In this document: positions 1 to 64,000 of the stretch, in pieces
How the letters are laid out: each line of letters opens with the position of its first letter
Position numbering within the stretch: the first letter of the stretch is position 1
NCBI GenBank assembly: GCA_025061115.1
Contig: JANZKC010000001.1
Span: forward strand, 704,001-768,000
From: Candidatus Culexmicrobium cathedralense
Lineage (GTDB): Archaea; Thermoproteota; Methanomethylicia; Culexarchaeales; Culexmicrobiaceae
Length of the DNA: 64,000 nucleotides
Reading direction: 5' to 3'
The notes under the pieces: model-generated
What the model saw: only the letters and a program-made list of their open reading frames with translations
What the model was told of the DNA's origin: nothing
Databases searched by the model: none
Program-made: the position numbers and the translations under genes

Positions 1-534
1 GATCTTCAAGCGGTGAGGGAGGCATTTGAGTTTTGCAGGAATAGCGATTGTAAGTATGGGTTTAACCTCGTTTTTAGGGAGGTTTATGGGCCGGGGGTTA
101 AGGAGGGCTTCGTCTATAATGTGTTGAGGAAGTTTAAGGAGAATAGCATGGAGCTGCAGCTTAATGTTGATCCGGCTGAGGTTAGGGACTTCATGTATAT
201 TGAGGATGCGGTTGCAGCTCTCTTAAAGTCGTGTGAGAAGGTTGATTCGTGGAGGCTTCAGGCAGTATCTGGATATGAAGCGAAGCTTATTCATGTGGTT
301 AGGGGTTTAACTGCCCTTCTCGGCCTCGAAGGAATATGCAGCATCCGATTTTCGAGGAGGAAGTCGAGGAAGGTTGGGGAGGAGCTTGGCGGGGAGATTG
401 AAGCTGCAGATTGGTTTAAGCCTAAGGTTAAGTTGCTTAATGGGTTGAAGTGGACTATTGACTGGTTTGAAGCTGAGTATGGACCAATACTGGTTTGCCC
501 AAATAATAATCATTTGTATTTGGCTTTAAGTTAG
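1..534 (+). CDS. NAD-dependent epimerase/dehydratase family protein, C-terminal part (5' end outside window)
   Basis: VYGPG, RDFMYIEDAV and LLNGLKWTIDWF motifs of the extended-SDR C-terminal half; frame open to the window edge. Confidence 0.75.
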   Translation, partial: DLQAVREAFEFCRNSDCKYGFNLVFREVYGPGVKEGFVYNVLRKFKENSMELQLNVDPAEVRDFMYIEDAVAALLKSCEKVDSWRLQAVSGYEAKLIHVVRGLTALLGLEGICSIRFSRRKSRKVGEELGGEIEAADWFKPKVKLLNGLKWTIDWFEAEYGPILVCPNNNHLYLALS

Positions 535-2045
535 GATAGGCGCGCCATTTTCTTTAGCTCGTTAATTGCATCTTTAAATAGCCTTCTAACCTCTCCGTCT
601 AGGATTGCTATTAATGTGAAGTATATTGCTGCGCCTATGGCTACCCCCATTATCGCCAGCTTGAAGGCTTCAACAAAAACCTTGCATTCGACCTGCCCAA
701 TTCCCAGAAGCCATAAAACTGCAAGCATCACTAGGGATGAGGCAGTGTACTTCATGATGCTCGTTAGTGGAAGTTTGAAGTCGATTTCCCTGCTCAGCTT
801 AAACGCGTAGATGAGCATGGTTAATGCGTCGAAAACCGCCTTAACTCCAATCCACATGAAAACTATGGTTATTGGGTCGCTCACCGAGGTCGACGTGATG
901 TAGAGTACGAGCCCCAGTGCTGCCAGGTAGGCTATGCGAGTTATGAGGCGTATGGATGGGACGTAGAAGAGCTTGCTCTTAATGTAGTCCTTGAATGAAA
1001 CGTTTTCGAATAGCTCAATTCTCTCTATTCCTGCTAGGCTGCCTGCGAATAGGTTGGTTAAGCTTAAGAGTAGAGCTTGAATTGCAGCTACTGAAAGTGC
1101 GCTTGCTGAGGCGATGTAGGCGGGCTTTAGGAGTGAGAGGAAGACCTTCGACATTGCGATTGTTCCAGCCGCCATTGGAATTGCGAACATCAGCATGAAG
1201 CTCATGGCAACTTCAATGTCCCTGCCAGTTCCGCCGCTTAGGAGCTTGGGGTACAGGGCGCTGGTTAATGCGTTCGAGTAGAGTATAACTGCAATAACTG
1301 TTTGGACGGCTTTCATGTGGGCTGCTGGAACTGAACCTATTAGGTAGGTTATCAGCATCACGTCAGCAGTGTTCATGTATGCTGGTAAGAGCCCATATGC
1401 GGGAAGCCACCAAAGCTTAATCCACTTCTTAGCCATTTCCGGGTTGAAGCTTCCCTTCAAATCCTCCCGAAGATATAATGCGAGGAAAAGGACGTAGGCG
1501 TACTTGGCGGCTATGAAGGCAAGCATTGCTCCTGGGAGGCCCATTCTCCACTGAACGACGAGGAAGTAGCCTGCAATTAGCTTGGAGGTTTCAAGTATTA
1601 GCTGCCCATACCCATATGCTTGAGGGGCGACGCCGCTTGCTAAAGCTACTAGGGTTGAGGTGAAGTATTCAGCGGGAATTTGAAGTGCAACTAGCATAAT
1701 TATAAACTGTAGATATTCGTATTCGCTTGCAGGATACATCACGTATGGAGAGGCAGCTGAATACACGAGCAGGGAGACGATCATGACTATCGAGTTAACT
1801 ATTAATCCGGTTTTACCAACTCTGAATCCCCTGCCGGCATATCTTGTGAGCCAGTAGTTGGTCATGGCTGCAGGAATAACCAGGTATTGGACTACGACTC
1901 CAATGTAGTACCATAAGCCGAATTCGGCTTCGGGAAGCCTCCTCGAAGTCATGGTTACGAACATCATTCCGGTGAAGACGCTGATCAAGTTTGAAGCGAA
2001 GTTGACCAGACCTGCATATCTCAGTCGAATCTCTCTTTTCCTCAT
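531..2045 (-). CDS. Polysaccharide/oligosaccharide flippase (Wzx/MOP superfamily)
   Basis: 504 aa with about 12-14 hydrophobic segments; N-terminal 'SRRLPEAEFGLW' matches the Wzx-type 'R.L...efG' pattern; glycosylation context. Confidence 0.75.
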   Translation of the reverse strand: MRKREIRLRYAGLVNFASNLISVFTGMMFVTMTSRRLPEAEFGLWYYIGVVVQYLVIPAAMTNYWLTRYAGRGFRVGKTGLIVNSIVMIVSLLVYSAASPYVMYPASEYEYLQFIIMLVALQIPAEYFTSTLVALASGVAPQAYGYGQLILETSKLIAGYFLVVQWRMGLPGAMLAFIAAKYAYVLFLALYLREDLKGSFNPEMAKKWIKLWWLPAYGLLPAYMNTADVMLITYLIGSVPAAHMKAVQTVIAVILYSNALTSALYPKLLSGGTGRDIEVAMSFMLMFAIPMAAGTIAMSKVFLSLLKPAYIASASALSVAAIQALLLSLTNLFAGSLAGIERIELFENVSFKDYIKSKLFYVPSIRLITRIAYLAALGLVLYITSTSVSDPITIVFMWIGVKAVFDALTMLIYAFKLSREIDFKLPLTSIMKYTASSLVMLAVLWLLGIGQVECKVFVEAFKLAIMGVAIGAAIYFTLIAILDGEVRRLFKDAINELKKMARLS

Positions 2046-2124
2046 CGAGGCATCCCAACTTGCAAATCACTAGCGCTAAATTTTTAGTGTAAGATAAATT
2101 TAATGCTTAATACCTGCTGAGCTG

Positions 2125-3141
2125 GTGTTGAGGTTGGAGCTGCTGCTCAACTTAGTGATTGCACTTGCAGCCTCATTTGCAGCTACGTTCATAGCCATGC
2201 CATTGTTAATGAAGTTCCTCCGGGAAAGAGGCATAGTCGGCATTGACGTTCATAAGCCGAGCAGGCCTGAAGTCCCTGAAATGGGCGGCATAGGAATAGT
2301 TTTTGGGTTGTTCATTGGAGTACTCGCCTCAATGTGGGTGGGTAGCTGGGCTAAGTACTTGGCCTTCCTAACTACAGTTGCATTCACAGCCCTCATTGGA
2401 TTGATAGATGATTTGTATACGCTTAGAGCTAAGGTTAAGACTGCACTTACAGTTTTGGCCTTCGCTCCCCTCCTAATTTTCTCAATGATGTTTCCAAGTC
2501 AAATTGTGCTGGGCAGGCCTGAGCTTCCATTCATTGGGAGGCTTAGGCTCACAATAGTTTACTGGCTTCTATTGCCCTTTGCAATTGCAGTTCCAGCTAA
2601 TGCGGTTAACATGATGGACACTTATAATGGGGTTATGTCGGGCTCCTGCGCGATGGCTTCACTTTCACTGCTCATAGCCTGCGCGATTTTGGGGAGGGTT
2701 GAAGCGGCATTGATGTCTGCAGCTCTACTTGGAGCTCTATTGGCATTCTACTGGTATAATAGGTATCCGGCGAGGGTGTTTGCGGGGGATGTTGGAAGCC
2801 TATCTGTTGGAGCTGCAATTGGAGCAATTGCAGTTATAGGGAGAGTTGAAGTGGTGAGCATAACGGTTCTCATGCCATTCATCATGAATGCATTTCACTC
2901 CCTAACAAGTTTGGGAGGCCTCTTGGAGAGGAGGGAAATTAAGGAGAGGCCTGTAATTGTTGGGGAAGGCGGAGTTTTACGGGCCAACTTAAATAAGGGT
3001 GCGCCCGCAACCCTAGCTAACCTACTTCTCCGCAAGGGGCCGGCAACCGAAATTGAGTTGGTGAGGGCATACCACGTGCTGGCTGCAACAGCAAGCATTC
3101 TCGGAGTATTAACGGCGCTGCTCATGGGGGTTAGAATGTGA
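2125..3141 (+). CDS. aglH: UDP-GlcNAc:dolichyl-phosphate GlcNAc-1-P transferase (GPT/AglH, MraY family)
   Basis: DVHKP..PEMGG, GLIDD, NAVNMMDTYNG and YPARVFAGDVG motifs; polytopic membrane protein. Confidence 0.85.
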   Translation: MLRLELLLNLVIALAASFAATFIAMPLLMKFLRERGIVGIDVHKPSRPEVPEMGGIGIVFGLFIGVLASMWVGSWAKYLAFLTTVAFTALIGLIDDLYTLRAKVKTALTVLAFAPLLIFSMMFPSQIVLGRPELPFIGRLRLTIVYWLLLPFAIAVPANAVNMMDTYNGVMSGSCAMASLSLLIACAILGRVEAALMSAALLGALLAFYWYNRYPARVFAGDVGSLSVGAAIGAIAVIGRVEVVSITVLMPFIMNAFHSLTSLGGLLERREIKERPVIVGEGGVLRANLNKGAPATLANLLLRKGPATEIELVRAYHVLAATASILGVLTALLMGVRM

Positions 3142-3389
3142 ATGCATTTCGGAGGAGCTTCGAGCTGACGCTAATCATGATAGTGGTTTGGCTTAGCATG
3201 CTACTTGTATTCATAATTATAGATCGGGTTGTAGTTCCAATCTCAATTCCAAAGCCAAACTACGTGTTCAGGCTTTTGGAAGCAGTCATTAAGCTGGCTG
3301 CAGCTGGAGCAATTGCACTTGCATGGCTTGGAATGTGGAGCTACTTGGTCAAAATTTATAGGAGGAAAGCTAAGCCTAGTGGAGAGTGA
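3138..3389 (+). CDS. Small 2-TM membrane protein, translationally coupled to aglH
   Basis: 4-bp GTGA overlap with the aglH stop; two hydrophobic helices and a basic tail. Confidence 0.6.
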   Translation: MNAFRRSFELTLIMIVVWLSMLLVFIIIDRVVVPISIPKPNYVFRLLEAVIKLAAAGAIALAWLGMWSYLVKIYRRKAKPSGE

Positions 3390-4188
3390 ACTTCTCGCCT
3401 GAAGCCCACCTCTTCTCGAAGGCGTCGAGAAATACGCAGATTAACCCCCTATTCTCCGTGTAGTGGGGCCTGTAGAGAACCGGCCTCCAATAATGCTCCT
3501 CCTCCTCGGCGGCCCAAATTAGGAATATTAACTTAGACCTATCGGCAATAACACCTCTAGTCGGATACCACTTTTCAGGTGCAACTTTAACTTCAGCCCC
3601 CATCCTAACGAGCCTTTCAGCTCTCCTTCTAGCCTCGGGGGTTGATGTGCACATTAAAACTCTAACCTTCACTCCGCGCTTAATTGCATCCCTAATTTCC
3701 CTCTCAACCTTGGGGAACCACGAGAACAGCTCGGTGAATATTAGGACTTCCTCCCTAGCCATGCTAATGATCTCCATAGTTCTAACTTCCATTTCATAGA
3801 GGTCTGCAAGCGGCTCCAGCAGCTCCTCAGGCTTAATTCTCAACCTATTTCTCCAATATATTTCCTCGAGCTCCCCCTCCATTTCGCTGAAGATCTCCTT
3901 CATTCGCTTAAGCTCCTCACTTAAAATCGACTCCCTATACTTCACGTACTGCTCGAAGGCTTTCTTAGGCGCAATGGCTTCAAACCTCCTAGGCCTTCCA
4001 GGGAGGATTTTCACGAAGCCCTTCTCGGCGAGAAGCTCAAGTATCCCATAAACTCTTGGAAGCGGAACTTTAGAGTAGCTGCTGACCTCCTCTGCTGTTA
4101 GCTCAGCCCTATCAAGCAGCGCTATGTAGGCCTTAGCCTCATACTCGGTTAGCCCCAAGCTTTTAAGTTTACTTATAAGCTCGGTCAT
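3376..4188 (-). CDS. TrmB family transcriptional regulator
   Basis: N-terminal 'LGLTEYEAKAYIAL...VPLPRVYGILELLAEKGFV' wHTH; PLD-like effector domain (GVKVRVL, VIADR). Confidence 0.9.
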   Translation of the reverse strand: MTELISKLKSLGLTEYEAKAYIALLDRAELTAEEVSSYSKVPLPRVYGILELLAEKGFVKILPGRPRRFEAIAPKKAFEQYVKYRESILSEELKRMKEIFSEMEGELEEIYWRNRLRIKPEELLEPLADLYEMEVRTMEIISMAREEVLIFTELFSWFPKVEREIRDAIKRGVKVRVLMCTSTPEARRRAERLVRMGAEVKVAPEKWYPTRGVIADRSKLIFLIWAAEEEEHYWRPVLYRPHYTENRGLICVFLDAFEKRWASGEKFTLH

Positions 4189-4267
4189 CGGTTAAAGGTT
4201 TGAAGAAAACTTATATATTTTATATTTCACCGAGTTTATAGAAAAACCAGTTAATTTGGTGCTCCCA

Positions 4268-5323
4268 ATGATCATGTGGCTTGATGCATTGACGCCGAAG
4301 CAAGCGCAGTTAATGATGGCGGTCAAAGCCGAGCTCGAGGAGGAAGGGTGGAAGGCGATCATAACGACTAGGAGGCACGACTACACTCTAGACATATTCA
4401 AGCTTAAAGGTGAGGAGCCAATTGTTGTTGGAGAGTATGGCGGGGAGAGGCTGGAGGGCAAGTTGGAAGCAAGCTTGAAGAGGAGCTTAAAGCTTCTTGA
4501 AGCCATTGCAGCCCTCCCCGAAAAGCCCAAGCTTCACATTTCACTTTCATCTCCAGAGGCTGTGAGGGTCGCATTTGGACTCAAGATTCCAATAATTCTA
4601 TTCAATGACACACCCCACTCAATATTCGTGAATAGGCTTACGCTTCCACTGGCAGTTAAAGTCGTAGTTCCGGAGGCAATACCCAAGAGGGCGTTCTCCT
4701 ACGCCGTCCCTGAAAGTAGGATTGCCCACTACCATGGAGTGGATGAAGTGGCGTGGATTAGGAATTTCAAGCCAAACCCCGCCGTCCTAGATGAGCTCGG
4801 GTTGAGCATGGACGACGACATAGTCGTGGTTAGGAGCGAGGAGGCTAAGGCTTCATACTACCCGAAGTTGAAGGTCCCCCCAACAATCAAGCTTATAGGT
4901 GAACTAATCAAGCTGGAGGACGTCAAGATAGTTTACTTCACGAGGTATTGGGATCAGAAGAGAGCTGCTCTGAAGATGTTCCCCAACCTAATTATTCCAG
5001 AAAGAGCTGTGGATGGGCCAAGCCTAATCGCCTACTCAAAATTGGTGGTTACTGGCGGAGGAACCATGGCTAGGGAGGGAGCCCTGCTTGGAGTTCCATC
5101 AATATCCGTGTTTCCCGCAATGCTGCATGTAAACGAGTGGCTTAGGGATAAGGGGTACCCAATATGGTGGCTTAGGAGGGTTGATGAGGCGATTGATCAA
5201 GCCTTGAGGATTTTGAGGGATCCTGACAAGTTTAGGATTGACACTCGCAAAATGCTCTTGGAGCTTGAAAGCCCAGCTGAAGCTTTAATTAGAGTTTTGG
5301 AGGAGGTGAAGGTTCTTGGATAA
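4268..5323 (+). CDS. DUF354 family GT-B-fold protein
   Basis: 'WLDALTPKQ', 'DTPH', 'GVDE' and 'GGGTMAREGALLGVPSIS' motifs; start chosen at ATG 4268. Confidence 0.8.
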   Translation: MIMWLDALTPKQAQLMMAVKAELEEEGWKAIITTRRHDYTLDIFKLKGEEPIVVGEYGGERLEGKLEASLKRSLKLLEAIAALPEKPKLHISLSSPEAVRVAFGLKIPIILFNDTPHSIFVNRLTLPLAVKVVVPEAIPKRAFSYAVPESRIAHYHGVDEVAWIRNFKPNPAVLDELGLSMDDDIVVVRSEEAKASYYPKLKVPPTIKLIGELIKLEDVKIVYFTRYWDQKRAALKMFPNLIIPERAVDGPSLIAYSKLVVTGGGTMAREGALLGVPSISVFPAMLHVNEWLRDKGYPIWWLRRVDEAIDQALRILRDPDKFRIDTRKMLLELESPAEALIRVLEEVKVLG

Positions 5324-6269
5324 AGTTAGGGTTGCAGTTATTGGATGCGGCTTTTGGGGGAGAAATCACCTAAGAGTTTTCAGTGAAATTCCAAGTGCGG
5401 AGCTGGTAGCAGCTGCAGATATAGATCCTGAAAGGGCAAGATTCGCTGAGGAGAGGTATGGCGTCAAAGCATACTTGAAGTTTGAGGAAATGCTTGAAAG
5501 GGAGGGGATTGATGCAGTAACCATATGCACTCCATCAATAACCCACACTGAAGTTGCTTTAAAGTGCATTGAAGCCGGCGTCCACGTCCTAGTTGAAAAG
5601 CCGATGACGACGAGCGTTGAGGATGGAGTTAAATTAATTGAGGCGGCAAGGGAGAGAGGCATTCACTTACTGGTTGGGCATATTGAGAGATTTAATCCAG
5701 GAGTGCAGAGGGTTAAGGGCTACATTGATGAGGGGAAGGTTGGGCAAGTTGTTCTCATTTCATCGAAAAGGGTTTCTCGATGGCCGATTAGAATTGGCGA
5801 TGTAGGAGTTGTGAAGGATTTAGCAATCCACGATGTGGACATCGTTAGGTTTCTCACGGGGAAGGACCCAGTTGAAGTATATGCGATTGCAGGCAGCATT
5901 CAGCACAAGTATGAGGATTATGCAAGCATAGTTTTGAGGTTTCAGGGACTACCAGTTGCATTTATTGAAGCTAACTGGCTTACACCCAGGAAGTTGAGGA
6001 AGCTAACGGTGACTGGAAGTGAGGGGGTAATATCCTTGGACTACTTGTCTCAGGAGACGACCATCATGAACTCCCACGGGATCTTCATTCCCATAACTCC
6101 ATGGGAGGAGCCGCTGAAGAAGGAGCTCACCCACTTCGTAAATGTGGTTTTGGGATTGGAGAAGCCGCTGATAAGCGGCTTGGATGGATTGATGGCAGTC
6201 TACATATGCGAAATGGCTCTCAAATCAGCTTCAACAGGCTCCCCAATAAGGTTGAAAGCGCCAATTTAG
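5316..6269 (+). CDS. Gfo/Idh/MocA oxidoreductase (WlbA/WbpB-like nucleotide-sugar dehydrogenase)
   Basis: GCGFWG, HVLVEKP, GHIERFNP and DLAIHD motifs. Confidence 0.85.
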   Translation: MDKVRVAVIGCGFWGRNHLRVFSEIPSAELVAAADIDPERARFAEERYGVKAYLKFEEMLEREGIDAVTICTPSITHTEVALKCIEAGVHVLVEKPMTTSVEDGVKLIEAARERGIHLLVGHIERFNPGVQRVKGYIDEGKVGQVVLISSKRVSRWPIRIGDVGVVKDLAIHDVDIVRFLTGKDPVEVYAIAGSIQHKYEDYASIVLRFQGLPVAFIEANWLTPRKLRKLTVTGSEGVISLDYLSQETTIMNSHGIFIPITPWEEPLKKELTHFVNVVLGLEKPLISGLDGLMAVYICEMALKSASTGSPIRLKAPI

Positions 6270-6280
6270 GGGGAGGCCCA

Positions 6281-7498
6281 TTGAAGGGGGTTGTTCTGGC
6301 GGCAGGATTGGGAAGCAGGCTTAACCCACTAACGGCAACGCGGCCAAAGCACCTACTCCCACTGGCTGGAAGGCCAATACTGGAGCACGTGATAATGGCG
6401 CTTAAGGAGGCAGGAGTGGAGGAAATTGGAGTTGTTGTCCACTACTTCAAGGAGAAGATCATGAAGATCCTTGGAGGCGGAGAGAATTACGGCGTCAAGC
6501 TAACCTACATCGACCAGGGAAGCGCGAGGGGGACTGCCCACGCAATAATGGCTGCGGAAAAGTACGTTGGAGATGAAAGGTTCATCGTCGCATATGGAGA
6601 TGTGACCGCCAGGGCCAGCATCATAAAGCAGGCCTTGAAGCTCCACGATGCGGCGGGGGTAGCAGCAACAATGATTTCAGTTGAGGTTGAGGACCCATGG
6701 AATTACGGCGTGCTCTCAATCGATCAAGATGGATTTCTAATCAAGGTTGTTGAAAAGCCTAGGAAGGGGGAGGAGCCAAGCAACCTGATAAACGCTGGAA
6801 TATACGTCTTGGAGGGAGGGAAGGTCTTCAAGCTCATAGGTCAAACTCCCGTATCGCCCAGAGGGGAAATCGAATTCACCGACACCCTGCAGCTACTAGT
6901 CAATAGGGGGGAAAGAGTTGCGGTTCTAAGGACTAGTCGAGAATGGTGGTTTGACATTGGAAGGCCCTGGGACCTACTGGATGCAAACAGGGCAATGCTA
7001 AGGGAGCTTGCTGAAAGCGAGGGGTGGAAGGGCGGAGTTAAGGTTGACGCTTCCGCTAAGCTGGAGAAAGGCGTTAAATTGCTGCCTCCAGTAGTAATTG
7101 GAGGAAAATGCACAATTAAGGAGGGAAGCGTAATAGGCCCATACACGGTCATATGCGATGAAGTGGAAGTGGGAGTTAAGAGCAGAATTGAGAATAGCGT
7201 AATCCTAGGTGGAACCATCATAGAGAATAGCTGTAAGATATCCCACAGCATCATTGGAGGAAACTGCATAATTGAAAGTGAAGTGGAGTTTCAAAGCAAA
7301 AACCCCGATGGGTCAAACGTGTACATGACAATTAAGGGAGTTAGGGTGAATAGTGGAAGAAAAATATTGGGCTCAGTTGTGGGCGACCTCTCCTTCGTTG
7401 GAAGGGGGGCCATCATAGCCCCCGGCACGTCGATTTTTCCGAGGTCGGTTGTGCCGAGGAGGAGATTGGTTCTCGGCGACGTGAGCTACTCGCCTTGA
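6281..7498 (+). CDS. Archaeal GlmU-like sugar-1-phosphate nucleotidyltransferase/acetyltransferase
   Basis: LAAGLGSRLNPLT..RPK, EKP, SPRGEIEFTD and hexapeptide-repeat C-terminus; TTG start at 6281 after GGAGG (the ORF-track start at 6101 overlaps the previous gene). Confidence 0.85.
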   Translation: MKGVVLAAGLGSRLNPLTATRPKHLLPLAGRPILEHVIMALKEAGVEEIGVVVHYFKEKIMKILGGGENYGVKLTYIDQGSARGTAHAIMAAEKYVGDERFIVAYGDVTARASIIKQALKLHDAAGVAATMISVEVEDPWNYGVLSIDQDGFLIKVVEKPRKGEEPSNLINAGIYVLEGGKVFKLIGQTPVSPRGEIEFTDTLQLLVNRGERVAVLRTSREWWFDIGRPWDLLDANRAMLRELAESEGWKGGVKVDASAKLEKGVKLLPPVVIGGKCTIKEGSVIGPYTVICDEVEVGVKSRIENSVILGGTIIENSCKISHSIIGGNCIIESEVEFQSKNPDGSNVYMTIKGVRVNSGRKILGSVVGDLSFVGRGAIIAPGTSIFPRSVVPRRRLVLGDVSYSP

Positions 7499-8400
7499 CG
7501 CCTACTCTCCTCCAAAAGCGCTTTATAGTGCTCCCATTGCATGTCCACGAACTCTTGAAGCTTCTCAACATCCTCATCGCTCATCTTCGCGAATCTACCT
7601 TGAAGCTTCAAGTACTCCCTAATCGGCTTCCTCCTAGCCTTATCAATTAGCGCTGCGCTAGGCCCAGTCAACCTGAATACTCCATTCTCAATTTCATATA
7701 GAGCCCACATTCCAGTTAGAACTGCAAGCCTTCCAACCTCAACGGTCTTCTCGCTTGGAAACCTCCAGCCTGGAGGGCATGGAGCTAATAGGTGAATGTA
7801 CTTGGTGCCCCTATACTTGGCTGCCTTCCTAACCTTAGCAATGAAGTCAAGCGGGTAGGCTACGCATGCAGTTGCAATGTATGGCAAGTTGTGGGCCGCC
7901 ATGATCATTGGAACATCCTTCTTGAACTCCTTCTTGCCAGTCCAAGTGGTAGTTGTCCACGCTCCATATGGAGTGGCTCCACTCCTCTGAATTCCAGTGT
8001 TCATGTAAGCCTCATTATCGTAGCAAATGTAGATTATGTTGTCACCCCTCTCAGCAGCTCCACTCAAAGCCTGAATACCAATGTCGGCCGTTCCACCATC
8101 GCCGGCCCAGACAACCACGTGAACGTCCTTCTCGCCCTTAACCTCCAATCCAGCAGCAACTCCAGAAGCCGTAGCCGCCGAAGCCGCGAAGGCTATGTTT
8201 AGCACTGGAAAGTTGGCTGCAGTTTTGGGGAAAGCTCCCTGAATGATCGTTGAGCAGCATGCAGGCACAACCAAAATTAGCTTTCCGCCCAAGGCTTTTC
8301 CAAGCATTCTCAATCCAAGTGAAGCTGGGCATCCAGGGCAGGAGGCATTTCCAGCTAAAAGGTACTCCTCAACAGGCAAGTCCTTAACTGTAATTCTCAT
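7486..8400 (-). CDS. porB: 2-oxoacid (pyruvate/ketoisovalerate):ferredoxin oxidoreductase beta subunit
   Basis: CPGC, GDGGTADIG, YDNEAYMNTGIQRS and PCPPGW motifs. Confidence 0.93.
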   Translation of the reverse strand: MRITVKDLPVEEYLLAGNASCPGCPASLGLRMLGKALGGKLILVVPACCSTIIQGAFPKTAANFPVLNIAFAASAATASGVAAGLEVKGEKDVHVVVWAGDGGTADIGIQALSGAAERGDNIIYICYDNEAYMNTGIQRSGATPYGAWTTTTWTGKKEFKKDVPMIMAAHNLPYIATACVAYPLDFIAKVRKAAKYRGTKYIHLLAPCPPGWRFPSEKTVEVGRLAVLTGMWALYEIENGVFRLTGPSAALIDKARRKPIREYLKLQGRFAKMSDEDVEKLQEFVDMQWEHYKALLEESRRQGE

Positions 8401-9590
8401 GGAATCACCTCCCTCTTCAAGTTAATCCATATTGGAGGCTGCTCTCCAAGCCCCTTCTCGATGATTTCGTAGAGCTTCTTGCCGACCGAAATGAAATCTT
8501 TGACTGTGACGTCCCTACCTCCAAGTCCAGCAATGAAGTTTTGGGCAGTAACTTTAAGCCCCTGCAGGGCGGACTTAATCTCGCCATGCAGAATGCCGCT
8601 ATAGCCATAGCTGTAATTCCTATCCACAATTGCAACTGCCTTGAATCCACTGCAAATGCTCCTCAGCTCCTCAGTTGGAAATGGCCTGATGGTCCTCATT
8701 TTTATGGCGCCAATCCGGTAGCCTTCATCCCTCAGAATGTCAACTGCATCCTTAGCATCTCCAGCCGAAGACCCCATGGTAATTATGGCTGCATCAGCAT
8801 CGCTGCACCGATACGCTTCAACTAGGCTGTCATAGTACCTTCCAGTCATTTTCCCATACTCTTTACCAGCTTCAACAATCACCTTCTTAGCCCTCTCCAT
8901 GGCCATAGCTATCTGATAGCGAAACTCCATCAGCCAGTCGGGGTAGGTCAGGTTTCCATGGGTAACTGGATTTGAGGGATCGAGAACGTATGGCAGCTTT
9001 CTAGCTCCTGGAGGAGGCAGGTAGTTGTCGACTTCAGACTGCTCAGGCATGATAACTGGAGCAGCAGTGTGGGATAGGATGAAGGCATCTAGAGTTACCA
9101 TTGCAGGCTGAAGAACCCTCTCATCCTCGGAAATCCTGAAGGCTTGAATCGTCAAGTCAAATGCTTCCTGATTATCCTCAGCGAAGAATATTATCCAGCC
9201 GCAGTCCCTATGGGCTAAAACGTCATTGTGCTCGGTCCAAATGGACCATGGAGGCCCAATGGCCCTGGTGACGATTGCCATCACCATTGGGTACCTGCCC
9301 ATCCCAGCCCACCAAACCATCTCGGACATGTATAGTAGGCCTTGGGATGCAGTTGCAGTGAAAACCCTAGCTCCAGTAGCCGAAGCCCCTATGCATGCAG
9401 CCATGGCGCTGTGCTCGCTCTCAACCCTAATGTACTTTGCATTCAGCTCTCCAGATTCAACAAACTGAGCCAACTTCTCAACAATCGTCGTCTGAGGCGT
9501 TATTGGGTAGGCGGCTATTACTTGAGCTCTAGAAAGCTTGACGGCATGAGCCACCGCATAATTTCCAGTTAAAACCTTACTTACAACCAT
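8397..9590 (-). CDS. porA: 2-oxoacid:ferredoxin oxidoreductase alpha subunit
   Basis: AYPITPQT, VESEHSA, TATASQGL and GLGGRD motifs. Confidence 0.93.
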   Translation of the reverse strand: MVVSKVLTGNYAVAHAVKLSRAQVIAAYPITPQTTIVEKLAQFVESGELNAKYIRVESEHSAMAACIGASATGARVFTATASQGLLYMSEMVWWAGMGRYPMVMAIVTRAIGPPWSIWTEHNDVLAHRDCGWIIFFAEDNQEAFDLTIQAFRISEDERVLQPAMVTLDAFILSHTAAPVIMPEQSEVDNYLPPPGARKLPYVLDPSNPVTHGNLTYPDWLMEFRYQIAMAMERAKKVIVEAGKEYGKMTGRYYDSLVEAYRCSDADAAIITMGSSAGDAKDAVDILRDEGYRIGAIKMRTIRPFPTEELRSICSGFKAVAIVDRNYSYGYSGILHGEIKSALQGLKVTAQNFIAGLGGRDVTVKDFISVGKKLYEIIEKGLGEQPPIWINLKREVIP

Positions 9591-9594
9591 ACCT

Positions 9595-9867
9595 TCACTC
9601 CTCCAAAACCATTTCTATAGCTTTAGCTGGACACTCATTAGCGCAAACCCCACAGCCCTTACAGTAGTCATAGTCGACCTCAACGCTCATCAAGTCCTCC
9701 CCAACCCTCTTAATAGCGCCCTCAGGGCAGTAGAGCCAGCATAAAAGGCAGTGGCGGCACTTAGACTGATCAATTACAGGCTTAAATGACCTCCAAATTC
9801 CAGTTAACCCTACAGCTCCCCTCGTGGGCTTGGAAAGTGGGGTTAAGGGTAACTTTTCAATACTCAA
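9595..9867 (-). CDS. porD: 2-oxoacid:ferredoxin oxidoreductase delta subunit (2x4Fe-4S)
   Basis: TGIWR, CRHCLLCWLYCP and DYDYCKGCGVCANECP; TTG start after GGAGG. Confidence 0.92.
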   Translation of the reverse strand: MSIEKLPLTPLSKPTRGAVGLTGIWRSFKPVIDQSKCRHCLLCWLYCPEGAIKRVGEDLMSVEVDYDYCKGCGVCANECPAKAIEMVLEE

Positions 9868-9869
9868 AC

Positions 9870-10436
9870 CTAACCCTCCCAAATAACAATTGAATCGTAA
9901 GCTAATTTGGCGGCTTCAGCATTCAACTCTCCAAGCTTACCTGACCAAGCACTGGTAATCGCCTTGACAACGGAGTCTATTGAGACTATGCCGGTGGCCT
10001 TAGCTACTGCTCCAACCATGGCAGTGTTAACTGCTGGGAAGCCTGCAAAGTAGAGTCCAAGTTTAACTGCAATTCCAGTTGCATCCACAGTTCCAACTTT
10101 AAAGCCCTTGTAGCCGAGCTCCTCAGGCCTCCTCTTATCATTGACTATTAGGATGCCGCCCTTCTTCAATCCGTGGAGAACGTCAACTACACCGAATATC
10201 TTGGGGTCAAACACTACGACAACGTCAGGCTCATAGATTTGACTGTGCCTCCTAATGGGCTCGCTGGAAATCCTGGAAAACGCTTGAACAGGAGCACCTC
10301 TACGCTCAGCGCCAAACATTGGGATGCTCTGTCCCCACTTGCCCTCAATGAAGGCTGCTTCAACAAGAAGCCTAGACGCTGTAACTACTCCCTGACCGCC
10401 TCTACCATGAAATCTAACTTCGAAAAGCCGCAACAA
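9870..10436 (-). CDS. porG: 2-oxoacid:ferredoxin oxidoreductase gamma subunit
   Basis: EVRFHGRGGQG, FGAERRGAPV and NTAMVGA motifs. Confidence 0.93.
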   Translation of the reverse strand: MLRLFEVRFHGRGGQGVVTASRLLVEAAFIEGKWGQSIPMFGAERRGAPVQAFSRISSEPIRRHSQIYEPDVVVVFDPKIFGVVDVLHGLKKGGILIVNDKRRPEELGYKGFKVGTVDATGIAVKLGLYFAGFPAVNTAMVGAVAKATGIVSIDSVVKAITSAWSGKLGELNAEAAKLAYDSIVIWEG

Positions 10437-10662
10437 ATAGTATCATTCCCCGAGCCACCCTATTTAGACAAACACCTAAAAATTTTACGATAAAAGATTA
10501 AAATCAATAGACAAAGCAACGTAATATAATATATCAGCGCTCAACAAGCACCAACCCAAACCAGCCGCACCACCCGACAATAAACCTAAACAGACCAGCA
10601 GTAATATAAATACGAAAAAACTTATCCGAAAAGGCAACAAATACTAGTCAGGTGACAGTCGA

Positions 10663-10740
10663 GCGGCGGTCGTCTAGCCTGGACTAGGACGTGGGCCTTC
10701 CACGCCCAGGACCCGGGTTCGAATCCCGGCCGCCGCACCA
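10663..10740 (+). tRNA. tRNA-Gly(TCC), CCA encoded
   Basis: Acceptor stem GCGGCGG/CCGCCGC, anticodon arm TGGGC-CTTCCAC-GCCCA, T arm CCGGG-TTCGAAT-CCCGG, then ACCA. Confidence 0.97.
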
Positions 10741-10867
10741 CCCAATCATCAGCTCAGCTGGTGTTTGTGGATCAGCTTCTAATAGGATTGGATGTTTAAG
10801 TTATCCATTAATTTTCTTCTCATCTGAACACTTAATTCTGAAAATGCTTGATGAAGAAAATTGTCAG

Positions 10868-10914
10868 TAGTTATATAACAACCGTCAACTTTTTTAACGG
10901 TTGTTATATAACTA
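10868..10914. promoter_or_regulatory. Perfect 18-bp inverted repeat (11-nt spacer), putative AbiEi autoregulatory operator
   Basis: TAGTTATATAACAACCGT (10868-10885) / ACGGTTGTTATATAACTA (10897-10914), ending 5 nt before ATG 10920; each arm contains TATA-like TTATATA. Confidence 0.75.
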
Positions 10915-10919
10915 TTCGT

Positions 10920-11549
10920 ATGAAACTAGCGACTAGGTACCTGCTCTCGGAGTATGGGGGCAGGGTTGTAACTAGAATTGAGCTCGTTGACCTGTGCGAG
11001 AGATTTAGGATAGACCTTGATTATTTCATAAACCATGCTATTAGGTATGGTTACGTGGTCAGGATACTCAGAGGCTTATATTACGTTAAGACTGTTGAGG
11101 AGTTCAAGCTTAGGAAGAGCCTAAACCCCTTAAGAGTACTGTCCCTTGGGATGAAGAGGCTGGGGATTAAGTGGTATTTCGGTCTTTACACTGCACTGAG
11201 GCTTAGTGGTGTAACGCATGAGTACTATGATGTAACTTTCGTGATAAGCCACTCTCTCTTTAGGCCTAGGCCTATTAAAATCGCAGGAGAGAATGTAAGG
11301 TTCGTAAAAATTAAGCCCAGTTTGGTAAACTTCGGCCTTGTCAAGAGAAAAGAGTTAGTATACTCAGACCTTGAGAAAACCCTGCTGGACTTCCTGTACC
11401 TGTCTAAGTATGGCAGGATAACGCGTAGAGAGGCTCTAGACGTACTTAGAGAGTATTCGGAGAGAGCTAGCAGGGAGAAGCTTGCCAAATATGTTATTCA
11501 CTACCCCAAAACCATCAAGGAGGTTCTAGTTGATGAAGGGATTCTCTGA
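10920..11549 (+). CDS. abiEi: AbiEi-like antitoxin (type IV TA), N-terminal wHTH
   Basis: 'GYVVRILRGLYYV', 'YFGLYTAL' and 'SDLEKTLLDFLY' match AbiEi family patterns; upstream of AbiEii. Confidence 0.85.
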   Translation: MKLATRYLLSEYGGRVVTRIELVDLCERFRIDLDYFINHAIRYGYVVRILRGLYYVKTVEEFKLRKSLNPLRVLSLGMKRLGIKWYFGLYTALRLSGVTHEYYDVTFVISHSLFRPRPIKIAGENVRFVKIKPSLVNFGLVKRKELVYSDLEKTLLDFLYLSKYGRITRREALDVLREYSERASREKLAKYVIHYPKTIKEVLVDEGIL

Positions 11550-12447
11550 GTTCATTCAGTTCATAATAGAGAAAACAGGGCTTAACAAACCCTTGTTAGT
11601 GGAGAAAGATGTGTTACTACACTTACTGCTTTACAAGCTCTCCCAGGACGAGAAGTTCGGAAGCGAATACTTGTTTAAGGGAGGCTCGTGCCTTGTGAAG
11701 TGCTACTTCGGCTACTATAGGTTCAGCGTAGATCTAGACTTCACATACTCGCATCAAGAAAGGTGGGAAGGCCTCTCTAAGTCCGAGAGAAGGAGAGAGC
11801 TGGTCTCTGAGGCTGAGCAACTAGCTCGACTGTTAAAAGAAGCCTCCAGCGGCTTAGGTTTTGAATTTATTGCAGATATTAGGAATAGGAGGTTCGTGGA
11901 GTTCGGTAGTGGGTCTAGGCTTGTCACTTACAAGCTATATCATAGAGGAGAGTTATTGAAAATTCAGGTTAATCTGGCTGAAGAGTTGCTCTTCAAACCT
12001 CAGAAGCGTAAGGTTAGGAACCTTCTTGAGGGTATAAGCGTCACGGACGAGGAGAAAGCATACTTCAGAGAGCTTCTGGATGAGTATAAAGCGTTTGAGT
12101 TGCAGACCTACGACTTAAGGGAGATTCTCTGTGAGAAAGTTAGAGCTGTACTTACCAGGAGAGTACAGAAGCTAAGAGACTTCTACGACCTCTACATGCT
12201 TGAGAAAGCTAAGCTGAAGGTAGAAGATTATGTAGATAAAATAGTGCGTAAGCTGAAGCCCATTCTTAGATATAAGAGATACAGGGAGAATTTCGAGAGA
12301 AACAGAGGGAAGCTTAGCGTAACTCTAGAATCAATGATGAATAGTTATGAGCTGTCCCTGTTCATAAAGCAGCCAGATCGAGAAGAGTTCAGGCAATTCC
12401 TAGACGACCTAGGCGAAAAATTGAGAGAAGTCATGAAAAGCATTTAA
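11530..12447 (+). CDS. abiEii: AbiEii/AbiGii nucleotidyltransferase toxin (type IV TA)
   Basis: VEKD, FKGGSCL, YRFSVDLDF, EILCEKVRA and RDFYDLY motifs; overlaps the antitoxin stop. Confidence 0.9.
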   Translation: MMKGFSEFIQFIIEKTGLNKPLLVEKDVLLHLLLYKLSQDEKFGSEYLFKGGSCLVKCYFGYYRFSVDLDFTYSHQERWEGLSKSERRRELVSEAEQLARLLKEASSGLGFEFIADIRNRRFVEFGSGSRLVTYKLYHRGELLKIQVNLAEELLFKPQKRKVRNLLEGISVTDEEKAYFRELLDEYKAFELQTYDLREILCEKVRAVLTRRVQKLRDFYDLYMLEKAKLKVEDYVDKIVRKLKPILRYKRYRENFERNRGKLSVTLESMMNSYELSLFIKQPDREEFRQFLDDLGEKLREVMKSI

Positions 12448-12563
12448 GTTTAGGCAGATCATACAGGCAATTGCCTATTTACATTTAGATCCCCTACTCC
12501 TCTAAGTTCTGTAGTAGTTGAGAACTCTATATCTTTGCATAAGTGAAACTTAAATTCTACTTA

Positions 12564-14954
12564 TTAGAATTCTTCGTATCCTTTTAGTGGCTCTACTTTG
12601 CAGTAGTGGGATAGTAGTTGTTTCATTATTGTTCTCATTTCTGTCATGATTAGTGCTGGTGGGAGGTCGAGTAGGTCGCATACGTCTTGCCAGCTTTTTG
12701 CCTGGAGTATTTTTGCTATTAGCATTAGTTTCTGATGTTTGGTTAGTTTGGGCCGCCTTTCTTCTATGTCGTAGAAGTAGCATTTGGCAAGCTCATGTGT
12801 TCCGTCTACTACTCCCTCTAGAGTCATGGGTCCCCATGCGTAGATTCTGAGCCTTTCGATTTGAACTTTGGTGAGGCGTGGGGTGATTTCTTCTTCGACT
12901 GGCATTCCCCATCCTTGGAGCAGTAGGTAGGCTATTTCGGTTTCTAGGTCTCTGTAGGTGTCGTGTAGTGAGTTTATTAGTCTTCGCCTGAACTCCTTGT
13001 TGGCTTCTAAGACGTATTTTGCGACTTCATCCTTTAGTGGCTTTATTACTATGACGGTGTACTCTCCGCTTATTGGGTTTCTGTCTGGGCTTATGTGGAT
13101 TGGTATGAAGCCGTTTTTGATCCAGAAGCGTAGTAGGCTTTCTGATACTCCGAATCCAGCGCCTACCCAGTCGTATCCTTTCTCCTTGGCTTCCCTGCAT
13201 ACTTCTCTTAGCATCATCGATCCTATTCCTCTGCCCATGAGTTGGATGTGGGTGGCGATTCTAACTATTCTCCATCCGACGTATTTGCCGAATTCGGTTG
13301 TTCTGAAGTGCTTGATGAATCGGTCTGGAATTATGTTTCCTTGTATTTTTGCTCCTAGTAGGAGTTCTTTGCCCACTTCTTTGGGGATGGGCCCTTCCTC
13401 GGCTAGTTCAATGCTGCAGACTATTTTGCCTGTTGGTGTTTTTAGCGCTCTTATTTCGTGGTGTGGAGCATCTGCAATCATTGCTAGGTCTTTGGGCTGA
13501 TTTCTGTAGTGGGCTAATACGTAAATGCCTATGAACTGCCTGAGCTCGTTGTCGTTTTTGAAGAATAGGTCTTCAAGGTTTAGCTTGACGTAGTTGAGCT
13601 TGAGTTCCTTAATGAACTTCAAGTCTTCTTCAGTTATGTCTGCAGGCTCAGCGTCGAGCATTAGCGTGTCGAAGAGCCACCTCTCAATTGGATCGTCCCT
13701 AGCATATCTGATGGGCTCAGTCATTTCGTACTCTACGACTTTGGTTTGCGGATCTTCCTTTAGGGCTTTGAGGAAGCGAACTGAGAATCCTCTTCCCGCA
13801 CCTTCATATCCGTGAATTGTGGATGAGAATACTAGCCGCCTAAACGCCCTCCATATGGCGTATAGCATTGGAACTGGCAGGCCGGCCGCCTCATCAACAG
13901 CTACTACGTCTGCCCTCCTGGTAACCGCGTCGAGAGGCTCCCTATACTCGATTATTATCTGCCTAGTTTCAATTCTGACGATCATGCCTCCTCTTCGGAG
14001 AACTTTAACGTTCTTGTAGCCCAGCGCTTTGAATGCTTTGAGAGCTAACTCCATTAATGGCTGAATGTTTGTTGGGCTGGGAGCGGTGACCAGCACTTTT
14101 ACTGGAATCTTCTTTAAGCTTATAGCTCTAGCTAAGGCGACAAGCCCTATGCCCACCGAGCAGGACTTGCCTCTACCCCTATCTGCAGTTATGACTACAG
14201 CGAGTCTTCCCTTGGGCCTGTCAATCAGCTTTTCGAAAAGCCTTAAAACTTCAACTTGATCTTGGGTTAAAGCTAATCTGAATATTTTAAGTGAAAATGG
14301 GCTTCTCTTGGGGAGCTTGATCTTCTTGCGCTTCAACTTAACTGAGCGCTTAACGCCTATGAGCTTGAAGGGCTTTATGAAGCAGCCTTCGTCCGAATCG
14401 TAAACTCCAATACCATCATATTCGAGGAGCTTCTTGATGAAGCGCCTAGTGAATATGTCTCTAACGGTCGAAACGGGGTATTGTATGGTTGCAAGCTCAC
14501 GCCTAAATCTCGTCACCACCCTAGGCCAAGACTTGATGGATGGAGCCAGCAGAACTATTAATCCGCCTCCACGGACAATTCCAGTCAATCTGCCCACGTC
14601 ATTTGGATTTAAGTCGTTGATCAAGTCGAGGACTGCAATATCGAAGGTCGCTCCCAGTACGGTTTCAGTCTCCTTGTAATTGATGACTTTAAGTTCAACC
14701 CTACCATCGAGCTCGTCGGCAAACTCCCCTACGAGTTGAAGCCTACTTGCAGCGTCATCGTAAAATGAGTGATAGGCATATAGCACTTCAACCCTATCTT
14801 TATGCCTTAAAATTGAATTGCAAGCTTCTACGAGCATCTCCCTCGCTGCCGTACAGAGCTTAACTTGATCATCGCCTGCGACAACTAGCATGCGCCTATG
14901 ATTAATTGCTGCGGCTTCCTCCAAAACTTGGCTCAGCGTAACTCTAGTCTTCAC
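12564..14954 (-). CDS. tmcA: tRNA/RNA cytidine acetyltransferase TmcA/NAT10 (ac4C)
   Basis: ADRGRGKS, DEAA, STIHGYEGAGRGF, PIRYA..DPIE, LAHYRNQP and RIVRIATH..MGRGIG; GTG start after GGAGGTG. Confidence 0.93.
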   Translation of the reverse strand: MKTRVTLSQVLEEAAAINHRRMLVVAGDDQVKLCTAAREMLVEACNSILRHKDRVEVLYAYHSFYDDAASRLQLVGEFADELDGRVELKVINYKETETVLGATFDIAVLDLINDLNPNDVGRLTGIVRGGGLIVLLAPSIKSWPRVVTRFRRELATIQYPVSTVRDIFTRRFIKKLLEYDGIGVYDSDEGCFIKPFKLIGVKRSVKLKRKKIKLPKRSPFSLKIFRLALTQDQVEVLRLFEKLIDRPKGRLAVVITADRGRGKSCSVGIGLVALARAISLKKIPVKVLVTAPSPTNIQPLMELALKAFKALGYKNVKVLRRGGMIVRIETRQIIIEYREPLDAVTRRADVVAVDEAAGLPVPMLYAIWRAFRRLVFSSTIHGYEGAGRGFSVRFLKALKEDPQTKVVEYEMTEPIRYARDDPIERWLFDTLMLDAEPADITEEDLKFIKELKLNYVKLNLEDLFFKNDNELRQFIGIYVLAHYRNQPKDLAMIADAPHHEIRALKTPTGKIVCSIELAEEGPIPKEVGKELLLGAKIQGNIIPDRFIKHFRTTEFGKYVGWRIVRIATHIQLMGRGIGSMMLREVCREAKEKGYDWVGAGFGVSESLLRFWIKNGFIPIHISPDRNPISGEYTVIVIKPLKDEVAKYVLEANKEFRRRLINSLHDTYRDLETEIAYLLLQGWGMPVEEEITPRLTKVQIERLRIYAWGPMTLEGVVDGTHELAKCYFYDIEERRPKLTKHQKLMLIAKILQAKSWQDVCDLLDLPPALIMTEMRTIMKQLLSHYCKVEPLKGYEEF

Positions 14955-15193
14955 TGAAGCACCTCCAAAAGCAGTGGATGTCGCTGCTAATTGCACGAAA
15001 AATTACGAAAACAATCTTAAATACTTGTGGCGATAACCGAGCCCAAGTAGGCATAGCCAATCAACTTAAAGTTCAAGAGGGCAGCAACAATCACCCTCAT
15101 GAAGTAGCTTGCAGAGTTTGAATCGACAATGGAAATGCTGAGCGACCAGATTAAATTAGAATTTAAGAAGTAGTACTAGTAGCATTAGGTGGC

Positions 15194-15325
15194 ATGCATT
15201 TGCCCATCATCAAAGTTACCAGCAAATACCAAGTGATAATGCCTGAAAGCATAAGGGGTTCGGGTTTGATGGTTTTGATGTATTTTATTGCCACCCTTCC
15301 CCATCATCGAGGCTTCCACCTCTAA
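15194..15325 (+). pseudogene. AbrB/MazE/SpoVT-type DNA-binding protein remnant
   Basis: Unlisted 43-codon ORF beginning MHLPIIKVTSKYQVIMPESIR (AbrB 'KV..kyQv.iP..iR'); similarity is lost after that. Confidence 0.5.
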
Positions 15326-15460
15326 TAGGGCTTTCGTGGTAACCTCCAGAAGAGCCCCGCATCCGAAGGTTTAGGGTTGCAACCACATCGATAAAAAGTT
15401 CTACGTCTAATTTTGCGTAAGGGCTTAATGCATAATGAACCCTAGTTAAATTGATATGAG

Positions 15461-16414
15461 ATGTCCGAGTTGATGTCGATTCTTCTTCTCGGAACTCTAT
15501 CAACGTTTTTTGCGGAGGTGTTTTCAGGTGCATCTCACTTGTGGTTTATTGATCCGTGGGGGCTTCTAGTAACTTTGCCCCTATACTTATCCCACACGCT
15601 ATTTCTATTGAATTTAGCTGTTAAAACTGGAAGGACATCGTTGAGGCAGTTATATTATTGGGGAATGCTTTTTGGGCTTTACGAGTCGTGGATTACGAAG
15701 GTTTTGTGGGCAGGGTACTTCGATGCGGAGGGCCCAATGTTTGGAACCTTCCTAGGAGTAGCTTGGGCCGAATTCCTAACTCTCGTCCTTTTCTGGCATC
15801 CAGTGATGTCCTTCATCATTCCAATTTTAACCTACGAAGTTTTAAGCGGCGATTTCCTCCCAAACCATAGGCGATACTTGAGGAAGAGCAGGAGAAAGAC
15901 GCTGCTAATATTTTTAATTCTACTTATTGGCGCAAGCCTTCAAAGCACAAACTCCAAATATGATCTGGCAACTGCATTGGGATCAATGGCTGGCAGCATA
16001 GCGATAATATGTTTAATTAATAGAATAGCCAAGGAAAAGAAGTTGAAGTCCCTGGAGCTAAGCAATAAGGGGCTAATTCTCTTAGCAGCGTACTTAACCA
16101 TGCTTTACGCATCAACATTCTTCCTATTGCTTCCGGAGAGAATACCTAGAGGCATTGTTCCATGGACGCCAATCCTATTCTGGTATGCGCTTACGCTGCT
16201 ACTGCTTAAATACTCGAAGCCAAGCTTTGAGAAGGCTGATGCGGAAGGTGAAGTTTATGGTAAGGGAGACTTCTCTAAATATATGGTGACGCTGCTAATC
16301 CTCACAGCAGTGATGTGCATTTTCCCTCCAGTAAGTCAACTAATCGCAATAACCTTCGTACTTTCAATTATAGCTTTAAGCCCAATAATACTTATTGGAA
16401 CCCTCCTTAAGTGA
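15461..16414 (+). CDS. Uncharacterised polytopic membrane protein
   Basis: About 8-9 TM segments; conserved-looking FAEVFSG, LFGLYESWITK and FWHP. Confidence 0.75.
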   Translation: MSELMSILLLGTLSTFFAEVFSGASHLWFIDPWGLLVTLPLYLSHTLFLLNLAVKTGRTSLRQLYYWGMLFGLYESWITKVLWAGYFDAEGPMFGTFLGVAWAEFLTLVLFWHPVMSFIIPILTYEVLSGDFLPNHRRYLRKSRRKTLLIFLILLIGASLQSTNSKYDLATALGSMAGSIAIICLINRIAKEKKLKSLELSNKGLILLAAYLTMLYASTFFLLLPERIPRGIVPWTPILFWYALTLLLLKYSKPSFEKADAEGEVYGKGDFSKYMVTLLILTAVMCIFPPVSQLIAITFVLSIIALSPIILIGTLLK

Positions 16415-16450
16415 GTGGCAATCTTAGCTTACTAAGAGTAAGAGCTAAAC

Positions 16451-16918
16451 CTAATATATGTTGAAGCTTATTTCCAGCAGCTTCTTACTCCTTCTAAATC
16501 TAATCTTCTCTATGCGTATTTCACCTATCTCTCCAGTTGTCTTCGTATGCATTTTGTTGCATGCATTTATGTTCCAATCCTCAATGATCACGATTGTAAG
16601 TCTTTTCACGTGGCTTGGTACGGGGAATAAATCGTACATTTCATCTCCAAAAATTCTTTCAGCCTCTGCCCTATCCATCTCCACGACTTTGATTGGCACG
16701 TTTTCCATCACCTTCATATTGGATAAGCGCTCAATCTCCTTTACCTCATCCATGGTGGGCTTCCTATCAAACTTCACCGTCAACCTTCCATGATTTCCCT
16801 TCACATAGGTTGAGGCCGTCCACTTTGCGCCTAGAACTTTTCTCACAGCTCCTTTAACCACATGGAGAGCCGTGTGAGTTCTAACCTCCACATCCAATTG
16901 GCTCTTCGACACGGCCAT
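16451..16918 (-). CDS. alaXS: Stand-alone alanyl-tRNA editing protein AlaX-S
   Basis: HTALH and CNKMH zinc motifs, 'DWNINAC', 155 aa. Confidence 0.9.
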
Positions 16919-17009
16919 TCACCTAGGTTTAAGCTACTATTAAACTCATATGCGCTGCACTTTAAATTGGCTTTACTGCATTGAGCTATGATGAAAAGAG
17001 ATGTTAAGG

Positions 17010-17757
17010 CTAGAATGTGAATCTTCCGCCATTAATTCCCAGCGTCTGTCCAGTTATGGATCGCGATCGCTCTATGGCTGGGAAGTAGACTGCTTCAGCT
17101 ACATCTTCAGGTTTTGCAATATCCTTTAGTGGATGTAGATCTGCGACTCTTCTCCTCTTCTCAGGCGTGTCTATGAAAACTTTAACCATTTCAGTTTCAA
17201 TAAAGCTTGGCGTCACGGCGTTAACGCGTATCTTAGGAGCCAACTCAACCGCTAACCTCCTGGTTAACCCGATGACTCCAGCTTTAGATGCGCAGTAAAC
17301 TGCTGATGCAACTACATTCCCGTCTGACCAGCAATACTCGTCATGTTCACTATGCTGGCCCATGGAGCCCTCCTCAATAGGGGTAGGAAGTACTTTGTAG
17401 TTAGGAAGGCTCCAGTCAAATTAATCCTAATAACCCTCTCTCCCAATCCTCAAGCCTCGTCTCATCAATAGTTCCAAAGAATACTGCACCTGCATTATTG
17501 ACAAGCACGTTCAGGTAGGGAATTCTCCTCGAAACTTCATCGAAGCCCCTCTTAACGCTACTCTCACTAGATACGTCCATTTGGATGTAGAAGCCATTTG
17601 CACCCATCTCCTCAATGAGCTTCAACGTCTCGTCAGATGCACTCCTATTCCTATGATATGAAAAGGCGACGGTGAAATTCGACCTGGCAAATCTAAGCAC
17701 TATGGCGCGTCCAATTCCTCGATCGCCACCAGTAACAAAAACGTAATTCTAGTCAAA
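17010..17757 (-). pseudogene. Short-chain dehydrogenase/reductase (FabG-like) pseudogene
   Basis: Pieces VFVTGGDRGIG, VNNAG, INLTGAF, IVNMTSIAG, YCASK and RVNAVTP lie in different frames; at least 3 frameshifts. Confidence 0.85.
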
Positions 17758-17983
17758 ATCCTACTAAATAAAAAGTAGTACGTATGGAAGTTAAATGCTT
17801 GATGAAATGCTTACAGCGCGAAAACCCATAAACTTAACCCATCAACCTAATGGCATCAGCAGCTTGCCAGGAAATTGAGGTTCAAGATAGAAAAGTTTAT
17901 GAAATTAATGAGGGGACTCTAACAATAGACCGAAACCGCAGGGGTTAGGAGTAACACCATTAACGTGATTAAGTAACGCATTT

Positions 17984-18085
17984 GCCGCGGTCGTCTAGCA
18001 CGGCCAAGGATATGGGCCTCTCGAGCTCGTGTGAGCTGCGCGGGGAAAGCCCAAGACCCGGGTTCGAATCCCGGCCGCGGCACCA
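17984..18085 (+). tRNA. tRNA-Glu(CTC) with 24-nt canonical (37/38) intron at 18024-18047
   Basis: GCCGCGG/CCGCGGC acceptor stem, TGGGC-CTCTCG[intron]A-GCCCA, BHB central helix CUCU:GGGG, T arm, ACCA. Confidence 0.93.
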
Positions 18086-18106
18086 CTAAATTTTGCTGGT
18101 TTATTG

Positions 18107-19018
18107 TCATGCGCTTAGGATTATTGGCCCCTTAATGTCGATTTTGGCAATTACTATCTTGTCTCTGCGGAAGTGCTTTGTGAATGCGTTGTATACGCTT
18201 TCCAGGTTTTCTTTGGGGGTTAGTGCGTGGATTGCTTCTCCAATCATGTTTTGGGTTGCTCCTACTGCTCCCGCTTTCTCGGCTTCCTGAATTGCTTTTT
18301 TGACTCTGCCTGTCATGAACCCGGATTTGATTGCGAACTTCTTGCATTGCTTCATGAAGTTTTCCGGCGTTGGTTCCTTCATGATGTGCCGGAGCGTTTC
18401 TTTACCCAGTTTTTTGATTTGTTGGAGTTTAGCTGGGTTGCTTAGTACTTTTTTGGTTGGTATTGGCCCGTAGGCTGCTGCTATGATGTAGTAGTCATCT
18501 GTGGATATTGGTATTCTGTCTACTATTCCTATTCCTGGCGCTCCTGGTTTTACTGCTATTCTGAAGCCTCCCCCTATTATTCCCGTCACTGTTCCTAGTC
18601 CTGTTTTGCACTGGAGGTCTGCTAGATGCGCTGCTCTTGCTATTTGTAGGTATGTCATGTTTAGTTTGAGGGCCTTTGCTAGGGCGAGCGCTATGGCTAG
18701 GGCGCTTGCTCCACTTGTGCCGAATCCGCATTCTATTGGGACTTGGATCTTCTGCTTAACGACGATCCTGCATGGCTCCAGGTTGGGTGGCAACATCAAT
18801 TTTACCAGCTTGCCTAATATGCATGAGTCAACTTTGACGTTGTTGATGTAGTTTTCCAGGGTTGTTTTCTCGGCGTTGAAGCTTATTTCTAGGTTTACTT
18901 GGACTCCGCGACTTATCGTGAACCCGCCTCCCCACGCTCCGCACTTCAATGGGTCTTTAACGATGTGAGGGGCGAAGAAGCTTGAGATTGCCGCAGGAGA
19001 GAATGTTTCCACGTTCAT
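18107..19018 (-). CDS. pok: Pantoate kinase (GHMP family)
   Basis: FSPAAISSFF, PIECGFGTSGA, AHLADL..KTGLGTV, PGAPGIG and QNMIGE motifs. Confidence 0.85.
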   Translation of the reverse strand: MNVETFSPAAISSFFAPHIVKDPLKCGAWGGGFTISRGVQVNLEISFNAEKTTLENYINNVKVDSCILGKLVKLMLPPNLEPCRIVVKQKIQVPIECGFGTSGASALAIALALAKALKLNMTYLQIARAAHLADLQCKTGLGTVTGIIGGGFRIAVKPGAPGIGIVDRIPISTDDYYIIAAAYGPIPTKKVLSNPAKLQQIKKLGKETLRHIMKEPTPENFMKQCKKFAIKSGFMTGRVKKAIQEAEKAGAVGATQNMIGEAIHALTPKENLESVYNAFTKHFRRDKIVIAKIDIKGPIILSA

Positions 19019-19122
19019 TTCACATCTAGTTAATCTCGATTTTAATTATAACTTGATTGGTAACCTATGTTGAGATGTATGGTTATAGGATGAAGTTTTG
19101 TTATTATAGTTGGCGCTGAGGG

Positions 19123-19641
19123 TTACTGGTAATTAATTCGCTGAGTTTTGTAGTTTATAGGGTCTAGATCATTTGAATGCTCCTTTTCTCGGCAGTATTT
19201 TTGATGTTCTTGCAGTTGTTGGAGCTTGTCTTTTAATTGACCTATTTTTTCTTTGAGTTGCTTTGCCTTTTGGATTATTTGTTGTGTTGGTTCCTTTAGC
19301 CGTTCTATTTGGCTATCTAGTTGTTGGAGCTGCTTTTGCAGTTCTATTATTTCTGTTCCTGTCTCGTAGAAGTGCTTTTTGAAGTCTATGAGGAGTGCGT
19401 AGCTCACATTTCTCCTTAATATTTGGGTGAGATTCTCCCTTTGCTGGATTGTTTGCTGGATGTTTTGGAGCTTATCTTCAAGTTCCTCTAGGTTTTGAAT
19501 TATTGTTGGCAGTAGATCTTTCTTTATCTTTTCTAGTAGCTGCCTCTCTCTTTTCTCTACTCTTTCTATTGATAGGTACATGTAGATGAGTATTATTAGT
19601 GCTGCTAATACTACTGCTATTGTTGATGGCTGCAAATCCAC
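19123..19641 (-). CDS. Orphan membrane-anchored, Gln-rich coiled-coil protein
   Basis: N-terminal TM followed by a heptad-rich Q/E/K/L region; AT-rich. Confidence 0.6.
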   Translation of the reverse strand: MDLQPSTIAVVLAALIILIYMYLSIERVEKRERQLLEKIKKDLLPTIIQNLEELEDKLQNIQQTIQQRENLTQILRRNVSYALLIDFKKHFYETGTEIIELQKQLQQLDSQIERLKEPTQQIIQKAKQLKEKIGQLKDKLQQLQEHQKYCREKEHSNDLDPINYKTQRINYQ

Positions 19642-19756
19642 AATTAGTCTCCCACTAATTATTTTCTCTTTTTTCTCTTTACGTTATTGTTTCATCGTTG
19701 CGCTGATTTCGGAAGGTTTTATAGGAGCGCTTGTTTGATACTATTATGGTGATTCT

Positions 19757-20419
19757 GTGGATTTAAGTGAGATTTTGGGTGAGGCTTGGAATTTTACTGT
19801 TAAGCTTACTCACGATATTGGTAATTTAATCATATTATTTGTTTTGAATTTGATTCCCATAGTCAACTTGACGTTTGTTGGTTATTGCGCTAGGATTATC
19901 AGGTTGGGAGGCTCTGTTGATAGGCCTCCGAGGATTGATAGGTACCTTGAGGCTTTTATTGATGGGCTTAAGATATTCCTTGCCGTCATCCTCTATGCTC
20001 TTATACCTCTACTTATAGTGGTGGCTGCCGCAGCCCCAGTGATAATGCATTTAGGATTCCCCATGTGGCAGGCTTTTTGGTGGTATCATGCTCGCGTGTT
20101 CTTTATTGGAGCCATGCTTTTTGGCTCGATTTTAGCTAGTTTAATTGGACTTTTCCTCTTCATCTTCGGAGCCATGGGCATTGTCCACATGATTAAGACT
20201 GGCAAATTTTTGAAGGCATTCGCAGTAACTGAAATTTTGAGCTTGATCAGTGAAGTGGGCTGGGCCAGGTATTTGGGCTGGCTGATAATCATGTACATCC
20301 TCTCCCGCGTCGTCGTCAGCTTGAATAGCATCCACTGGATCGTCTTTTCGATAGTTAGCGTCTTCTACGCCGTTTTCGTTGCGAGAAGCGCCCACTACAT
20401 TTATCCAAGCAAGCCTTAA
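19757..20419 (+). CDS. DUF4013 family membrane protein
   Basis: 'IPIVNL..VGY..RIIR', 'FIDGLK' and 'FLKAF...EI' patterns. Confidence 0.75.
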   Translation: MDLSEILGEAWNFTVKLTHDIGNLIILFVLNLIPIVNLTFVGYCARIIRLGGSVDRPPRIDRYLEAFIDGLKIFLAVILYALIPLLIVVAAAAPVIMHLGFPMWQAFWWYHARVFFIGAMLFGSILASLIGLFLFIFGAMGIVHMIKTGKFLKAFAVTEILSLISEVGWARYLGWLIIMYILSRVVVSLNSIHWIVFSIVSVFYAVFVARSAHYIYPSKP

Positions 20420-20456
20420 TTAGCTGGTGGCTTCAAGGGTTTATTGGAGACTAATT

Positions 20457-20879
20457 ATGAGTTGTTTTGAGAAGGAAGCTGAGCTTATAGGTTATCGTGG
20501 CATTTACTGCCGCTTATGCGACTACTTTACTGGCAAGATTAGAAATGTGGCTAGGCGAGCTTTGGAAATGGTTGAAAAGCATGGTGAGCTGAAAATTTTC
20601 GCAGAGAAAACCGGCGCTTTCAATTATGAGGAGCTGGTTAGAGGATTAAAGTGGATGGCAACAACATTAACTCCATGCATTGGCGGCTGTAGGGTCGATG
20701 GCGGCTGGGAAGCTTGCCCAGTTCGTAAGTGCCGTATTGATAGGAAGGTTGACTTCTGCTTTGAATGCAGCGAATTTCCATGCAAAATATTGGAGGAATC
20801 CTCTCCCCGAGCCGTGGATAGGTTGATGGAGATTAAAGAGCTTGGAATAGAAAACTGGATTAAAAGGCAGTTGGCCTGA
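20457..20879 (+). CDS. DUF3795 family Cys-rich protein
   Basis: GIYCRLC, CIGGC and 'CPVRKC...KVDFCFECSEFPC'. Confidence 0.8.
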   Translation: MSCFEKEAELIGYRGIYCRLCDYFTGKIRNVARRALEMVEKHGELKIFAEKTGAFNYEELVRGLKWMATTLTPCIGGCRVDGGWEACPVRKCRIDRKVDFCFECSEFPCKILEESSPRAVDRLMEIKELGIENWIKRQLA

Positions 20880-20893
20880 GTCATGGTGAAATT

Positions 20894-21166
20894 ATGATTG
20901 AGTTGAGCGAAAAATTGGTTGGAGCTTGTGGAATTTACTGTGGTTGGTGCCCATACTACGTAGTTGGAACTGAAGAGTTTAAGTGTGGAGGATGCTGGTC
21001 GAGGGAGAAGTGCGAAATTAGGGATTGCGCGGCTAGCAGGGGTATTAAGATATGCACCTTCTGCTCCGAATTTCCATGCCAGAAGCTTTACGACATGTAC
21101 GGCAAGATGGCCGAGTTCTTCAATCAAATTAAGAGGGACTTTGCAGGCGGAGTTAAGAGGAAATAA
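20894..21166 (+). CDS. DUF3795 family Cys-rich protein (short paralog)
   Basis: ACGIYCGWC, CGGC and 'CEIRDCA..RGIKICTFCSEFPC'. Confidence 0.8.
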   Translation: MIELSEKLVGACGIYCGWCPYYVVGTEEFKCGGCWSREKCEIRDCAASRGIKICTFCSEFPCQKLYDMYGKMAEFFNQIKRDFAGGVKRK

Positions 21167-21189
21167 CGTCGGTAGTCCTTTAACCTAGC

Positions 21190-21899
21190 TTAACTTATTT
21201 TCCTGCCAAATCCAGTTTGCGAGGCGCTGTTATCGTAGACTTCATCGACGTGAAATAGGTATACTGGGCGATCCAGCCTCCTTTCAGGAGGCGTGTAGTG
21301 ATAGGTGTCGTGAACTAGATTTACGAATTTATGGTAGATGTCTCCAACGTGAATTGTTATGTGGCCTTTCAATTCATAGCTAATGCTTGGAGGCTGAAAG
21401 AATACTAGACATGCCCTCCTGCTCCTTTGAAGTATGCTCCAAGTGTGTTTTGAAGAGCTGGAAGCCTCTTGGCAAGCTCTATTGTTGCCAGCTTCTCGAA
21501 GTCTAAGCGCTTCATAGCCTCCTTCTCTTCAAGGTAGATGTGCTTTAGCAGCAGCTTCAATCCCCTCCTGGAGTGATTCTCCCTGAAAGCTCTAACTTCA
21601 GATGGACTTTCAACTGCTTTCCTGTAAATTTCATCTGAGGCTTTGAGGTGCTCTTCGAAGTCTCTCAACGCATTCTCCATGTATTCTCTCTTCAGCACGT
21701 AGCCTATTCCAACGACCTTCCCATTAACTTCAACTTCACCTTGATCATTCACTGCCGCAGTGCATAGAATTGGATTGTGCTTAGTGAATTCTATGAAGAA
21801 TCTTGGGCCTGCCTGAATTTTTCCTTCAAGAATTTCTTCGAGCAATTTTCGCCTTGAAAAGTAATTCCACTTAAGGAACTCTTCAGGTAGCTTAACCAT
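21190..21899 (-). pseudogene. Pyridoxamine-5'-phosphate-oxidase-like (FMN split-barrel) protein with one frameshift near 21460
   Basis: A frame switch after KRLP gives SKHTWSILQRSRRACLVFFQPPSISYELKG, which runs into the 21190-21372 ORF. Confidence 0.65.
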
Positions 21900-22041
21900 C
21901 CGCAAGTTTACCTCCACTAGGATGCGGACATGTGGATGCGGCTCAGACGGTTGATCCTTCTTCACCATTCAGTGGGACTAGGCTCTTCATCGCCAGTAGA
22001 AATATGGAGGCAGTGGCTTAAATTGTTAGCCGAGCTGAGCG

Positions 22042-22702
22042 TTAAGCTTCCTTCACTCGCTTAATTTCAGGCACGTACCTCTTCATTAACAGCGACCATG
22101 AAGTCACTGAAACCGAGCTGAGCGCCATGGCTAGCCCTGCAAGTGCAGGGTACAGCATCCCAGCCGCGGCGAGGGGTATGAGAATCACGTTGTACGCAAA
22201 TGCCCTTCCTAATTCCAACCATCACTGCAGTTGGAGTAGCTAATCCTAAGGCGCATGGGCATGCAACCACTAGAACCGCGACCGAAGAGAGAATTGCCTT
22301 CGCGAATTCTGTACCCATCAAGCTCTAACCTGCAAATGTCGCTATTGAAATTGCTATGACTATGAAGGTGAAGTAGCCAGCCACCTTATCCACCAACTTC
22401 TGTATTGGAGGCTTGCTCGCCAAAGCCTCCTCCACTAGGCTTACTACCTGCGCTAGAAATGCGTCGCTTCCAACTCTCGTAGCTCTAATTTTCAGCACGC
22501 CCTCCCTATTGACAGCCCCTCCAACAACTTCGTCGCCAGGCTGCTTCTCAACTGGAATTGATTCTCCAGTAACCATCGACTCGTCAACCGCTGAATGCCC
22601 CTCAATAACTAATCCATCAACTGGAATCTTCTCTCCAGGCCTAACTATGACTATGCCGCCTACCTGAATCATCTCGGTTGGAAGCTCAACTCCAACACCC
22701 AA
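22042..22702 (-). pseudogene. copA: CopA-type P1B Cu(I)-ATPase remnant
   Basis: A-domain ([17 protein letters not shown]), in-frame stop, [11 protein letters not shown], then directly [10 protein letters not shown]...AMALSSVSV in another frame; no DKTGT or GDGxND. Confidence 0.9.
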
Positions 22703-22776
22703 TCACTACATTAACATCGTTATGTTAAAAATTGAAAGTCAGTAAGATTAAGTTTTCACCAAATAGGCCAGTTAAC

Positions 22777-23310
22777 TTAAGAGTAGAATTCAGGGCTAAT
22801 CTTCCCAACCAACGCGTACGTTAAAGCAGCCTCCCAAGCCATTTGCCTAGTCAAAAGGCTCTTGGTTAAGATTCCAATTGCTCCAATCGTCTTCTTCGTA
22901 TCCCGCATTCCAGTTATGTCGTCGATCACTGGGCCCAATTCCTCCCCCCTTAAAACCCTCTCCACAACGATGCTGGGAAGCTGCATGTACACGCTCGACC
23001 CCAAGTAGAAATAGCCATCCCTATCGACGGCAGCGCACCAGCCCGTCAGAAACCACCTGCCGAACTTCCGCGCAATTCCCCCCTCCATTCCAATTCCAAG
23101 GTCAGCCTCAACAGCCTCTAAAGCTCGAACAGCCCTATTCTTGGCTCCCCTCACAATTTCCTCCTCACCTATGGGGGTGTGAGAAACACCCGACTCAACT
23201 TTGACCGGAATGACCTCGAAGCCATTTCCATAAATTCTCTTCACGACATTTCTGGCAGCTGCAATTTTAACTGGATTTGTGGAGCCAACTGCAATCCTCA
23301 CTTCAGTCAC
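22777..23310 (-). CDS. yjjX: Inosine/xanthosine triphosphatase (YjjX/DUF84)
   Basis: IAVGSTNPVK, GAKNRA, GIGMEGGI, GEELG and GAIGILT motifs; start approximate. Confidence 0.88.
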   Translation of the reverse strand: MTEVRIAVGSTNPVKIAAARNVVKRIYGNGFEVIPVKVESGVSHTPIGEEEIVRGAKNRAVRALEAVEADLGIGMEGGIARKFGRWFLTGWCAAVDRDGYFYLGSSVYMQLPSIVVERVLRGEELGPVIDDITGMRDTKKTIGAIGILTKSLLTRQMAWEAALTYALVGKISPEFYS

Positions 23311-23587
23311 CAAACTAAGTATCAAAGAAGTGGTCAAAACAATTACTGTCGCCCCTGCTGGCTTCAACTAAAGCTGAAATCTAACGCGGCTAATCTTCCA
23401 GCTTTACATCGCATTCATGCTCAAGAGATTTTAGGAGATTAATGGCTTCTTGCAATCCGCATTTCAATTCCCTTATTTCAAGTTAACCGCTCAACTCTAC
23501 TTAATTGCAGTTATTCCCAAACTGCAAAAGCTAAGGAAATGAGCGACGGAAAACTTATTGAGCTAAATACATTTAGAAGAATGAGGA

Positions 23588-23675
23588 GCGGGGGTGGCCG
23601 AGTCAGGTCAAAGGCGCAGGGCTTAGGACCCTGTGGCGTAGGCCTGCGTGGGTTCGAATCCCACCCCCCGCACCA
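23588..23675 (+). tRNA. tRNA-Leu(TAG), CCA encoded
   Basis: GCGGGGG/CCCCCGC acceptor stem, CAGGG-CTTAGGA-CCCTG, long variable arm, GTGGG-TTCGAAT-CCCAC. Confidence 0.97.
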
Positions 23676-23736
23676 AGAAGCAGCCTATCATCCACTTATA
23701 TGGAAAAATACCACTGGTATACGGGGAGGCCTTTTA

Positions 23737-24150
23737 ATGACTTCAAGTTCAAATGAATTGGCTAAAGCCTTAAAGGAACTAACTTATGAGCAGGAGTTTT
23801 TGCTGAAAGAGTTGACGAGTTAATTAAATTAATGAGGAATAAGCCACTGAAGGGAATCGAAGAATTTGTAAGCTTCTTCATGAAGGCATTTATACCGCAC
23901 ATGGATAATGAGGAAAATACGTTTTTCCCATCGTTTCAGGTTCGCACCCTGACAAGGAAAGCCTAGTGAAAGAATTGGCGGATGAGCATGAACTCCTCTT
24001 AGAGCAGTATAAGCGAGTAAGGAAAATCTAGCGGCTGGAAAAATCGTGGAAAGTGCAAAGACAGTGGAGGACATGCTTTACGTCCTCAAAGAACATGTAG
24101 ATAAGGGGAAGCCGCTATACCAGTTGATTCTGAAGAGAATTCTAAGGTAG
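23737..24150 (+). pseudogene. Hemerythrin/HHE-domain protein pseudogene
   Basis: Fragments ELTYEQ, PHMDNEENTFFP, ELADEHE and LKEHVDK in successive different frames (3 or more frameshifts). Confidence 0.7.
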
Positions 24151-24241
24151 AGGAGCGAATGAGCTTAACTCCCCAAAAGAAGAGGTAGTGCTGAGGCCTG
24201 CAAACAGCTAGCTTCCACTCTACGTGCAAGTCAAGTACATA

Positions 24242-24918
24242 ATGGAGAGCTCTGCCGACCTATCAGAGCATTCGCAGCGAATTCCATGCATCTTCCTCAC
24301 ATGAACATTAGGGAAAATGGCTTCAGCCCGCTTCTTAATAAGCAGGGGGTTGAAGGCAATTGATATGGGATGCGGAGAGGGAAGGGACTCAATTTTCTTG
24401 GCGAAAATGGGATTTACGTGACGGGCATTGATTTATCCTCCTTCCGCAGTGAAGCGTGCAAAAATGAGGGCTAATAGGGAAGAGGCTCCCACTAGATTTC
24501 TTGGTGGCGGATGTTGCAGAGATTCCAGTGAGAGGTAAGGTTTACGACTTAGCGATCAACATTGCATGCCTACAAATCATAATAGATCAAAACGTTAGAG
24601 ATCAGCATTTACGTGAAGCCTATATTGTGCTGAAGAGTGGAGGCATATACTTCTCATGCAACATTGGAGTTGATAGGTCAGTGACAATTGGAGAGCTTTA
24701 CGAAAGGCTTGGGGACCTTGGTCCTAGGAAGGTGAGAGTTCGAGGGGAGGAAAGAAATTTTACTGCCTATAATAGCTGCATGGCCAAAGACTAGGGAGGA
24801 GTACTTGGAGGAAGTTGGAAGGGCAGGCTTCAACGTGCTCAAATCTTATAGGGAGAAAACCGAGCCTGTTGGCAATTGCTGGATTCTTATTGCCATGAAA
24901 AAGCGGTATTCAAACTGA
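24242..24918 (+). pseudogene. Class I SAM-dependent methyltransferase pseudogene
   Basis: AIDMGCGEGRDSIFLA, VTGIDLS, FLVADV and LKSGG split by several frameshifts; 5' end approximate. Confidence 0.8.
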
Positions 24919-24961
24919 GAAAATTAGTTTTGCTTATGCTGAAGCCCTGGCAATTAGCTAT

Positions 24962-25702
24962 TTAGCCTCCCTTTAGAAGTTGCTTGCGAAGACTTCCCCT
25001 ATGTATTAGGATGTAATCTTTAGCGGTTTCCCCCAATTTAGCAGCCTCATCAACGCTCAAGTGTATTCCAGGAATGCCCTTGCCCTCAGTCCATGTTGCC
25101 TCCAAAATCGCCAAGTCTGCACCGCGAACTTCCTCCATGAGGTTGTTGCAGATCCCAGTATCACCGCTGTAGACTACCCTCAACCCCTTGTAATTTATCG
25201 TGTAGCCCATAGCCGGTATGGGCGGGCCAATAGGCTCGGTTTTCGTGCTTCCCCTGTGAAGGACTTTGAAAGCCTTAACTCTTAGTGGGCCAAGTTGAAG
25301 CTCCTCTTGATCCTCAACTTCTACCAGCTTTATGCTATAGGCAAGCTTTCCCCCTCTAAACTCCATTAATGTCTCAATAAAATGTCTGGCAACCAGTGAC
25401 GGCTTGGGAGTTAAAATGGTTAAAGGCTCCACTCTACCGTAAACGTGCATGTAATCCATGAGGGAGTAGAGGCCTCCGACGTGATCGAAGTGCTCATGGG
25501 ATATCAGTATTGCCTTCAACCTATCAAATTCCTTGGAATCGCGATAGTAATCCAATAGTAGGTCCCTTAAAGCACTGCAGCCGCAGTCGAGCAGCAAGTC
25601 AAAGCCCACGCTCTCCGCAGAAATAACAACTTGAGTTGCAATAGCTGGAATTGAGAAGAGAACCTTAACAGTTAAATCGCCTTTACGCCAGGAGGGAAAC
25701 AT
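24962..25702 (-). CDS. Metallo-beta-lactamase fold hydrolase (RNase Z-like)
   Basis: LLDCG, SHEHFDHVGG, YSGDT, LAILEAT and LIH motifs. Confidence 0.85.
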   Translation of the reverse strand: MFPSWRKGDLTVKVLFSIPAIATQVVISAESVGFDLLLDCGCSALRDLLLDYYRDSKEFDRLKAILISHEHFDHVGGLYSLMDYMHVYGRVEPLTILTPKPSLVARHFIETLMEFRGGKLAYSIKLVEVEDQEELQLGPLRVKAFKVLHRGSTKTEPIGPPIPAMGYTINYKGLRVVYSGDTGICNNLMEEVRGADLAILEATWTEGKGIPGIHLSVDEAAKLGETAKDYILIHRGSLRKQLLKGG

Positions 25703-25915
25703 CGAAAGCCCCAGAAGAGTAGTGCTTTGAAATATAAAAGCATTTTACCATGATGCTGAACCCATGCTTCAGGGAAGTTGAAGCACTAGTGAAAGCGAGG
25801 AAACCTTACGCCTAGAATTTATAATGCTTCAGCTAGATTTAATATTGAGCTTATTTAATTACAGAAAATACTTTAGGATGAAAGTTGAGTTGTGTATTGA
25901 GCAAGGTGTTACTTC

Positions 25916-27187
25916 ATGAGCGAGAAGTATAAGCGGAAGTACACGTTCGGAGAAGACTATGGAACCAGCTTCTATAAGTTCGGCCCAATAACTTTAGGCG
26001 AAAAGCCTGAAGTTGTGGAGAATAGGGGGTACTTCCCGGATAAGTCTTCGATGATGTATAGGATCATGGGGGTTCCAAGGGAAGTCATTGTCGGAAAGAA
26101 GCTGCCCCTCTACTTGGAGACTAGGGAAGACTTGTCCTCAAGATTAATCTACCCCATGAGGAATGGCGTGATAGGAAAGGGCGATGAAAAGGCTTGGAGA
26201 GTCATATATGAAATAACTAGGTATGGCTTGGAGATGTTTAGGCCCATCAGCCCCGACTTTAAGGGCTTCTACGTCTGCGCATCCCTCTCATCCGTTGCGC
26301 CTAGATACATGTATGAAAAGCTATTTGACATCCACAGGAGAATCGACGAGGAGACGCGATTAGTTAAAGCTGTCACGATAATCCCTCAACCATTAGCGGT
26401 GGCCATAGCTCATAAGGCTCCCACATGCGTAGTCATTGAAAGCGGACATGGAAACACCCAGATTTGCCCCATATCAAGATATCCAGTAAGAGGAGCGATC
26501 GTCGCATTGAATAGGGGCGGAGGCGACGCCGACGCCATAACAAGCCAAATACTATACGACGCTGGCTACGGAGACATCGCCAAGGAAGAGGCAATAGTGA
26601 GGAGAGTCAAGGAGGCCATTGGAGCCATCCCCAGAAATTTGGATGAAGCCATAAGAGAGGCAAAGAGAAAACCAGAGAAGTTCAGAGTTAAGTACAAGAT
26701 CCCGGGGACGCGAATAGAAATAGACTTAGAAAAAGACTCGTGGACTAGATTCCTAATTGGAGAGTACATATTCAACCCCAATAATGAAATTTTCGAAAGC
26801 TACTTCAAGAGGGGGCTACCCAAGCCCAAAGATGTCAAGATAGGCGAAGTACTATTTAAGGGAATGATAGACTTCGGAGAGGCAGTCATAGAGGCAGTGG
26901 AAAAATGCCCAATAGAGCTTCAGCCATACCTATACGAGAGGATACTGCTATCCGGAGGAAACTTCCAGTGGAAAGTGCCGCCGAAATTCGAGGATGTAGC
27001 TGTGGATGCCCCCACCAAGATAAAGCTCCTCCTCAAGGAGAAGGGCGTCGAGGAAGTAGTTGTGGAAATGGCGCCCGACCCAAAATTCAGCGTTTGGAAG
27101 GGATGCATAGTTTACGGCTACGCCGTCCCAGAAGATTACGCCTGGTCTTGGGATAAAATGGAGGGTTGGATAAAGCTCCATGATTGA
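25916..27187 (+). CDS. Crenactin (archaeal actin homolog)
   Basis: GEDYGTSFYKFG (phosphate 1), YPMRNG, IPQPLAVA, VIESGHGNTQ (phosphate 2), ILLSGGNF (adenosine) and SVWKG; C-terminal WSW..MEGW. Confidence 0.93.
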   Translation: MSEKYKRKYTFGEDYGTSFYKFGPITLGEKPEVVENRGYFPDKSSMMYRIMGVPREVIVGKKLPLYLETREDLSSRLIYPMRNGVIGKGDEKAWRVIYEITRYGLEMFRPISPDFKGFYVCASLSSVAPRYMYEKLFDIHRRIDEETRLVKAVTIIPQPLAVAIAHKAPTCVVIESGHGNTQICPISRYPVRGAIVALNRGGGDADAITSQILYDAGYGDIAKEEAIVRRVKEAIGAIPRNLDEAIREAKRKPEKFRVKYKIPGTRIEIDLEKDSWTRFLIGEYIFNPNNEIFESYFKRGLPKPKDVKIGEVLFKGMIDFGEAVIEAVEKCPIELQPYLYERILLSGGNFQWKVPPKFEDVAVDAPTKIKLLLKEKGVEEVVVEMAPDPKFSVWKGCIVYGYAVPEDYAWSWDKMEGWIKLHD

Positions 27188-27938
27188 AGATATCCAAGAT
27201 AAATTGAGAACCTACTTCGCATCGGAGGGATATATAGAGAACCCCATCGAAGAATTTTCTGAGCAATATAAGCCGGACATGGCGTTTAGGAGGAGCCGCG
27301 AAACCCTATTTGTGTACATCATGGACCTGAGCTCGCTAAGCAGCAAAAGCGCTCTCCTCAAGAAAATCATGAGAATGGTCGCCGCAAAAAAGCACTGCAA
27401 CCTAATCTACGCTGCAGTTCCAAAGATCATAGCAACCACTCTCGACAGCGCAGCGCTGGAGGAGCATGGAATAGGAATGCTAATCGTCGATGACGATGTC
27501 CGCGAAGTGCTGCCTGCAAAATACAATGAGATGGAGGAGAGATCAGCTGAAGTTGAGGAAGTTGCAAGGAAAATAAGCGAGCTTGAAGCAAAAATTTCAC
27601 GCCTAGAGAGAGCCATTGCAAACATGGAAGTAGCAATCTCCAGAATAGAATTTAGCCAGCCGCAGCAGAACATCATAGGCGTAATCGACAGGATAAGCGA
27701 TCTTGAAAGGGAGCTGAGCAAAGTTAGGGATGAAATTCTGCTGATAAATCGAAGGCTAAACAAACTTGAAGAAAAGGTGCTTAAAGCTCCGAAAGCCAAG
27801 AAGCCTCCTCCCCCCATAAAAGCGCCTCAAGCGAGCTTTGAAATTAAAAAGGTCGCTGAAGAACTACCTTCATTCTTCAAGGATAATCCTTGGGTGAGCA
27901 TCCTCTCCTCGAGAGGTAAAAGCGTTGAAGAAGGCTGA
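27180..27938 (+). CDS. Arcadin-2-like protein (putative crenactin regulator)
   Basis: Overlaps the crenactin stop; alpha/beta N-domain, coiled coil, Pro/Lys linker and C-terminal amphipathic helix DNPWVSILSSRG. Confidence 0.7.
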   Translation: MIEDIQDKLRTYFASEGYIENPIEEFSEQYKPDMAFRRSRETLFVYIMDLSSLSSKSALLKKIMRMVAAKKHCNLIYAAVPKIIATTLDSAALEEHGIGMLIVDDDVREVLPAKYNEMEERSAEVEEVARKISELEAKISRLERAIANMEVAISRIEFSQPQQNIIGVIDRISDLERELSKVRDEILLINRRLNKLEEKVLKAPKAKKPPPPIKAPQASFEIKKVAEELPSFFKDNPWVSILSSRGKSVEEG

Positions 27939-28200
27939 GCCACTTAGAGCCACTCCAATTAGGAGAATAAGCGTTGTAGTTGATCTTGAGGACCCCTTAG
28001 CGCCAGCCCTCACAATAGATGAATTTGAGAAGCTGTTTAATAGGGAGCCGGAGCCTCCAAGATATAGAATTGCCAGCATAGAAGTGCTAACCTGCCCAGA
28101 AGATAACCACGTAGTTCTAGTCACCGAATGCGCCAAGTGCCCTAGATTCATTAAGAGAGTTGAAGATGTGATTTACTGCGCAGCAAAGCGAGTTAGGTGA
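27925..28200 (+). CDS. Small Cys4 protein of the arcade cluster (probable arcadin-3)
   Basis: Coupled to the arcadin-2-like gene; C..ECAKC..C putative zinc ligands; identity inferred from position and size. Confidence 0.55.
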   Translation: MKKAEPLRATPIRRISVVVDLEDPLAPALTIDEFEKLFNREPEPPRYRIASIEVLTCPEDNHVVLVTECAKCPRFIKRVEDVIYCAAKRVR

Positions 28201-28202
28201 CT

Positions 28203-29417
28203 TCAACTACTCATTGAAGTGAATTTGTAGGCTAGTAGAGCGTAAATTTTGGTGAAGATCTTAAGCACTTCTATCTCAACGTTTTCATTTGGGCCATGAG
28301 CATTTCCAGTCTCATGATCTCCAGGTCCAAAACCGCAAATAGTCGGTATTCCAGCCCTAATTATCAAGTAGTGGGAGTCATTTGTTCCATATGCGCCCCT
28401 AAACTGCAGGTCTTCTCCAGTAACACACCTAGTTGCCCACTTAGCGCATTCAACTATTTCATCATCTTCAGCCACTTCAGCAGGCGGACAACTAGTAATT
28501 ATTTTAGCCGAAGCCGAAAACTCCGGCTCTCCACTCTTAAGCTCTTCAAAAAGCTCATTCAACTGCTTCAGCACGCCTTCACAGCTTAATCCAGGATTAA
28601 TTCTAACGTCTAAGTGCGCAGTGCACTTATCCGGTATGACGTTCGTCTTAACGCCTCCCCGAATTATAGTTCCCGGCGATATCGTGGGCGGAGGCAAGTA
28701 CTTGTGCGGAGGGCACTTAAGCTTGAAATCCTTCAAAGCTAAAAGCAGCATCGCCATGTGAAGGACAGCATTAACTCCAGCCCAAGGCTTACTTGCGTGT
28801 GCAGCTCTACCTCTAGTTTCAACTTCAACCCAACACATCCCTCTAACCGCAGGCCTCAAGCATATCACTTTATTGAAGACCGAAGCCTCAGCTACAACTG
28901 CGCCATCAGCTCTAGCATATCCCTTCTCAACCAAATACCCAGTTCCAAGGCGGCCGCCAGCCTCCTCATCTGCAACTGCGTGAATAATTATATCACCTTT
29001 AAGTTGAACTCCAGAATCCACTATAGACTTAGCTGCACCGACAATAGCTGCAATAGCCCCCTTCATGTCAGCAGCGCCGCGACCATAAATCTTACCGCCC
29101 TCAACTACGCCTTCAAACGGGTCAAAACGCCAATTCTCCAAATCTCCGGGAGGAACAACATCTAAATGCCCATTAAATAGCACGTTTTTCCCATCGCCCT
29201 CGCCCTTCAGCACTGCAACAACATTAACCCTCCGCTCCTCCGGAACTACGTACTCAACCTTAAAGCCAAGAGCTTCAAGCTCACTGCCAAGCAAGTACGC
29301 CACATCAGACTCATTGCCAGGCGGATTAACGCTGGGAACCCTAATCAACCTTCTAGTCAAATCAACAACGTAACCTCCATTCAACTCAGCACTCTTAAGA
29401 AGAGCACCCACAATCAT
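28203..29417 (-). CDS. M20 family metallopeptidase/deacylase (ArgE/DapE-like)
   Basis: NGHLDVVP, GRGAADMKG, ADEE, GRAAHAS and AHGPNE motifs; start approximate. Confidence 0.9.
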   Translation of the reverse strand: MIVGALLKSAELNGGYVVDLTRRLIRVPSVNPPGNESDVAYLLGSELEALGFKVEYVVPEERRVNVVAVLKGEGDGKNVLFNGHLDVVPPGDLENWRFDPFEGVVEGGKIYGRGAADMKGAIAAIVGAAKSIVDSGVQLKGDIIIHAVADEEAGGRLGTGYLVEKGYARADGAVVAEASVFNKVICLRPAVRGMCWVEVETRGRAAHASKPWAGVNAVLHMAMLLLALKDFKLKCPPHKYLPPPTISPGTIIRGGVKTNVIPDKCTAHLDVRINPGLSCEGVLKQLNELFEELKSGEPEFSASAKIITSCPPAEVAEDDEIVECAKWATRCVTGEDLQFRGAYGTNDSHYLIIRAGIPTICGFGPGDHETGNAHGPNENVEIEVLKIFTKIYALLAYKFTSMSS

Positions 29418-29569
29418 ACTCCCAACCAAAAACAATTACATTGCCAAACATATTTATCAATGACTATAACGTCCTAACATATTGTCAATTTGAGGCAACC
29501 CACCACAACTTCACAAATAGTAAAATTTATGAAAGAACGCAGCCACTCTAAGAATAGCCTAGAGAGGCA

Positions 29570-29665
29570 GCCCCCGTCGTCTAGTCCGGCCAAGGATATG
29601 GGCCTTTCGAGCTCTATCCGCGAAGAAAGCCCAAGACCCGGGTTCGAATCCCGGCGGGGGCACCA
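29570..29665 (+). tRNA. tRNA-Glu(TTC) with 18-nt canonical (37/38) intron at 29610-29627
   Basis: GCCCCCG/CGGGGGC acceptor stem, TGGGC-CTTTCG[intron]A-GCCCA, BHB central helix CUUU:GAAG, ACCA. Confidence 0.93.
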
Positions 29666-29864
29666 CTCCTTTCCATATGTTTGCTGGAGCTGGAATAGTT
29701 GCTGTAAGTGTGTTTATTTGGTTCATGGTGTACGGTAGTTTTAATGAAGAGTGATGAGTTATGATTGTTTGCTGAGAAATTTATTTTGAGGTGAGCGGGT
29801 GAGAAATTTATTTGTTAATTAAGTTAAGGTTTTGGTGGTTTAGATTTTAATTGGAGGTAGTGGT

Positions 29865-31130
29865 GTGGATAACTTTGCTTTGTTTTTGGAGTGCTGTAAG
29901 TGCGGAAGAGAGTTCTCCGTAGATAGTTTTGCTTTCAGGTGTTTGGATTGTAATGAGCCGTTGGAAGTGGTTTACGATTATGATTTTTTGAAGTCAGCTA
30001 TTTCCAAGGAGGTTCTGGCGAAAAGGCAGTGGAGTTTGTGGAGGTATTGGGAGCTTTTGCCAGCGAAAGCTCAAAGGAATATCGTCACGCTTGGTGAGGG
30101 AGGTACGCCGCTTATAAGGAGCACGAGGTTATCGCGTGCTCTTAGCGTTGAGGAGCTTTATTTTAAGGATGAGGGTAGGAATCCGACTGGCTCGTTTAAG
30201 GATAGGGGTTCAAGTGTTGGTGTGAGTAAGGCGTTGGAGGTTGGCGCGGGAATTGTGGGCTGCGCATCTACTGGCAACATGGCGGCTTCATTGTCGGCCT
30301 ATGCAGCTAAAGCGGGATTGAAGTGCGTGATCTTAATTCCCCATGGAACTCCTGTGGAGAAGGTTCTTCAAACACTGTATTATGAGCCGATAACTTTGGC
30401 CGTCGATCTTCCATACCCCGAGTTATATAGGATGTCCTTTGAAATGGCTAAGGAATTCAACGTCTACTTAGTGCACTCCGACAGCCCGATGAGAGTTGAG
30501 GGGCAGAAGACAGTTGCATTTGAAATTTGCGAGCAACTGGATTGGAGGGCGCCTGACATTGTTGTCGTGCCGACAAGTAGTGGAGGCAACTTCAGCGCAA
30601 TTTGGAAGGGGTTCAAGGAGTTTTACGAGCTGGACTTAATTGATAAGCTTCCAAGAATGGTCTGCGTTCAGAGCGAGGGTTGCGCGCCGATTGTAGAGGC
30701 GTTCAAGAACAGGAGCGAGCTCAAGCCCTGGCCGAAGCCGCAGACCATTGCACATTCAATATCGAATCCAAATCCGATCTTGGCAAGTGGGAGAAGAGTT
30801 TTGAAAATTTTGGATGAGTGCGAGGGGTTGGCAATTGCAGTGTCTGATGAGGAAATACTTGAGGCTCAGAAGCAGTTGGCAGTTATGGAGGGATTGTTTG
30901 TTGAGCCTGCATCTGCAGCTACAGTGGCAGGCTTGAAGAAGTTGGTGGAGAAGGGTGTAATTGATGGGGATGAGAAAGTTGTATGTGTTTTAACTGGATT
31001 TGGCTTGAAGGACACTAAAGTGATTAAGAGGCATGTTAAGGAGCCAATCAGTGTGAAATCTTGGAGTCAATTTAGAGAAATTTTGAATGCCTTGATGAAA
31101 GGTGTGAAAGCTGCACCATCAACCCGCTGA
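29865..31130 (+). CDS. thrC: Threonine synthase
   Basis: N-terminal zinc ribbon, LGEGGTPL, NPTGSFKDRG (PLP Lys), ASTGN, EGQKT, EPASA and TGFGLK. Confidence 0.88.
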   Translation: MDNFALFLECCKCGREFSVDSFAFRCLDCNEPLEVVYDYDFLKSAISKEVLAKRQWSLWRYWELLPAKAQRNIVTLGEGGTPLIRSTRLSRALSVEELYFKDEGRNPTGSFKDRGSSVGVSKALEVGAGIVGCASTGNMAASLSAYAAKAGLKCVILIPHGTPVEKVLQTLYYEPITLAVDLPYPELYRMSFEMAKEFNVYLVHSDSPMRVEGQKTVAFEICEQLDWRAPDIVVVPTSSGGNFSAIWKGFKEFYELDLIDKLPRMVCVQSEGCAPIVEAFKNRSELKPWPKPQTIAHSISNPNPILASGRRVLKILDECEGLAIAVSDEEILEAQKQLAVMEGLFVEPASAATVAGLKKLVEKGVIDGDEKVVCVLTGFGLKDTKVIKRHVKEPISVKSWSQFREILNALMKGVKAAPSTR

Positions 31131-31381
31131 ATCACCTATCCTCAACTAGTTAAGCTCATGAGTTTATGGTTTGAGCTCGCTTAGAGTTAAATTGCAACAA
31201 TTAATGGTGGTTGAAGCTCTGTTGCAGGGATTCATAACTTCGCTTTGCCTTCACTTCCATAAGCATGAACCACTTCTGCTTCAAATCAGGTAGATTAGCG
31301 ATAAATATTCAGGGTTCCGTCAACAACTCCAACCTAATAGGCTGATTTAATTTCGATCGGCATTGCTGCTAATCGAGTTTA

Positions 31382-31904
31382 CTATGATGTTATTGGTTTG
31401 GATATTTTGGTGATGGCTATCAGCATTATGCCTGTGACTAGAGTTAAAATTGGAGCTATGTCTGGCATTATGGGCAGGTATTGGATTAAGTGTGGTCCAT
31501 GTTCTTGTCCTGGAACATAGTCTATAAGAACTGCGACGGCGTAGGGTGATGTGCTTCTGCACCATAGGTATTGACGATGTGATTGCAAGGATGCCTGAGA
31601 TGTAGCCTGTTTTTCGCTTTTTGGGCTTGATTGAATATAGCGTTGTAGTTACTATTGAAATTGTGTAGAGCATGATTGAGGTTAACGCAATGGGGTAGTT
31701 TGTTGGGGCTTCGTTTTGGATGAGCTCTAATGCTTCTATTATTCCTAGACTGTTAGTTTTAATGACCATTATTGGCTTGGGGTTTAGATCGTAGATTCCA
31801 GTCCAGGGTAGGAGTGAAGATAGTATTAGTGAGAGGAGCAAGGTGTACTGAATGAGCTTAACTTTATGTTTTGCTAATAATTTAAAGACGTACCGGACTT
31901 TCAC
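31382..31904 (-). pseudogene. Orphan membrane protein with a probable frameshift near 31560
   Basis: Hydrophobic N-terminal ORF turns polar after ITSSIP, while the overlapping 31382-31588 frame supplies a final TM helix. Confidence 0.45.
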
Positions 31905-31974
31905 AATTAATGATTTTCTTGCTTTAATTTTAATTTTTTGAAGCTAATCACTTATTTGTTAATTGCTTGACCTC

Positions 31975-32319
31975 TTAATGTGAAAAGTGCGATCTAAGTT
32001 TCATAATAATGTAGTATATTGTTGCCATGTACGTGATTGCGGTTATTAGGATTAATGCTTGGCTTTTTACTAGGTATTTGTATGCCAGTGTATCTATGTA
32101 GCTCATGTTGGATAGTGCTTCTAGTGGGCCGGGCTCAGTTGGCCAGGGGAAAATTGTTCCCGGCGGGCTAGTTCTCCAGTATACTTGGGATTCTTTAGTG
32201 TCTTCATAGATGTGGTGAATTATGCTGTACAATTTAATGGTGAAGGCTGTAGTGTAGATCACGCATATTAAAAGTGCAGTTAAAGTGGTTAAAGTAATTA
32301 TTGACTTTGAGAATTTCAT
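31975..32319 (-). CDS. Orphan 2-TM membrane protein
   Basis: Two hydrophobic helices flanking a Pro-rich loop (PPGTIFPWPTEPGP). Confidence 0.55.
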   Translation of the reverse strand: MKFSKSIITLTTLTALLICVIYTTAFTIKLYSIIHHIYEDTKESQVYWRTSPPGTIFPWPTEPGPLEALSNMSYIDTLAYKYLVKSQALILITAITYMATIYYIIMKLRSHFSH

Positions 32320-32398
32320 GAGCTACTTCTCCTATGGTATTTGTATTGAGTTCCTATTATATTATTGTTTGTGTATTTTGTATTTGGTTGGTGGTTTT

Positions 32399-33406
32399 AT
32401 GGTTGTTTCTTTTGTTTTGAGGAGGTTGGGGTGGAGGGAGGAGGTTGTTCATTCGCCTAGGGGTTTGGTTAAGGATGAGTGTTATTTGGGGAGGGGTGTT
32501 GATGTATTAAATGTGTATGAGCGTTGTGGGCATGCGTGTTGTTATTGTTATGCTGAGTGGCCTTGGAGTCCTGGTAGCGTGGTTGTTAGGGTTAATGTTG
32601 TTGAGAGGGCTAGGCGGGATTTGGTTAAGCGGTATTTGGGGAGGAGAGTTGTTATTAATTTGGGCTCTGCAGTTGATCCGTATCAGCCTATTGAGAGCAA
32701 GTTTAAGTTGACTCGTAGAGTTATTGGGCTTCTCATGAGGTTTAATGCTTCCTTCTACATTTGTACTAAGTCGAGCCTTGTTTGTAGGGATTTGGATCTG
32801 CTGAGTGGGTATGAGAATTGTTGGGTTGGCGTTACGGTTACTAGTTTGAATCCGGACTTTCAGAGGGTTTTTGAGCCTTATGCTGCTAGTCCTGAGGAGA
32901 GGCTGCGCGTTATTGAGAGGCTTGTTGAAGCTGGCGTGATGGTTATCGCCCGCATATCGCCAATTATTCCTGGAGTTAATGATTCTGCAGAGGAGTTGAG
33001 GAGGCTTGTCAGCGAGCTGAGGAGTGTGGGTGTGCAGTATTTTACTGCTGATGTTTTGAAGTTGGATAGGAGAGGCTACGTGCTTTATGGCTGGAGTGGA
33101 ATGCCTAATTGGAAGAGGCCATTGATTATGGCTTTGGAGGAGTGGGGTGGAAAGAATCTTGTTGAAAAAATTGCTAACATGTACTATAGGGATGGCGAAG
33201 TTCTCTATGGATATGTCGTTCCAAGAGAAGCTGAAAGGCTGAGAATTTTAAGTAGTGTTAAGGCTTTCTGTGGAGAAGCAAAGTTTACGACTTGTAATAT
33301 GGGGATTGAAATTAAGAGGAGGCTGACCAACTGGATTGGAAGTGAAGGAGAGTTCATGTGTGCATGCTACGCCAGGAAGCCAACTGAAATACGTTTGAGT
33401 AAGTAA
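32399..33406 (+). CDS. Radical SAM protein, spore-photoproduct-lyase-like (SPL/Rv2578c-type)
   Basis: CGHACCYC, GSAVDPYQPIE, ICTKS, FEPYA.SPEERL and PIIPGVND; start at ATG 32399. Confidence 0.85.
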   Translation: MVVSFVLRRLGWREEVVHSPRGLVKDECYLGRGVDVLNVYERCGHACCYCYAEWPWSPGSVVVRVNVVERARRDLVKRYLGRRVVINLGSAVDPYQPIESKFKLTRRVIGLLMRFNASFYICTKSSLVCRDLDLLSGYENCWVGVTVTSLNPDFQRVFEPYAASPEERLRVIERLVEAGVMVIARISPIIPGVNDSAEELRRLVSELRSVGVQYFTADVLKLDRRGYVLYGWSGMPNWKRPLIMALEEWGGKNLVEKIANMYYRDGEVLYGYVVPREAERLRILSSVKAFCGEAKFTTCNMGIEIKRRLTNWIGSEGEFMCACYARKPTEIRLSK

Positions 33407-33443
33407 GCATAAATTAGGTCATGACTAAGATTAGAATCGGAGG

Positions 33444-34838
33444 ATGCAGGTGGCCGACATGGAGAAGCTATTCGGAACAAATGGCATAAGAGGCCGCTTT
33501 GGATTCGAGCTTACAGTAGATTTTGCAGTTAAGGTTGCACTTGCAATTGGAACCTACTTCAATCAGGGAGATGTACTTGTTGGATGCGATGGGAGAGTGA
33601 GCGGCCCAGCTCTCAAGGGGGCAGTTATCAGTGGACTTCTCGCATCTGGATGCAATGTTGTAGATGCTGGAATGCTGCCTACCCCCGCCCTTCAATTTGG
33701 AGTTAAGAAATTCAAGTATGATGGAGGAGTCATGATAACTGCAAGCCATAATCCTCCGGAATTCAATGGAATAAAGGTCGTGGGTCCTGATGGAATTGAA
33801 GTTCCCAGAAGCGAGGAAGTGAAGATTGAAAGCATATTTTTTGAGGAGAAGTTTAGGAGAGCAGCGTGGAATGAAGTTGGGAGAATTAAAGAGGCGCCAA
33901 ACATAATTTCAGAGTACATTGATGCGGTAGTTAGCCACGTCAATGCTAGGCGAATAGCTGCCCAAAACTTCAAGGTGATCGTGGACCCAGGAAATGGAGT
34001 GTCAACCTTAACTGTACCGGAAGTTTTGAGCAGGCTTGGATGCCGAATACTTCCAGTAAATGACGCTATAGATGGGCGCTTTCCTGGCCGTGGAGCCGAG
34101 CCCACGCCAGCCGCCCTAACTGGCATTGCAAAAGTAGTTAAGATGTCAGGAGCAGACTTGGGAGCATCATATGATGGAGATGGAGATAGAGCAATATTCA
34201 CAGATGAACTTGGAGTAGTGCATTGGGGAGATAAGAGCGGCGCCATAATTGAAAAGCACTTGCTCAAGAGGGCTGGCGGAGGAATTATCGTGACGCCGGT
34301 GAGCTCATCGAAGTTGATTGAGGAGGTGGCAATAGCTCACGGAGGAAAGGTTGTCTGGACCAAGGTTGGAAGCGTAACTGTATCCCACGTCCTGAAGAAA
34401 GTCAATGGCCTTCTTGGAATCGAGGAAAACGGCGGCGTTTTCTACCCACCGCACCAGCCAGTTAGAGATGGAGCCATGACAACAGCGCTAATCCTCGAAA
34501 TAATGGCTGAGAGAAGCGAAAAGCTGTCGAAGCTAGTTGATGAACTCCCGAAGTACTATAATGTGAAGGAGAAAATTTCATGTCCAAACAACTTGAAGAG
34601 AAGCGTCATCGAAAAAGTAGCGGCAATTGTAAGGGAGGAGGGAGAGGCCGTGAAAATCGAAACCATCGACGGAGTTAAGGTGTGGATTGACAATAACACT
34701 TGGGTTTTAATTAGAGCATCAGGCACGGAGCCCATAATAAGAGTATACGCTGAAGCTAAGAAGAGGAAAAGGGCGGAGGAAATCGCGGAGGCCTATAAGA
34801 GCAAGGTAGCGCATATTGTAAAATCGATTGGAGGATAA
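33444..34838 (+). CDS. glmM: Phosphoglucosamine mutase / PMM-PGM
   Basis: LFGTNGIRG, TASHNP, DGDGDR and RASGTEP motifs. Confidence 0.92.
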   Translation: MQVADMEKLFGTNGIRGRFGFELTVDFAVKVALAIGTYFNQGDVLVGCDGRVSGPALKGAVISGLLASGCNVVDAGMLPTPALQFGVKKFKYDGGVMITASHNPPEFNGIKVVGPDGIEVPRSEEVKIESIFFEEKFRRAAWNEVGRIKEAPNIISEYIDAVVSHVNARRIAAQNFKVIVDPGNGVSTLTVPEVLSRLGCRILPVNDAIDGRFPGRGAEPTPAALTGIAKVVKMSGADLGASYDGDGDRAIFTDELGVVHWGDKSGAIIEKHLLKRAGGGIIVTPVSSSKLIEEVAIAHGGKVVWTKVGSVTVSHVLKKVNGLLGIEENGGVFYPPHQPVRDGAMTTALILEIMAERSEKLSKLVDELPKYYNVKEKISCPNNLKRSVIEKVAAIVREEGEAVKIETIDGVKVWIDNNTWVLIRASGTEPIIRVYAEAKKRKRAEEIAEAYKSKVAHIVKSIGG

Positions 34839-34841
34839 TTA

Positions 34842-35792
34842 TTGGCTGAAAAGCTTCTTAAAGCTGTAAAGTTCGACTGGTTCGACCAACTGGACAATCT
34901 AGCTGAAATAGCGTTAGGCTCACTTAACCGCATAAGCATAGTAGCAGAAGGTGGAGGATATGCATCTGCCATATCGGCAGTTGCATCATTCAAATCCCTA
35001 TTAGGAGTAAATGTTGGGTGCTTCCACCCACGCGAATACTCTACCTACGCTGCGCCCTACGTGAATGAAGATGAGCTAGTAATATTTCTAACGAGGGGAA
35101 GCCCCTTACCCCCGCGAATTCTGCATTCCATCAGAACATGCAGCATAATGAACTTGAAAACAGCACTAGTAGTTGCTGGAGAGCTGCTTGAGGAAGATGA
35201 GGATGTTCTCGGCTACATAGAAGCGCTAGTAGAGCTAAACGCCCCCCGAGATAATTTAGCGGCGGTTCATTTCATTGCATCCACGTCGGTTCTAATAAGC
35301 CTCGCAGCTGAAATTGCTATGCGAACAATGCAGAATCCAAGGGCGCAGGAAATACTTAATGAATTGGAAAGGCTGAGTAGGGAAGTTGAAGTTGATGAAG
35401 ATATGGAAAGCGCTGCCGCCAAAATCATCAGTGAAGCAGCGAGTAGAAGTAGAGTGTACGTCTACGCAGGACCGACGCTTTACGGACTGGCATTAAAGAT
35501 CTGCAGAGACATGAACTTGAATTCGGAGAGAACATTCATTCCATGCAGAATTGAAGAGCACCCCTACATAACTAGAGGATTAAGGAAGGGAGATTACGCC
35601 TTAATACTTAAAACCGAACTTGAGGAAAAATCCGCTAGGGAGCTATTGAACTTCCTGAAGATAAGGGGAATCGACAACTCAGCGCTGGAATTTAAGGGGG
35701 AGCCGCTCCTAGCCCCCATAGGCCTTGGAGCAGTAATTCTCCAAAAACTAACGCACCTAATCCAACCTGCAAGCGCGGAGGATGTATGGTAG
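34842..35792 (+). CDS. Divergent double-SIS-domain protein (GlmS-C or PGI/PMI-like fold)
   Basis: Two alpha/beta SIS-like halves of suitable size directly after glmM; catalytic motifs not recognisable. Confidence 0.5.
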   Translation: MAEKLLKAVKFDWFDQLDNLAEIALGSLNRISIVAEGGGYASAISAVASFKSLLGVNVGCFHPREYSTYAAPYVNEDELVIFLTRGSPLPPRILHSIRTCSIMNLKTALVVAGELLEEDEDVLGYIEALVELNAPRDNLAAVHFIASTSVLISLAAEIAMRTMQNPRAQEILNELERLSREVEVDEDMESAAAKIISEAASRSRVYVYAGPTLYGLALKICRDMNLNSERTFIPCRIEEHPYITRGLRKGDYALILKTELEEKSARELLNFLKIRGIDNSALEFKGEPLLAPIGLGAVILQKLTHLIQPASAEDVW

Positions 35793-35801
35793 GTGTAAGA
35801 G

Positions 35802-36584
35802 TTGCTGCGCAAAATACTCGAAGTCCTAGGCATCTACAAGATCTACGAGAAGTGGCTTTGGCGGCAGATTAAGCGCGGAGAGAAGCCAGAGCACGTAGCC
35901 ATAATTTTGGATGGAAATAGAAGGTGGGCGAAGATTAGGGGGCTGCCCCCCTGGGCCGGCCATGAAGAGGGAGCCAAGAAAGTTGAAAACCTACTTAGAT
36001 GGTGCTTCGACTCGGGAATAAGAACCCTAACAATCTACGTATTCTCAACCGAAAACTTCCAGAGGCCAAGGGAGGAAGTAGAGGCGATCATGAACCTAGC
36101 CAAGAAGTACATTCAAAGAGCCATGGCGAGCAAGGAGATCCACGACTACCAAGTCAGAGTAAAGGCTATTGGAAAGCTAGAACTACTTCCAGAGGACTTG
36201 AGAGAGGAAATTAGGAAGCTGGAAGAGGCAACCAAGAACTACAGCAAGCACTACCTAAACATTGCAATTGCATATGGCGGTAGAAGCGAAATCATCGACG
36301 CAGTAAAGCGAATAGCAGAAAAAATCAAGTCAGGCGAACTGGACACCCAAGATATTACGGAGGAAGTGTTCGAGAAGCACCTCTACACAGCCCACCTGCC
36401 GAACCCCAATCCAGACCTCATAATTAGAACCAGCGGAGAAGAGCGGCTGAGCGGATTCCTCCTATGGCAATCAGCATACAGTGAACTCATATTCTTAGAC
36501 GTTTACTGGCCGGACTTCAGGAAAATAGACCTTTGGAGGGCAATAAGGACATACCAGAAGCGCGAAAGAAGATTTGGAAGGTGA
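35802..36584 (+). CDS. uppS: cis-prenyltransferase (polyprenyl diphosphate synthase)
   Basis: HVAIILDGNRRWA, FSTENF, YGGRSEI, IRTSGEERLSGFLLWQ and RRFGR. Confidence 0.95.
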   Translation: MLRKILEVLGIYKIYEKWLWRQIKRGEKPEHVAIILDGNRRWAKIRGLPPWAGHEEGAKKVENLLRWCFDSGIRTLTIYVFSTENFQRPREEVEAIMNLAKKYIQRAMASKEIHDYQVRVKAIGKLELLPEDLREEIRKLEEATKNYSKHYLNIAIAYGGRSEIIDAVKRIAEKIKSGELDTQDITEEVFEKHLYTAHLPNPNPDLIIRTSGEERLSGFLLWQSAYSELIFLDVYWPDFRKIDLWRAIRTYQKRERRFGR

Positions 36585-37638
36585 CCGCGTATTGGAAAGC
36601 CTCCCAAAGGTCTCAGTGATAATTCCAGTTAGAAACTGCGAAGAAACCATAGAAGACCTCCTCATATCTCTGATGAACGTAGATTACCCCAAGGACAGAG
36701 TGGAAGTGATACTGGTCGACGGGCAATCCACCGACAACACCGTCAGCATAGCATCCAAATATCCAATAAAGATACTGCAAGAGCCAGGGCTCGGACCAAA
36801 CTACGCTAGGAAAATTGGAGTTGAAGCATCAACTGGAGAGATACTTGCCTTCACCGATGGAGACTGCATAGTGCCTAAGCACTGGATCAAAATCATCGTT
36901 GAAAACCTTTCAAGCCCGGAGGTGGGCTGTGTAGGAGGAAGCGTATATGCAGACAAGTCAATCAGAAACAACATCTTCGCAAGCTACGCTGACAAGTCAG
37001 TGATGCGCGTAATGCCGCTCGCAAAGAAAAGGGAAGTGCTAAGCGAGCCGGAAGTTTTCAAGCACCTGGCATTCTGCAACATGGCGATAAAGAGAGAAGC
37101 TCTAACTAAGATTGGGGGGCTGGACACCTCGCTGAAGACGTTCGAAGACGTTGACACGGTGCAGAGCATATGCGAAGTAGGGTACAAAATGATATTGGAC
37201 CCCAAAATGTACGTTTGGCATAAGCACAGGCAAACGCTAAGAGGTATTTTAAAGCAAACGCACGCCTACGGAATGGGCGGCCCCAAATTCAGGAAAAAGC
37301 ACCCTAAAAGCAAGATAGCTAAGTTCTATAGAGTGGGTTTAACTGCATTTTACATCTTCATGCTAATTCTAGCCTTAGGGCTCGCCGCCTCACTAACTAC
37401 TGGAAACCTAACCCCCCTACTGGCAGCCTTCTCCCCATTCATAATCGGGTATTTAGCTGGATTCGCCTACTACGCGTGGAAGGGAAATGGGTTGAAGGCC
37501 TCGCTGCTATATCCAATGATCGACGCTCTAAGGATATTCGCATTTTGCATTGGCGACTTAAAAGCATCCCTAATGGAAGCTAAAAAAGAAAATACGTTGA
37601 GTTCTAGGTTTCCGACAAATTCCAAGGCTTACCGCTAA
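36574..37638 (+). CDS. Family 2 glycosyltransferase with C-terminal TM segments
   Basis: VSVIIPVRN, VDGQSTDNT, FTDGDC and ED motifs. Confidence 0.88.
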   Translation: MEGDRVLESLPKVSVIIPVRNCEETIEDLLISLMNVDYPKDRVEVILVDGQSTDNTVSIASKYPIKILQEPGLGPNYARKIGVEASTGEILAFTDGDCIVPKHWIKIIVENLSSPEVGCVGGSVYADKSIRNNIFASYADKSVMRVMPLAKKREVLSEPEVFKHLAFCNMAIKREALTKIGGLDTSLKTFEDVDTVQSICEVGYKMILDPKMYVWHKHRQTLRGILKQTHAYGMGGPKFRKKHPKSKIAKFYRVGLTAFYIFMLILALGLAASLTTGNLTPLLAAFSPFIIGYLAGFAYYAWKGNGLKASLLYPMIDALRIFAFCIGDLKASLMEAKKENTLSSRFPTNSKAYR

Positions 37639-37999
37639 CTAGCACTTCCTCCGGTATCTTCTCCCTATAGCGTTTCAGGAAGGCGAGATCCTCATTCTTG
37701 TTTCTCAACTCGTCGGGAAGCATGTGAGGTATCTCCTCAATTATGGGGTACCACCTATTGCAATTACCGCATATTAAAAGTCCTTCAGCAACTTCTCGCT
37801 GAAGGCAGGACGAGCAATCCAAAGCAGCCTCCTTCAGCTCTGAAATAAACTTGCCTAAAAGGCCGCAGTACTCCTCACATACAATCTTCTTCTCCAACTC
37901 TACATTGTAGGAATACTGATTCTCGCTGAAAACTATTAGTTTGAGAGGAAAGCTCTTGCAGATTGGGCAAGCTAATATGTCTAGAAGCCTATACTTCAT
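37604..37999 (-). CDS. trm112: Trm112 methyltransferase activator (long form)
   Basis: LLDILACPIC and GLLICGNCNRWYPIIEEIPHML with a central Cys-containing insertion. Confidence 0.85.
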   Translation of the reverse strand: MKYRLLDILACPICKSFPLKLIVFSENQYSYNVELEKKIVCEEYCGLLGKFISELKEAALDCSSCLQREVAEGLLICGNCNRWYPIIEEIPHMLPDELRNKNEDLAFLKRYREKIPEEVLVSGKPWNLSET

Positions 38000-38051
38000 T
38001 TAGCACCCCACAACAGATTCTAGTTAGGGCAATTTAAGCTATTCGATGCAA

Positions 38052-38456
38052 TTAAAGGACAACGTGTATTTGCCTAACCTCATTTGGATCTAAACTCAAC
38101 CTCACAACGATCACGTAGTTGCTTTTAACTTCATATTCAAGCCTACTGCCAGTTTTACCGTCTATCACCTGAGTTATACGTGAAACAGGCACACCTTGAC
38201 CGCTCAAATCTATTTCAACATTAGCTACAACTGCCGCCGACCGATCATTTTTAACTTCAAATATCAAGCATATGCGGTAAGCGCCCGAAAACGCGTGAAC
38301 GTGTGCCCCCTTATACTTAGCTTTCAAGTTAACTACGTTCAGTGGCTGAAGGAAGTAGATCGATAAGCCGATAATCGCCATGGAAATTATAGCCGCAGCA
38401 AATAGCTTGAGAATTAATCCACGCTTCCTCTTCACTTTAGGCATTGCAACCACCAC
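38052..38456 (-). CDS. Membrane-anchored beta-sandwich protein of unknown function
   Basis: Basic N-terminus, one TM helix and a beta-rich body. Confidence 0.6.
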   Translation of the reverse strand: MVVAMPKVKRKRGLILKLFAAAIISMAIIGLSIYFLQPLNVVNLKAKYKGAHVHAFSGAYRICLIFEVKNDRSAAVVANVEIDLSGQGVPVSRITQVIDGKTGSRLEYEVKSNYVIVVRLSLDPNEVRQIHVVL

Positions 38457-38859
38457 CTAGGAGTTTAGCGCACTTGGATAAGTGGCGAGCCAGCCTAATA
38501 ACTTCAGTTGATATCTCGAATACCTTACCTTTCTCAATTACATAGTGCATTATCGGCGTCCGCTCATCCAATACTCGCTTAATGTGCTCCCCAATGAAGT
38601 GTAGCTGAATGCAGTGCGGAGAGCCGTCCACCGTCAAGATAACTAGTTCCCTTATCCCTGAAAGCTTAACTATACTCAGAATTTTGAATCCAACCTTGTT
38701 CATGTGAATTAATTCCATGCAGACGCCAAGCGGCACTCGCCCATTTGAGAACTCTCTCAGGATTTCCGGGCACTCCTGCTCTATGCACTTACTGTAAACT
38801 AGGAGGCTTGCGCCGCTAAGCATTTTACTTTTAACGCTTGTCGAGAGAAGCTCAGACAT
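38437..38859 (-). CDS. Uncharacterised putative Fe-S/metal-binding protein
   Basis: Spaced Cys residues and a 'TVDGSPHCIQLH' motif. Confidence 0.55.
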   Translation of the reverse strand: MSELLSTSVKSKMLSGASLLVYSKCIEQECPEILREFSNGRVPLGVCMELIHMNKVGFKILSIVKLSGIRELVILTVDGSPHCIQLHFIGEHIKRVLDERTPIMHYVIEKGKVFEISTEVIRLARHLSKCAKLLGGGCNA

Positions 38860-38906
38860 GATTAATCCCGCAAAGCATTATGCCGTAAAGCGCAATAACA
38901 TTTACT

Positions 38907-39530
38907 GTGGTGGAGTCATTGAACCTCAACATAGTACTGGCTTCGGCATCGCCGCGTAGAAGAGAAATTTTAGAGAGAGTATTGGGCAGGAGAGTTCAAG
39001 TCGTAGTTCCAAAGGTTGTTGAAGAAGTAAATGAGAAGTTGAGTCCAATTGAGAAAGCTAAGAAACTAGCTCTAAAAAAGGCGGAGTATGTTGCCAATAA
39101 AGTTAAAAGCGGAGTTATAGTTGCGGGAGACACCATAGTTGTCGTCGAAGGCGAAGTTCTTGGTAAGCCCAAGGATGAAATTGAAGCCATCAAAATGCTT
39201 ACGAAGCTGAGCGGCAAGGAGCACACCGTGATCACTGGCATTGCAGTTATAAATGCAGACACAGGCGAAAAGTTGGTGGATGCAGTTGAAACGAGAGTTT
39301 ACATGAGAAAAATGACAAGAAAAGAAATAGAGATGTACGTGAAAAGCCGCGAGCCCTTCGGGAAGGCTGGGGGATATGCTATTCAAGGGCTAGGTGCTCT
39401 ATTAATAGATAAAATTGATGGATGCTTCTTTAACGTCGTAGGCCTACCAATATCAAAGCTCTATGAAATGCTGAAGCAAGTAGGAGTAAACTTGCTTGAA
39501 GCAGCCCTTAGAGGGAGGAGAGGTGAATAA
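38907..39530 (+). CDS. maf: Maf nucleotide pyrophosphatase
   Basis: LASASPRR, GDTIV, LGKP, KAGGYAIQG and NVVGLP motifs. Confidence 0.93.
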   Translation: MVESLNLNIVLASASPRRREILERVLGRRVQVVVPKVVEEVNEKLSPIEKAKKLALKKAEYVANKVKSGVIVAGDTIVVVEGEVLGKPKDEIEAIKMLTKLSGKEHTVITGIAVINADTGEKLVDAVETRVYMRKMTRKEIEMYVKSREPFGKAGGYAIQGLGALLIDKIDGCFFNVVGLPISKLYEMLKQVGVNLLEAALRGRRGE

Positions 39531-40320
39531 GCTTCGCAGCTTCAAAATTCATGAAATCTACTCAACCATGAGGCTGCCTCCAACCACTCCATTCATAGTT
39601 AGGTGCGACGGGCGGAACTTCAGAAGCCTCTGTAGCAGGCTGGGTTTCAAGAAGCCATTTGACGAAGACTTTGCTAAAATCATGGTGGCTGCTGCAAAGG
39701 CAGTCTTCAACTCAGGCTTTAACCCCACCCTAGCGTACATTCAATCAGATGAAATCAGCTATCTATTCACCAAAGAGCAAATATTTAACAGAAGACTTGA
39801 AAAAATTCTGTCCATAATTCCAAGCTTAATTAGCAGTAGATTTACTCTTGAACTATCGAAGATTAAGGGGGTAGAGGAAGTAGCTGCATTTGATGCTAGA
39901 ATAGTTGCTTTAGCGGAAAGCGACATCGTTGACTACTTTGCTTGGAGGCAGATGGAGGCCTGGAGAAATCACATAAACGCGTATGCCCTCCACGCTCTAA
40001 TCAAGAGGGGGATGACGACAAGTCAAGCAGCAAAAAAGCTGTATAAAATGAAGTCTCCGGAGCTTCACGACTTAGTCATGAAGGAGCTTAACGTAAACTT
40101 GGCGAAGACACCTGCATGGCAGAGAAGAGGCATAGTGTTGAGGTGGCGCGTCGTAGAGAAGCAGGGAATAAATCCAGTTACTGGTGAAGCCTCACTCACT
40201 ATTAGGAGGTGCTTAACTGAAGATTGGGATCCGCCGCTCTTCACCTCACCCGAGGGAAGGAAGTACCTTGAAGAGGCGATTTTAGCAGCCGAAAAAGAAA
40301 TCAGCAATACAAGGGATTAG
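39523..40320 (+). CDS. Thg1-like 3'-5' nucleotidyltransferase (tRNA-His guanylyltransferase family)
   Basis: VRCDGRNF, YIQSDEIS, FDAR, YFAWRQMEAWRN and PAWQRRG; GTG start overlapping the maf stop. Confidence 0.9.
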   Translation: MNKLRSFKIHEIYSTMRLPPTTPFIVRCDGRNFRSLCSRLGFKKPFDEDFAKIMVAAAKAVFNSGFNPTLAYIQSDEISYLFTKEQIFNRRLEKILSIIPSLISSRFTLELSKIKGVEEVAAFDARIVALAESDIVDYFAWRQMEAWRNHINAYALHALIKRGMTTSQAAKKLYKMKSPELHDLVMKELNVNLAKTPAWQRRGIVLRWRVVEKQGINPVTGEASLTIRRCLTEDWDPPLFTSPEGRKYLEEAILAAEKEISNTRD

Positions 40321-40329
40321 ATTCATGAG

Positions 40330-41451
40330 TTGGGAATTATGTACTATGCTTTACGTCCAGATTCATTATTAGTTTGGAGGAATGAGGAAGTTAGAGATAG
40401 GCTTTCATGGTACTATGAAGTTATGAGAGATAGGAAGCCTGCGAAGTACTTAATTTGCAAGAGAATACCAGTGGAAGTCAACTTAATTGAGGCTAGCGAG
40501 AAGGAATTGTGGAGCGAGCATGCGCGAGCAGCCGAGAACTTCAGGAAAGTTTTCGACGATATAGTTGAGGGAAAGAAGGAGCTTAACAGCTTACCTAAGC
40601 CCAAAGTGAGCTTTCTGGAATTAAAAATTGAGCTGGTTAAGAGGATGCTAACCCACTGCAACTTCTGCGAGAGGAGATGTGGAGTTAATAGGGCTAAGGG
40701 GGAGAAGGGCTTCTGCAGATTAAACTCCAAATCCTACGTGACATCATGGTTCCACCACTGGGGAGAAGAGGCGCCCCTAGTACCTAGCGGCACCATATTC
40801 TTCGGCTCATGCAACTTCAGATGTGCCTTCTGCCAAAACTACGACATAAGCCAGCTAAATCCATATGGAGGAATACAGGTTAATCCGGAGGAGCTTGCGA
40901 AAATCCAAGCAACATTGCGAAGGGAGGGCGTGAGGAACATCAATTACGTAGGGGGAGAGCCAACGCCAAATCTCCATACCATAATTGAGTCCCTGCGCTA
41001 TCTCGACGTAAATGTCCCCCTACTCTGGAACAGCAACATGTACTGCAGCGTGGAAACGGTAACCATACTTTTAGAGGTAATAGACATTGCTCTTCCAGAC
41101 TTCAAGTACGGCGATAACTCCTGTGCCAAGCGCCTATCAGCCGTAGACAACTACTTCGAAGTTGTTTCTAGAAATCACAAGATGATGCACGACTACGGAA
41201 TAGACATGATAATCAGGCACCTAGTAATGCCAAATCACGTAGAGTGCTGCACCAAACCGATTTTGAAGTGGATAGCTGAAAACCTTCCAAGAGCGCTGGT
41301 CAACATCATGGGGCAGTATAGGCCTGAATACCTAGTTGCATGGGAGCCGGAAAGATATCCAGACATAGCGAGAAGGCCAACGCGCGAGGAAATGGAGCTT
41401 TCCTTTAAATACGCTGACGAGCTTGGAATATGCTATAAGCCAGTTTCTTAA
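40330..41451 (+). CDS. Radical SAM protein, PflX/COG1313-type
   Basis: CNFCERRCGVNR, HWGEE, SGTIFF, CNFRCAFCQN, GGEPT, DFKYG and IRHLVMP. Confidence 0.88.
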   Translation: MGIMYYALRPDSLLVWRNEEVRDRLSWYYEVMRDRKPAKYLICKRIPVEVNLIEASEKELWSEHARAAENFRKVFDDIVEGKKELNSLPKPKVSFLELKIELVKRMLTHCNFCERRCGVNRAKGEKGFCRLNSKSYVTSWFHHWGEEAPLVPSGTIFFGSCNFRCAFCQNYDISQLNPYGGIQVNPEELAKIQATLRREGVRNINYVGGEPTPNLHTIIESLRYLDVNVPLLWNSNMYCSVETVTILLEVIDIALPDFKYGDNSCAKRLSAVDNYFEVVSRNHKMMHDYGIDMIIRHLVMPNHVECCTKPILKWIAENLPRALVNIMGQYRPEYLVAWEPERYPDIARRPTREEMELSFKYADELGICYKPVS

Positions 41452-42035
41452 ATTCTTAGAATTTCAAATGCCAATTTCTCGCTTGAATCCGGAAGGCATG
41501 TCCCCTCACATGAGAAAGCTAGCAATTTCGGCTTTAACTGGCAGAGCCTATTCTCTCTAACCCAGAAAATTGCGTTGGACAACTTTGCAACTACATGATG
41601 AAAGTATGGTAGGGGGCGCCAGCGCCCTCTAATGTAAGTGCATTTAATTGGGGCGACTAAAATCAACCTGTCAACGCCGCAGGAAAATGCGATTGTTGTA
41701 AGAACCTTAAGCTCTCTAAAAACTAGTCTAGACATTGCAGCCCACCTAGCTTTAACCGCATACCCCCTAGCGATTGGAGGAAAGCGCCTTGACATTGAAA
41801 GGTATCGGCGGAAGGCATTATAAAAAATGCATTTAACCTTTGAGAAAACGCTTGATAAACTGTACAAGTAGCTTATTGAGGGCTCGACAACTTCCAGGAT
41901 GAAGGCATCCTCCCCAGCCATGGCGAATGGAGGGCTGTCAACTATTAGTAAGCTGGGCTTCCATTTGCAGGCCAATGCTCCAACTACCCTCTCGAGCTTT
42001 GAGCCATACATCGTCACAACTTTCCAGCTGTTCAA
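41448..42035 (-). CDS. Putative inactive RecA-fold (RadB-like) protein
   Basis: Element order resembles RadB (VVTMYG, CIFYNAF at Walker B, RELKVLTTIA..LILVA, RPLPYFHHVVAKLSNAIFWV) but there is no GxxxxGK; follows RadA and SWIM genes. Confidence 0.5.
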   Translation of the reverse strand: MNSWKVVTMYGSKLERVVGALACKWKPSLLIVDSPPFAMAGEDAFILEVVEPSISYLYSLSSVFSKVKCIFYNAFRRYLSMSRRFPPIARGYAVKARWAAMSRLVFRELKVLTTIAFSCGVDRLILVAPIKCTYIRGRWRPLPYFHHVVAKLSNAIFWVRENRLCQLKPKLLAFSCEGTCLPDSSEKLAFEILRI

Positions 42036-42057
42036 CTCAATTTGACACTTGAGCGCG

Positions 42058-42453
42058 TCAGAGATCCAGGAAGTCGTAAATGCTCCTCTCCTTAATCATC
42101 CTCCAGAGAATTACGCTTCCAACATGCGTGCATGTCTGCTTCATCCTACTTGAGGCAAACAGCTTCTTAGGGTCATAGCAGGTGCAGTTATACAGCCTTC
42201 CTCTCGGGTGGAAGGTAACTATGTAGAATGCCTCCCGATCCCCTAAGCTCGCTCTACCTCGCACTATCCACATATTTGGTTTGGGCGCTGGAGATACATC
42301 GATCAATCTGAGCTTGCAGCGGTAAAACCAGGACTTGGGCTTGCCGCTAAACCTCATTTTAAACCTCTTAAGCGCAGCTCTAAGCTGGCCGGCTGAAATG
42401 CCTAGCTTAACCAGCAATGCGATGTTCTTCAAATCTCTATTTTTATAGCACAT
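42058..42453 (-). CDS. SWIM zinc-finger protein
   Basis: YIVT...YNCTC-x15-CTHV; probable ATG at 42453 overlapping the RadA-paralog stop by 11 nt. Confidence 0.85.
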   Translation of the reverse strand: MCYKNRDLKNIALLVKLGISAGQLRAALKRFKMRFSGKPKSWFYRCKLRLIDVSPAPKPNMWIVRGRASLGDREAFYIVTFHPRGRLYNCTCYDPKKLFASSRMKQTCTHVGSVILWRMIKERSIYDFLDL

Positions 42454-43426
42454 CGACAAGCCCCTTATCTGAAATCCCAAATATCGCGAATGATCCCCTT
42501 TCAAGGTAGGGGCTATCCTCCACCACTACTTTTCTAACTAGGATGCGCTCACGCTTCGAATGGTGAGGAGCCATGAATAGCCTATGGGTTGTGCCGTGAG
42601 CCACCACATGGCCTCCTGCAGCAGTAACTCCGCCTCCAGCCACCGGCCTAGCCACTACATGATTTGTCGCGATGACATAGACATTATACATCATCGCCAC
42701 CCTAAGTAGGAAGTTAAGCATGTAGTTGAGAGTTTGCTGCCTAGCTACCAGCATCTCCCTACCCCTATACTCTGCTCTAACGTGGGAGATTAAGCTGTCA
42801 ACAATCACCAGCTTAACTCCCTCCTCCTCAATGCACTTTGGAAGCATCGTTCTTATGCAGTCTATCTGCTCATCAACGTTCATTGGCTGAAATAGCAGGA
42901 CTCCAGATAGTGGATCTTCAATGCCGAATTGCTCTCCAATCTTCGCAATTCTACCTTCAGAAAAGGTGCCTTCAGTATCTATGTAGAAAGCCTTTCCGTC
43001 GGCGCCGCCCCTATTCAATGTCAACTGAACAGTAGTTGAAAGCTGAAAGCACAATTGAGACTTCCCAGTTCCATACTCCCCCACAACCTCATAGATGCAT
43101 CGGGGCTCCAAGCCTCCTCCCAAAAGCTGATCTATTGACTTGACGCCAGTGGTTAATCTTGGAAGCTCGCTGCGCATGGAAGCATATTCTGAAGCTCTAA
43201 TAACCTTCTGCGGCCTAAATGCCTGTCTCACTCTCACTAGAGCCCTATTTATCCTCAAATAATCATCCGCGTCAATGTACATCAGTAGCTCGTCAAGCCC
43301 ATATAACGCCAACTGCCTTGGAGTTAAAATTCCAGCCTTCCGCAACTTCTCCGCAGTTGCAGGCCCCACCCCAGGAATGTCTTCAAGCTCCTTAAAAACC
43401 CCGTCATCAAAATCCACCACCTTCAA
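42443..43426 (-). CDS. Full-length RadA/Rad51 paralog
   Basis: HhH LEDIPGVGPATAEKL, GEYGTGKSQ, YIDTEGTF, LVIVDS and RAEY.GRE.L..RQQ.LN; FxxA replaced by VIRA, TNQ by TNH, L2 shortened. Confidence 0.9.
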   Translation of the reverse strand: MKVVDFDDGVFKELEDIPGVGPATAEKLRKAGILTPRQLALYGLDELLMYIDADDYLRINRALVRVRQAFRPQKVIRASEYASMRSELPRLTTGVKSIDQLLGGGLEPRCIYEVVGEYGTGKSQLCFQLSTTVQLTLNRGGADGKAFYIDTEGTFSEGRIAKIGEQFGIEDPLSGVLLFQPMNVDEQIDCIRTMLPKCIEEEGVKLVIVDSLISHVRAEYRGREMLVARQQTLNYMLNFLLRVAMMYNVYVIATNHVVARPVAGGGVTAAGGHVVAHGTTHRLFMAPHHSKRERILVRKVVVEDSPYLERGSFAIFGISDKGLVDVL

Positions 43427-43763
43427 TCACCCCCAAAACCAGCTTTTTCAAAAAATTAAGGTGAAGGATGACCTTGTCAAGCTCAGAAACTAAATCCTCA
43501 AGGGAGCTGCGGGAAGAGATGGAAGACAGGTCTTTAAGGGCTTGAATCAAGGAACTCACTTTAAATTTATCATAATGCTCCTCGAAGAGAAGCTTACCTC
43601 CACCCCTACCTACTTCAGATCGCTTATGCACAAGAATTAGCTCGCGCCTGACACCCCCACTTCTCATCAACCTGTAGTTAGCTATTATGAGCCCCTTTGG
43701 GGAAGCCATAACCACGTGGCTAAAGCCCCTTCCATCCCTATGCCATCTAATCCAACTACTCAA
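43407..43763 (-). CDS. Small basic hypothetical protein (beta-rich N-terminus, helical C-terminus)
   Basis: Overlaps both neighbours; TTG at 43763 preceded by GAGGTG. Confidence 0.6.
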   Translation of the reverse strand: MSSWIRWHRDGRGFSHVVMASPKGLIIANYRLMRSGGVRRELILVHKRSEVGRGGGKLLFEEHYDKFKVSSLIQALKDLSSISSRSSLEDLVSELDKVILHLNFLKKLVLGVIEGGGF

Positions 43764-45105
43764 AAACGCCACCTCTAAAGCTCGAATACTCATTTAATGC
43801 TGCTATGCCAGACGGCGTAATTCTAAAGTAGTATTTTCCATCCCTCCCAACGACGTCTGTAATAAAGCCGTAGGCAGAGAGCACTCCAATCATGCGTTGC
43901 GCTTCCTCGCTGCTTAAACCTAAAACGCCTACAGCGTATCCCATGATCGTATCTCGGTCGGCGGCTCCCTGAAGTAAGAATGAAAGTATTTGCGAAGCGA
44001 AGTCCGCCGCTCCCCTAAATATTTTCTGAAGAACAGCTCCTACCTTCGGCTTAGCAGGCTTGATCTTTTCTTCAATTGAAACTTGAACCTCTGGAAGCTC
44101 CTTAAACCTGAGTTCAGCGATCTTAACTTTACCATCGTGGAAAACGAGGAAGGAATCCCTTGAAATGCAAGTTACATGCTCCCATCGGAAGGTAGTTGTG
44201 GGAAAGACTGCTGATAGAGCTTCAAACTCCTCCCTTGAGCGTGGAAGGCTGGAGAAGGCACATTGAAGATCTAGTCTAGCTCTAACTGCAAGTAGTAGTG
44301 GGCTCCTACATGATAGAACTGCCAATCCACTCCTCGACCGCCTTAAAGTGTTCAGGGTGAACAGCGTTCGCTCAAAAGCTAAAGCATACTCCTCCCGCAA
44401 AGCCCTCATGAGGCCCGGCATCAGCAGATCTGACTCCTCAACCACCATTACCATGTCGCTCTCATCGGAGAATTTCAAGAGAAGTAATGTTGAAGCTAAA
44501 ACCCTAAATTCCCTAGGCAAGTGATGGACATCAATTACGAGTAGAGGCGCATCCGCGGAGCTTAACTCCATGGAGCCGCTAAACGATGATCCAATTCGCC
44601 CATACGTCAAGTTGTCGAGAAGTCTTAGAAGCCTATAGCTAAATGGCCTGCTCGACGCAATTTGAGATTGCGACTCTACTTCTAGAATTACATCCTCCAC
44701 GCTTGGCTCATAAACTCCTCTAGCTATAAGGCGAGCTAGGGCTTGCTGCAAAAGTCTAGCCGAGGACTCGCTTATGTGAAAGCTCAACTTGAAAGCTTCA
44801 GCAATTTCGAAAGCTCTAATGTATGGGTCGGAGAGGGACAAGTCGAAGGGAGCGATGGAAGCATTAAATCCAAGGCGAAGCACTTTGCAATTATTGAAGA
44901 AGAAGCTTAAAGCTGAATACGCTCCATAAGCGTCAATCACCATGACGCGGCTCCAATCAAGCACACCCAGCACTGAGGCATTAATTTTAACTCTATCACC
45001 AATGGGGCCAAAAGTGCCTATAATGCACTTGCCAACATGAAAACCTGAGAGAATTGACCTCAAATCAACTCTTTCAAGAAACCTAGGAATAACCACCAAG
45101 GCCAA
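43756..45105 (-). CDS. Degenerate HerA/VirB4/FtsK-superfamily ATPase with C-terminal winged helix
   Basis: VMVIDAYGAY, IAPFD, PSVEDV, LVIDVHHLP, MVVEESD and LRRSRSGLAVLSCRSP occur in HerA order; Walker A eroded (GTFGPIGDRVK); wHTH LSAYGFI...YFRITPSG. Confidence 0.7.
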   Translation of the reverse strand: MALVVIPRFLERVDLRSILSGFHVGKCIIGTFGPIGDRVKINASVLGVLDWSRVMVIDAYGAYSALSFFFNNCKVLRLGFNASIAPFDLSLSDPYIRAFEIAEAFKLSFHISESSARLLQQALARLIARGVYEPSVEDVILEVESQSQIASSRPFSYRLLRLLDNLTYGRIGSSFSGSMELSSADAPLLVIDVHHLPREFRVLASTLLLLKFSDESDMVMVVEESDLLMPGLMRALREEYALAFERTLFTLNTLRRSRSGLAVLSCRSPLLLAVRARLDLQCAFSSLPRSREEFEALSAVFPTTTFRWEHVTCISRDSFLVFHDGKVKIAELRFKELPEVQVSIEEKIKPAKPKVGAVLQKIFRGAADFASQILSFLLQGAADRDTIMGYAVGVLGLSSEEAQRMIGVLSAYGFITDVVGRDGKYYFRITPSGIAALNEYSSFRGGVFE

Positions 45106-45496
45106 CCAACCTCCAAATGCAAGTGATTTTCATCAAAATCGAAATTGCTATCAAAGGCGCGGCGGAAGCATAAGCCCCACTAAGTAGGAACCCGCATGTA
45201 ACCGCATCAATTAAGAAGGAGCAGAGTAGAAGCCTTTTCACTTGCCTTACAGCTCGTGGAGGAAAAGGCAAGGAAAGCTTCCTAATATCGAATAGAGCTT
45301 TCAACTCAGGAGATGGAAATACCACTCCATCCCGCTTCTGAGCATAATTACTTTGTAAAAGCACATTCAACGCATCATCCAACCCCTCACTTGAAATTAT
45401 AAATGATGGGAGCATCCCCCTAACAAGTAAAGCTATGGAAAGAGACTCTACATCCTCTCTTTGACAAATATCACCAGCTTTACCCCTGAAAATCAA
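45083..45496 (-). CDS. Hypothetical protein with C-terminal TM hairpin
   Basis: Two C-terminal hydrophobic helices; overlaps both neighbours. Confidence 0.6.
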   Translation of the reverse strand: MIFRGKAGDICQREDVESLSIALLVRGMLPSFIISSEGLDDALNVLLQSNYAQKRDGVVFPSPELKALFDIRKLSLPFPPRAVRQVKRLLLCSFLIDAVTCGFLLSGAYASAAPLIAISILMKITCIWRLVGLGGYS

Positions 45497-46074
45497 AGCT
45501 CAACACCTCGAAAACTAGCCGTTAGTAGAGCGTTCACAAGCTCTTTACCTTCCAAAATCCTAACCTCATTGGCAGGTATGGCCGTGGCCAGCGAGTTTAG
45601 AATGCCAGTTATTATCGATACTGCTTCATCTTTACCTTTAATAGACGATGATGTGCGTGGGCAAAGGAGGTATAGATCTCCATGCGCCTTACTCTTTACA
45701 TAGATGAGCGAGTAATCAACTGGAATGCTCTGTAAAAGCCTTTTTAATAATTCTTCATCTTGAACCTCGCGAAAAGCTACAGCTCCGGAAACTGAAAATC
45801 CCCCTAAACCTACTGAGGAAAGAGCAACATAGCCGAGCACGGCCAACCTCATACTGATGTCAAAAATTGCTTTTTGGAGGTCTCTCACCTTTATTTTCTT
45901 GAAAATTATAGTTTTATGGATGTTATACTTCTTAACTTTATGCTTTTTACTTCTATTTTTAAATTTTTTAATTAAATAATAAGCAAGGATAAATAGTAGC
46001 AGTGTGAAGGCGATGAGGGGCAAGTTTGCTACAAGCAAGATTATTGAAAGCAGCACAGCCACGCTGCCAAGCAC
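45493..46074 (-). CDS. Hypothetical N-terminally membrane-anchored protein
   Basis: About 35 hydrophobic N-terminal residues, a Lys-rich stop-transfer stretch and an alpha/beta domain ending RILEGKEL. Confidence 0.65.
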   Translation of the reverse strand: MLGSVAVLLSIILLVANLPLIAFTLLLFILAYYLIKKFKNRSKKHKVKKYNIHKTIIFKKIKVRDLQKAIFDISMRLAVLGYVALSSVGLGGFSVSGAVAFREVQDEELLKRLLQSIPVDYSLIYVKSKAHGDLYLLCPRTSSSIKGKDEAVSIITGILNSLATAIPANEVRILEGKELVNALLTASFRGVEL

Positions 46075-46123
46075 GCCTAGACCCCAGCCTAAAGGGGGGC
46101 GATGTAGAAGTTAAGCATGCTTC

Positions 46124-46165
46124 AGCTGTTCGCCGAATAGCTAACGTTCGATGAGAAGCGAACAG
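46124..46165. promoter_or_regulatory. Putative operator in the divergent promoter region
   Basis: AGCTGTTCG-C-CGAATAGCT near-palindrome (8/9) at 46124-46142, plus a further half-site GCGAACAG at 46158-46165. Confidence 0.4.
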
Positions 46166-46876
46166 TTAATTGCCAGTGAAATTAGTTATTTGATTGAAAA
46201 GGAAGCTGGTGGAAAGTTGAATAGTAGCATAGAGTTGAAAGCCGAGGAACTAAGGGTATTAGCGGATAAGACAAGGCTGAAAATACTTGCATTGCTTAAG
46301 GAGCGGAGAGAACTCAGTTTAAATGAAATTTCAAATTTAACTGGAAAAACTAAGTCTACTATTTCAGATCACTTGAAGCTTCTGATGAAAGCAGGATTTA
46401 TAGATAGAAGAGGAGTTGATAGAGGCTACTTATACTTCTTGACTGAGAAGGGGGAGGGAGTTCTTCCACTAATAGAAGATAAGCCGTACAAGATTGAGGC
46501 TGTGGAGGAAGGCATGGGGAAATCTGAAGCTTATGGTTTTTTGGCTGATGCCGAGGAATGGCTGGAGAAGGTTAGCGGCGGCAGGAGACATGTGATACCC
46601 TCAATCATTCTTGGGCTTTCAATGATCGCATTTGGGTACATGCCGTTATCCGCAGTGGCAACGTCATTGGCTTTAGGGCTGATCTTAGGGTTATTAAACG
46701 TTGGCGGTCACGAATTCATCGAAAGCTCGCTTTTATACGCGATCTTCGCTACCCTATCAGCCATTTTAAGGGAGGGAAATCTCGGCATGATACTCACGAT
46801 TCTACCCTCCCTCGCAATATTCATTTTAGTCGGTGGAATTGCGTGGATGGGGGTTAAACTCATAATTCAGAAGTAA
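46151..46876 (+). CDS. ArsR-family wHTH regulator with C-terminal TM domain
   Basis: LADKTRLKILALL, KSTISDHLKLLMKAGFI and YFLTEKG, then about 4 TM helices; true start may be TTG near 46217. Confidence 0.85.
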   Translation: MRSEQLIASEISYLIEKEAGGKLNSSIELKAEELRVLADKTRLKILALLKERRELSLNEISNLTGKTKSTISDHLKLLMKAGFIDRRGVDRGYLYFLTEKGEGVLPLIEDKPYKIEAVEEGMGKSEAYGFLADAEEWLEKVSGGRRHVIPSIILGLSMIAFGYMPLSAVATSLALGLILGLLNVGGHEFIESSLLYAIFATLSAILREGNLGMILTILPSLAIFILVGGIAWMGVKLIIQK

Positions 46877-46898
46877 GTACTGTAGTGTGGGGTAGAAA

Positions 46899-47096
46899 GT
46901 GGTTAGAATATGTCCGGAATGCGGCGGAGAAATGATCTTTGACAGGAGCAGGTATGCTTATGTCTGTAGAACTTGCGGCTTAACCCTAACTAGATTTGAG
47001 CTGGACAAGTACAGGGATAGGAAGGGCTCTAGGAAGGAAGATGAAGATTCTTGGAAGAAGGAATACCTGAAGTGGTGGTTAAGCTCTAAAAAGTAA
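46899..47096 (+). CDS. Small zinc-ribbon protein
   Basis: CPECGG...VCRTCG with C-terminal YLKWW. Confidence 0.75.
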   Translation: MVRICPECGGEMIFDRSRYAYVCRTCGLTLTRFELDKYRDRKGSRKEDEDSWKKEYLKWWLSSKK

Positions 47097-47107
47097 GGCG
47101 ATGAGCA

Positions 47108-47887
47108 TTGCTGCCGCGTCTAAAGCTAGTTGAGATTATAAACATAGGTGAAGAGCTGTTAATAGGTAGGGTGGTTAATACAAATGCGGCTTGGCTAGCT
47201 AAGAGAATAACTGAGCTTGGCGGCAGAGTTAGGCGAATAACGGTTGTGGGCGACGATATAAATGAAATATCTTCAGCAATTATTGATGCGGTGAGGAGGA
47301 AGCCTGACCTCATAATAACCACTGGCGGGCTTGGGCCGACATTTGATGACAAAACCATGGAGGCGCTTGCAAGGGCTATTGGAAAAACCCTCAAATTAGA
47401 CCCAAAGGCATTAGCAGCTCTAGAGGAGGCATGTAATAGGAGAGGAGTGCCGCTGGATGAGAATCGAAGGAAAATGGCTTTGATGCCTGAAGGAGGAGAA
47501 GTCCTGCCAAACTCGGTTGGATTAGCTCCTGGCGTAATAATTAGGTATGAGGGCGTGACTATAGCCGCTCTCCCCGGAGTTCCTTCTGAAATGAAAAGCA
47601 TGTTCGATGAAAATTTGGCAGACATGATTTCAGGAGGAAAATTTGTTGAGGCTGAACTGCGAGTAGAGGGGGTTTATGAGGCTGATCTATCCCCAATTCT
47701 AAGTAGGGTAACCGAGCTATTTCCCGAGATATATGTGAAATCGCACCCCCAAATTAGGGGAGGCAAGCCGCTTATAATTCTGCATTTATATGGTAGGGGA
47801 ATAACACTTCAAGAATTGAATAGGACATGTGAAAGCATCACTGAGATGATTTCAACATTGGGTGGAAGAGTAAGTCGAGTGAAGTAG
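47108..47887 (+). CDS. CinA-like molybdopterin-binding-fold protein (archaeal, no PncC domain)
   Basis: IGEELLIG..VNTN, TTGGLGPTFDD, LAPG, LPGVPSEM and YVKSHP. Confidence 0.88.
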   Translation: MLPRLKLVEIINIGEELLIGRVVNTNAAWLAKRITELGGRVRRITVVGDDINEISSAIIDAVRRKPDLIITTGGLGPTFDDKTMEALARAIGKTLKLDPKALAALEEACNRRGVPLDENRRKMALMPEGGEVLPNSVGLAPGVIIRYEGVTIAALPGVPSEMKSMFDENLADMISGGKFVEAELRVEGVYEADLSPILSRVTELFPEIYVKSHPQIRGGKPLIILHLYGRGITLQELNRTCESITEMISTLGGRVSRVK

Positions 47888-47897
47888 AGGTGATTTC

Positions 47898-48641
47898 ATG
47901 CTTTCAATAATGGTTATTGGAACAGCAGGATCTGGAAAAAGCGCCCTTACAGCAGCTTTCTCGGAGTGGCTGAGCAACTTGGAGAAGAAGGTGGGAACGA
48001 TAAATCTTGATCCAGGTGTTAAGTGGTTGCCCTACTCCCCAGATGTGGATATCAGGGAGTACATAAGCATCGATGAAGTAATGGAGAAGTATGGGCTGGG
48101 CCCTAATGGAGCGCTCATTGCATGCGTAGACATGATGTCAAATTACATCCAGGAAGTTAGAGAGGAAGTCCGCGACTTAGGAGTTGATTACCTCATCATA
48201 GATACGCCGGGACAAATGGAGCTCTTCGCATTTAGAAGTACGGGTCCATATATAACTGCTAAAATCGGCGGCGAAAAGCTAATCGTACTATGCCTCCTAG
48301 ATTCAATGTTTACAAAATACCCGAGCGATTTCATATCAATTCTTCTGCTAGCAACTTCAGTGCAATACAGATTCCTAAAGCCGCAGATAAATGTGATTTC
48401 AAAGTCAGACATGCTATCCACTGAAGAGAAGATGCGAATAGATAGCTGGATTGAAAATCCAGATGAACTTAGAGCTGCAGTAATGGATGAAAGGCAAGTA
48501 ATGCGGAGAGAGCTTAGCAAAAGAATAAGCGAAATAATAAGTTTAGAGCTGCTGGCAGACCTGGTTTTCACGTCCGCAGCAACATGGGAAGGATTCGACA
48601 ACCTATATGCACTAATACAGAGAATAGCGGGAGAAGTCTAG
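47898..48641 (+). CDS. GPN-loop GTPase
   Basis: GTAGSGKS, NLDPG, YGLGPNGA, DTPGQME and SKSD motifs. Confidence 0.93.
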   Translation: MLSIMVIGTAGSGKSALTAAFSEWLSNLEKKVGTINLDPGVKWLPYSPDVDIREYISIDEVMEKYGLGPNGALIACVDMMSNYIQEVREEVRDLGVDYLIIDTPGQMELFAFRSTGPYITAKIGGEKLIVLCLLDSMFTKYPSDFISILLLATSVQYRFLKPQINVISKSDMLSTEEKMRIDSWIENPDELRAAVMDERQVMRRELSKRISEIISLELLADLVFTSAATWEGFDNLYALIQRIAGEV

Positions 48642-48706
48642 CGCGAAATGGAAGAGTATTTTAATTAGACTTAGGTAAAAGCTGATTGCACAAGAGGAGG
48701 TAGACT

Positions 48707-49402
48707 ATGGAGGAGGTCAAGATTATAATTGAGAAGGCTCTAGCTGAAAACAGGAAGTACTTGTTAGAGAGTGAAGCTAAGAAAATTTGCGCAGCATATG
48801 GTATACCGGTAACGCGATTTAAAGTTGCAACCAGCGAGGAGGAAGCCGTTAAATTTGCCAGGGAATTAGGGTACCCAGTAGTTTTCAAGATAGTTTCGCC
48901 TGACGTAATTCACAAATCAGATGTGGGAGGCGTAATACTTAACATTAAAGATGATGACGATGCGAAGAAAGCCTATAAGCAAATCCTAGAAAACGTCAAG
49001 AAGCACGTGCCGGATGCAAGGATAGTTGGAGTTTTCGTTCAGGAAATGGCACCGCAAGGATTGGAAGTAATAGTTGGAGCAATAAAGGATCCACAGTTCG
49101 GTCCAACAATAATGTTCGGGCTTGGAGGGATTTTCGTGGAAATATTGAAAGACGTTACCTTCAGAATAGCGCCAGTAACCAGGGAAGACGCTGAAGAAAT
49201 GATCAAGGAGATAAAAGGCTACCCACTGCTCAAAGGCTACAGGGGAAAGCCGCCTGCAGATGAGAAGGCAATAATTGACATTATACTTAAAGTGTCGAAG
49301 CTTATAGTAGACTATCCGCAAATAAGCCAGCTGGACTTAAACCCCATATTCGTCTATGAGAAGGGAGCAAAAGTCATCGACGCGAGGATAATACTAGAAT
49401 GA
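48707..49402 (+). CDS. acdB: ADP-forming acyl-CoA synthetase beta subunit (ATP-grasp)
   Basis: GYPVVFKIVSPDVIHKSDVGGV, DPQFGP.IMFGLGG, DLNP and DARI. Confidence 0.9.
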   Translation: MEEVKIIIEKALAENRKYLLESEAKKICAAYGIPVTRFKVATSEEEAVKFARELGYPVVFKIVSPDVIHKSDVGGVILNIKDDDDAKKAYKQILENVKKHVPDARIVGVFVQEMAPQGLEVIVGAIKDPQFGPTIMFGLGGIFVEILKDVTFRIAPVTREDAEEMIKEIKGYPLLKGYRGKPPADEKAIIDIILKVSKLIVDYPQISQLDLNPIFVYEKGAKVIDARIILE

Positions 49403-50295
49403 AAGAAGCGTACGAACAAGCGCTGAAGGAGATAGAAGCCAAAATTAGCGAAGTTGAGAAGCTCATAAAAGATTTGAGAGTAAAGCAAAAGGAACTTAAA
49501 ACTCATCTGAGGAGCATAGTAGAGCACATAAGGAGAGAGAAGCAATCACTGGACGGCATTATTGATGGTGAAAAGAAAATAAAATTAAAGTTAAATGAAA
49601 TAAGAAACAAAATAAGAGAAGTTAAAAATGAAATAAGAAGCATAAAGGAAAGCATCAGGGGGAAAGCGGAGAAAGCGAGAAAAATCAGGCTTCAAGCTAT
49701 AAAGATAAGAAGAGACGTTAGGAGCAGCCTAAAGCAAATCAAAGATAAAATTGAGAAGCTAGAATGGTACTATCAAACGCATCCACTAAGCAAAGAGGAA
49801 GAGAAAAGAATAGTTAGCCAAATAGATGAGCTGCTTAGAAAGGAGAAGAGGCTTGAAAAGGCAAAGTTACTTGAGGAGAAAGCCATTGAACTTCAAGCTG
49901 AAGTCCAAGCTTCCAAAAGCAAAATAAATAAGTTAAAGGAGCAGCTGGAGGAGCTTCTAGGTAAATTAGACGAGTTGAAGGAAGAAAGAGACAAAGTGCA
50001 GCTAGCGAAAAGGGATAAGCTGCAGAAAATATGCAAAATGAAAGATGATGCCAATAGATTTAGAAGCGATCTAAAGATGATCAGTGAAAAACTCAAAGAA
50101 CTTCAAAACCAAATTCTTGAACTCAAGGCTAAGCGTAATGCAATTCTTCTTACAATTGAGAAGGAAAGGGAAAGGGAAGTGATGGTGAGGCTGGCTGAAG
50201 TGGCGAGGGAAAAATTAAGGCGTGGAGAGAAGCTGAGCTTCGAAGAATTTAAAGCACTGATGGAAGTAGATAAAAATGTGATTACAACTTTATAG
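49399..50295 (+). CDS. Archaeal long coiled-coil protein (COG1340-like)
   Basis: Continuous heptads, 'LEWYYQT.PLSKEEEK' and C-terminal 'GEKLSFEE'; typically paired with DUF373. Confidence 0.75.
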   Translation: MKEAYEQALKEIEAKISEVEKLIKDLRVKQKELKTHLRSIVEHIRREKQSLDGIIDGEKKIKLKLNEIRNKIREVKNEIRSIKESIRGKAEKARKIRLQAIKIRRDVRSSLKQIKDKIEKLEWYYQTHPLSKEEEKRIVSQIDELLRKEKRLEKAKLLEEKAIELQAEVQASKSKINKLKEQLEELLGKLDELKEERDKVQLAKRDKLQKICKMKDDANRFRSDLKMISEKLKELQNQILELKAKRNAILLTIEKEREREVMVRLAEVAREKLRRGEKLSFEEFKALMEVDKNVITTL

Positions 50296-50320
50296 TTAGT
50301 TTGGATTTAAGTGAGGCGTA

Positions 50321-51448
50321 ATGAGCGAAGGCGAAGCACAGAAGATGAATAAAGTGTTAATTTTATGTGTTGATAGAGATAATGACGTTGGCATGGTTAC
50401 AGGCGCGAAAAGCCCGATTCTCGGCCGCAATGAAAACTTGAGGGCAGCCACCGAATTCGCGCTAAAAGCCCCCGAAGACTCGGATGTAAATGCTATTTTT
50501 GCTGCAATTGGCCTTTATGATGAGTTGAAGAAAGAGGGAATTGAATGTGAAATAGCAACAATAACTGGGCTAGCTGAGGGCGGCTTAAAGGCGGATATGA
50601 AGATTATTGGAGAGTTAAATCAGGTTTTAGAGAAGTTCCCTGCAGATGGCGTTATACTTGTGACCGATGGAGCAGCAGATGAAGTAGTTATTCCAGTTAT
50701 ACAGTCAAGAATACCCATACTATCAGTTAAGAGAGTGCTTGTGCAGCAGCAGAGAGGTGTTGAGGAAACCTATATCCTAATAGCCCGATATTTAAGGAGA
50801 ATACTGGAGGAGCCGCAGTATGCTAAGATGTTCTTGGGAGTCCCGGGAGTGATATTCCTACTCCTTGCAGCACTAACTATCGCTGGTTATGGACAATACA
50901 CAACGCTGGGAGCTTTAATAGTCATAGGAGCTGCCTTCGTCATTAGGGGGTTTTCAATGGATAAGATTATAATGAGGTGGTGGGCTTCATCCCCAATAAT
51001 TTTCTTCACGGGATTCATAACCCTCATAGCATGTAGCGTAGCAGTTTATGAGGGAGTGAATAGAGTTGTCTCGGAGATGCAGGCGAACCCCGCCTTAATT
51101 TCAAGCATCCCGAAGATGGCTGGCTTCTTCCTCGGCCAAGCTACCGACATATTTCTTGTCGGCATTGGAATTCTCTTAACTGGAAGAATGATAGACAAGT
51201 ACTTGAGGGAAAAGCCGAAGTTATGGCATGACTTTGTTGGATTAATGTTCCTCGGCACCATTCGCCCGGTACTTCAAAATGTATCCTACATATTAACTAC
51301 TCCTGGAAGCAGTCATGAAGCGCTAATTTACTCGCTTATAATTACGGCGGGAATATGCTCCAGCCTCATAGTTACGTTCACTTTGATCGATAAAATCAAG
51401 GAGAGGCGAGGTAGGGGAGGCTCCACGCAAAATGAGCAACAAGGTTAG
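50321..51448 (+). CDS. DUF373 family membrane protein
   Basis: LCVDRDNDVG, PEDSDVN, VTDGAADE and LGVPG followed by TM segments. Confidence 0.88.
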   Translation: MSEGEAQKMNKVLILCVDRDNDVGMVTGAKSPILGRNENLRAATEFALKAPEDSDVNAIFAAIGLYDELKKEGIECEIATITGLAEGGLKADMKIIGELNQVLEKFPADGVILVTDGAADEVVIPVIQSRIPILSVKRVLVQQQRGVEETYILIARYLRRILEEPQYAKMFLGVPGVIFLLLAALTIAGYGQYTTLGALIVIGAAFVIRGFSMDKIIMRWWASSPIIFFTGFITLIACSVAVYEGVNRVVSEMQANPALISSIPKMAGFFLGQATDIFLVGIGILLTGRMIDKYLREKPKLWHDFVGLMFLGTIRPVLQNVSYILTTPGSSHEALIYSLIITAGICSSLIVTFTLIDKIKERRGRGGSTQNEQQG

Positions 51449-52205
51449 ATTGGCAATTATTGGGGGTTCAGGCCTAGAAAAGGCATTTGAAGATGGAGTT
51501 GAAAAACGCATTCAAACACCTTATGGAGCGGTTAGCGTTACAATTGGCACTTTAAGCGGCAAAACAGTGGCCTTCATACCTAGGCATGGAAGGCGCCACG
51601 AAAAACCGCCGCACAAAGTAAACTATAGGGGAAATATTTGGGCTTTAAGTCATCTTGGAGTCGAGAGAATACTAGCTTCAAATGCAGTTGGAGGAATACG
51701 TGATGGACTTAAGCCTGGAGACTTCGTTATCGTGCATGACTTCATAGACTTAACTAAGAGCAGGCCGCTAACATTTTATGAAGGGCCAAAGGTCGTTCAC
51801 GTAGATATGACTGAGCCCTACTGCCCGGAGTTAAGGGGAGTTCTAATTAAAGTTGCCAGAGGCCTTCCAGTAAGAGTTTGGGATGACGGGGTTTACGCTT
51901 GCACTGAAGGACCGAGATTTGAAACACCAGCAGAAATAAAAATGCTAAGGCTGCTGGGAGCTGACGTCGTTGGAATGACGAGCGTCCCCGAAGTTGTTTT
52001 ATCTAGAGAGCTAGGCATATGCTATGCAACTGTATGCGTAGTTACAAATTATGCAGCAGGCATTCAGGAGAGAGTTAGCGCTAAGGAAGTGGAGGAAATT
52101 ATGGGCAATGCAGTACCACTGCTAATAAAGCTATTTGAAAGAGCCATAATGGAAATTCCCGAAAAAAGAAGTTGTAAGTGCAGTGCCTCCTTAATGGAAG
52201 CATGA
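51432..52205 (+). CDS. mtnP: 5'-methylthioadenosine/purine nucleoside phosphorylase
   Basis: IIGGSG, PRHG, PPHKVNYR, EGPRFETPAE, VGMT and VTNYAAG. Confidence 0.9.
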   Translation: MSNKVRLAIIGGSGLEKAFEDGVEKRIQTPYGAVSVTIGTLSGKTVAFIPRHGRRHEKPPHKVNYRGNIWALSHLGVERILASNAVGGIRDGLKPGDFVIVHDFIDLTKSRPLTFYEGPKVVHVDMTEPYCPELRGVLIKVARGLPVRVWDDGVYACTEGPRFETPAEIKMLRLLGADVVGMTSVPEVVLSRELGICYATVCVVTNYAAGIQERVSAKEVEEIMGNAVPLLIKLFERAIMEIPEKRSCKCSASLMEA

Positions 52206-52209
52206 GCGC

Positions 52210-53307
52210 TCAAATTATTCGGCTCAACTCGTTTAGAAGCTCATAACCATCCTCTTTTACTAAAACCATTTCCTCAATCCTAACTCCACCGAAGCCCGGC
52301 ACATATATCCCTGGCTCAACTGTAACTACATTGCCAGCTTGAAGTACATCTTCACTTTGAGGACTTAATCTAGGGTCTTCATGAACACTCAAGCCAACGC
52401 CATGACCTAGGCTATGAACGAAATATTTTCCATAACCCCTCTGAACAATAATTTGCCTCGCAGCCAAATCAACATCTGAAGCCTTAATGCCAGCGGAAAT
52501 CCTGCTTAGTGCAGCTTCAATGGCATCATTGACGCATTCAAACAACTTCATGGCATCCCCACTAACTTTACCCCCAACAACACAGGTTCTCGTGATGTCG
52601 GAGCAGTATCCTCCAAACTTCGCTCCTAAATCGATGACTACAAGCTCGCCGCTTTTTAAAGGCTTATGGGAGGAAAAGCCGTGTGGATAGGCTGACCTCT
52701 CGCCTGAAGCAATAATTGTTTCGAAGGAAAACCACTCAGCGCCAGCTTTTCTCATGGCATGCTCAGCTTCACCAGCGACCTCAACCTCACTAACCCCCTC
52801 TCTCAATGCATTAACCGCAGCTAAAACGCCCCTCTCTGCAATTCTCAAAGCCCTTTTGATGAGCTCAACTTCTTCAGCACTTTTAACTGCTCTCAAATTG
52901 CTGACAATCTTGGATGCAAACTTGAAGCTGTAGCTCTTCAATTTGTCGGCCAAGGCGTTATAAAGTGAGAGCGGCATTACATCCTCCTCAACGCCGACAG
53001 CCCCATTCGCAACAATTTCACTTAGCTCCAGAGAAATTGCCTCAGCAAGCTTTACTCCCCTCTTAACAGCAACTATAGATCCAAGCTTAATGGCCGACGA
53101 TGCCTCTTCATACTCCAATTCTGGAACTAAGAGCACTGGTTCCCCATCAAGAGGCATTAGTAGAGCGGAGCCCCTAGGGAAACCCGTGAAGTAATAGAAA
53201 TTCTCCCTTTTCAATATGATCATTGCATCAAGGGCCTCTTCCTCCATCACCCTTTTAATAGCTGAAAGTCTATTTTTAAAAGTGCTAATGCTCAACATGA
53301 CAAACAC
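52210..53307 (-). CDS. pepQ: Xaa-Pro aminopeptidase/prolidase (M24B)
   Basis: DLGA, SDITRT, HSLGHGVGLSVHE, TVEPGIY and GVRIEE. Confidence 0.9.
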   Translation of the reverse strand: MFVMLSISTFKNRLSAIKRVMEEEALDAMIILKRENFYYFTGFPRGSALLMPLDGEPVLLVPELEYEEASSAIKLGSIVAVKRGVKLAEAISLELSEIVANGAVGVEEDVMPLSLYNALADKLKSYSFKFASKIVSNLRAVKSAEEVELIKRALRIAERGVLAAVNALREGVSEVEVAGEAEHAMRKAGAEWFSFETIIASGERSAYPHGFSSHKPLKSGELVVIDLGAKFGGYCSDITRTCVVGGKVSGDAMKLFECVNDAIEAALSRISAGIKASDVDLAARQIIVQRGYGKYFVHSLGHGVGLSVHEDPRLSPQSEDVLQAGNVVTVEPGIYVPGFGGVRIEEMVLVKEDGYELLNELSRII

Positions 53308-53310
53308 CTG

Positions 53311-54348
53311 GTGGGAACATTATTGATTATGTCTGAAGACATTTTAAGCATTACACTTCAAGTGCGAAAGGAGCTGGGCTACCCAACAGTTAGCCTTCCT
53401 AAGATAATTTCAGTTCGAGTGCATGAGGATGAAGGCAAGATGTACGTGCTATGCGGCGACCGCCCTGATAGGGCAGTTTTAATGGGGCCAGGAGGAAGGG
53501 TTCTAAAGGAGCTGATGAAGAGACTAAATGTTAAAGTCATCGTTGTGAGAGCTTTAACGGACATCATTGCTAGAGCTGAGAGAATAAGGCAGGCAATAGA
53601 GAGGGCGAGGAAAATCATGGATAAACCGGTTCCAAGCAGCGTGAAGAAGCTTCTCAAGGAGCGGCTTATCCCAATGGCTGAAGGAGAGCTAAATGACCCC
53701 ATCAGGCGGCATGTACCTGACTTTGAAGAGATAGATGTTAACGTGGCAGTGGCATTTTCAGGCGGAGTGGATAGTGCTGCCACGCTAGTTTATGCAAAAA
53801 TGCTTGGATTGCATGTAATTTCGATCACAGCCAATCCCGGCCCATTCATAATTCCCAGCCACGTAGAAAAGGCGATTAAATGCTTCAATGAAAAAATTAA
53901 TGTTGACTATACATTCGTTAAGCCAGAGCATAGCTTTGATGATATCATTTCGAAAGCAATGGCAGGTCATGCAGCGCCATGTAAGCGATGCCACGATATT
54001 GTTGAAAGAACCGTGTACGATGAAGCTTTCAAGCGTGGTGCTGAAGCAGTATTCTTTGGAGATCTGCTTCCAACAGGATGCCACTCGATAAGGCTCATAG
54101 GTAATGGCATTAGAGTGAATTTGCCGGCTTTCTTAGCGTTAACTAAAACTGACACCATTATAATTTCCAAGCAGCACGGTCACCCCAATGTTAGCCTCAA
54201 ATATGGCTGCCCCCTCTTGAGGGCAGTCTTAAAGAGGCATAAGCACTTGAGGTTAGCTGCAATTCAGCGAGTATTGAGGGAGACTAGGGCGGGAGTGCTG
54301 GAGCCTAATCAAGCGCTAAAGTTGATAAAGAGCGTAATCGAGCTTTAG
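53311..54348 (+). CDS. KH-like domain plus PP-loop ATPase (COG1365-like)
   Basis: DRPDRAVLMGPGGRV (KH GxxG), AFSGGVDS, PCKRCH, FGDLLPTG and YGCPLL. Confidence 0.75.
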   Translation: MGTLLIMSEDILSITLQVRKELGYPTVSLPKIISVRVHEDEGKMYVLCGDRPDRAVLMGPGGRVLKELMKRLNVKVIVVRALTDIIARAERIRQAIERARKIMDKPVPSSVKKLLKERLIPMAEGELNDPIRRHVPDFEEIDVNVAVAFSGGVDSAATLVYAKMLGLHVISITANPGPFIIPSHVEKAIKCFNEKINVDYTFVKPEHSFDDIISKAMAGHAAPCKRCHDIVERTVYDEAFKRGAEAVFFGDLLPTGCHSIRLIGNGIRVNLPAFLALTKTDTIIISKQHGHPNVSLKYGCPLLRAVLKRHKHLRLAAIQRVLRETRAGVLEPNQALKLIKSVIEL

Positions 54349-55397
54349 CACACCCTTGGTAGGGGCATTCCCACAGGGGGCTCAAGTATCCTCTTGCCGC
54401 CGATTAGAGTCTCCAAGACAACATAGCCTGGACTTTCGCTTCGAGCTTCACCAATTATGGTCGCATCCCTCCCGAGCTTCGTGGACTTAATTGCCTCCAA
54501 CACTTCATCAGCCTTGTCCGCCCTAACTCCTATAACTGCTCTTCCTTCGCATGCCAAATATAGGGGGTCTAGGCCCAGCATTTCAGCTGCAGCTTTCACC
54601 TCATTCTTTATCGGTATTCTATCCTCATTAACCCAAATGCTCACAGCCGACTTCTTCGCAAGTTCATTAAGTGCAGCGGCTAAACCACCTCTCGTAGGGT
54701 CTTTTGCAGCTGAAACGCCTCCAACCTTAAGGGCAGCTTCCATTACCGGCCAAATTGGAGCTACATCAGAAACTATGCTGCACTCGAAGGAGATTCCCTC
54801 TCTAACCGAAATTAGGGATAGCTCATGATCGCCAATGGTGCCGGTTACAATTATTTTGTCTCCTGGTTTAAGTCCGGAATCCCGTATTGCTTTCCCCCTC
54901 TCAACTAAGCCAACTCCAGCAGTGGCGATAACTACTTTATCCACTTTCCCCCGCGGCATAACTTTGAAGTCTCCTCCAATAACCGCTACGCCGACTTCCT
55001 CGGCAGTAGTGGCCATTGAGCGAATTATTCTCTTCAAATCTTGAATCGAGAATCCTTCTTCGACAATTATTGAGTCTAAAATTGCAAGGGGCCTCGCCCC
55101 CATAACTGCCAAGTCATTTATTGTGCCAGCAATAGCTAGTTTCCCTATATCTCCCCCTGGAAAGAATATTGGATCTACAGTGTAGCCGTCAGAGGTCATC
55201 ACGATTTCGAAGTCTTTGAGTGGAATTGTCGAGCCGTCATCCATATCTTTGAGCCCCAACCCTCCAAAAACGCTTCCACGTTTAAAGCCAGCTACTATTA
55301 CCTCCTCAATAAGCCTCACCATTGCTTCGCCGCCGCTACCGTGGATGAGCTCGACCTTATCGCCAGCTGCCACTTCATCACCACCCTTGGAGACCAT
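54345..55397 (-). CDS. hypE: Hydrogenase maturation protein HypE
   Basis: HGSGG, DPIFFPGGDIGKLA, DPTRGG, ACEG and C-terminal PRVC. Confidence 0.95.
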   Translation of the reverse strand: MVSKGGDEVAAGDKVELIHGSGGEAMVRLIEEVIVAGFKRGSVFGGLGLKDMDDGSTIPLKDFEIVMTSDGYTVDPIFFPGGDIGKLAIAGTINDLAVMGARPLAILDSIIVEEGFSIQDLKRIIRSMATTAEEVGVAVIGGDFKVMPRGKVDKVVIATAGVGLVERGKAIRDSGLKPGDKIIVTGTIGDHELSLISVREGISFECSIVSDVAPIWPVMEAALKVGGVSAAKDPTRGGLAAALNELAKKSAVSIWVNEDRIPIKNEVKAAAEMLGLDPLYLACEGRAVIGVRADKADEVLEAIKSTKLGRDATIIGEARSESPGYVVLETLIGGKRILEPPVGMPLPRVC

Positions 55398-55459
55398 AAT
55401 ACTTAATAGTTAGCGATAAAAGTAGCGTTAAATTGATATAAAAAGTAGGAGGCGTAGCA

Positions 55460-55852
55460 GTGAGCTTCTATCAAGGAAAGGATTTGCGCAAACCAAGCGG
55501 CGGAAGAATAAGGCCGCATAGGAAGAAGAGGAAATTCGAGTTAGGGAGACCTCCAACTGAAACACTGCTTGGAAGAGAGGAAATTAGGAAAGTTGAGAGA
55601 GTTAAGGGAGGAAACATTAAGATCAGGTTGAAACTATCGGTTTTCGCCAATGTAACCGACCCAGAAACAGGGAAGACCCAGAGAGTCCCGATCACCAGAG
55701 TTAAGAAGAACCCAGCCAACCCGGACTATTCAAGGCGAGGCGTCATAACAAGAGGGGCAATTATCGAAACACCGCTAGGTGAGGCAGTAATCACTTCAAG
55801 GCCGGGCCAAGATGGCGTTGTAAATGCCGTTTTGATCAAAAGTAAGAAGTAA
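55460..55852 (+). CDS. rps8e: 30S ribosomal protein S8e
   Basis: KRKFELGRPP, NPAN, ITRGAII and TSRPGQDGVVNA. Confidence 0.97.
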   Translation: MSFYQGKDLRKPSGGRIRPHRKKRKFELGRPPTETLLGREEIRKVERVKGGNIKIRLKLSVFANVTDPETGKTQRVPITRVKKNPANPDYSRRGVITRGAIIETPLGEAVITSRPGQDGVVNAVLIKSKK

Positions 55853-55854
55853 TA

Positions 55855-56169
55855 ATGGCGATTTATTTGCGCAAGAGAGATAAGGTAGTTGTTTGGCCCA
55901 TCTACTTCAATTCTAAAGTTAGCAGAAGCTATGGCCGCAAAGTGCCTCTAAGCCTCTCAGTTGAAGATCCTAAACTTGAAGAGGTAGTGGAGGCTGCACG
56001 AAAAGCGGGATTTAATCCGATAACTGAAGTGGACAAGGCATACCCGAAAATGTGGTGGAAGGAGAAAGGCAGAATTCTAGTTGAAAAGCGTGCAAGTAAA
56101 ACTAAAATTCTCAAAGAAATAGCGCTAGCTCTTAAAGAAATTAGGCGTAAAAAGGGGAGAAGCAGTTAG
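55855..56169 (+). CDS. srp19: Signal recognition particle protein SRP19
   Basis: VWPIYF..SRSYGRKVP, KAYP..WW and GRILV. Confidence 0.92.
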   Translation: MAIYLRKRDKVVVWPIYFNSKVSRSYGRKVPLSLSVEDPKLEEVVEAARKAGFNPITEVDKAYPKMWWKEKGRILVEKRASKTKILKEIALALKEIRRKKGRSS

Positions 56170-56262
56170 ATCAAGCGCTTCGATTTTAAGGCGCTCCAGG
56201 GCAAGTGCGCTACACTTATAAGATTATTCTGTATTTCAATAACACGCCTCGGGGTTGATGTA

Positions 56263-56538
56263 TTGAAGCGCCTCGGAAGAGTACTTCGCGTCACGAGGCG
56301 AGGCCTAATCCTTGTTAAGGCAACTGCAGCGCCGCCAATTGATGCGAAAATCCTAGATGCAAAGGGCAGATTTGTAGGGCGAGTTTACGACATCTTTGGA
56401 CCTGTAAAAGCGCCATACGTTCTAGTTAAGCCTTCTACTTCTTTGGATGAGCTGAAAAGCTCCCTGAAAGGTGCGGTTTATTTTCCCGTTACTCCTAAAA
56501 GGAGGTTTAAGTCTTGGAAAAGGGTGAAACGCAAATAG
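56263..56538 (+). CDS. gar1: H/ACA RNP protein Gar1
   Basis: [15 protein letters not shown]; conserved position upstream of tfb. Confidence 0.9.
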
Positions 56539-57437
56539 AGAGATGTCCGGAATGCGGTAGTGATAAGCTCATAAGAGATTATGAGAGAGCTGAAATAACC
56601 TGCCTAAATTGCGGGTTAGTCATAAGCGAAAGAATAGCTGATCCTGGACCTGAGTGGAGGGCCTTTGATCAAGAGCAAAAGGAGAAGCGTGCAAGAGTTG
56701 GTGCACCCATGACGCTCACGATACACGACAAGGGACTTTCTACGATAATCGACTGGAGAGATAAGGATAGTTATGGCAAAGACCTGACTCCGAGGAGGAG
56801 AGCTCAAATTTATAGGCTTAGAAAGTGGCAGCGAAGAGTTAGAGTTTCAGATGCATCGGAGAGAAACCTAGCCTTCGCACTACAAGAAATTGAAAGAATA
56901 GCATCGCAACTAGGCTTGCCGAGGAGCGTGCACGAGGAGTCGGCGCTGATCTATAGGAAAGCCGTCGAAGAGAAGCTTGTTAGAGGAAGGTCCATCGAAA
57001 GCATGGCGGCTGCCGCTCTATATGCAGCATGCCGCAGATTTGGCATACCCAGAACACTTGACGAAATAACGAAAGTTGCGCGAGTTGGAAAGAAGGAAAT
57101 TGGGAGAAGCTATAGATTTATAGCTCGAGAGCTCCTGAGAAAGATACCTCCAACCAATCCAATCGAGTACATCCCTAGGCTCGTAAGCCAGCTCGAGCTG
57201 GCGGGAGAAGTTCAAATGAAAGCAAGTGAAATAGTTCAGCAAGCTAGCAAGGTAGGGCTAACTTCAGGCAGAGGCCCAATAGGCGTAGCAGCAGCCGCAG
57301 TTTACATTGCAAGTGTAGTGCTAAATAGAAAGCGCACGCAGAGGGATATTGCAACTGCAGCAGGAGTAACTGAAGTCACGATAAGAAATAGGTACAAAGA
57401 GCTTGTAGAGAGATTAGTAATAGACATACCCCTATAA
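56514..57437 (+). CDS. tfb: Transcription initiation factor B
   Basis: CPECG..CLNCG zinc ribbon, GPEWRAF, two cyclin repeats and [13 protein letters not shown]. Confidence 0.97.
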
Positions 57438-57560
57438 AAACACCAACATTATTTCACATACCCCTTTATTTCACCTCGCAAAACCAGCTCGAGGTTAACG
57501 CGACATAAAAAGAGAAAAATACCATTACACGAATTAGGGTATAATGGGCTGGGAGCAAAC

Positions 57561-57974
57561 TTGCCCAGAGTAAGACTTAGCCTAATGGAGAAGAGGGCCA
57601 TAGAAATAATAAAGAAAGCCGGAGACGAAGGAGTGCTACAAAGTGATTTGTGGAAAATGCTAGGTACAGACAGCAGAGAGGGCTCTAGAATAGCAATAAG
57701 ACTCGAGCGGAAGGGCTTCATCCAAAGAGAACCGACCGTGCACGCTGGCAAGAAAACCTATAGGCTGAGGCTGATAAAACGCCCTCCAAGGAAGATATCG
57801 ATAGCAACCGTCAAAGGATGCCCATGCTTCGTATGCCCAGATTTAACAAAGTGCGGAATAGGCCATTTCATAAATCCAGTAACCTGCAAAAAACTCACCT
57901 CCTGGATAATAGAGCAGATAGCCACCCAATCCATAAGAGAAGAGATGAAAGGTAATGAGAAGGTGGAGGGATAA
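57561..57974 (+). CDS. tfeB: TFE beta / RPC34-like protein (wHTH plus Fe-S cluster domain)
   Basis: GVLQSDLWK..SREGSRI..RLERKGFI wHTH and PCFVC..C...P.TC..L..W; next to tfb. Confidence 0.85.
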   Translation: MPRVRLSLMEKRAIEIIKKAGDEGVLQSDLWKMLGTDSREGSRIAIRLERKGFIQREPTVHAGKKTYRLRLIKRPPRKISIATVKGCPCFVCPDLTKCGIGHFINPVTCKKLTSWIIEQIATQSIREEMKGNEKVEG

Positions 57975-58578
57975 AAAGGATTTTTACTACTTAAAAGCTA
58001 AGGCAGAAGGATATAGATCTCGAGCGGCTTTTAAGCTTAAACAGATACTTAAGAAGTTCAAACTCATAAAGAAGGGAGATGTTGTCGTCGACTTAGGAGC
58101 AGCTCCGGGAGGATGGTTGCAGGTAGCTAGGGAGGCTGTAGGGAATAAGGGAGTCGTCGTAGGGGTGGACGTCGCTTCGATATCACCACTACCGTGGCCA
58201 AATGTTAAAACGATGTTGCTAGACGTCACTTCGAAAGATGCAGCGAAGGAAATTAGGAAGCTTCTACCTAAAGGCTCAGCAGATGTTTTACTTTCAGACT
58301 TAGCTCCCAAAGTTTCTGGAATATGGGATTTAGATCATGCGAGGCAAATCTTCCTAGCTGAAAAGGCCTTAGATATAGCTAAGCAAATCTTGAGGCCGGG
58401 AGGAAACGCGGTCATCAAGATCTTTCAAGGATCCATGACTGAGGACTTCATCCGGAAAATTAAGCAGACATTTAAAGTAGTCAAGCTTTACAAGCCTCCA
58501 GCTTCCCGCAAGGAGAGCGCTGAAATATACATTATTGCAATTAGCATGAAGAGAGGGCCTTGCGAATCTTCGATATAG
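57955..58578 (+). CDS. rlmE: 23S rRNA 2'-O-methyltransferase RlmE/FtsJ
   Basis: GYRSRAAFKL, DLGAAPGGW, SDLAP and ASRKESAE. Confidence 0.93.
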   Translation: MRRWRDKKDFYYLKAKAEGYRSRAAFKLKQILKKFKLIKKGDVVVDLGAAPGGWLQVAREAVGNKGVVVGVDVASISPLPWPNVKTMLLDVTSKDAAKEIRKLLPKGSADVLLSDLAPKVSGIWDLDHARQIFLAEKALDIAKQILRPGGNAVIKIFQGSMTEDFIRKIKQTFKVVKLYKPPASRKESAEIYIIAISMKRGPCESSI

Positions 58579-59728
58579 GAGCGTTAGTGCGAATTCCTTT
58601 TGGGTGAAAGTGGGTTCTCGACGCAAAAAAGCCCATTTCCCGAAGCTTCCTGACAACTTCACCTATGGGTGGAGACGATCTCCTAAGTTTGCTTGCAATT
58701 GCATCTAGGATAAAGTAGGTTGGAGGTCCATCAACCTCTTCTAAAATTACATTTAGAAGGCGCTTCACCCGCGCAGCGTTATCTAATTCCTTTTCACTGA
58801 AAGCATTCAGCATCCCCTCGACAAAGCTTCTGTCAAATATCGGCCCGCACCACATTGGGCCTCCAATGAGGAGGGGGGATTTGCATTGGGGACATGAGGA
58901 GGGAATGGGGGAAGCCACTCCACCAACAATGCCTCTAAAATAGCAATTTTTACAGTAAACAACGTAGCCCATTAACTTGAGCACCTCATTCGCCTTCATA
59001 GCGCTTCTCCTAAGAGCAGCGTAAACTCTAATGTAATGGTCGGTTGCATGGGAGAAGACGATCTGCGCAGCGAAATTTGCTTCCGCAGCTTTCTTAATTA
59101 GACATCCAGCTAATAGGCGGATGGCAATTTCATGGCAGAAGTCCACTCTCAGGGGCATGCCGCCGTACTTTCTCAGGCAGGTTAGCGGATACTTCCCGCA
59201 AAGAGGCGGCATGTCAGTTGCAGTTAAGCATAGAAGGCCTCCATCCCTGAGAGCTCGAATTGAAGATTCTATGAAGGGCACTGGAGAGCCGAATGGATCT
59301 ATGTCAATTACATCAAAACGCAGTTGAGAAGAAGAATGTCTTAGGAGAAGCAGTCTCGCATCAAGGCACGTGACATCTACTAGAGACTCAAGATTGTTTA
59401 ACTTGACATTTTCAAGGGCAAGGTCCGCGGCTTTGGGATCTACATCGTTTAATAAAACATGCTCTACGCCATCAACCTCGGATGCGTACCGCAACCCCCT
59501 AACACCAGTTGCAGTTAGAGGATCACAAACTCTAATGGGCTTTTTGACCTGCCGCTGGAAGGTTTGGATTGCAAGTACGCCGACATCTCTGCTAAGAGAT
59601 GCTCTAGAATTGTAAAACACGGGGGCATATGTAGGGTCAAATCTACCCTCACTATTTTTAAAGTAGTTTGGATCTGGAATTAGGAGCTTCACCTTCCCCT
59701 CTTTAATTAATAGCTTCGGAAAGCTCAA
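58541..59728 (-). CDS. trm1: tRNA (guanine-26-N2)-dimethyltransferase
   Basis: VFYN, ATGVRGLRY, DIDPFGSP, TATD, CKNC..CPQC and SRTHF; TTG start at 59728. Confidence 0.93.
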   Translation of the reverse strand: MSFPKLLIKEGKVKLLIPDPNYFKNSEGRFDPTYAPVFYNSRASLSRDVGVLAIQTFQRQVKKPIRVCDPLTATGVRGLRYASEVDGVEHVLLNDVDPKAADLALENVKLNNLESLVDVTCLDARLLLLRHSSSQLRFDVIDIDPFGSPVPFIESSIRALRDGGLLCLTATDMPPLCGKYPLTCLRKYGGMPLRVDFCHEIAIRLLAGCLIKKAAEANFAAQIVFSHATDHYIRVYAALRRSAMKANEVLKLMGYVVYCKNCYFRGIVGGVASPIPSSCPQCKSPLLIGGPMWCGPIFDRSFVEGMLNAFSEKELDNAARVKRLLNVILEEVDGPPTYFILDAIASKLRRSSPPIGEVVRKLREMGFFASRTHFHPKGIRTNAPISKIRKALSSC

Positions 59729-59735
59729 TGGAAAG

Positions 59736-60269
59736 CTACCTCCTCGATTGGGATAGGATTCTTCTGAGGATGATTTCGGGCAGCCTTTCGCGGTTTTGCA
59801 GTGTGACTTCAAACACCTCGGGATTAAGATTGCTGAAAACCCTTTGCATAGCACCACTTAATCGCCAGTGAATCACGGCGATTACAGGCTTACCGCTCTT
59901 AAATGCAGTATAAACTGCATTTTCAAAGGACTTGCTTTTCAACTCCATTGGGCCTACCTCATCGATAACTATGACGTCTGCTGACGTAAGCGCTTTAGAA
60001 ATGGCATTAACACCTATGCTTTCCAAGTCGCGCAAGTTCACCCCATACTTGCCAACGCGAACTCTTGTTTTGAAATTTACATGGGCAAGCCAGCCCTCAG
60101 AACTGGAAAGAAGGTCGATTATTTTGAATCCAACACGGCTACGACCAATCCTCACCTCTGGGCAGATGACGCCGCCCACCCTCAAATTCAAAGATTTAAG
60201 TGAATCTATAACTCTCCTGCACACCGTCGATTTGCCGACGCCTGGACGTCCAGTTATGAAAATAAGCAT
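59736..60269 (-). CDS. Nucleoside triphosphatase THEP1/HCR-NTPase
   Basis: ITGRPGVGKST, RVGKYGV and IDEVGPMEL. Confidence 0.9.
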   Translation of the reverse strand: MLIFITGRPGVGKSTVCRRVIDSLKSLNLRVGGVICPEVRIGRSRVGFKIIDLLSSSEGWLAHVNFKTRVRVGKYGVNLRDLESIGVNAISKALTSADVIVIDEVGPMELKSKSFENAVYTAFKSGKPVIAVIHWRLSGAMQRVFSNLNPEVFEVTLQNRERLPEIILRRILSQSRR

Positions 60270-60343
60270 AATGCAAGCCCCAAAACATACAAAAAACATT
60301 AACTTATTAAGACTCTCGCATCAATTGCTACTTGGTATTTGAA

Positions 60344-61042
60344 ATGATGAAGCAAAGCCATGGCGGAGAAAAACTAATTGCAGGAGTGGACGACGCGGGG
60401 CGGGGGCCTGTAATAGGGCCGCTGGTAATTGCAGGAGTGCTGATTAATGAGACCAACGTTCAGAAGCTCGTAGAAATTGGCGTTCGAGATTCCAAACTAT
60501 TAACACCTCAAAAAAGAAGCAAGCTTGCAGTGAAAATAATGCAAATTGCAGAAAAGTGGACTTATGAAGTAATTCCCCCAAGCACGATAGACCGCGCAGT
60601 GCGCTGCAAACGCAGGGGGAAGGGAGGGCTACTTAATGAATTAGAGGCTGAAGCAATGGCACGAGTAATACTGAAACTGAAGCCAGACGTAGCGTACGTC
60701 GACGCCTCGGACACTAATGAAGAGCGGTTTGGCGAACTAATTAGGAGAAGCCTACCATTCAAAGTTGAGATAGTATCCAAGCATAAAGCTGATGAAATTT
60801 TCCCAGCGGTCTCAGCAGCATCAATACTTGCTAAGGTTAAGCGAGACAGGATAATAGGGGAGTTAAGAAGGATTTATGGGGATTTTGGCTCCGGATATCC
60901 TACAGATCCTAAAACGGTAGAATTTTTAAAGCGATATTTGAGAGAGCACGGAGAGTATCCTGACATTGTTAGAAAAAGCTGGAAAACAGTCAGGAAAATT
61001 AAAAATGAAATTCACCAAGAAAAGCTCGATAAACACTTATAG
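60344..61042 (+). CDS. rnhB: Ribonuclease HII
   Basis: GVDDAGRGPVIGP, DSK, VSAASILAKV, GSGYPTDP and a C-terminal PIP-like QEKLDKHL. Confidence 0.95.
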   Translation: MMKQSHGGEKLIAGVDDAGRGPVIGPLVIAGVLINETNVQKLVEIGVRDSKLLTPQKRSKLAVKIMQIAEKWTYEVIPPSTIDRAVRCKRRGKGGLLNELEAEAMARVILKLKPDVAYVDASDTNEERFGELIRRSLPFKVEIVSKHKADEIFPAVSAASILAKVKRDRIIGELRRIYGDFGSGYPTDPKTVEFLKRYLREHGEYPDIVRKSWKTVRKIKNEIHQEKLDKHL

Positions 61043-61495
61043 GCGAGATGAAAAGGCAAAGCCAATGACGATTGACGTTCTAAGCTTCCTTCTCAATTTG
61101 AAAACTTGGGGTCGATATAAGTATACTGGTAAGGCGACTTCCTCTACGGATTGCACCCCCTCACTTCCGAGGACTTTGAGAACTACATATGCTTCAACCT
61201 TATCTCCTAGGACTTGAAAAACGCCTCCGCCTAGGTCTATGCGCCTTAAAAGCACTATTGGTAGCTTTAGTTTATCATGTAAATTTTCAGGGATAATTTC
61301 TGAAAGCCTTTCAAGTTCCTCCTTGTCGAATATGATTTGAGAGCCGCTTTTCGTTTTAACCATTGGAGTGGGCGATTCGAGTAATTGGCTCAGCGCCTTG
61401 AATTCCTTAGGTAAGTGGTCATTTATTCGCTCTATATCTGCCTTCCAAATCTTATTTAGAAGGCCCTCGGCTACCCTAACATTCCTATTAAACAT
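61037..61495 (-). CDS. DUF61 family protein
   Basis: INDHLP...LSQLL, FDKEEL and LKLPIVL; usual neighbour of fibrillarin. Confidence 0.75.
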   Translation of the reverse strand: MFNRNVRVAEGLLNKIWKADIERINDHLPKEFKALSQLLESPTPMVKTKSGSQIIFDKEELERLSEIIPENLHDKLKLPIVLLRRIDLGGGVFQVLGDKVEAYVVLKVLGSEGVQSVEEVALPVYLYRPQVFKLRRKLRTSIVIGFAFSSRL

Positions 61496-61502
61496 TTCAA
61501 CT

Positions 61503-62198
61503 TCAACCTTTCTCGTATCTAGCAACCACCATTGCATGAGCCTTATCAAATGGCTCTAAATGGACTGTCCCTATAATTTCGAATCCTCTCCTCTTCAGAG
61601 TGTCGATCTCTCGCTTGTACACCTCTGAGGGTGCCATGGTTACATCTACACTTCTAGCCTTTATTGCCAACATTATTTCCCCACCATCCTTTAGGAACAT
61701 GTCTGCATTATCCGCAAGAAGCTTTGCCTGTTCAGGCTGAGCAACATCGCAGTAAATTGCATCGACTTGAGGAACTATTGTTCTATAAAGCGAAGGTTTG
61801 CGGGCGTCGGCAAGTATTGGAATCATGTTTTTCCTGCGTTCACATACTGTGATTAGCTCTCTAACGACTCTAGGGGCAAACTCGACGCAGTAAACGGTGC
61901 CTTCTGGGCCGACAATATCGCTGACGTGGCTAGCGGTTGTTCCCGTAGCTGCACCTAAATATAGTACCTTTAATCTAGGTTTTACTGAGATGTGCTCTAT
62001 CCCCTTTAGGATTGCAGCTGCGAGCTTGCTTCTATAAGCATTCCAAATTCGGTACTCAACACCCTGGTATTTTATGAGAAGCTCGCCATAAACTTTAAAG
62101 CCTGGAGCCAGATTTACTGTTGCCAACCTTTTTGAGCCGTCCTCCATCTCAGCCCAGTAAACTCCTTCAAATTTCTCATGAGGATAGATTTCCACCAT
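61503..62198 (-). CDS. flpA: Fibrillarin rRNA/tRNA 2'-O-methyltransferase
   Basis: YRIWNAYRSKLAAA, LYLGAATGTT.SHVSD, DVAQP and KARSVD. Confidence 0.97.
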   Translation of the reverse strand: MVEIYPHEKFEGVYWAEMEDGSKRLATVNLAPGFKVYGELLIKYQGVEYRIWNAYRSKLAAAILKGIEHISVKPRLKVLYLGAATGTTASHVSDIVGPEGTVYCVEFAPRVVRELITVCERRKNMIPILADARKPSLYRTIVPQVDAIYCDVAQPEQAKLLADNADMFLKDGGEIMLAIKARSVDVTMAPSEVYKREIDTLKRRGFEIIGTVHLEPFDKAHAMVVARYEKG

Positions 62199-62203
62199 TT
62201 ATT

Positions 62204-63436
62204 TCACCTCTTCTTCCTTCTCTTTTTGGGAGGTCTTCTTCTCACAATTCTCTTGGGAGGCTTAGCGTAGAGCTTCTTAATTTCTTCAATTCTTTTTCTC
62301 AAATCCTCTTTTAACTCATCGGCAATATATGTACCTGTGAAGGCATCAACCCTTGCAGCTATAGCGAGCTTGCCTGCTAATGCCCTCGCAATTTTACCTC
62401 TCTGCCACCTCGGAGATCTATGAATCTCAGGATACTGAAATATTACTCCGTGCTTAGGCGGCTTAGCTCCACTTCGCAGGGCGCGGAACAGCGCTTTCTC
62501 AGCGCCGAGAACCTGTATGGTGCTCGCTGGAAGTCGAGACAACTCCTCAAGGCCGCCAGCCAAAGCTATTAGCCTAGCTCCAATTAGAGCGCCTACTAAG
62601 CCTTTAATGTTTGGAGCGACTTCATCCATGGTTTGCTCGATGTAATTTTCAAGCTCATCTCTCATCCTGTACATTTCATTGATTATGGAGGATATTCTCA
62701 TTATTGGCTCGATGTCCATCTCAGCTATATCCGCACCGACGGAAGCACTTGCAATTGAGGATATCTTCCTTGCACGGGATTCAGGAAACCCTAATTTAAT
62801 GAGGTTTTCTTCAGTGAAATTGCGTCTCAACCCTAGTGATGACACCAGCCTGATGAAGCTGCTGTGATCTCTTACAAGGTCATTTAGCTCTGGAAAGTGT
62901 ACTCCATACCACTCCCTTAGCCTTGAAACTAGAAGATTTATCGATTTATTTAAGTCGTCTATGGCATTAACTGCATGGGCAATTAGTAGGTCTCTCTTCT
63001 CAGCAGCTTCCCTAAGCTTCTTCCTAGTCATGATGACTGAGACTGAAGAAATGAAGCTGGAGGCCTCTTCAAGGGATTGGGAGAGGCCCAACTTTAAAGC
63101 CAAATCCTCGATCTCGCCCCTAATCTTCTTAGCTACAAGATTACCTACCTCAACAGTTACAGGGATGTCAATAATTGACTTTAAAGATCTGGCCAGCACC
63201 TCATCTTCAACAACTGCAGCTTTGACACCCATGGAAATCAGCTTATTACATAGCCTCTTCAGTTCCTCAATGACCTTTCCTTCCTCCAGCTTGAGTAGTT
63301 TCTCAGCCACTTCATCAGCATCTTTGGGCATGGCTTCAAAAGCTAATACTTCGCCCTTCTCATCACAAGCGAAAAGCGCAAATCCCGTTTCAACCAGGTA
63401 AGCTTTTCCAATGTCAGATTTTTTAAAATTGCTCAT
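62204..63436 (-). CDS. nop5: C/D box RNP protein Nop5 (Nop56/58)
   Basis: RLREWYGVHFPEL, PASTIQVLGAEKALF and PPKHGVIFQ. Confidence 0.97.
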   Translation of the reverse strand: MSNFKKSDIGKAYLVETGFALFACDEKGEVLAFEAMPKDADEVAEKLLKLEEGKVIEELKRLCNKLISMGVKAAVVEDEVLARSLKSIIDIPVTVEVGNLVAKKIRGEIEDLALKLGLSQSLEEASSFISSVSVIMTRKKLREAAEKRDLLIAHAVNAIDDLNKSINLLVSRLREWYGVHFPELNDLVRDHSSFIRLVSSLGLRRNFTEENLIKLGFPESRARKISSIASASVGADIAEMDIEPIMRISSIINEMYRMRDELENYIEQTMDEVAPNIKGLVGALIGARLIALAGGLEELSRLPASTIQVLGAEKALFRALRSGAKPPKHGVIFQYPEIHRSPRWQRGKIARALAGKLAIAARVDAFTGTYIADELKEDLRKRIEEIKKLYAKPPKRIVRRRPPKKRRKKR

Positions 63437-63512
63437 TGACTACACCACCCATGATTTTCTCAACAATCCTTTAAAGCTTTTACATAATAAGGTAATAAGG
63501 GTTGCAGTCACA

Positions 63513-64000
63513 ATGGCTTCAGCAGACTTAACGGTCAAGATAGCCTCACTTAAATTGAGAAACCCATTAATTTTAGCTTCAGGCGTTTTAGGGAATACCG
63601 GCGCGATTCTTCGACGAGTTGCTGAAGCAGGAGCTGGAGCTGTCACTACAAAGTCTATAGGGCTTAAGCCTAGAAAGGGGTACGCAAACCCAACTATAGT
63701 TGAAGTAGACTGCGGATTCATAAACGCCATGGGGCTGCCAAATCCAGGAGTTGACGAATTCATAGAGGAGCTGAAAATAGCGAAGGAGGGGGGAGTCCCA
63801 GTTATAGCATCTGTCTTTGGCTCGAGCCCGAAGGAGTACGCGGAGGTCGCGCATAAGCTGGAGGATGCTGGAGCTGACGCTATTGAACTTAACCTGTCCT
63901 GCCCCCATGCAGGCGGATTAATACATTTCTCGCAAAACCCCAAGAAAGCATATGAAGTAGTAAAAGAGGTGAAAAGCACGGTTCGAATCCCCGTTTTCGC
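63513..64000 (+). CDS. pyrD: Dihydroorotate dehydrogenase family 1 (runs off the window end; absent from the ORF track)
   Basis: MASADLTVKIASLKLRNPLILASG, VTTKS, NAMGLPNPG and IELNLSCPH. Confidence 0.92.
   Translation, partial: MASADLTVKIASLKLRNPLILASGVLGNTGAILRRVAEAGAGAVTTKSIGLKPRKGYANPTIVEVDCGFINAMGLPNPGVDEFIEELKIAKEGGVPVIASVFGSSPKEYAEVAHKLEDAGADAIELNLSCPHAGGLIHFSQNPKKAYEVVKEVKSTVRIPVF

Follow-up and report, generated by a model that had tools for sequence, protein, structure and literature searches.

The eukaryotic Shu complex brings together a SWIM protein and Rad51 paralogues, and its members are Csm2-Psy3-Shu1-Shu2 in yeast, SWS1-SWSAP1 in human and SWS-1/RIP-1/RFS-1 in C. elegans. According to one report, three proteins make up the C. 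elegans complex, namely SWS-1 with an active and a degenerate paralogue (10.1101/2025.11.17.685403). The Shu2/SWS1 family motif has been published as CXC...Xn...CXHXXA (PMC6316741), and Shu2 orthologues are said to range 'from archaea to humans' (PMC5727457, citing Godin et al. 2015). In the crenarchaeal Ced/Ted import systems, CedD/TedD is represented by NF053655. Two papers describe CedD as essential for DNA import in Sulfolobales, propose it as a VirD4-like coupling protein guiding incoming DNA, and report that some CedD orthologues have no membrane segment of their own (PMC11823120, PMC11868833). The HerA-NurA end-resection module of thermophilic archaea contains a HerA-superfamily protein genetically linked to recombination genes. 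Archaeal RadA paralogues, namely RadB and the KaiC-like aRadC, are extra RecA/RadA members beside the main recombinase. Neither is known to have the HhH domain or the full length.

The locus described here, from Candidatus Culexmicrobium cathedralense, shares features with each of these systems, and no published description of this g1-g8 operon was found. It lies in a window of 64,000 nucleotides, which is the whole stretch of DNA that was analyzed and from whose first letter all positions are counted.

Gene layout and conservation

The features of the locus are as follows.

g1: 45493-46074, minus strand, 193 aa, predicted membrane-anchored protein
g2: 45083-45496, minus strand, 137 aa, small protein with a predicted hydrophobic hairpin
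g3: 43756-45105, minus strand, 449 aa, putative HerA/CedD-type P-loop protein with eroded Walker A
g4: 43407-43793, minus strand, 128 aa, small basic protein
g5: 42443-43426, minus strand, 327 aa, predicted RadA paralogue
g6: 42058-42504, minus strand, 148 aa, SWIM zinc-finger protein
g7: 41448-42035, minus strand, 195 aa, putative degenerate RecA-core protein
g8: 46151-46876, plus strand, 241 aa, predicted ArsR-type regulator, divergent from g1-g7
Candidate operator: 46129-46163, no strand, two TTCG...CGAA palindromes (46129-46137 and 46146-46163)

The g1-g7 block spanned 41448-46074 and consisted of seven co-oriented ORFs, all on the minus strand. From g1 to g6, neighbouring genes overlapped by 4, 23, 38, 20 and 62 nt in order, followed by a 22-nt gap to g7; the start codon of g6 may sit 17 codons further in. 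These coordinates confirmed the seven co-oriented genes, overlaps and gap reported in a preliminary description of this DNA. That description had also noted housekeeping flanks with no integrase or relaxase nearby, and annotation agreed: the flanks encoded Maf, Thg1, a radical-SAM protein, a TFIIB-type zinc ribbon, a MoCF-biosynthesis domain protein, a GPN-loop GTPase and an ATP-grasp protein, and no integrase or relaxase was found among them. All eight genes were single-copy in the genome, the GC content of the block (0.40-0.48) was similar to that of its surroundings, and PADLOC and PHROG searches of the block returned no defence or phage family except the generic wHTH of g8.

The conserved order was the regulator, then g1-g3-g4-g5, usually with g6 and g7 after them. 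This core recurred, beside varying flanking genes, in Methanomethylicia-like archaea from many families as well as in certain other Thermoproteota. Both gene order and flanks were kept in families f1 and f3, gene order was kept in f4, f5, f6, f7, f8 and f9. In families beyond the class (f22, f41, f48, f49, f54, f55 and f61) the order was likewise kept, with other flanks. A RadA-type gene adjoined full-length g3 in the same orientation at 14/14 loci of the first set and at 20/20 of the third, as well as at L117 and L127. In the second set it adjoined a co-oriented g3 at 15/19 loci, and the four misses (L074-L077) were weak partial g3-like matches. The conserved order and adjacency thus bore out the earlier view that the genes form one unit rather than a chance neighbourhood. 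Among 25 relatives, an operon-type RadA (183-257 bits) was present at the g3 locus in 21/21 g3-bearing genomes versus 0/4 genomes without g3, and canonical RadA scoring at least 308 bits was present in all 25, with or without g3. The identity of g3 dropped with taxonomic distance (72% within the genus, ~50% within the family, ~42% within the order and ~25% within the class). We conclude that g1-g7 is a chromosomal, vertically inherited operon, and that the locus is composed of a six-gene core (g1, g3, g4, g5, g6 and g7), the genus-specific g2 and the divergent membrane-bound ArsR-type regulator g8.

The g3 protein, its small neighbours and the regulator

In g3, the Walker A motif G-x-T-G-S-G-K-T was replaced by G-x-F-G-x4-R, with loss of the lysine, and the acidic residues of Walker B were mostly kept. 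The lysine was missing from 15/15 aligned g3 proteins and likewise from long relatives of 775-850 aa, which had membrane segments at the N-terminus and shared the dead P-loop. The C-terminus of g3 was a winged helix; PDB profile searches returned the wHTH chain 2obp (E 0.026) and VirB4 chain 4ag5 (E 0.089). No direct Pfam or NCBIfam match to g3 was obtained (NCBIfam at E<=0.1), and its profile search collected 181 proteins at E<=1e-3. Among ten distant matches that were tested, four carried DUF87 and eight had CedD NF053655 as their top NCBIfam match; the nearest active relatives scored best against the CedD model, three of them at 217-237 bits. Alignment by hhalign linked g3 to CedD-like active ATPases (99.6%, E 1.7e-23, 297 columns) and to the 775-850-aa relatives (99.85%, 412 columns including the wHTH). 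By motif and profile, g3 is a P-loop protein of the HerA/VirB4/CedD branch with an eroded Walker A and a C-terminal wHTH, and the earlier reading of it as an eroded HerA/VirB4-like ATPase with wHTH was upheld at the level of profiles (hhalign and PDB) and motif loss.

Placed on the same HerA-FtsK superfamily branch as CedD, g3 also resembles it in that both would be membrane-associated, directly or through a partner protein. It differs from CedD in lacking the Walker A lysine, in its added C-terminal wHTH, in giving no match to the CedD model (NCBIfam, E<=0.1) and in belonging to a genome without CedB or VirB4 matches. Moreover, a RadA paralogue was always found next to g3 but not at the four CedD-like or partial loci L074-L077. 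Compared with HerA-NurA, the operon had no nuclease partner, Mre11 or Rad50, and g3 had neither the N-terminal barrel domain nor the P-loop lysine; HerA models stayed far under their cut-offs even for active g3 relatives.

A Kyte-Doolittle scan found hydrophobic stretches at residues 1-38 of g1, 86-134 of g2, and 148-186 and 208-241 of g8, which agrees with the earlier description of g1 as TM-anchored and g2 as a TM-hairpin protein; none were found in g3-g7. The N-terminal anchor of g1 contained a conserved N-P break and was followed by a basic stretch and a predicted cytoplasmic domain of ~130 aa. The g1 HMM matched residues 23-121 of P0046, immediately N-terminal of the HerA domain of that protein (E 1e-6), and the comparison of g1 with unsplit relatives was collinear but weak (hhalign probabilities of 1.9% and 3.8%). 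In some g3 relatives an N-terminal membrane segment is fused to the rest of the chain, and g1 has probably split off from the N-terminal end of a CedD/VirB4-like protein. In g2, the hydrophobic stretch formed a C-terminal two-helix hairpin, and no family match was found in Pfam, NCBIfam, PADLOC or PHROG. Among 14 loci, a g2 orthologue occurred only in one genome of the same genus (G001, 50% identity); at the other loci g1 ran straight into g3. Judged from this distribution, g2 is a genus-specific insertion. The small, basic g4 was always located between g3 and g5; it was aligned across 12 loci, its HMM picked it up at additional ones, and searches for a family, PDB or profile match were negative.

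The g8 protein matched Pfam HTH_5 (E 7e-14, residues 39-85), and its C-terminal membrane domain had ~3-4 hydrophobic segments within the two stretches given above. It is predicted to be a winged-helix regulator of the ArsR/SmtB type whose C-terminus forms a membrane domain, and the HTH_5 match, hydrophobic segments and divergent plus-strand ORF support the ArsR-TM regulator transcribed head-to-head that had been proposed. A divergent ArsR-type gene stood beside the operon at 18/20 loci of the third set, the remaining two being cut by contig ends, and was also present in most loci of the first and second sets. An inverted repeat search located the two palindromes in the 76-nt divergent intergenic region, from which they extended over the g8 start codon. 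The TCG-N-CGAA core was invariant across an alignment of five same-family loci, and the palindromes are candidates for an operator.

The RadA paralogue, the SWIM protein and the decayed RecA core

The g5 protein matched Pfam Rad51 (185 bits) and HHH_5 and was full-length, with an HhH domain and an ATPase core. It scored 241.5 against TIGR02236 (cut-off 361), and two other RadA genes of the genome scored higher (321 and 310 bits). In the tree, 23 g5 rows formed one group with 98/98 support; canonical RadA of the class fell into two groups, one of which adjoined it. Walker A, Walker B and L1 were intact, and g5 still looks ATPase-competent. The Phe of the FxxA polymerization motif was present in 18/18 canonical RadA versus 1/23 g5 proteins. 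By tree and motif, g5 is a distinct RadA paralogue that lost the polymerization Phe; its earlier naming as a RadA paralogue was borne out by the Pfam score and tree support. Like RadB and aRadC, g5 and g7 are extra RecA/RadA members beside the main recombinase, but g5 differs from both in its HhH domain and full length. The RadB-like gene of the genome lies elsewhere (C1:787274, 74 bits).

The SWIM motif of g6 was C107-x-C109-x15-C125-x-H127, followed by x-G-S/A, and its four metal ligands were invariant in 14/14 orthologues. In the Atlas, g6 fell with SWIM clusters (score 0.94, 200-203 shared features), and its model aligned to archaeal SWIM clusters at TM 0.72-0.73. The invariant ligands and Atlas score sustained the earlier SWIM assignment; the Pfam SWIM model did not reach threshold (best E 0.16, in 1/14 orthologues). 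In two f49 genomes, the g6 SWIM family adjoined a KaiC-type RecA relative (PF06745, 180 bits). The SWIM gene was found in 0/32 genomes of f5, a large family in which the other operon genes are kept, and g3 was retained in 22/32 of the same family; therefore, the trio is not obligatory for the core. SWIM relatives were multi-copy in some crenarchaeal genomes, with up to 6-7 matches per genome.

The g7 protein had no Walker A. Its family aligned with same-position proteins of other families (hhalign, 96.9%, E 1.6e-10), one of which retained GEAGAGKTT, and the same-position set aligned with the Walker A-to-Walker B stretch of the RadA core (86.8%, E 4e-6), whereas the direct g7-RadA profile comparison was negative. 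The Atlas gave Rad51/KaiC clusters with scores of 0.85-0.88 (<0.9) and TM 0.49. At locus L063, a 265-aa protein consisted of a SWIM part fused to a g7-like C-terminal part, the latter matching the g7 HMM end to end in a targeted search (E 4.6e-5). Through the intermediate profile only, g7 would be a fast-evolving, degenerate RecA-core protein. Thus, of the 'inactive RadB-like' protein in the preliminary description, the degenerate RecA core without Walker A stood, and the RadB identity specifically was unsupported.

The closest analogy for g5-g6-g7 is the Shu complex: both pair a SWIM protein with Rad51/RadA paralogues, one with Walker motifs kept and one or more without. The preliminary description had not raised this analogy, nor the genus restriction of g2 or the missing SWIM gene of f5. 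The trio partners were encoded side by side in the operon, and once as a single chain (L063). After CxC...CxH, g6 orthologues had x-x-A in 7/14 and x-x-S in 7/14. A PDB search with the g6 profile gave no chain at E<=10 and therefore no sequence-level tie to yeast Shu2, and the sequence similarity seen is confined to the motif. Differences from Shu are that the active paralogue g5 retains an N-terminal HhH domain and that the trio would share a transcript with a dead CedD-like protein anchored to the membrane.

Proposed function and alternative explanations

Beyond the observed gene structure, conserved order, co-occurrence, homologies and motif losses, we propose, with about even confidence, that the operon encodes a Shu-like trio of RadA mediators together with a dead CedD-like scaffold, anchored in the membrane, to which the trio is tied. 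One half would be the trio of the RadA paralogue g5, the SWIM protein g6 and the decayed RecA core g7, which may contact one another in a complex acting on filaments of the cell's canonical RadA by binding, capping or remodelling them; the Phe lost from g5 is the residue by which RadA monomers plug into one another. In the other half, g1 would supply the anchor, and probably also the N-terminal domain that unsplit relatives hold in one chain, and g3 the dead P-loop protein. Together, g1 and g3 would form a non-motor scaffold located at the membrane, where they would hold DNA or a partner and to which they would recruit the trio, with g4 as a small adaptor. In response to a presumed inducing signal, g8 would control both transcription directions through the palindromes in the shared intergenic region.

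The preliminary description had inferred a membrane-tethered platform that receives incoming or damaged DNA. In this reading, unlikely if worth weighing, g1, g2 and g3 would be what is left of a Ced/Ted-type import apparatus and would still function, acting at the membrane like a coupling protein that hands incoming DNA to the paralogue complex for recombination. The best scores of the nearest active g3 relatives against CedD, the essentiality and proposed coupling role of CedD in the papers cited above, the small size and hydrophobic hairpins of g1 and g2, loosely resembling two-helix CedA1/CedA2, and the membrane-bound regulator would all fit. However, all 15 aligned g3 proteins lack the Walker A lysine, as do their long relatives, so that no motor is encoded in the block; the Kyte-Doolittle scan of g1-g8 found no protein with 6-7 membrane helices and no polytopic channel gene, and g2 is genus-specific. 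The search for import genes, which covered CedB, CedD and VirB4, found no CedB or VirB4 at E<=0.01 and no true CedD (best 79.5 bits versus a cut-off of 600) in this 99.99%-complete genome. The block as a Ced/Ted or conjugative locus was rejected, having no active motor, no channel gene and a genome without CedB/CedD/VirB4; with the PADLOC and PHROG searches also negative, the earlier claim that it is no such described locus held.

A purely signalling role appears still less probable. Here g1, g3, g4 and g8 would be a membrane sensor/regulator set, in which the dead P-loop-wHTH protein acts as a co-regulator inducing the paralogue genes under envelope or DNA stress without touching repair intermediates. 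Pseudo-ATPases often serve as scaffolds or switches, g3 ends in a winged helix, g8 is a membrane-tied wHTH regulator and the divergent promoter region has conserved palindromes, but g3 would be transcribed together with its supposed targets rather than set apart from them, and the overlapping frames and strict g3-g5 co-occurrence (21/21 versus 0/4) better fit subunits of one assembly, as in the scaffold-trio model. A last view, that the halves adjoin but have unconnected functions, or that the block belongs to a mobile or defence island, is very improbable and already disfavoured. HerA-type and RecA-type proteins are both found in defence systems and mobile elements, and the multi-copy SWIM relatives of some crenarchaea point the same way; however, the genes are single-copy with no integrase or relaxase nearby, no PADLOC/PHROG family and a GC content like the surroundings, the adjacency persists over many families with differing flanks, and g3 identity tracks taxonomy. 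At three loci (L072, L138 and L142), g3 was present as two ORFs, which could be decay or an assembly error.

Layout and conservation of the operon

The ORF map placed seven co-oriented genes (g1-g7) and one divergent gene (g8) as follows, together with a small gene beyond g8:

45493-46074, minus strand: g1, ORF of 193 aa
45083-45496, minus strand: g2, ORF of 137 aa
43756-45105, minus strand: g3, ORF of 449 aa
43407-43793, minus strand: g4, ORF of 128 aa
42443-43426, minus strand: g5, ORF of 327 aa
42058-42504, minus strand: g6, ORF of 148 aa
41448-42035, minus strand: g7, ORF of 195 aa
46151-46876, plus strand: g8, divergent ORF of 241 aa, 76 nt from g1
46899-47096, plus strand: 65-aa TFIIB-type zinc-ribbon protein, 22 nt downstream of g8

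Neighbouring genes from g1 to g6 overlapped by 4, 23, 38, 20 and 62 nt, and a 22-nt gap preceded g7, the same spacing that the preliminary description had claimed for seven co-oriented, overlapping genes. In a hydropathy scan, hydrophobic stretches were detected only in g1 (residues 1-38), g2 (86-134) and g8 (148-186 and 208-241). The flanks encoded Maf, Thg1, a radical-SAM enzyme, the TFIIB-type zinc ribbon, a MoCF-domain protein, a GPN-loop GTPase and an ATP-grasp protein, in agreement with the housekeeping genes said to border the block, and the GC content was 0.40-0.48 throughout. The stop ends of g7 and of the convergent radical-SAM gene (40330-41451) shared 4 nt (41448-41451), and the latter gene was a conserved neighbour of the operon in families f1 and f3. 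No Rfam family or tRNA was found in the 36-52 kb part of the window by Rfam search and tRNA scan, and a sigma-70 promoter/terminator scan, whose model is not applicable to archaea, gave results at chance (7 sites versus 8.2 expected, and 6 versus 6.7).

The 1.98-Mb genome (99.99% complete, 7.65% contamination) had one copy of each of the eight genes, and family members elsewhere in it were found for g5 alone. Searches of Pfam and NCBIfam gave curated-family matches for g5 and g8 only; g1, g2, g3, g4, g6 and g7 had no match in Pfam, NCBIfam, PADLOC or PHROGs (six proteins were searched against PHROGs). The DNA runs containing the window stretch were hydrothermal-vent and sediment metagenomes, and no RNA run containing it was listed.

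A protein search detected g3 in 23 of 41 relatives, and a 15-sequence profile (E≤1e-5) detected it in 82 of 401 genomes sampled across the phylum; the genomes behind these counts, and behind the trees, are related to one another and not independent. Within the class, excluding the window's own genome, g3 was present in f1 (3/3), f3 (5/5), f4 (4/4), f5 (22/32), f6 (1/2), f7 (7/10), f8 (1/1) and f9 (1/1), and absent from the single f2 genome (0/1). Full-length g3 was also found by profile search outside the class, in f22, f41, f48, f49 and f54. One close g3 homologue carried the source label 'Candidatus Methanomethylicota archaeon'.

The surroundings of the g3 matches were retrieved, and the operon proteins were mapped onto them. 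In f1 and f3, which supplied 8 of the first 14 loci, both the g1-g3-g4-g5-g6-g7 order and the flanks were retained. In f4, f6 and f7 the flanks were different, and a g1-like gene, g3, a small g4-like ORF, g5, g6 and a g7-like ORF followed in unchanged order. Gene order was thus kept in several families among differing flanks, as a check on the conservation of the neighbourhood showed. Outside the class, a divergent ArsR-type gene was followed by g1, g3, g4 and g5. In all 20 further loci g5 adjoined g3 in the same orientation, and the divergent regulator was present in 18 of them, the remaining two being cut by contig ends. The only g3-like matches without g5 were four weak, partial ones (L074-L077). 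Among the loci mapped, g2 was seen in the same genus only. The identity of g3 fell with taxonomic distance (72% within the genus, about 50% within the family, about 42% within the order and about 25% within the class), which fits vertical descent. At L072:6111-7744, L138:6318-7726 and L142:6202-7585 (genomes G022, G168 and G363), g3 consisted of two adjacent ORFs, which could reflect a frameshift, gene decay or an assembly error.

The RadA paralogue g5, the SWIM protein g6 and the decayed protein g7

g5 matched the Rad51 family PF08423 with 184.8 bits (cut-off, 22), and HHH_5 was also matched. Against the RadA equivalog models, on which a full score would identify the main recombinase, the score was borderline for NF003301 (259.3 versus a cut-off of 259) and below the cut-off for TIGR02236 (241.5 versus 361.15). 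All 25 relatives searched had a canonical RadA scoring 308 bits or more, and several, the window's genome included, have two. Every one of the 21 genomes with g3 had the operon-type RadA (183-257 bits) at that locus, and all four genomes without g3 lacked it (G005, G017, G019 and G023, of which G017 is only 62% complete). In a maximum-likelihood tree of 46 rows (23 g5, 20 RadA-family proteins from relatives and 3 from the window's genome; midpoint root only, with the weak KaiC-like match L005 left out), the g5 rows formed one group with 98/98 support, beside one of two canonical RadA groups. The assignment of g5 as a RadA paralogue in the preliminary description was thus borne out by both the family match and a tree group of its own.

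The two canonical RadA genes of the genome lie outside the window, at C1:566450-567169 (L001) and C1:649690-650406 (L002), and score 321 and 310 bits on PF08423. They fell into separate, well-supported tree groups, both of which spanned several families of the class, and both types also occurred in G002, G005, G012, G020 and G024.

The Phe of the FxxA polymerisation motif, the residue with which RadA monomers plug into each other, was present in 18 of 18 canonical RadA proteins of the same genomes versus only 1 of 23 g5 proteins; the other 22 had V, I, L, A, T, M or Y at this position. The Walker A and Walker B motifs were retained, with G121, K122 and D210 invariant in the 23 sequences, and so was the L1 region; in the alignment, L2 was four residues shorter in f1 and f3. 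Because the Walker motifs and L1 are present and the FxxA Phe is gone, g5 is an additional, probably ATPase-competent paralogue, predicted to be unable to give the usual plug to a neighbouring subunit.

In g6, the metal ligands C107, C109, C125 and H127 (C-x-C-x15-C-x-H) were invariant in 14 of 14 orthologues. The Atlas placed g6 with SWIM clusters (0.94; 200-203 shared features), and its model of g6 superposed on archaeal SWIM clusters with TM values of 0.72-0.73. The g6 family did not reach the Pfam SWIM model PF04434 (best E 0.16, in 1 of 14 members), and the g6 profile retrieved no PDB chain at E≤10, so the solved Shu2/SWS1 was not matched. The single g6 sequence likewise had no PDB relative. 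The SWIM protein that had been proposed at this position is supported by the invariant ligands together with the Atlas clusters.

The g6 SWIM family was broader than the operon and occurred in 65 of 401 genomes, among them genomes of f19 (18/23), f31 and f33, whose forms are longer and stand alone. None of the 32 f5 genomes gave a match, although f5 retains the rest of the operon (g3 in 22 of 32); with the SWIM gene lost in f5, the operon core (g1, g3, g4, g5 and the RecA-like protein) can work without it. In two f49 genomes (L115:4694-5832 and L116:5260-6498) the SWIM gene was unlinked from g3-g5 and overlapped a KaiC-family gene of 264-265 aa (PF06745, about 180 bits), and at L127 it stood before g5. 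From the overlap in f49 and the order at L127, the g6 SWIM family travels repeatedly with RecA-superfamily proteins. Genomes of f19 and f33 carried multiple copies of the longer SWIM relatives (about 180-260 aa), as many as 6-7 matches each (G057, G202, G266 and G232; examples at L118-L125). Some of these relatives had in-frame stops, and no RadA-type neighbour was seen in the loci examined.

g7 evolved fast, with 62% identity within the genus compared with 90% for g5. Its position was occupied by proteins of 141-198 aa in f3, f4, f6 and f7, to which the proteins at this position in f5, f8 and f9 were related in sequence; among the f5, f8 and f9 proteins, that of L071 retained the Walker A sequence GEAGAGKTT, and that of L068 had GEAGSGRST. 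No PDB relative was found with g7 as a single sequence or as a profile, and a direct comparison of g7 with a RadA profile was negative. The g7 family aligned over its full length with the same-position set (hhalign 96.9%, E 1.6e-10), and this set aligned with the RadA core from Walker A to Walker B (hhalign 86.8%, E 4.3e-6); against one KaiC protein it gave nothing useful (E 0.03). The Atlas leads for g7, with scores below 0.9, also pointed to the RecA core. Outside the class, locus L063 encoded a 265-aa protein with an N-terminal SWIM domain and a g7-like C-terminal part of 150 aa, which matched positions 17-168 of the 179-position g7 HMM (E 4.6e-5 in a two-sequence search; hhalign E 1e-3). 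We read g7 as a probable degenerate RecA-core protein, linked to RadA through an intermediate profile. This lends some support to the inactive RecA-type core of the earlier assignment to an inactive RadB-like protein, but not to its 'RadB-like' part.

The CedD-like protein g3, its putative anchor and the regulator g8

The single g3 sequence had no PDB relative and no NCBIfam match at E≤0.1. Among 1.84 billion representative proteins, a g3 profile matched 181 at E≤1e-3, 56 at E≤1e-10 and 28 at E≤1e-30. Four of 10 distant matches scanned contained the HerA central domain DUF87, and CedD (NF053655) was the best family for 8 of 10 matches scanned against NCBIfam; three g3 relatives reached 217-237 bits on this model, and none of the 10 reached the cut-off of 600. 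Alignment of g3 with 11 CedD-like proteins gave an hhalign probability of 99.6% (E 1.7e-23, 297 columns). In this alignment, the Walker A motif G-x-T-G-S-G-K-T of the CedD-like proteins corresponded to G-x-F-G-x4-R in g3, and none of 15 g3 proteins had the Walker A lysine at the aligned position, whereas the CedD-like homologues have it intact. The Walker B acidic pair was mostly retained. The last 90 or so residues formed a winged helix (2obp, E 0.026; HTH_45 in 1 of 15 proteins). An eroded HerA/VirB4-like ATPase with a winged helix had been claimed for g3, and the CedD-like alignment, the lost lysine and the C-terminal domain are all consistent with it.

Long relatives of g3 (775-850 aa) began with membrane segments. 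After about 280 further residues came a part resembling g3, in which the P-loop is dead in the same way and the winged helix is present (99.85%, E 1.4e-30, 412 columns). One of them, P0057, was absent from all genome and metagenome contigs searched. The end of g1 aligned weakly, and collinearly, to the region immediately preceding the g3-like part, both in the long forms and in P0046 (E 1e-6 to P0046; hhalign 1.9% and 3.8%), and the g1 profile found nothing useful in the PDB. These alignments are suggestive, and g1 and g3 are probably the two parts of one membrane-anchored protein that has been split. In almost all loci g4 separated g3 from g5; it had no match in a PDB profile search or against the long g3 relatives.

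Three loci carried different small proteins downstream of g5 (L061:4062-4430, minus strand; L062:8817-9296, plus strand; L065:2708-3169, minus strand). One had a C2H2 zinc finger, and two had a weakly MazE/AbrB-like N-terminus followed by a coiled coil. All three shared a C-terminal NPW[LI]..L.RRG, which may be a common docking peptide.

g8 matched HTH_5 with 51.8 bits (cut-off, 22) and fell just below the cut-off of NF033788 (54.2 versus 55); its winged helix resembled ArsR and Csa3-type domains in Pfam and PADLOC. With its hydrophobic stretches at 148-186 and 208-241, it corresponds to the head-to-head ArsR-type membrane regulator of the preliminary description. The g1/g8 intergenic region contained TTCG-N-CGAA palindromes that were conserved in five same-family loci and are a plausible candidate for the operator. 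The 65-aa zinc-ribbon protein had a nearly invariant C-terminal EYLKWWLSSKK. Its gene was considered as a TFB3-like partner and dropped, being found only in eight f1/f3 loci in which the whole flank was syntenic.

Comparison with Shu complexes and DNA-import systems

Archaeal recombination mediators are poorly understood, and how the Rad51-paralogue and SWS1 mediators of eukaryotes arose is not settled. In yeast, the SWIM protein Shu2 is described as bound to Shu1, Psy3 and Csm2, which are Rad51-like (PMC5727457), and the C. elegans Shu complex as a trimer of RFS-1, an active ATPase, with RIP-1 and SWS-1 that remodels RAD-51 filaments (10.1101/2025.11.17.685403). The composition of g5-g6-g7 is alike: an active paralogue, a SWIM protein and a decayed paralogue. 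The extended motif given for Shu2/SWS1 is CxHxxA (PMC6316741); after the CxH of g6 we found x-G-A in 7 of 14 orthologues and x-G-S in 7 of 14, the window's own protein having Ser. The parallel to the Shu partnership of SWIM protein and paralogue is a genetic one for g6, consisting of its adjacency to g5 and g7, the L063 fusion and the KaiC neighbour at L115 and L116. Because g5-g6-g7 mirrors the composition of the Shu complex, we think that the three proteins may act as a RadA mediator, for which the strictly co-inherited g1-g3-g4 would provide a non-motor, membrane-anchored scaffold.

The preliminary description had the platform receive incoming or damaged DNA, and the homology of g3 to CedD makes a source outside the cell thinkable. 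CedD is described as a membrane-bound HerA-FtsK ATPase essential for DNA import in Sulfolobales, and a role as VirD4-like coupling protein for DNA entering the cell has been proposed (PMC11823120; PMC11868833). The CedA/TedA channel, encoded together with the ATPase, has 6-7 membrane helices (PMC9905601). The pilin of these systems, CedA1/TedC, is a VirB2-like protein of two helices. In the block, g2 and the N-terminus of g1 were hydrophobic hairpins in the hydropathy scan, no protein exceeded about four hydrophobic segments, and no CedA-like channel was present. True CedD was not found in the window's genome (best score, 79.5 bits), and neither NF041017 nor TIGR00929, the CedB/VirB4 models, had a match at E≤0.01 in this 99.99%-complete genome. 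Lacking the 6-7-helix channel in the block and CedB/VirB4 in the genome, the operon does not map onto a Ced/Ted locus, as had been expected. Since the block has no motor or channel and the genome no partner ATPase, an external source of the DNA is the less likely version of the RadA-mediator reading.

In its fullest form, this reading holds that the Shu-type partnership of SWIM protein and paralogue has a prokaryotic counterpart, which in these archaea forms part of a larger machine. In that machine the coupling protein of a DNA-import system derived from type IV secretion would have given up its ATPase activity and become domesticated as a docking site on the membrane, and DNA that reaches the membrane or is kept there would pass directly to a dedicated RadA-loading complex, under a membrane-bound transcription factor. 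We consider this whole proposal speculative and rather improbable; if true, it would connect DNA transfer machinery physically with recombination mediators in a way not known before. That the operon is so strictly tied to a dead, membrane-anchored CedD-type protein suggests a re-use of relic DNA-transfer ATPases as recombination scaffolds.

Full-text searches of the literature yielded no description of the operon. Shu2 orthologues are said to extend to archaea (PMC5727457), so SWS1-like genes of archaea may in themselves have been published before. The novelty lies in how the genes are combined, in the dead CedD-like partner and in the tie to the membrane; the components themselves come from known superfamilies. 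The operon offers compact, linked candidates (an active paralogue without the normal filament plug, a decayed paralogue and a SWIM protein) that are directly testable on archaeal RadA, and for annotation, five proteins currently listed as hypothetical are now marked.
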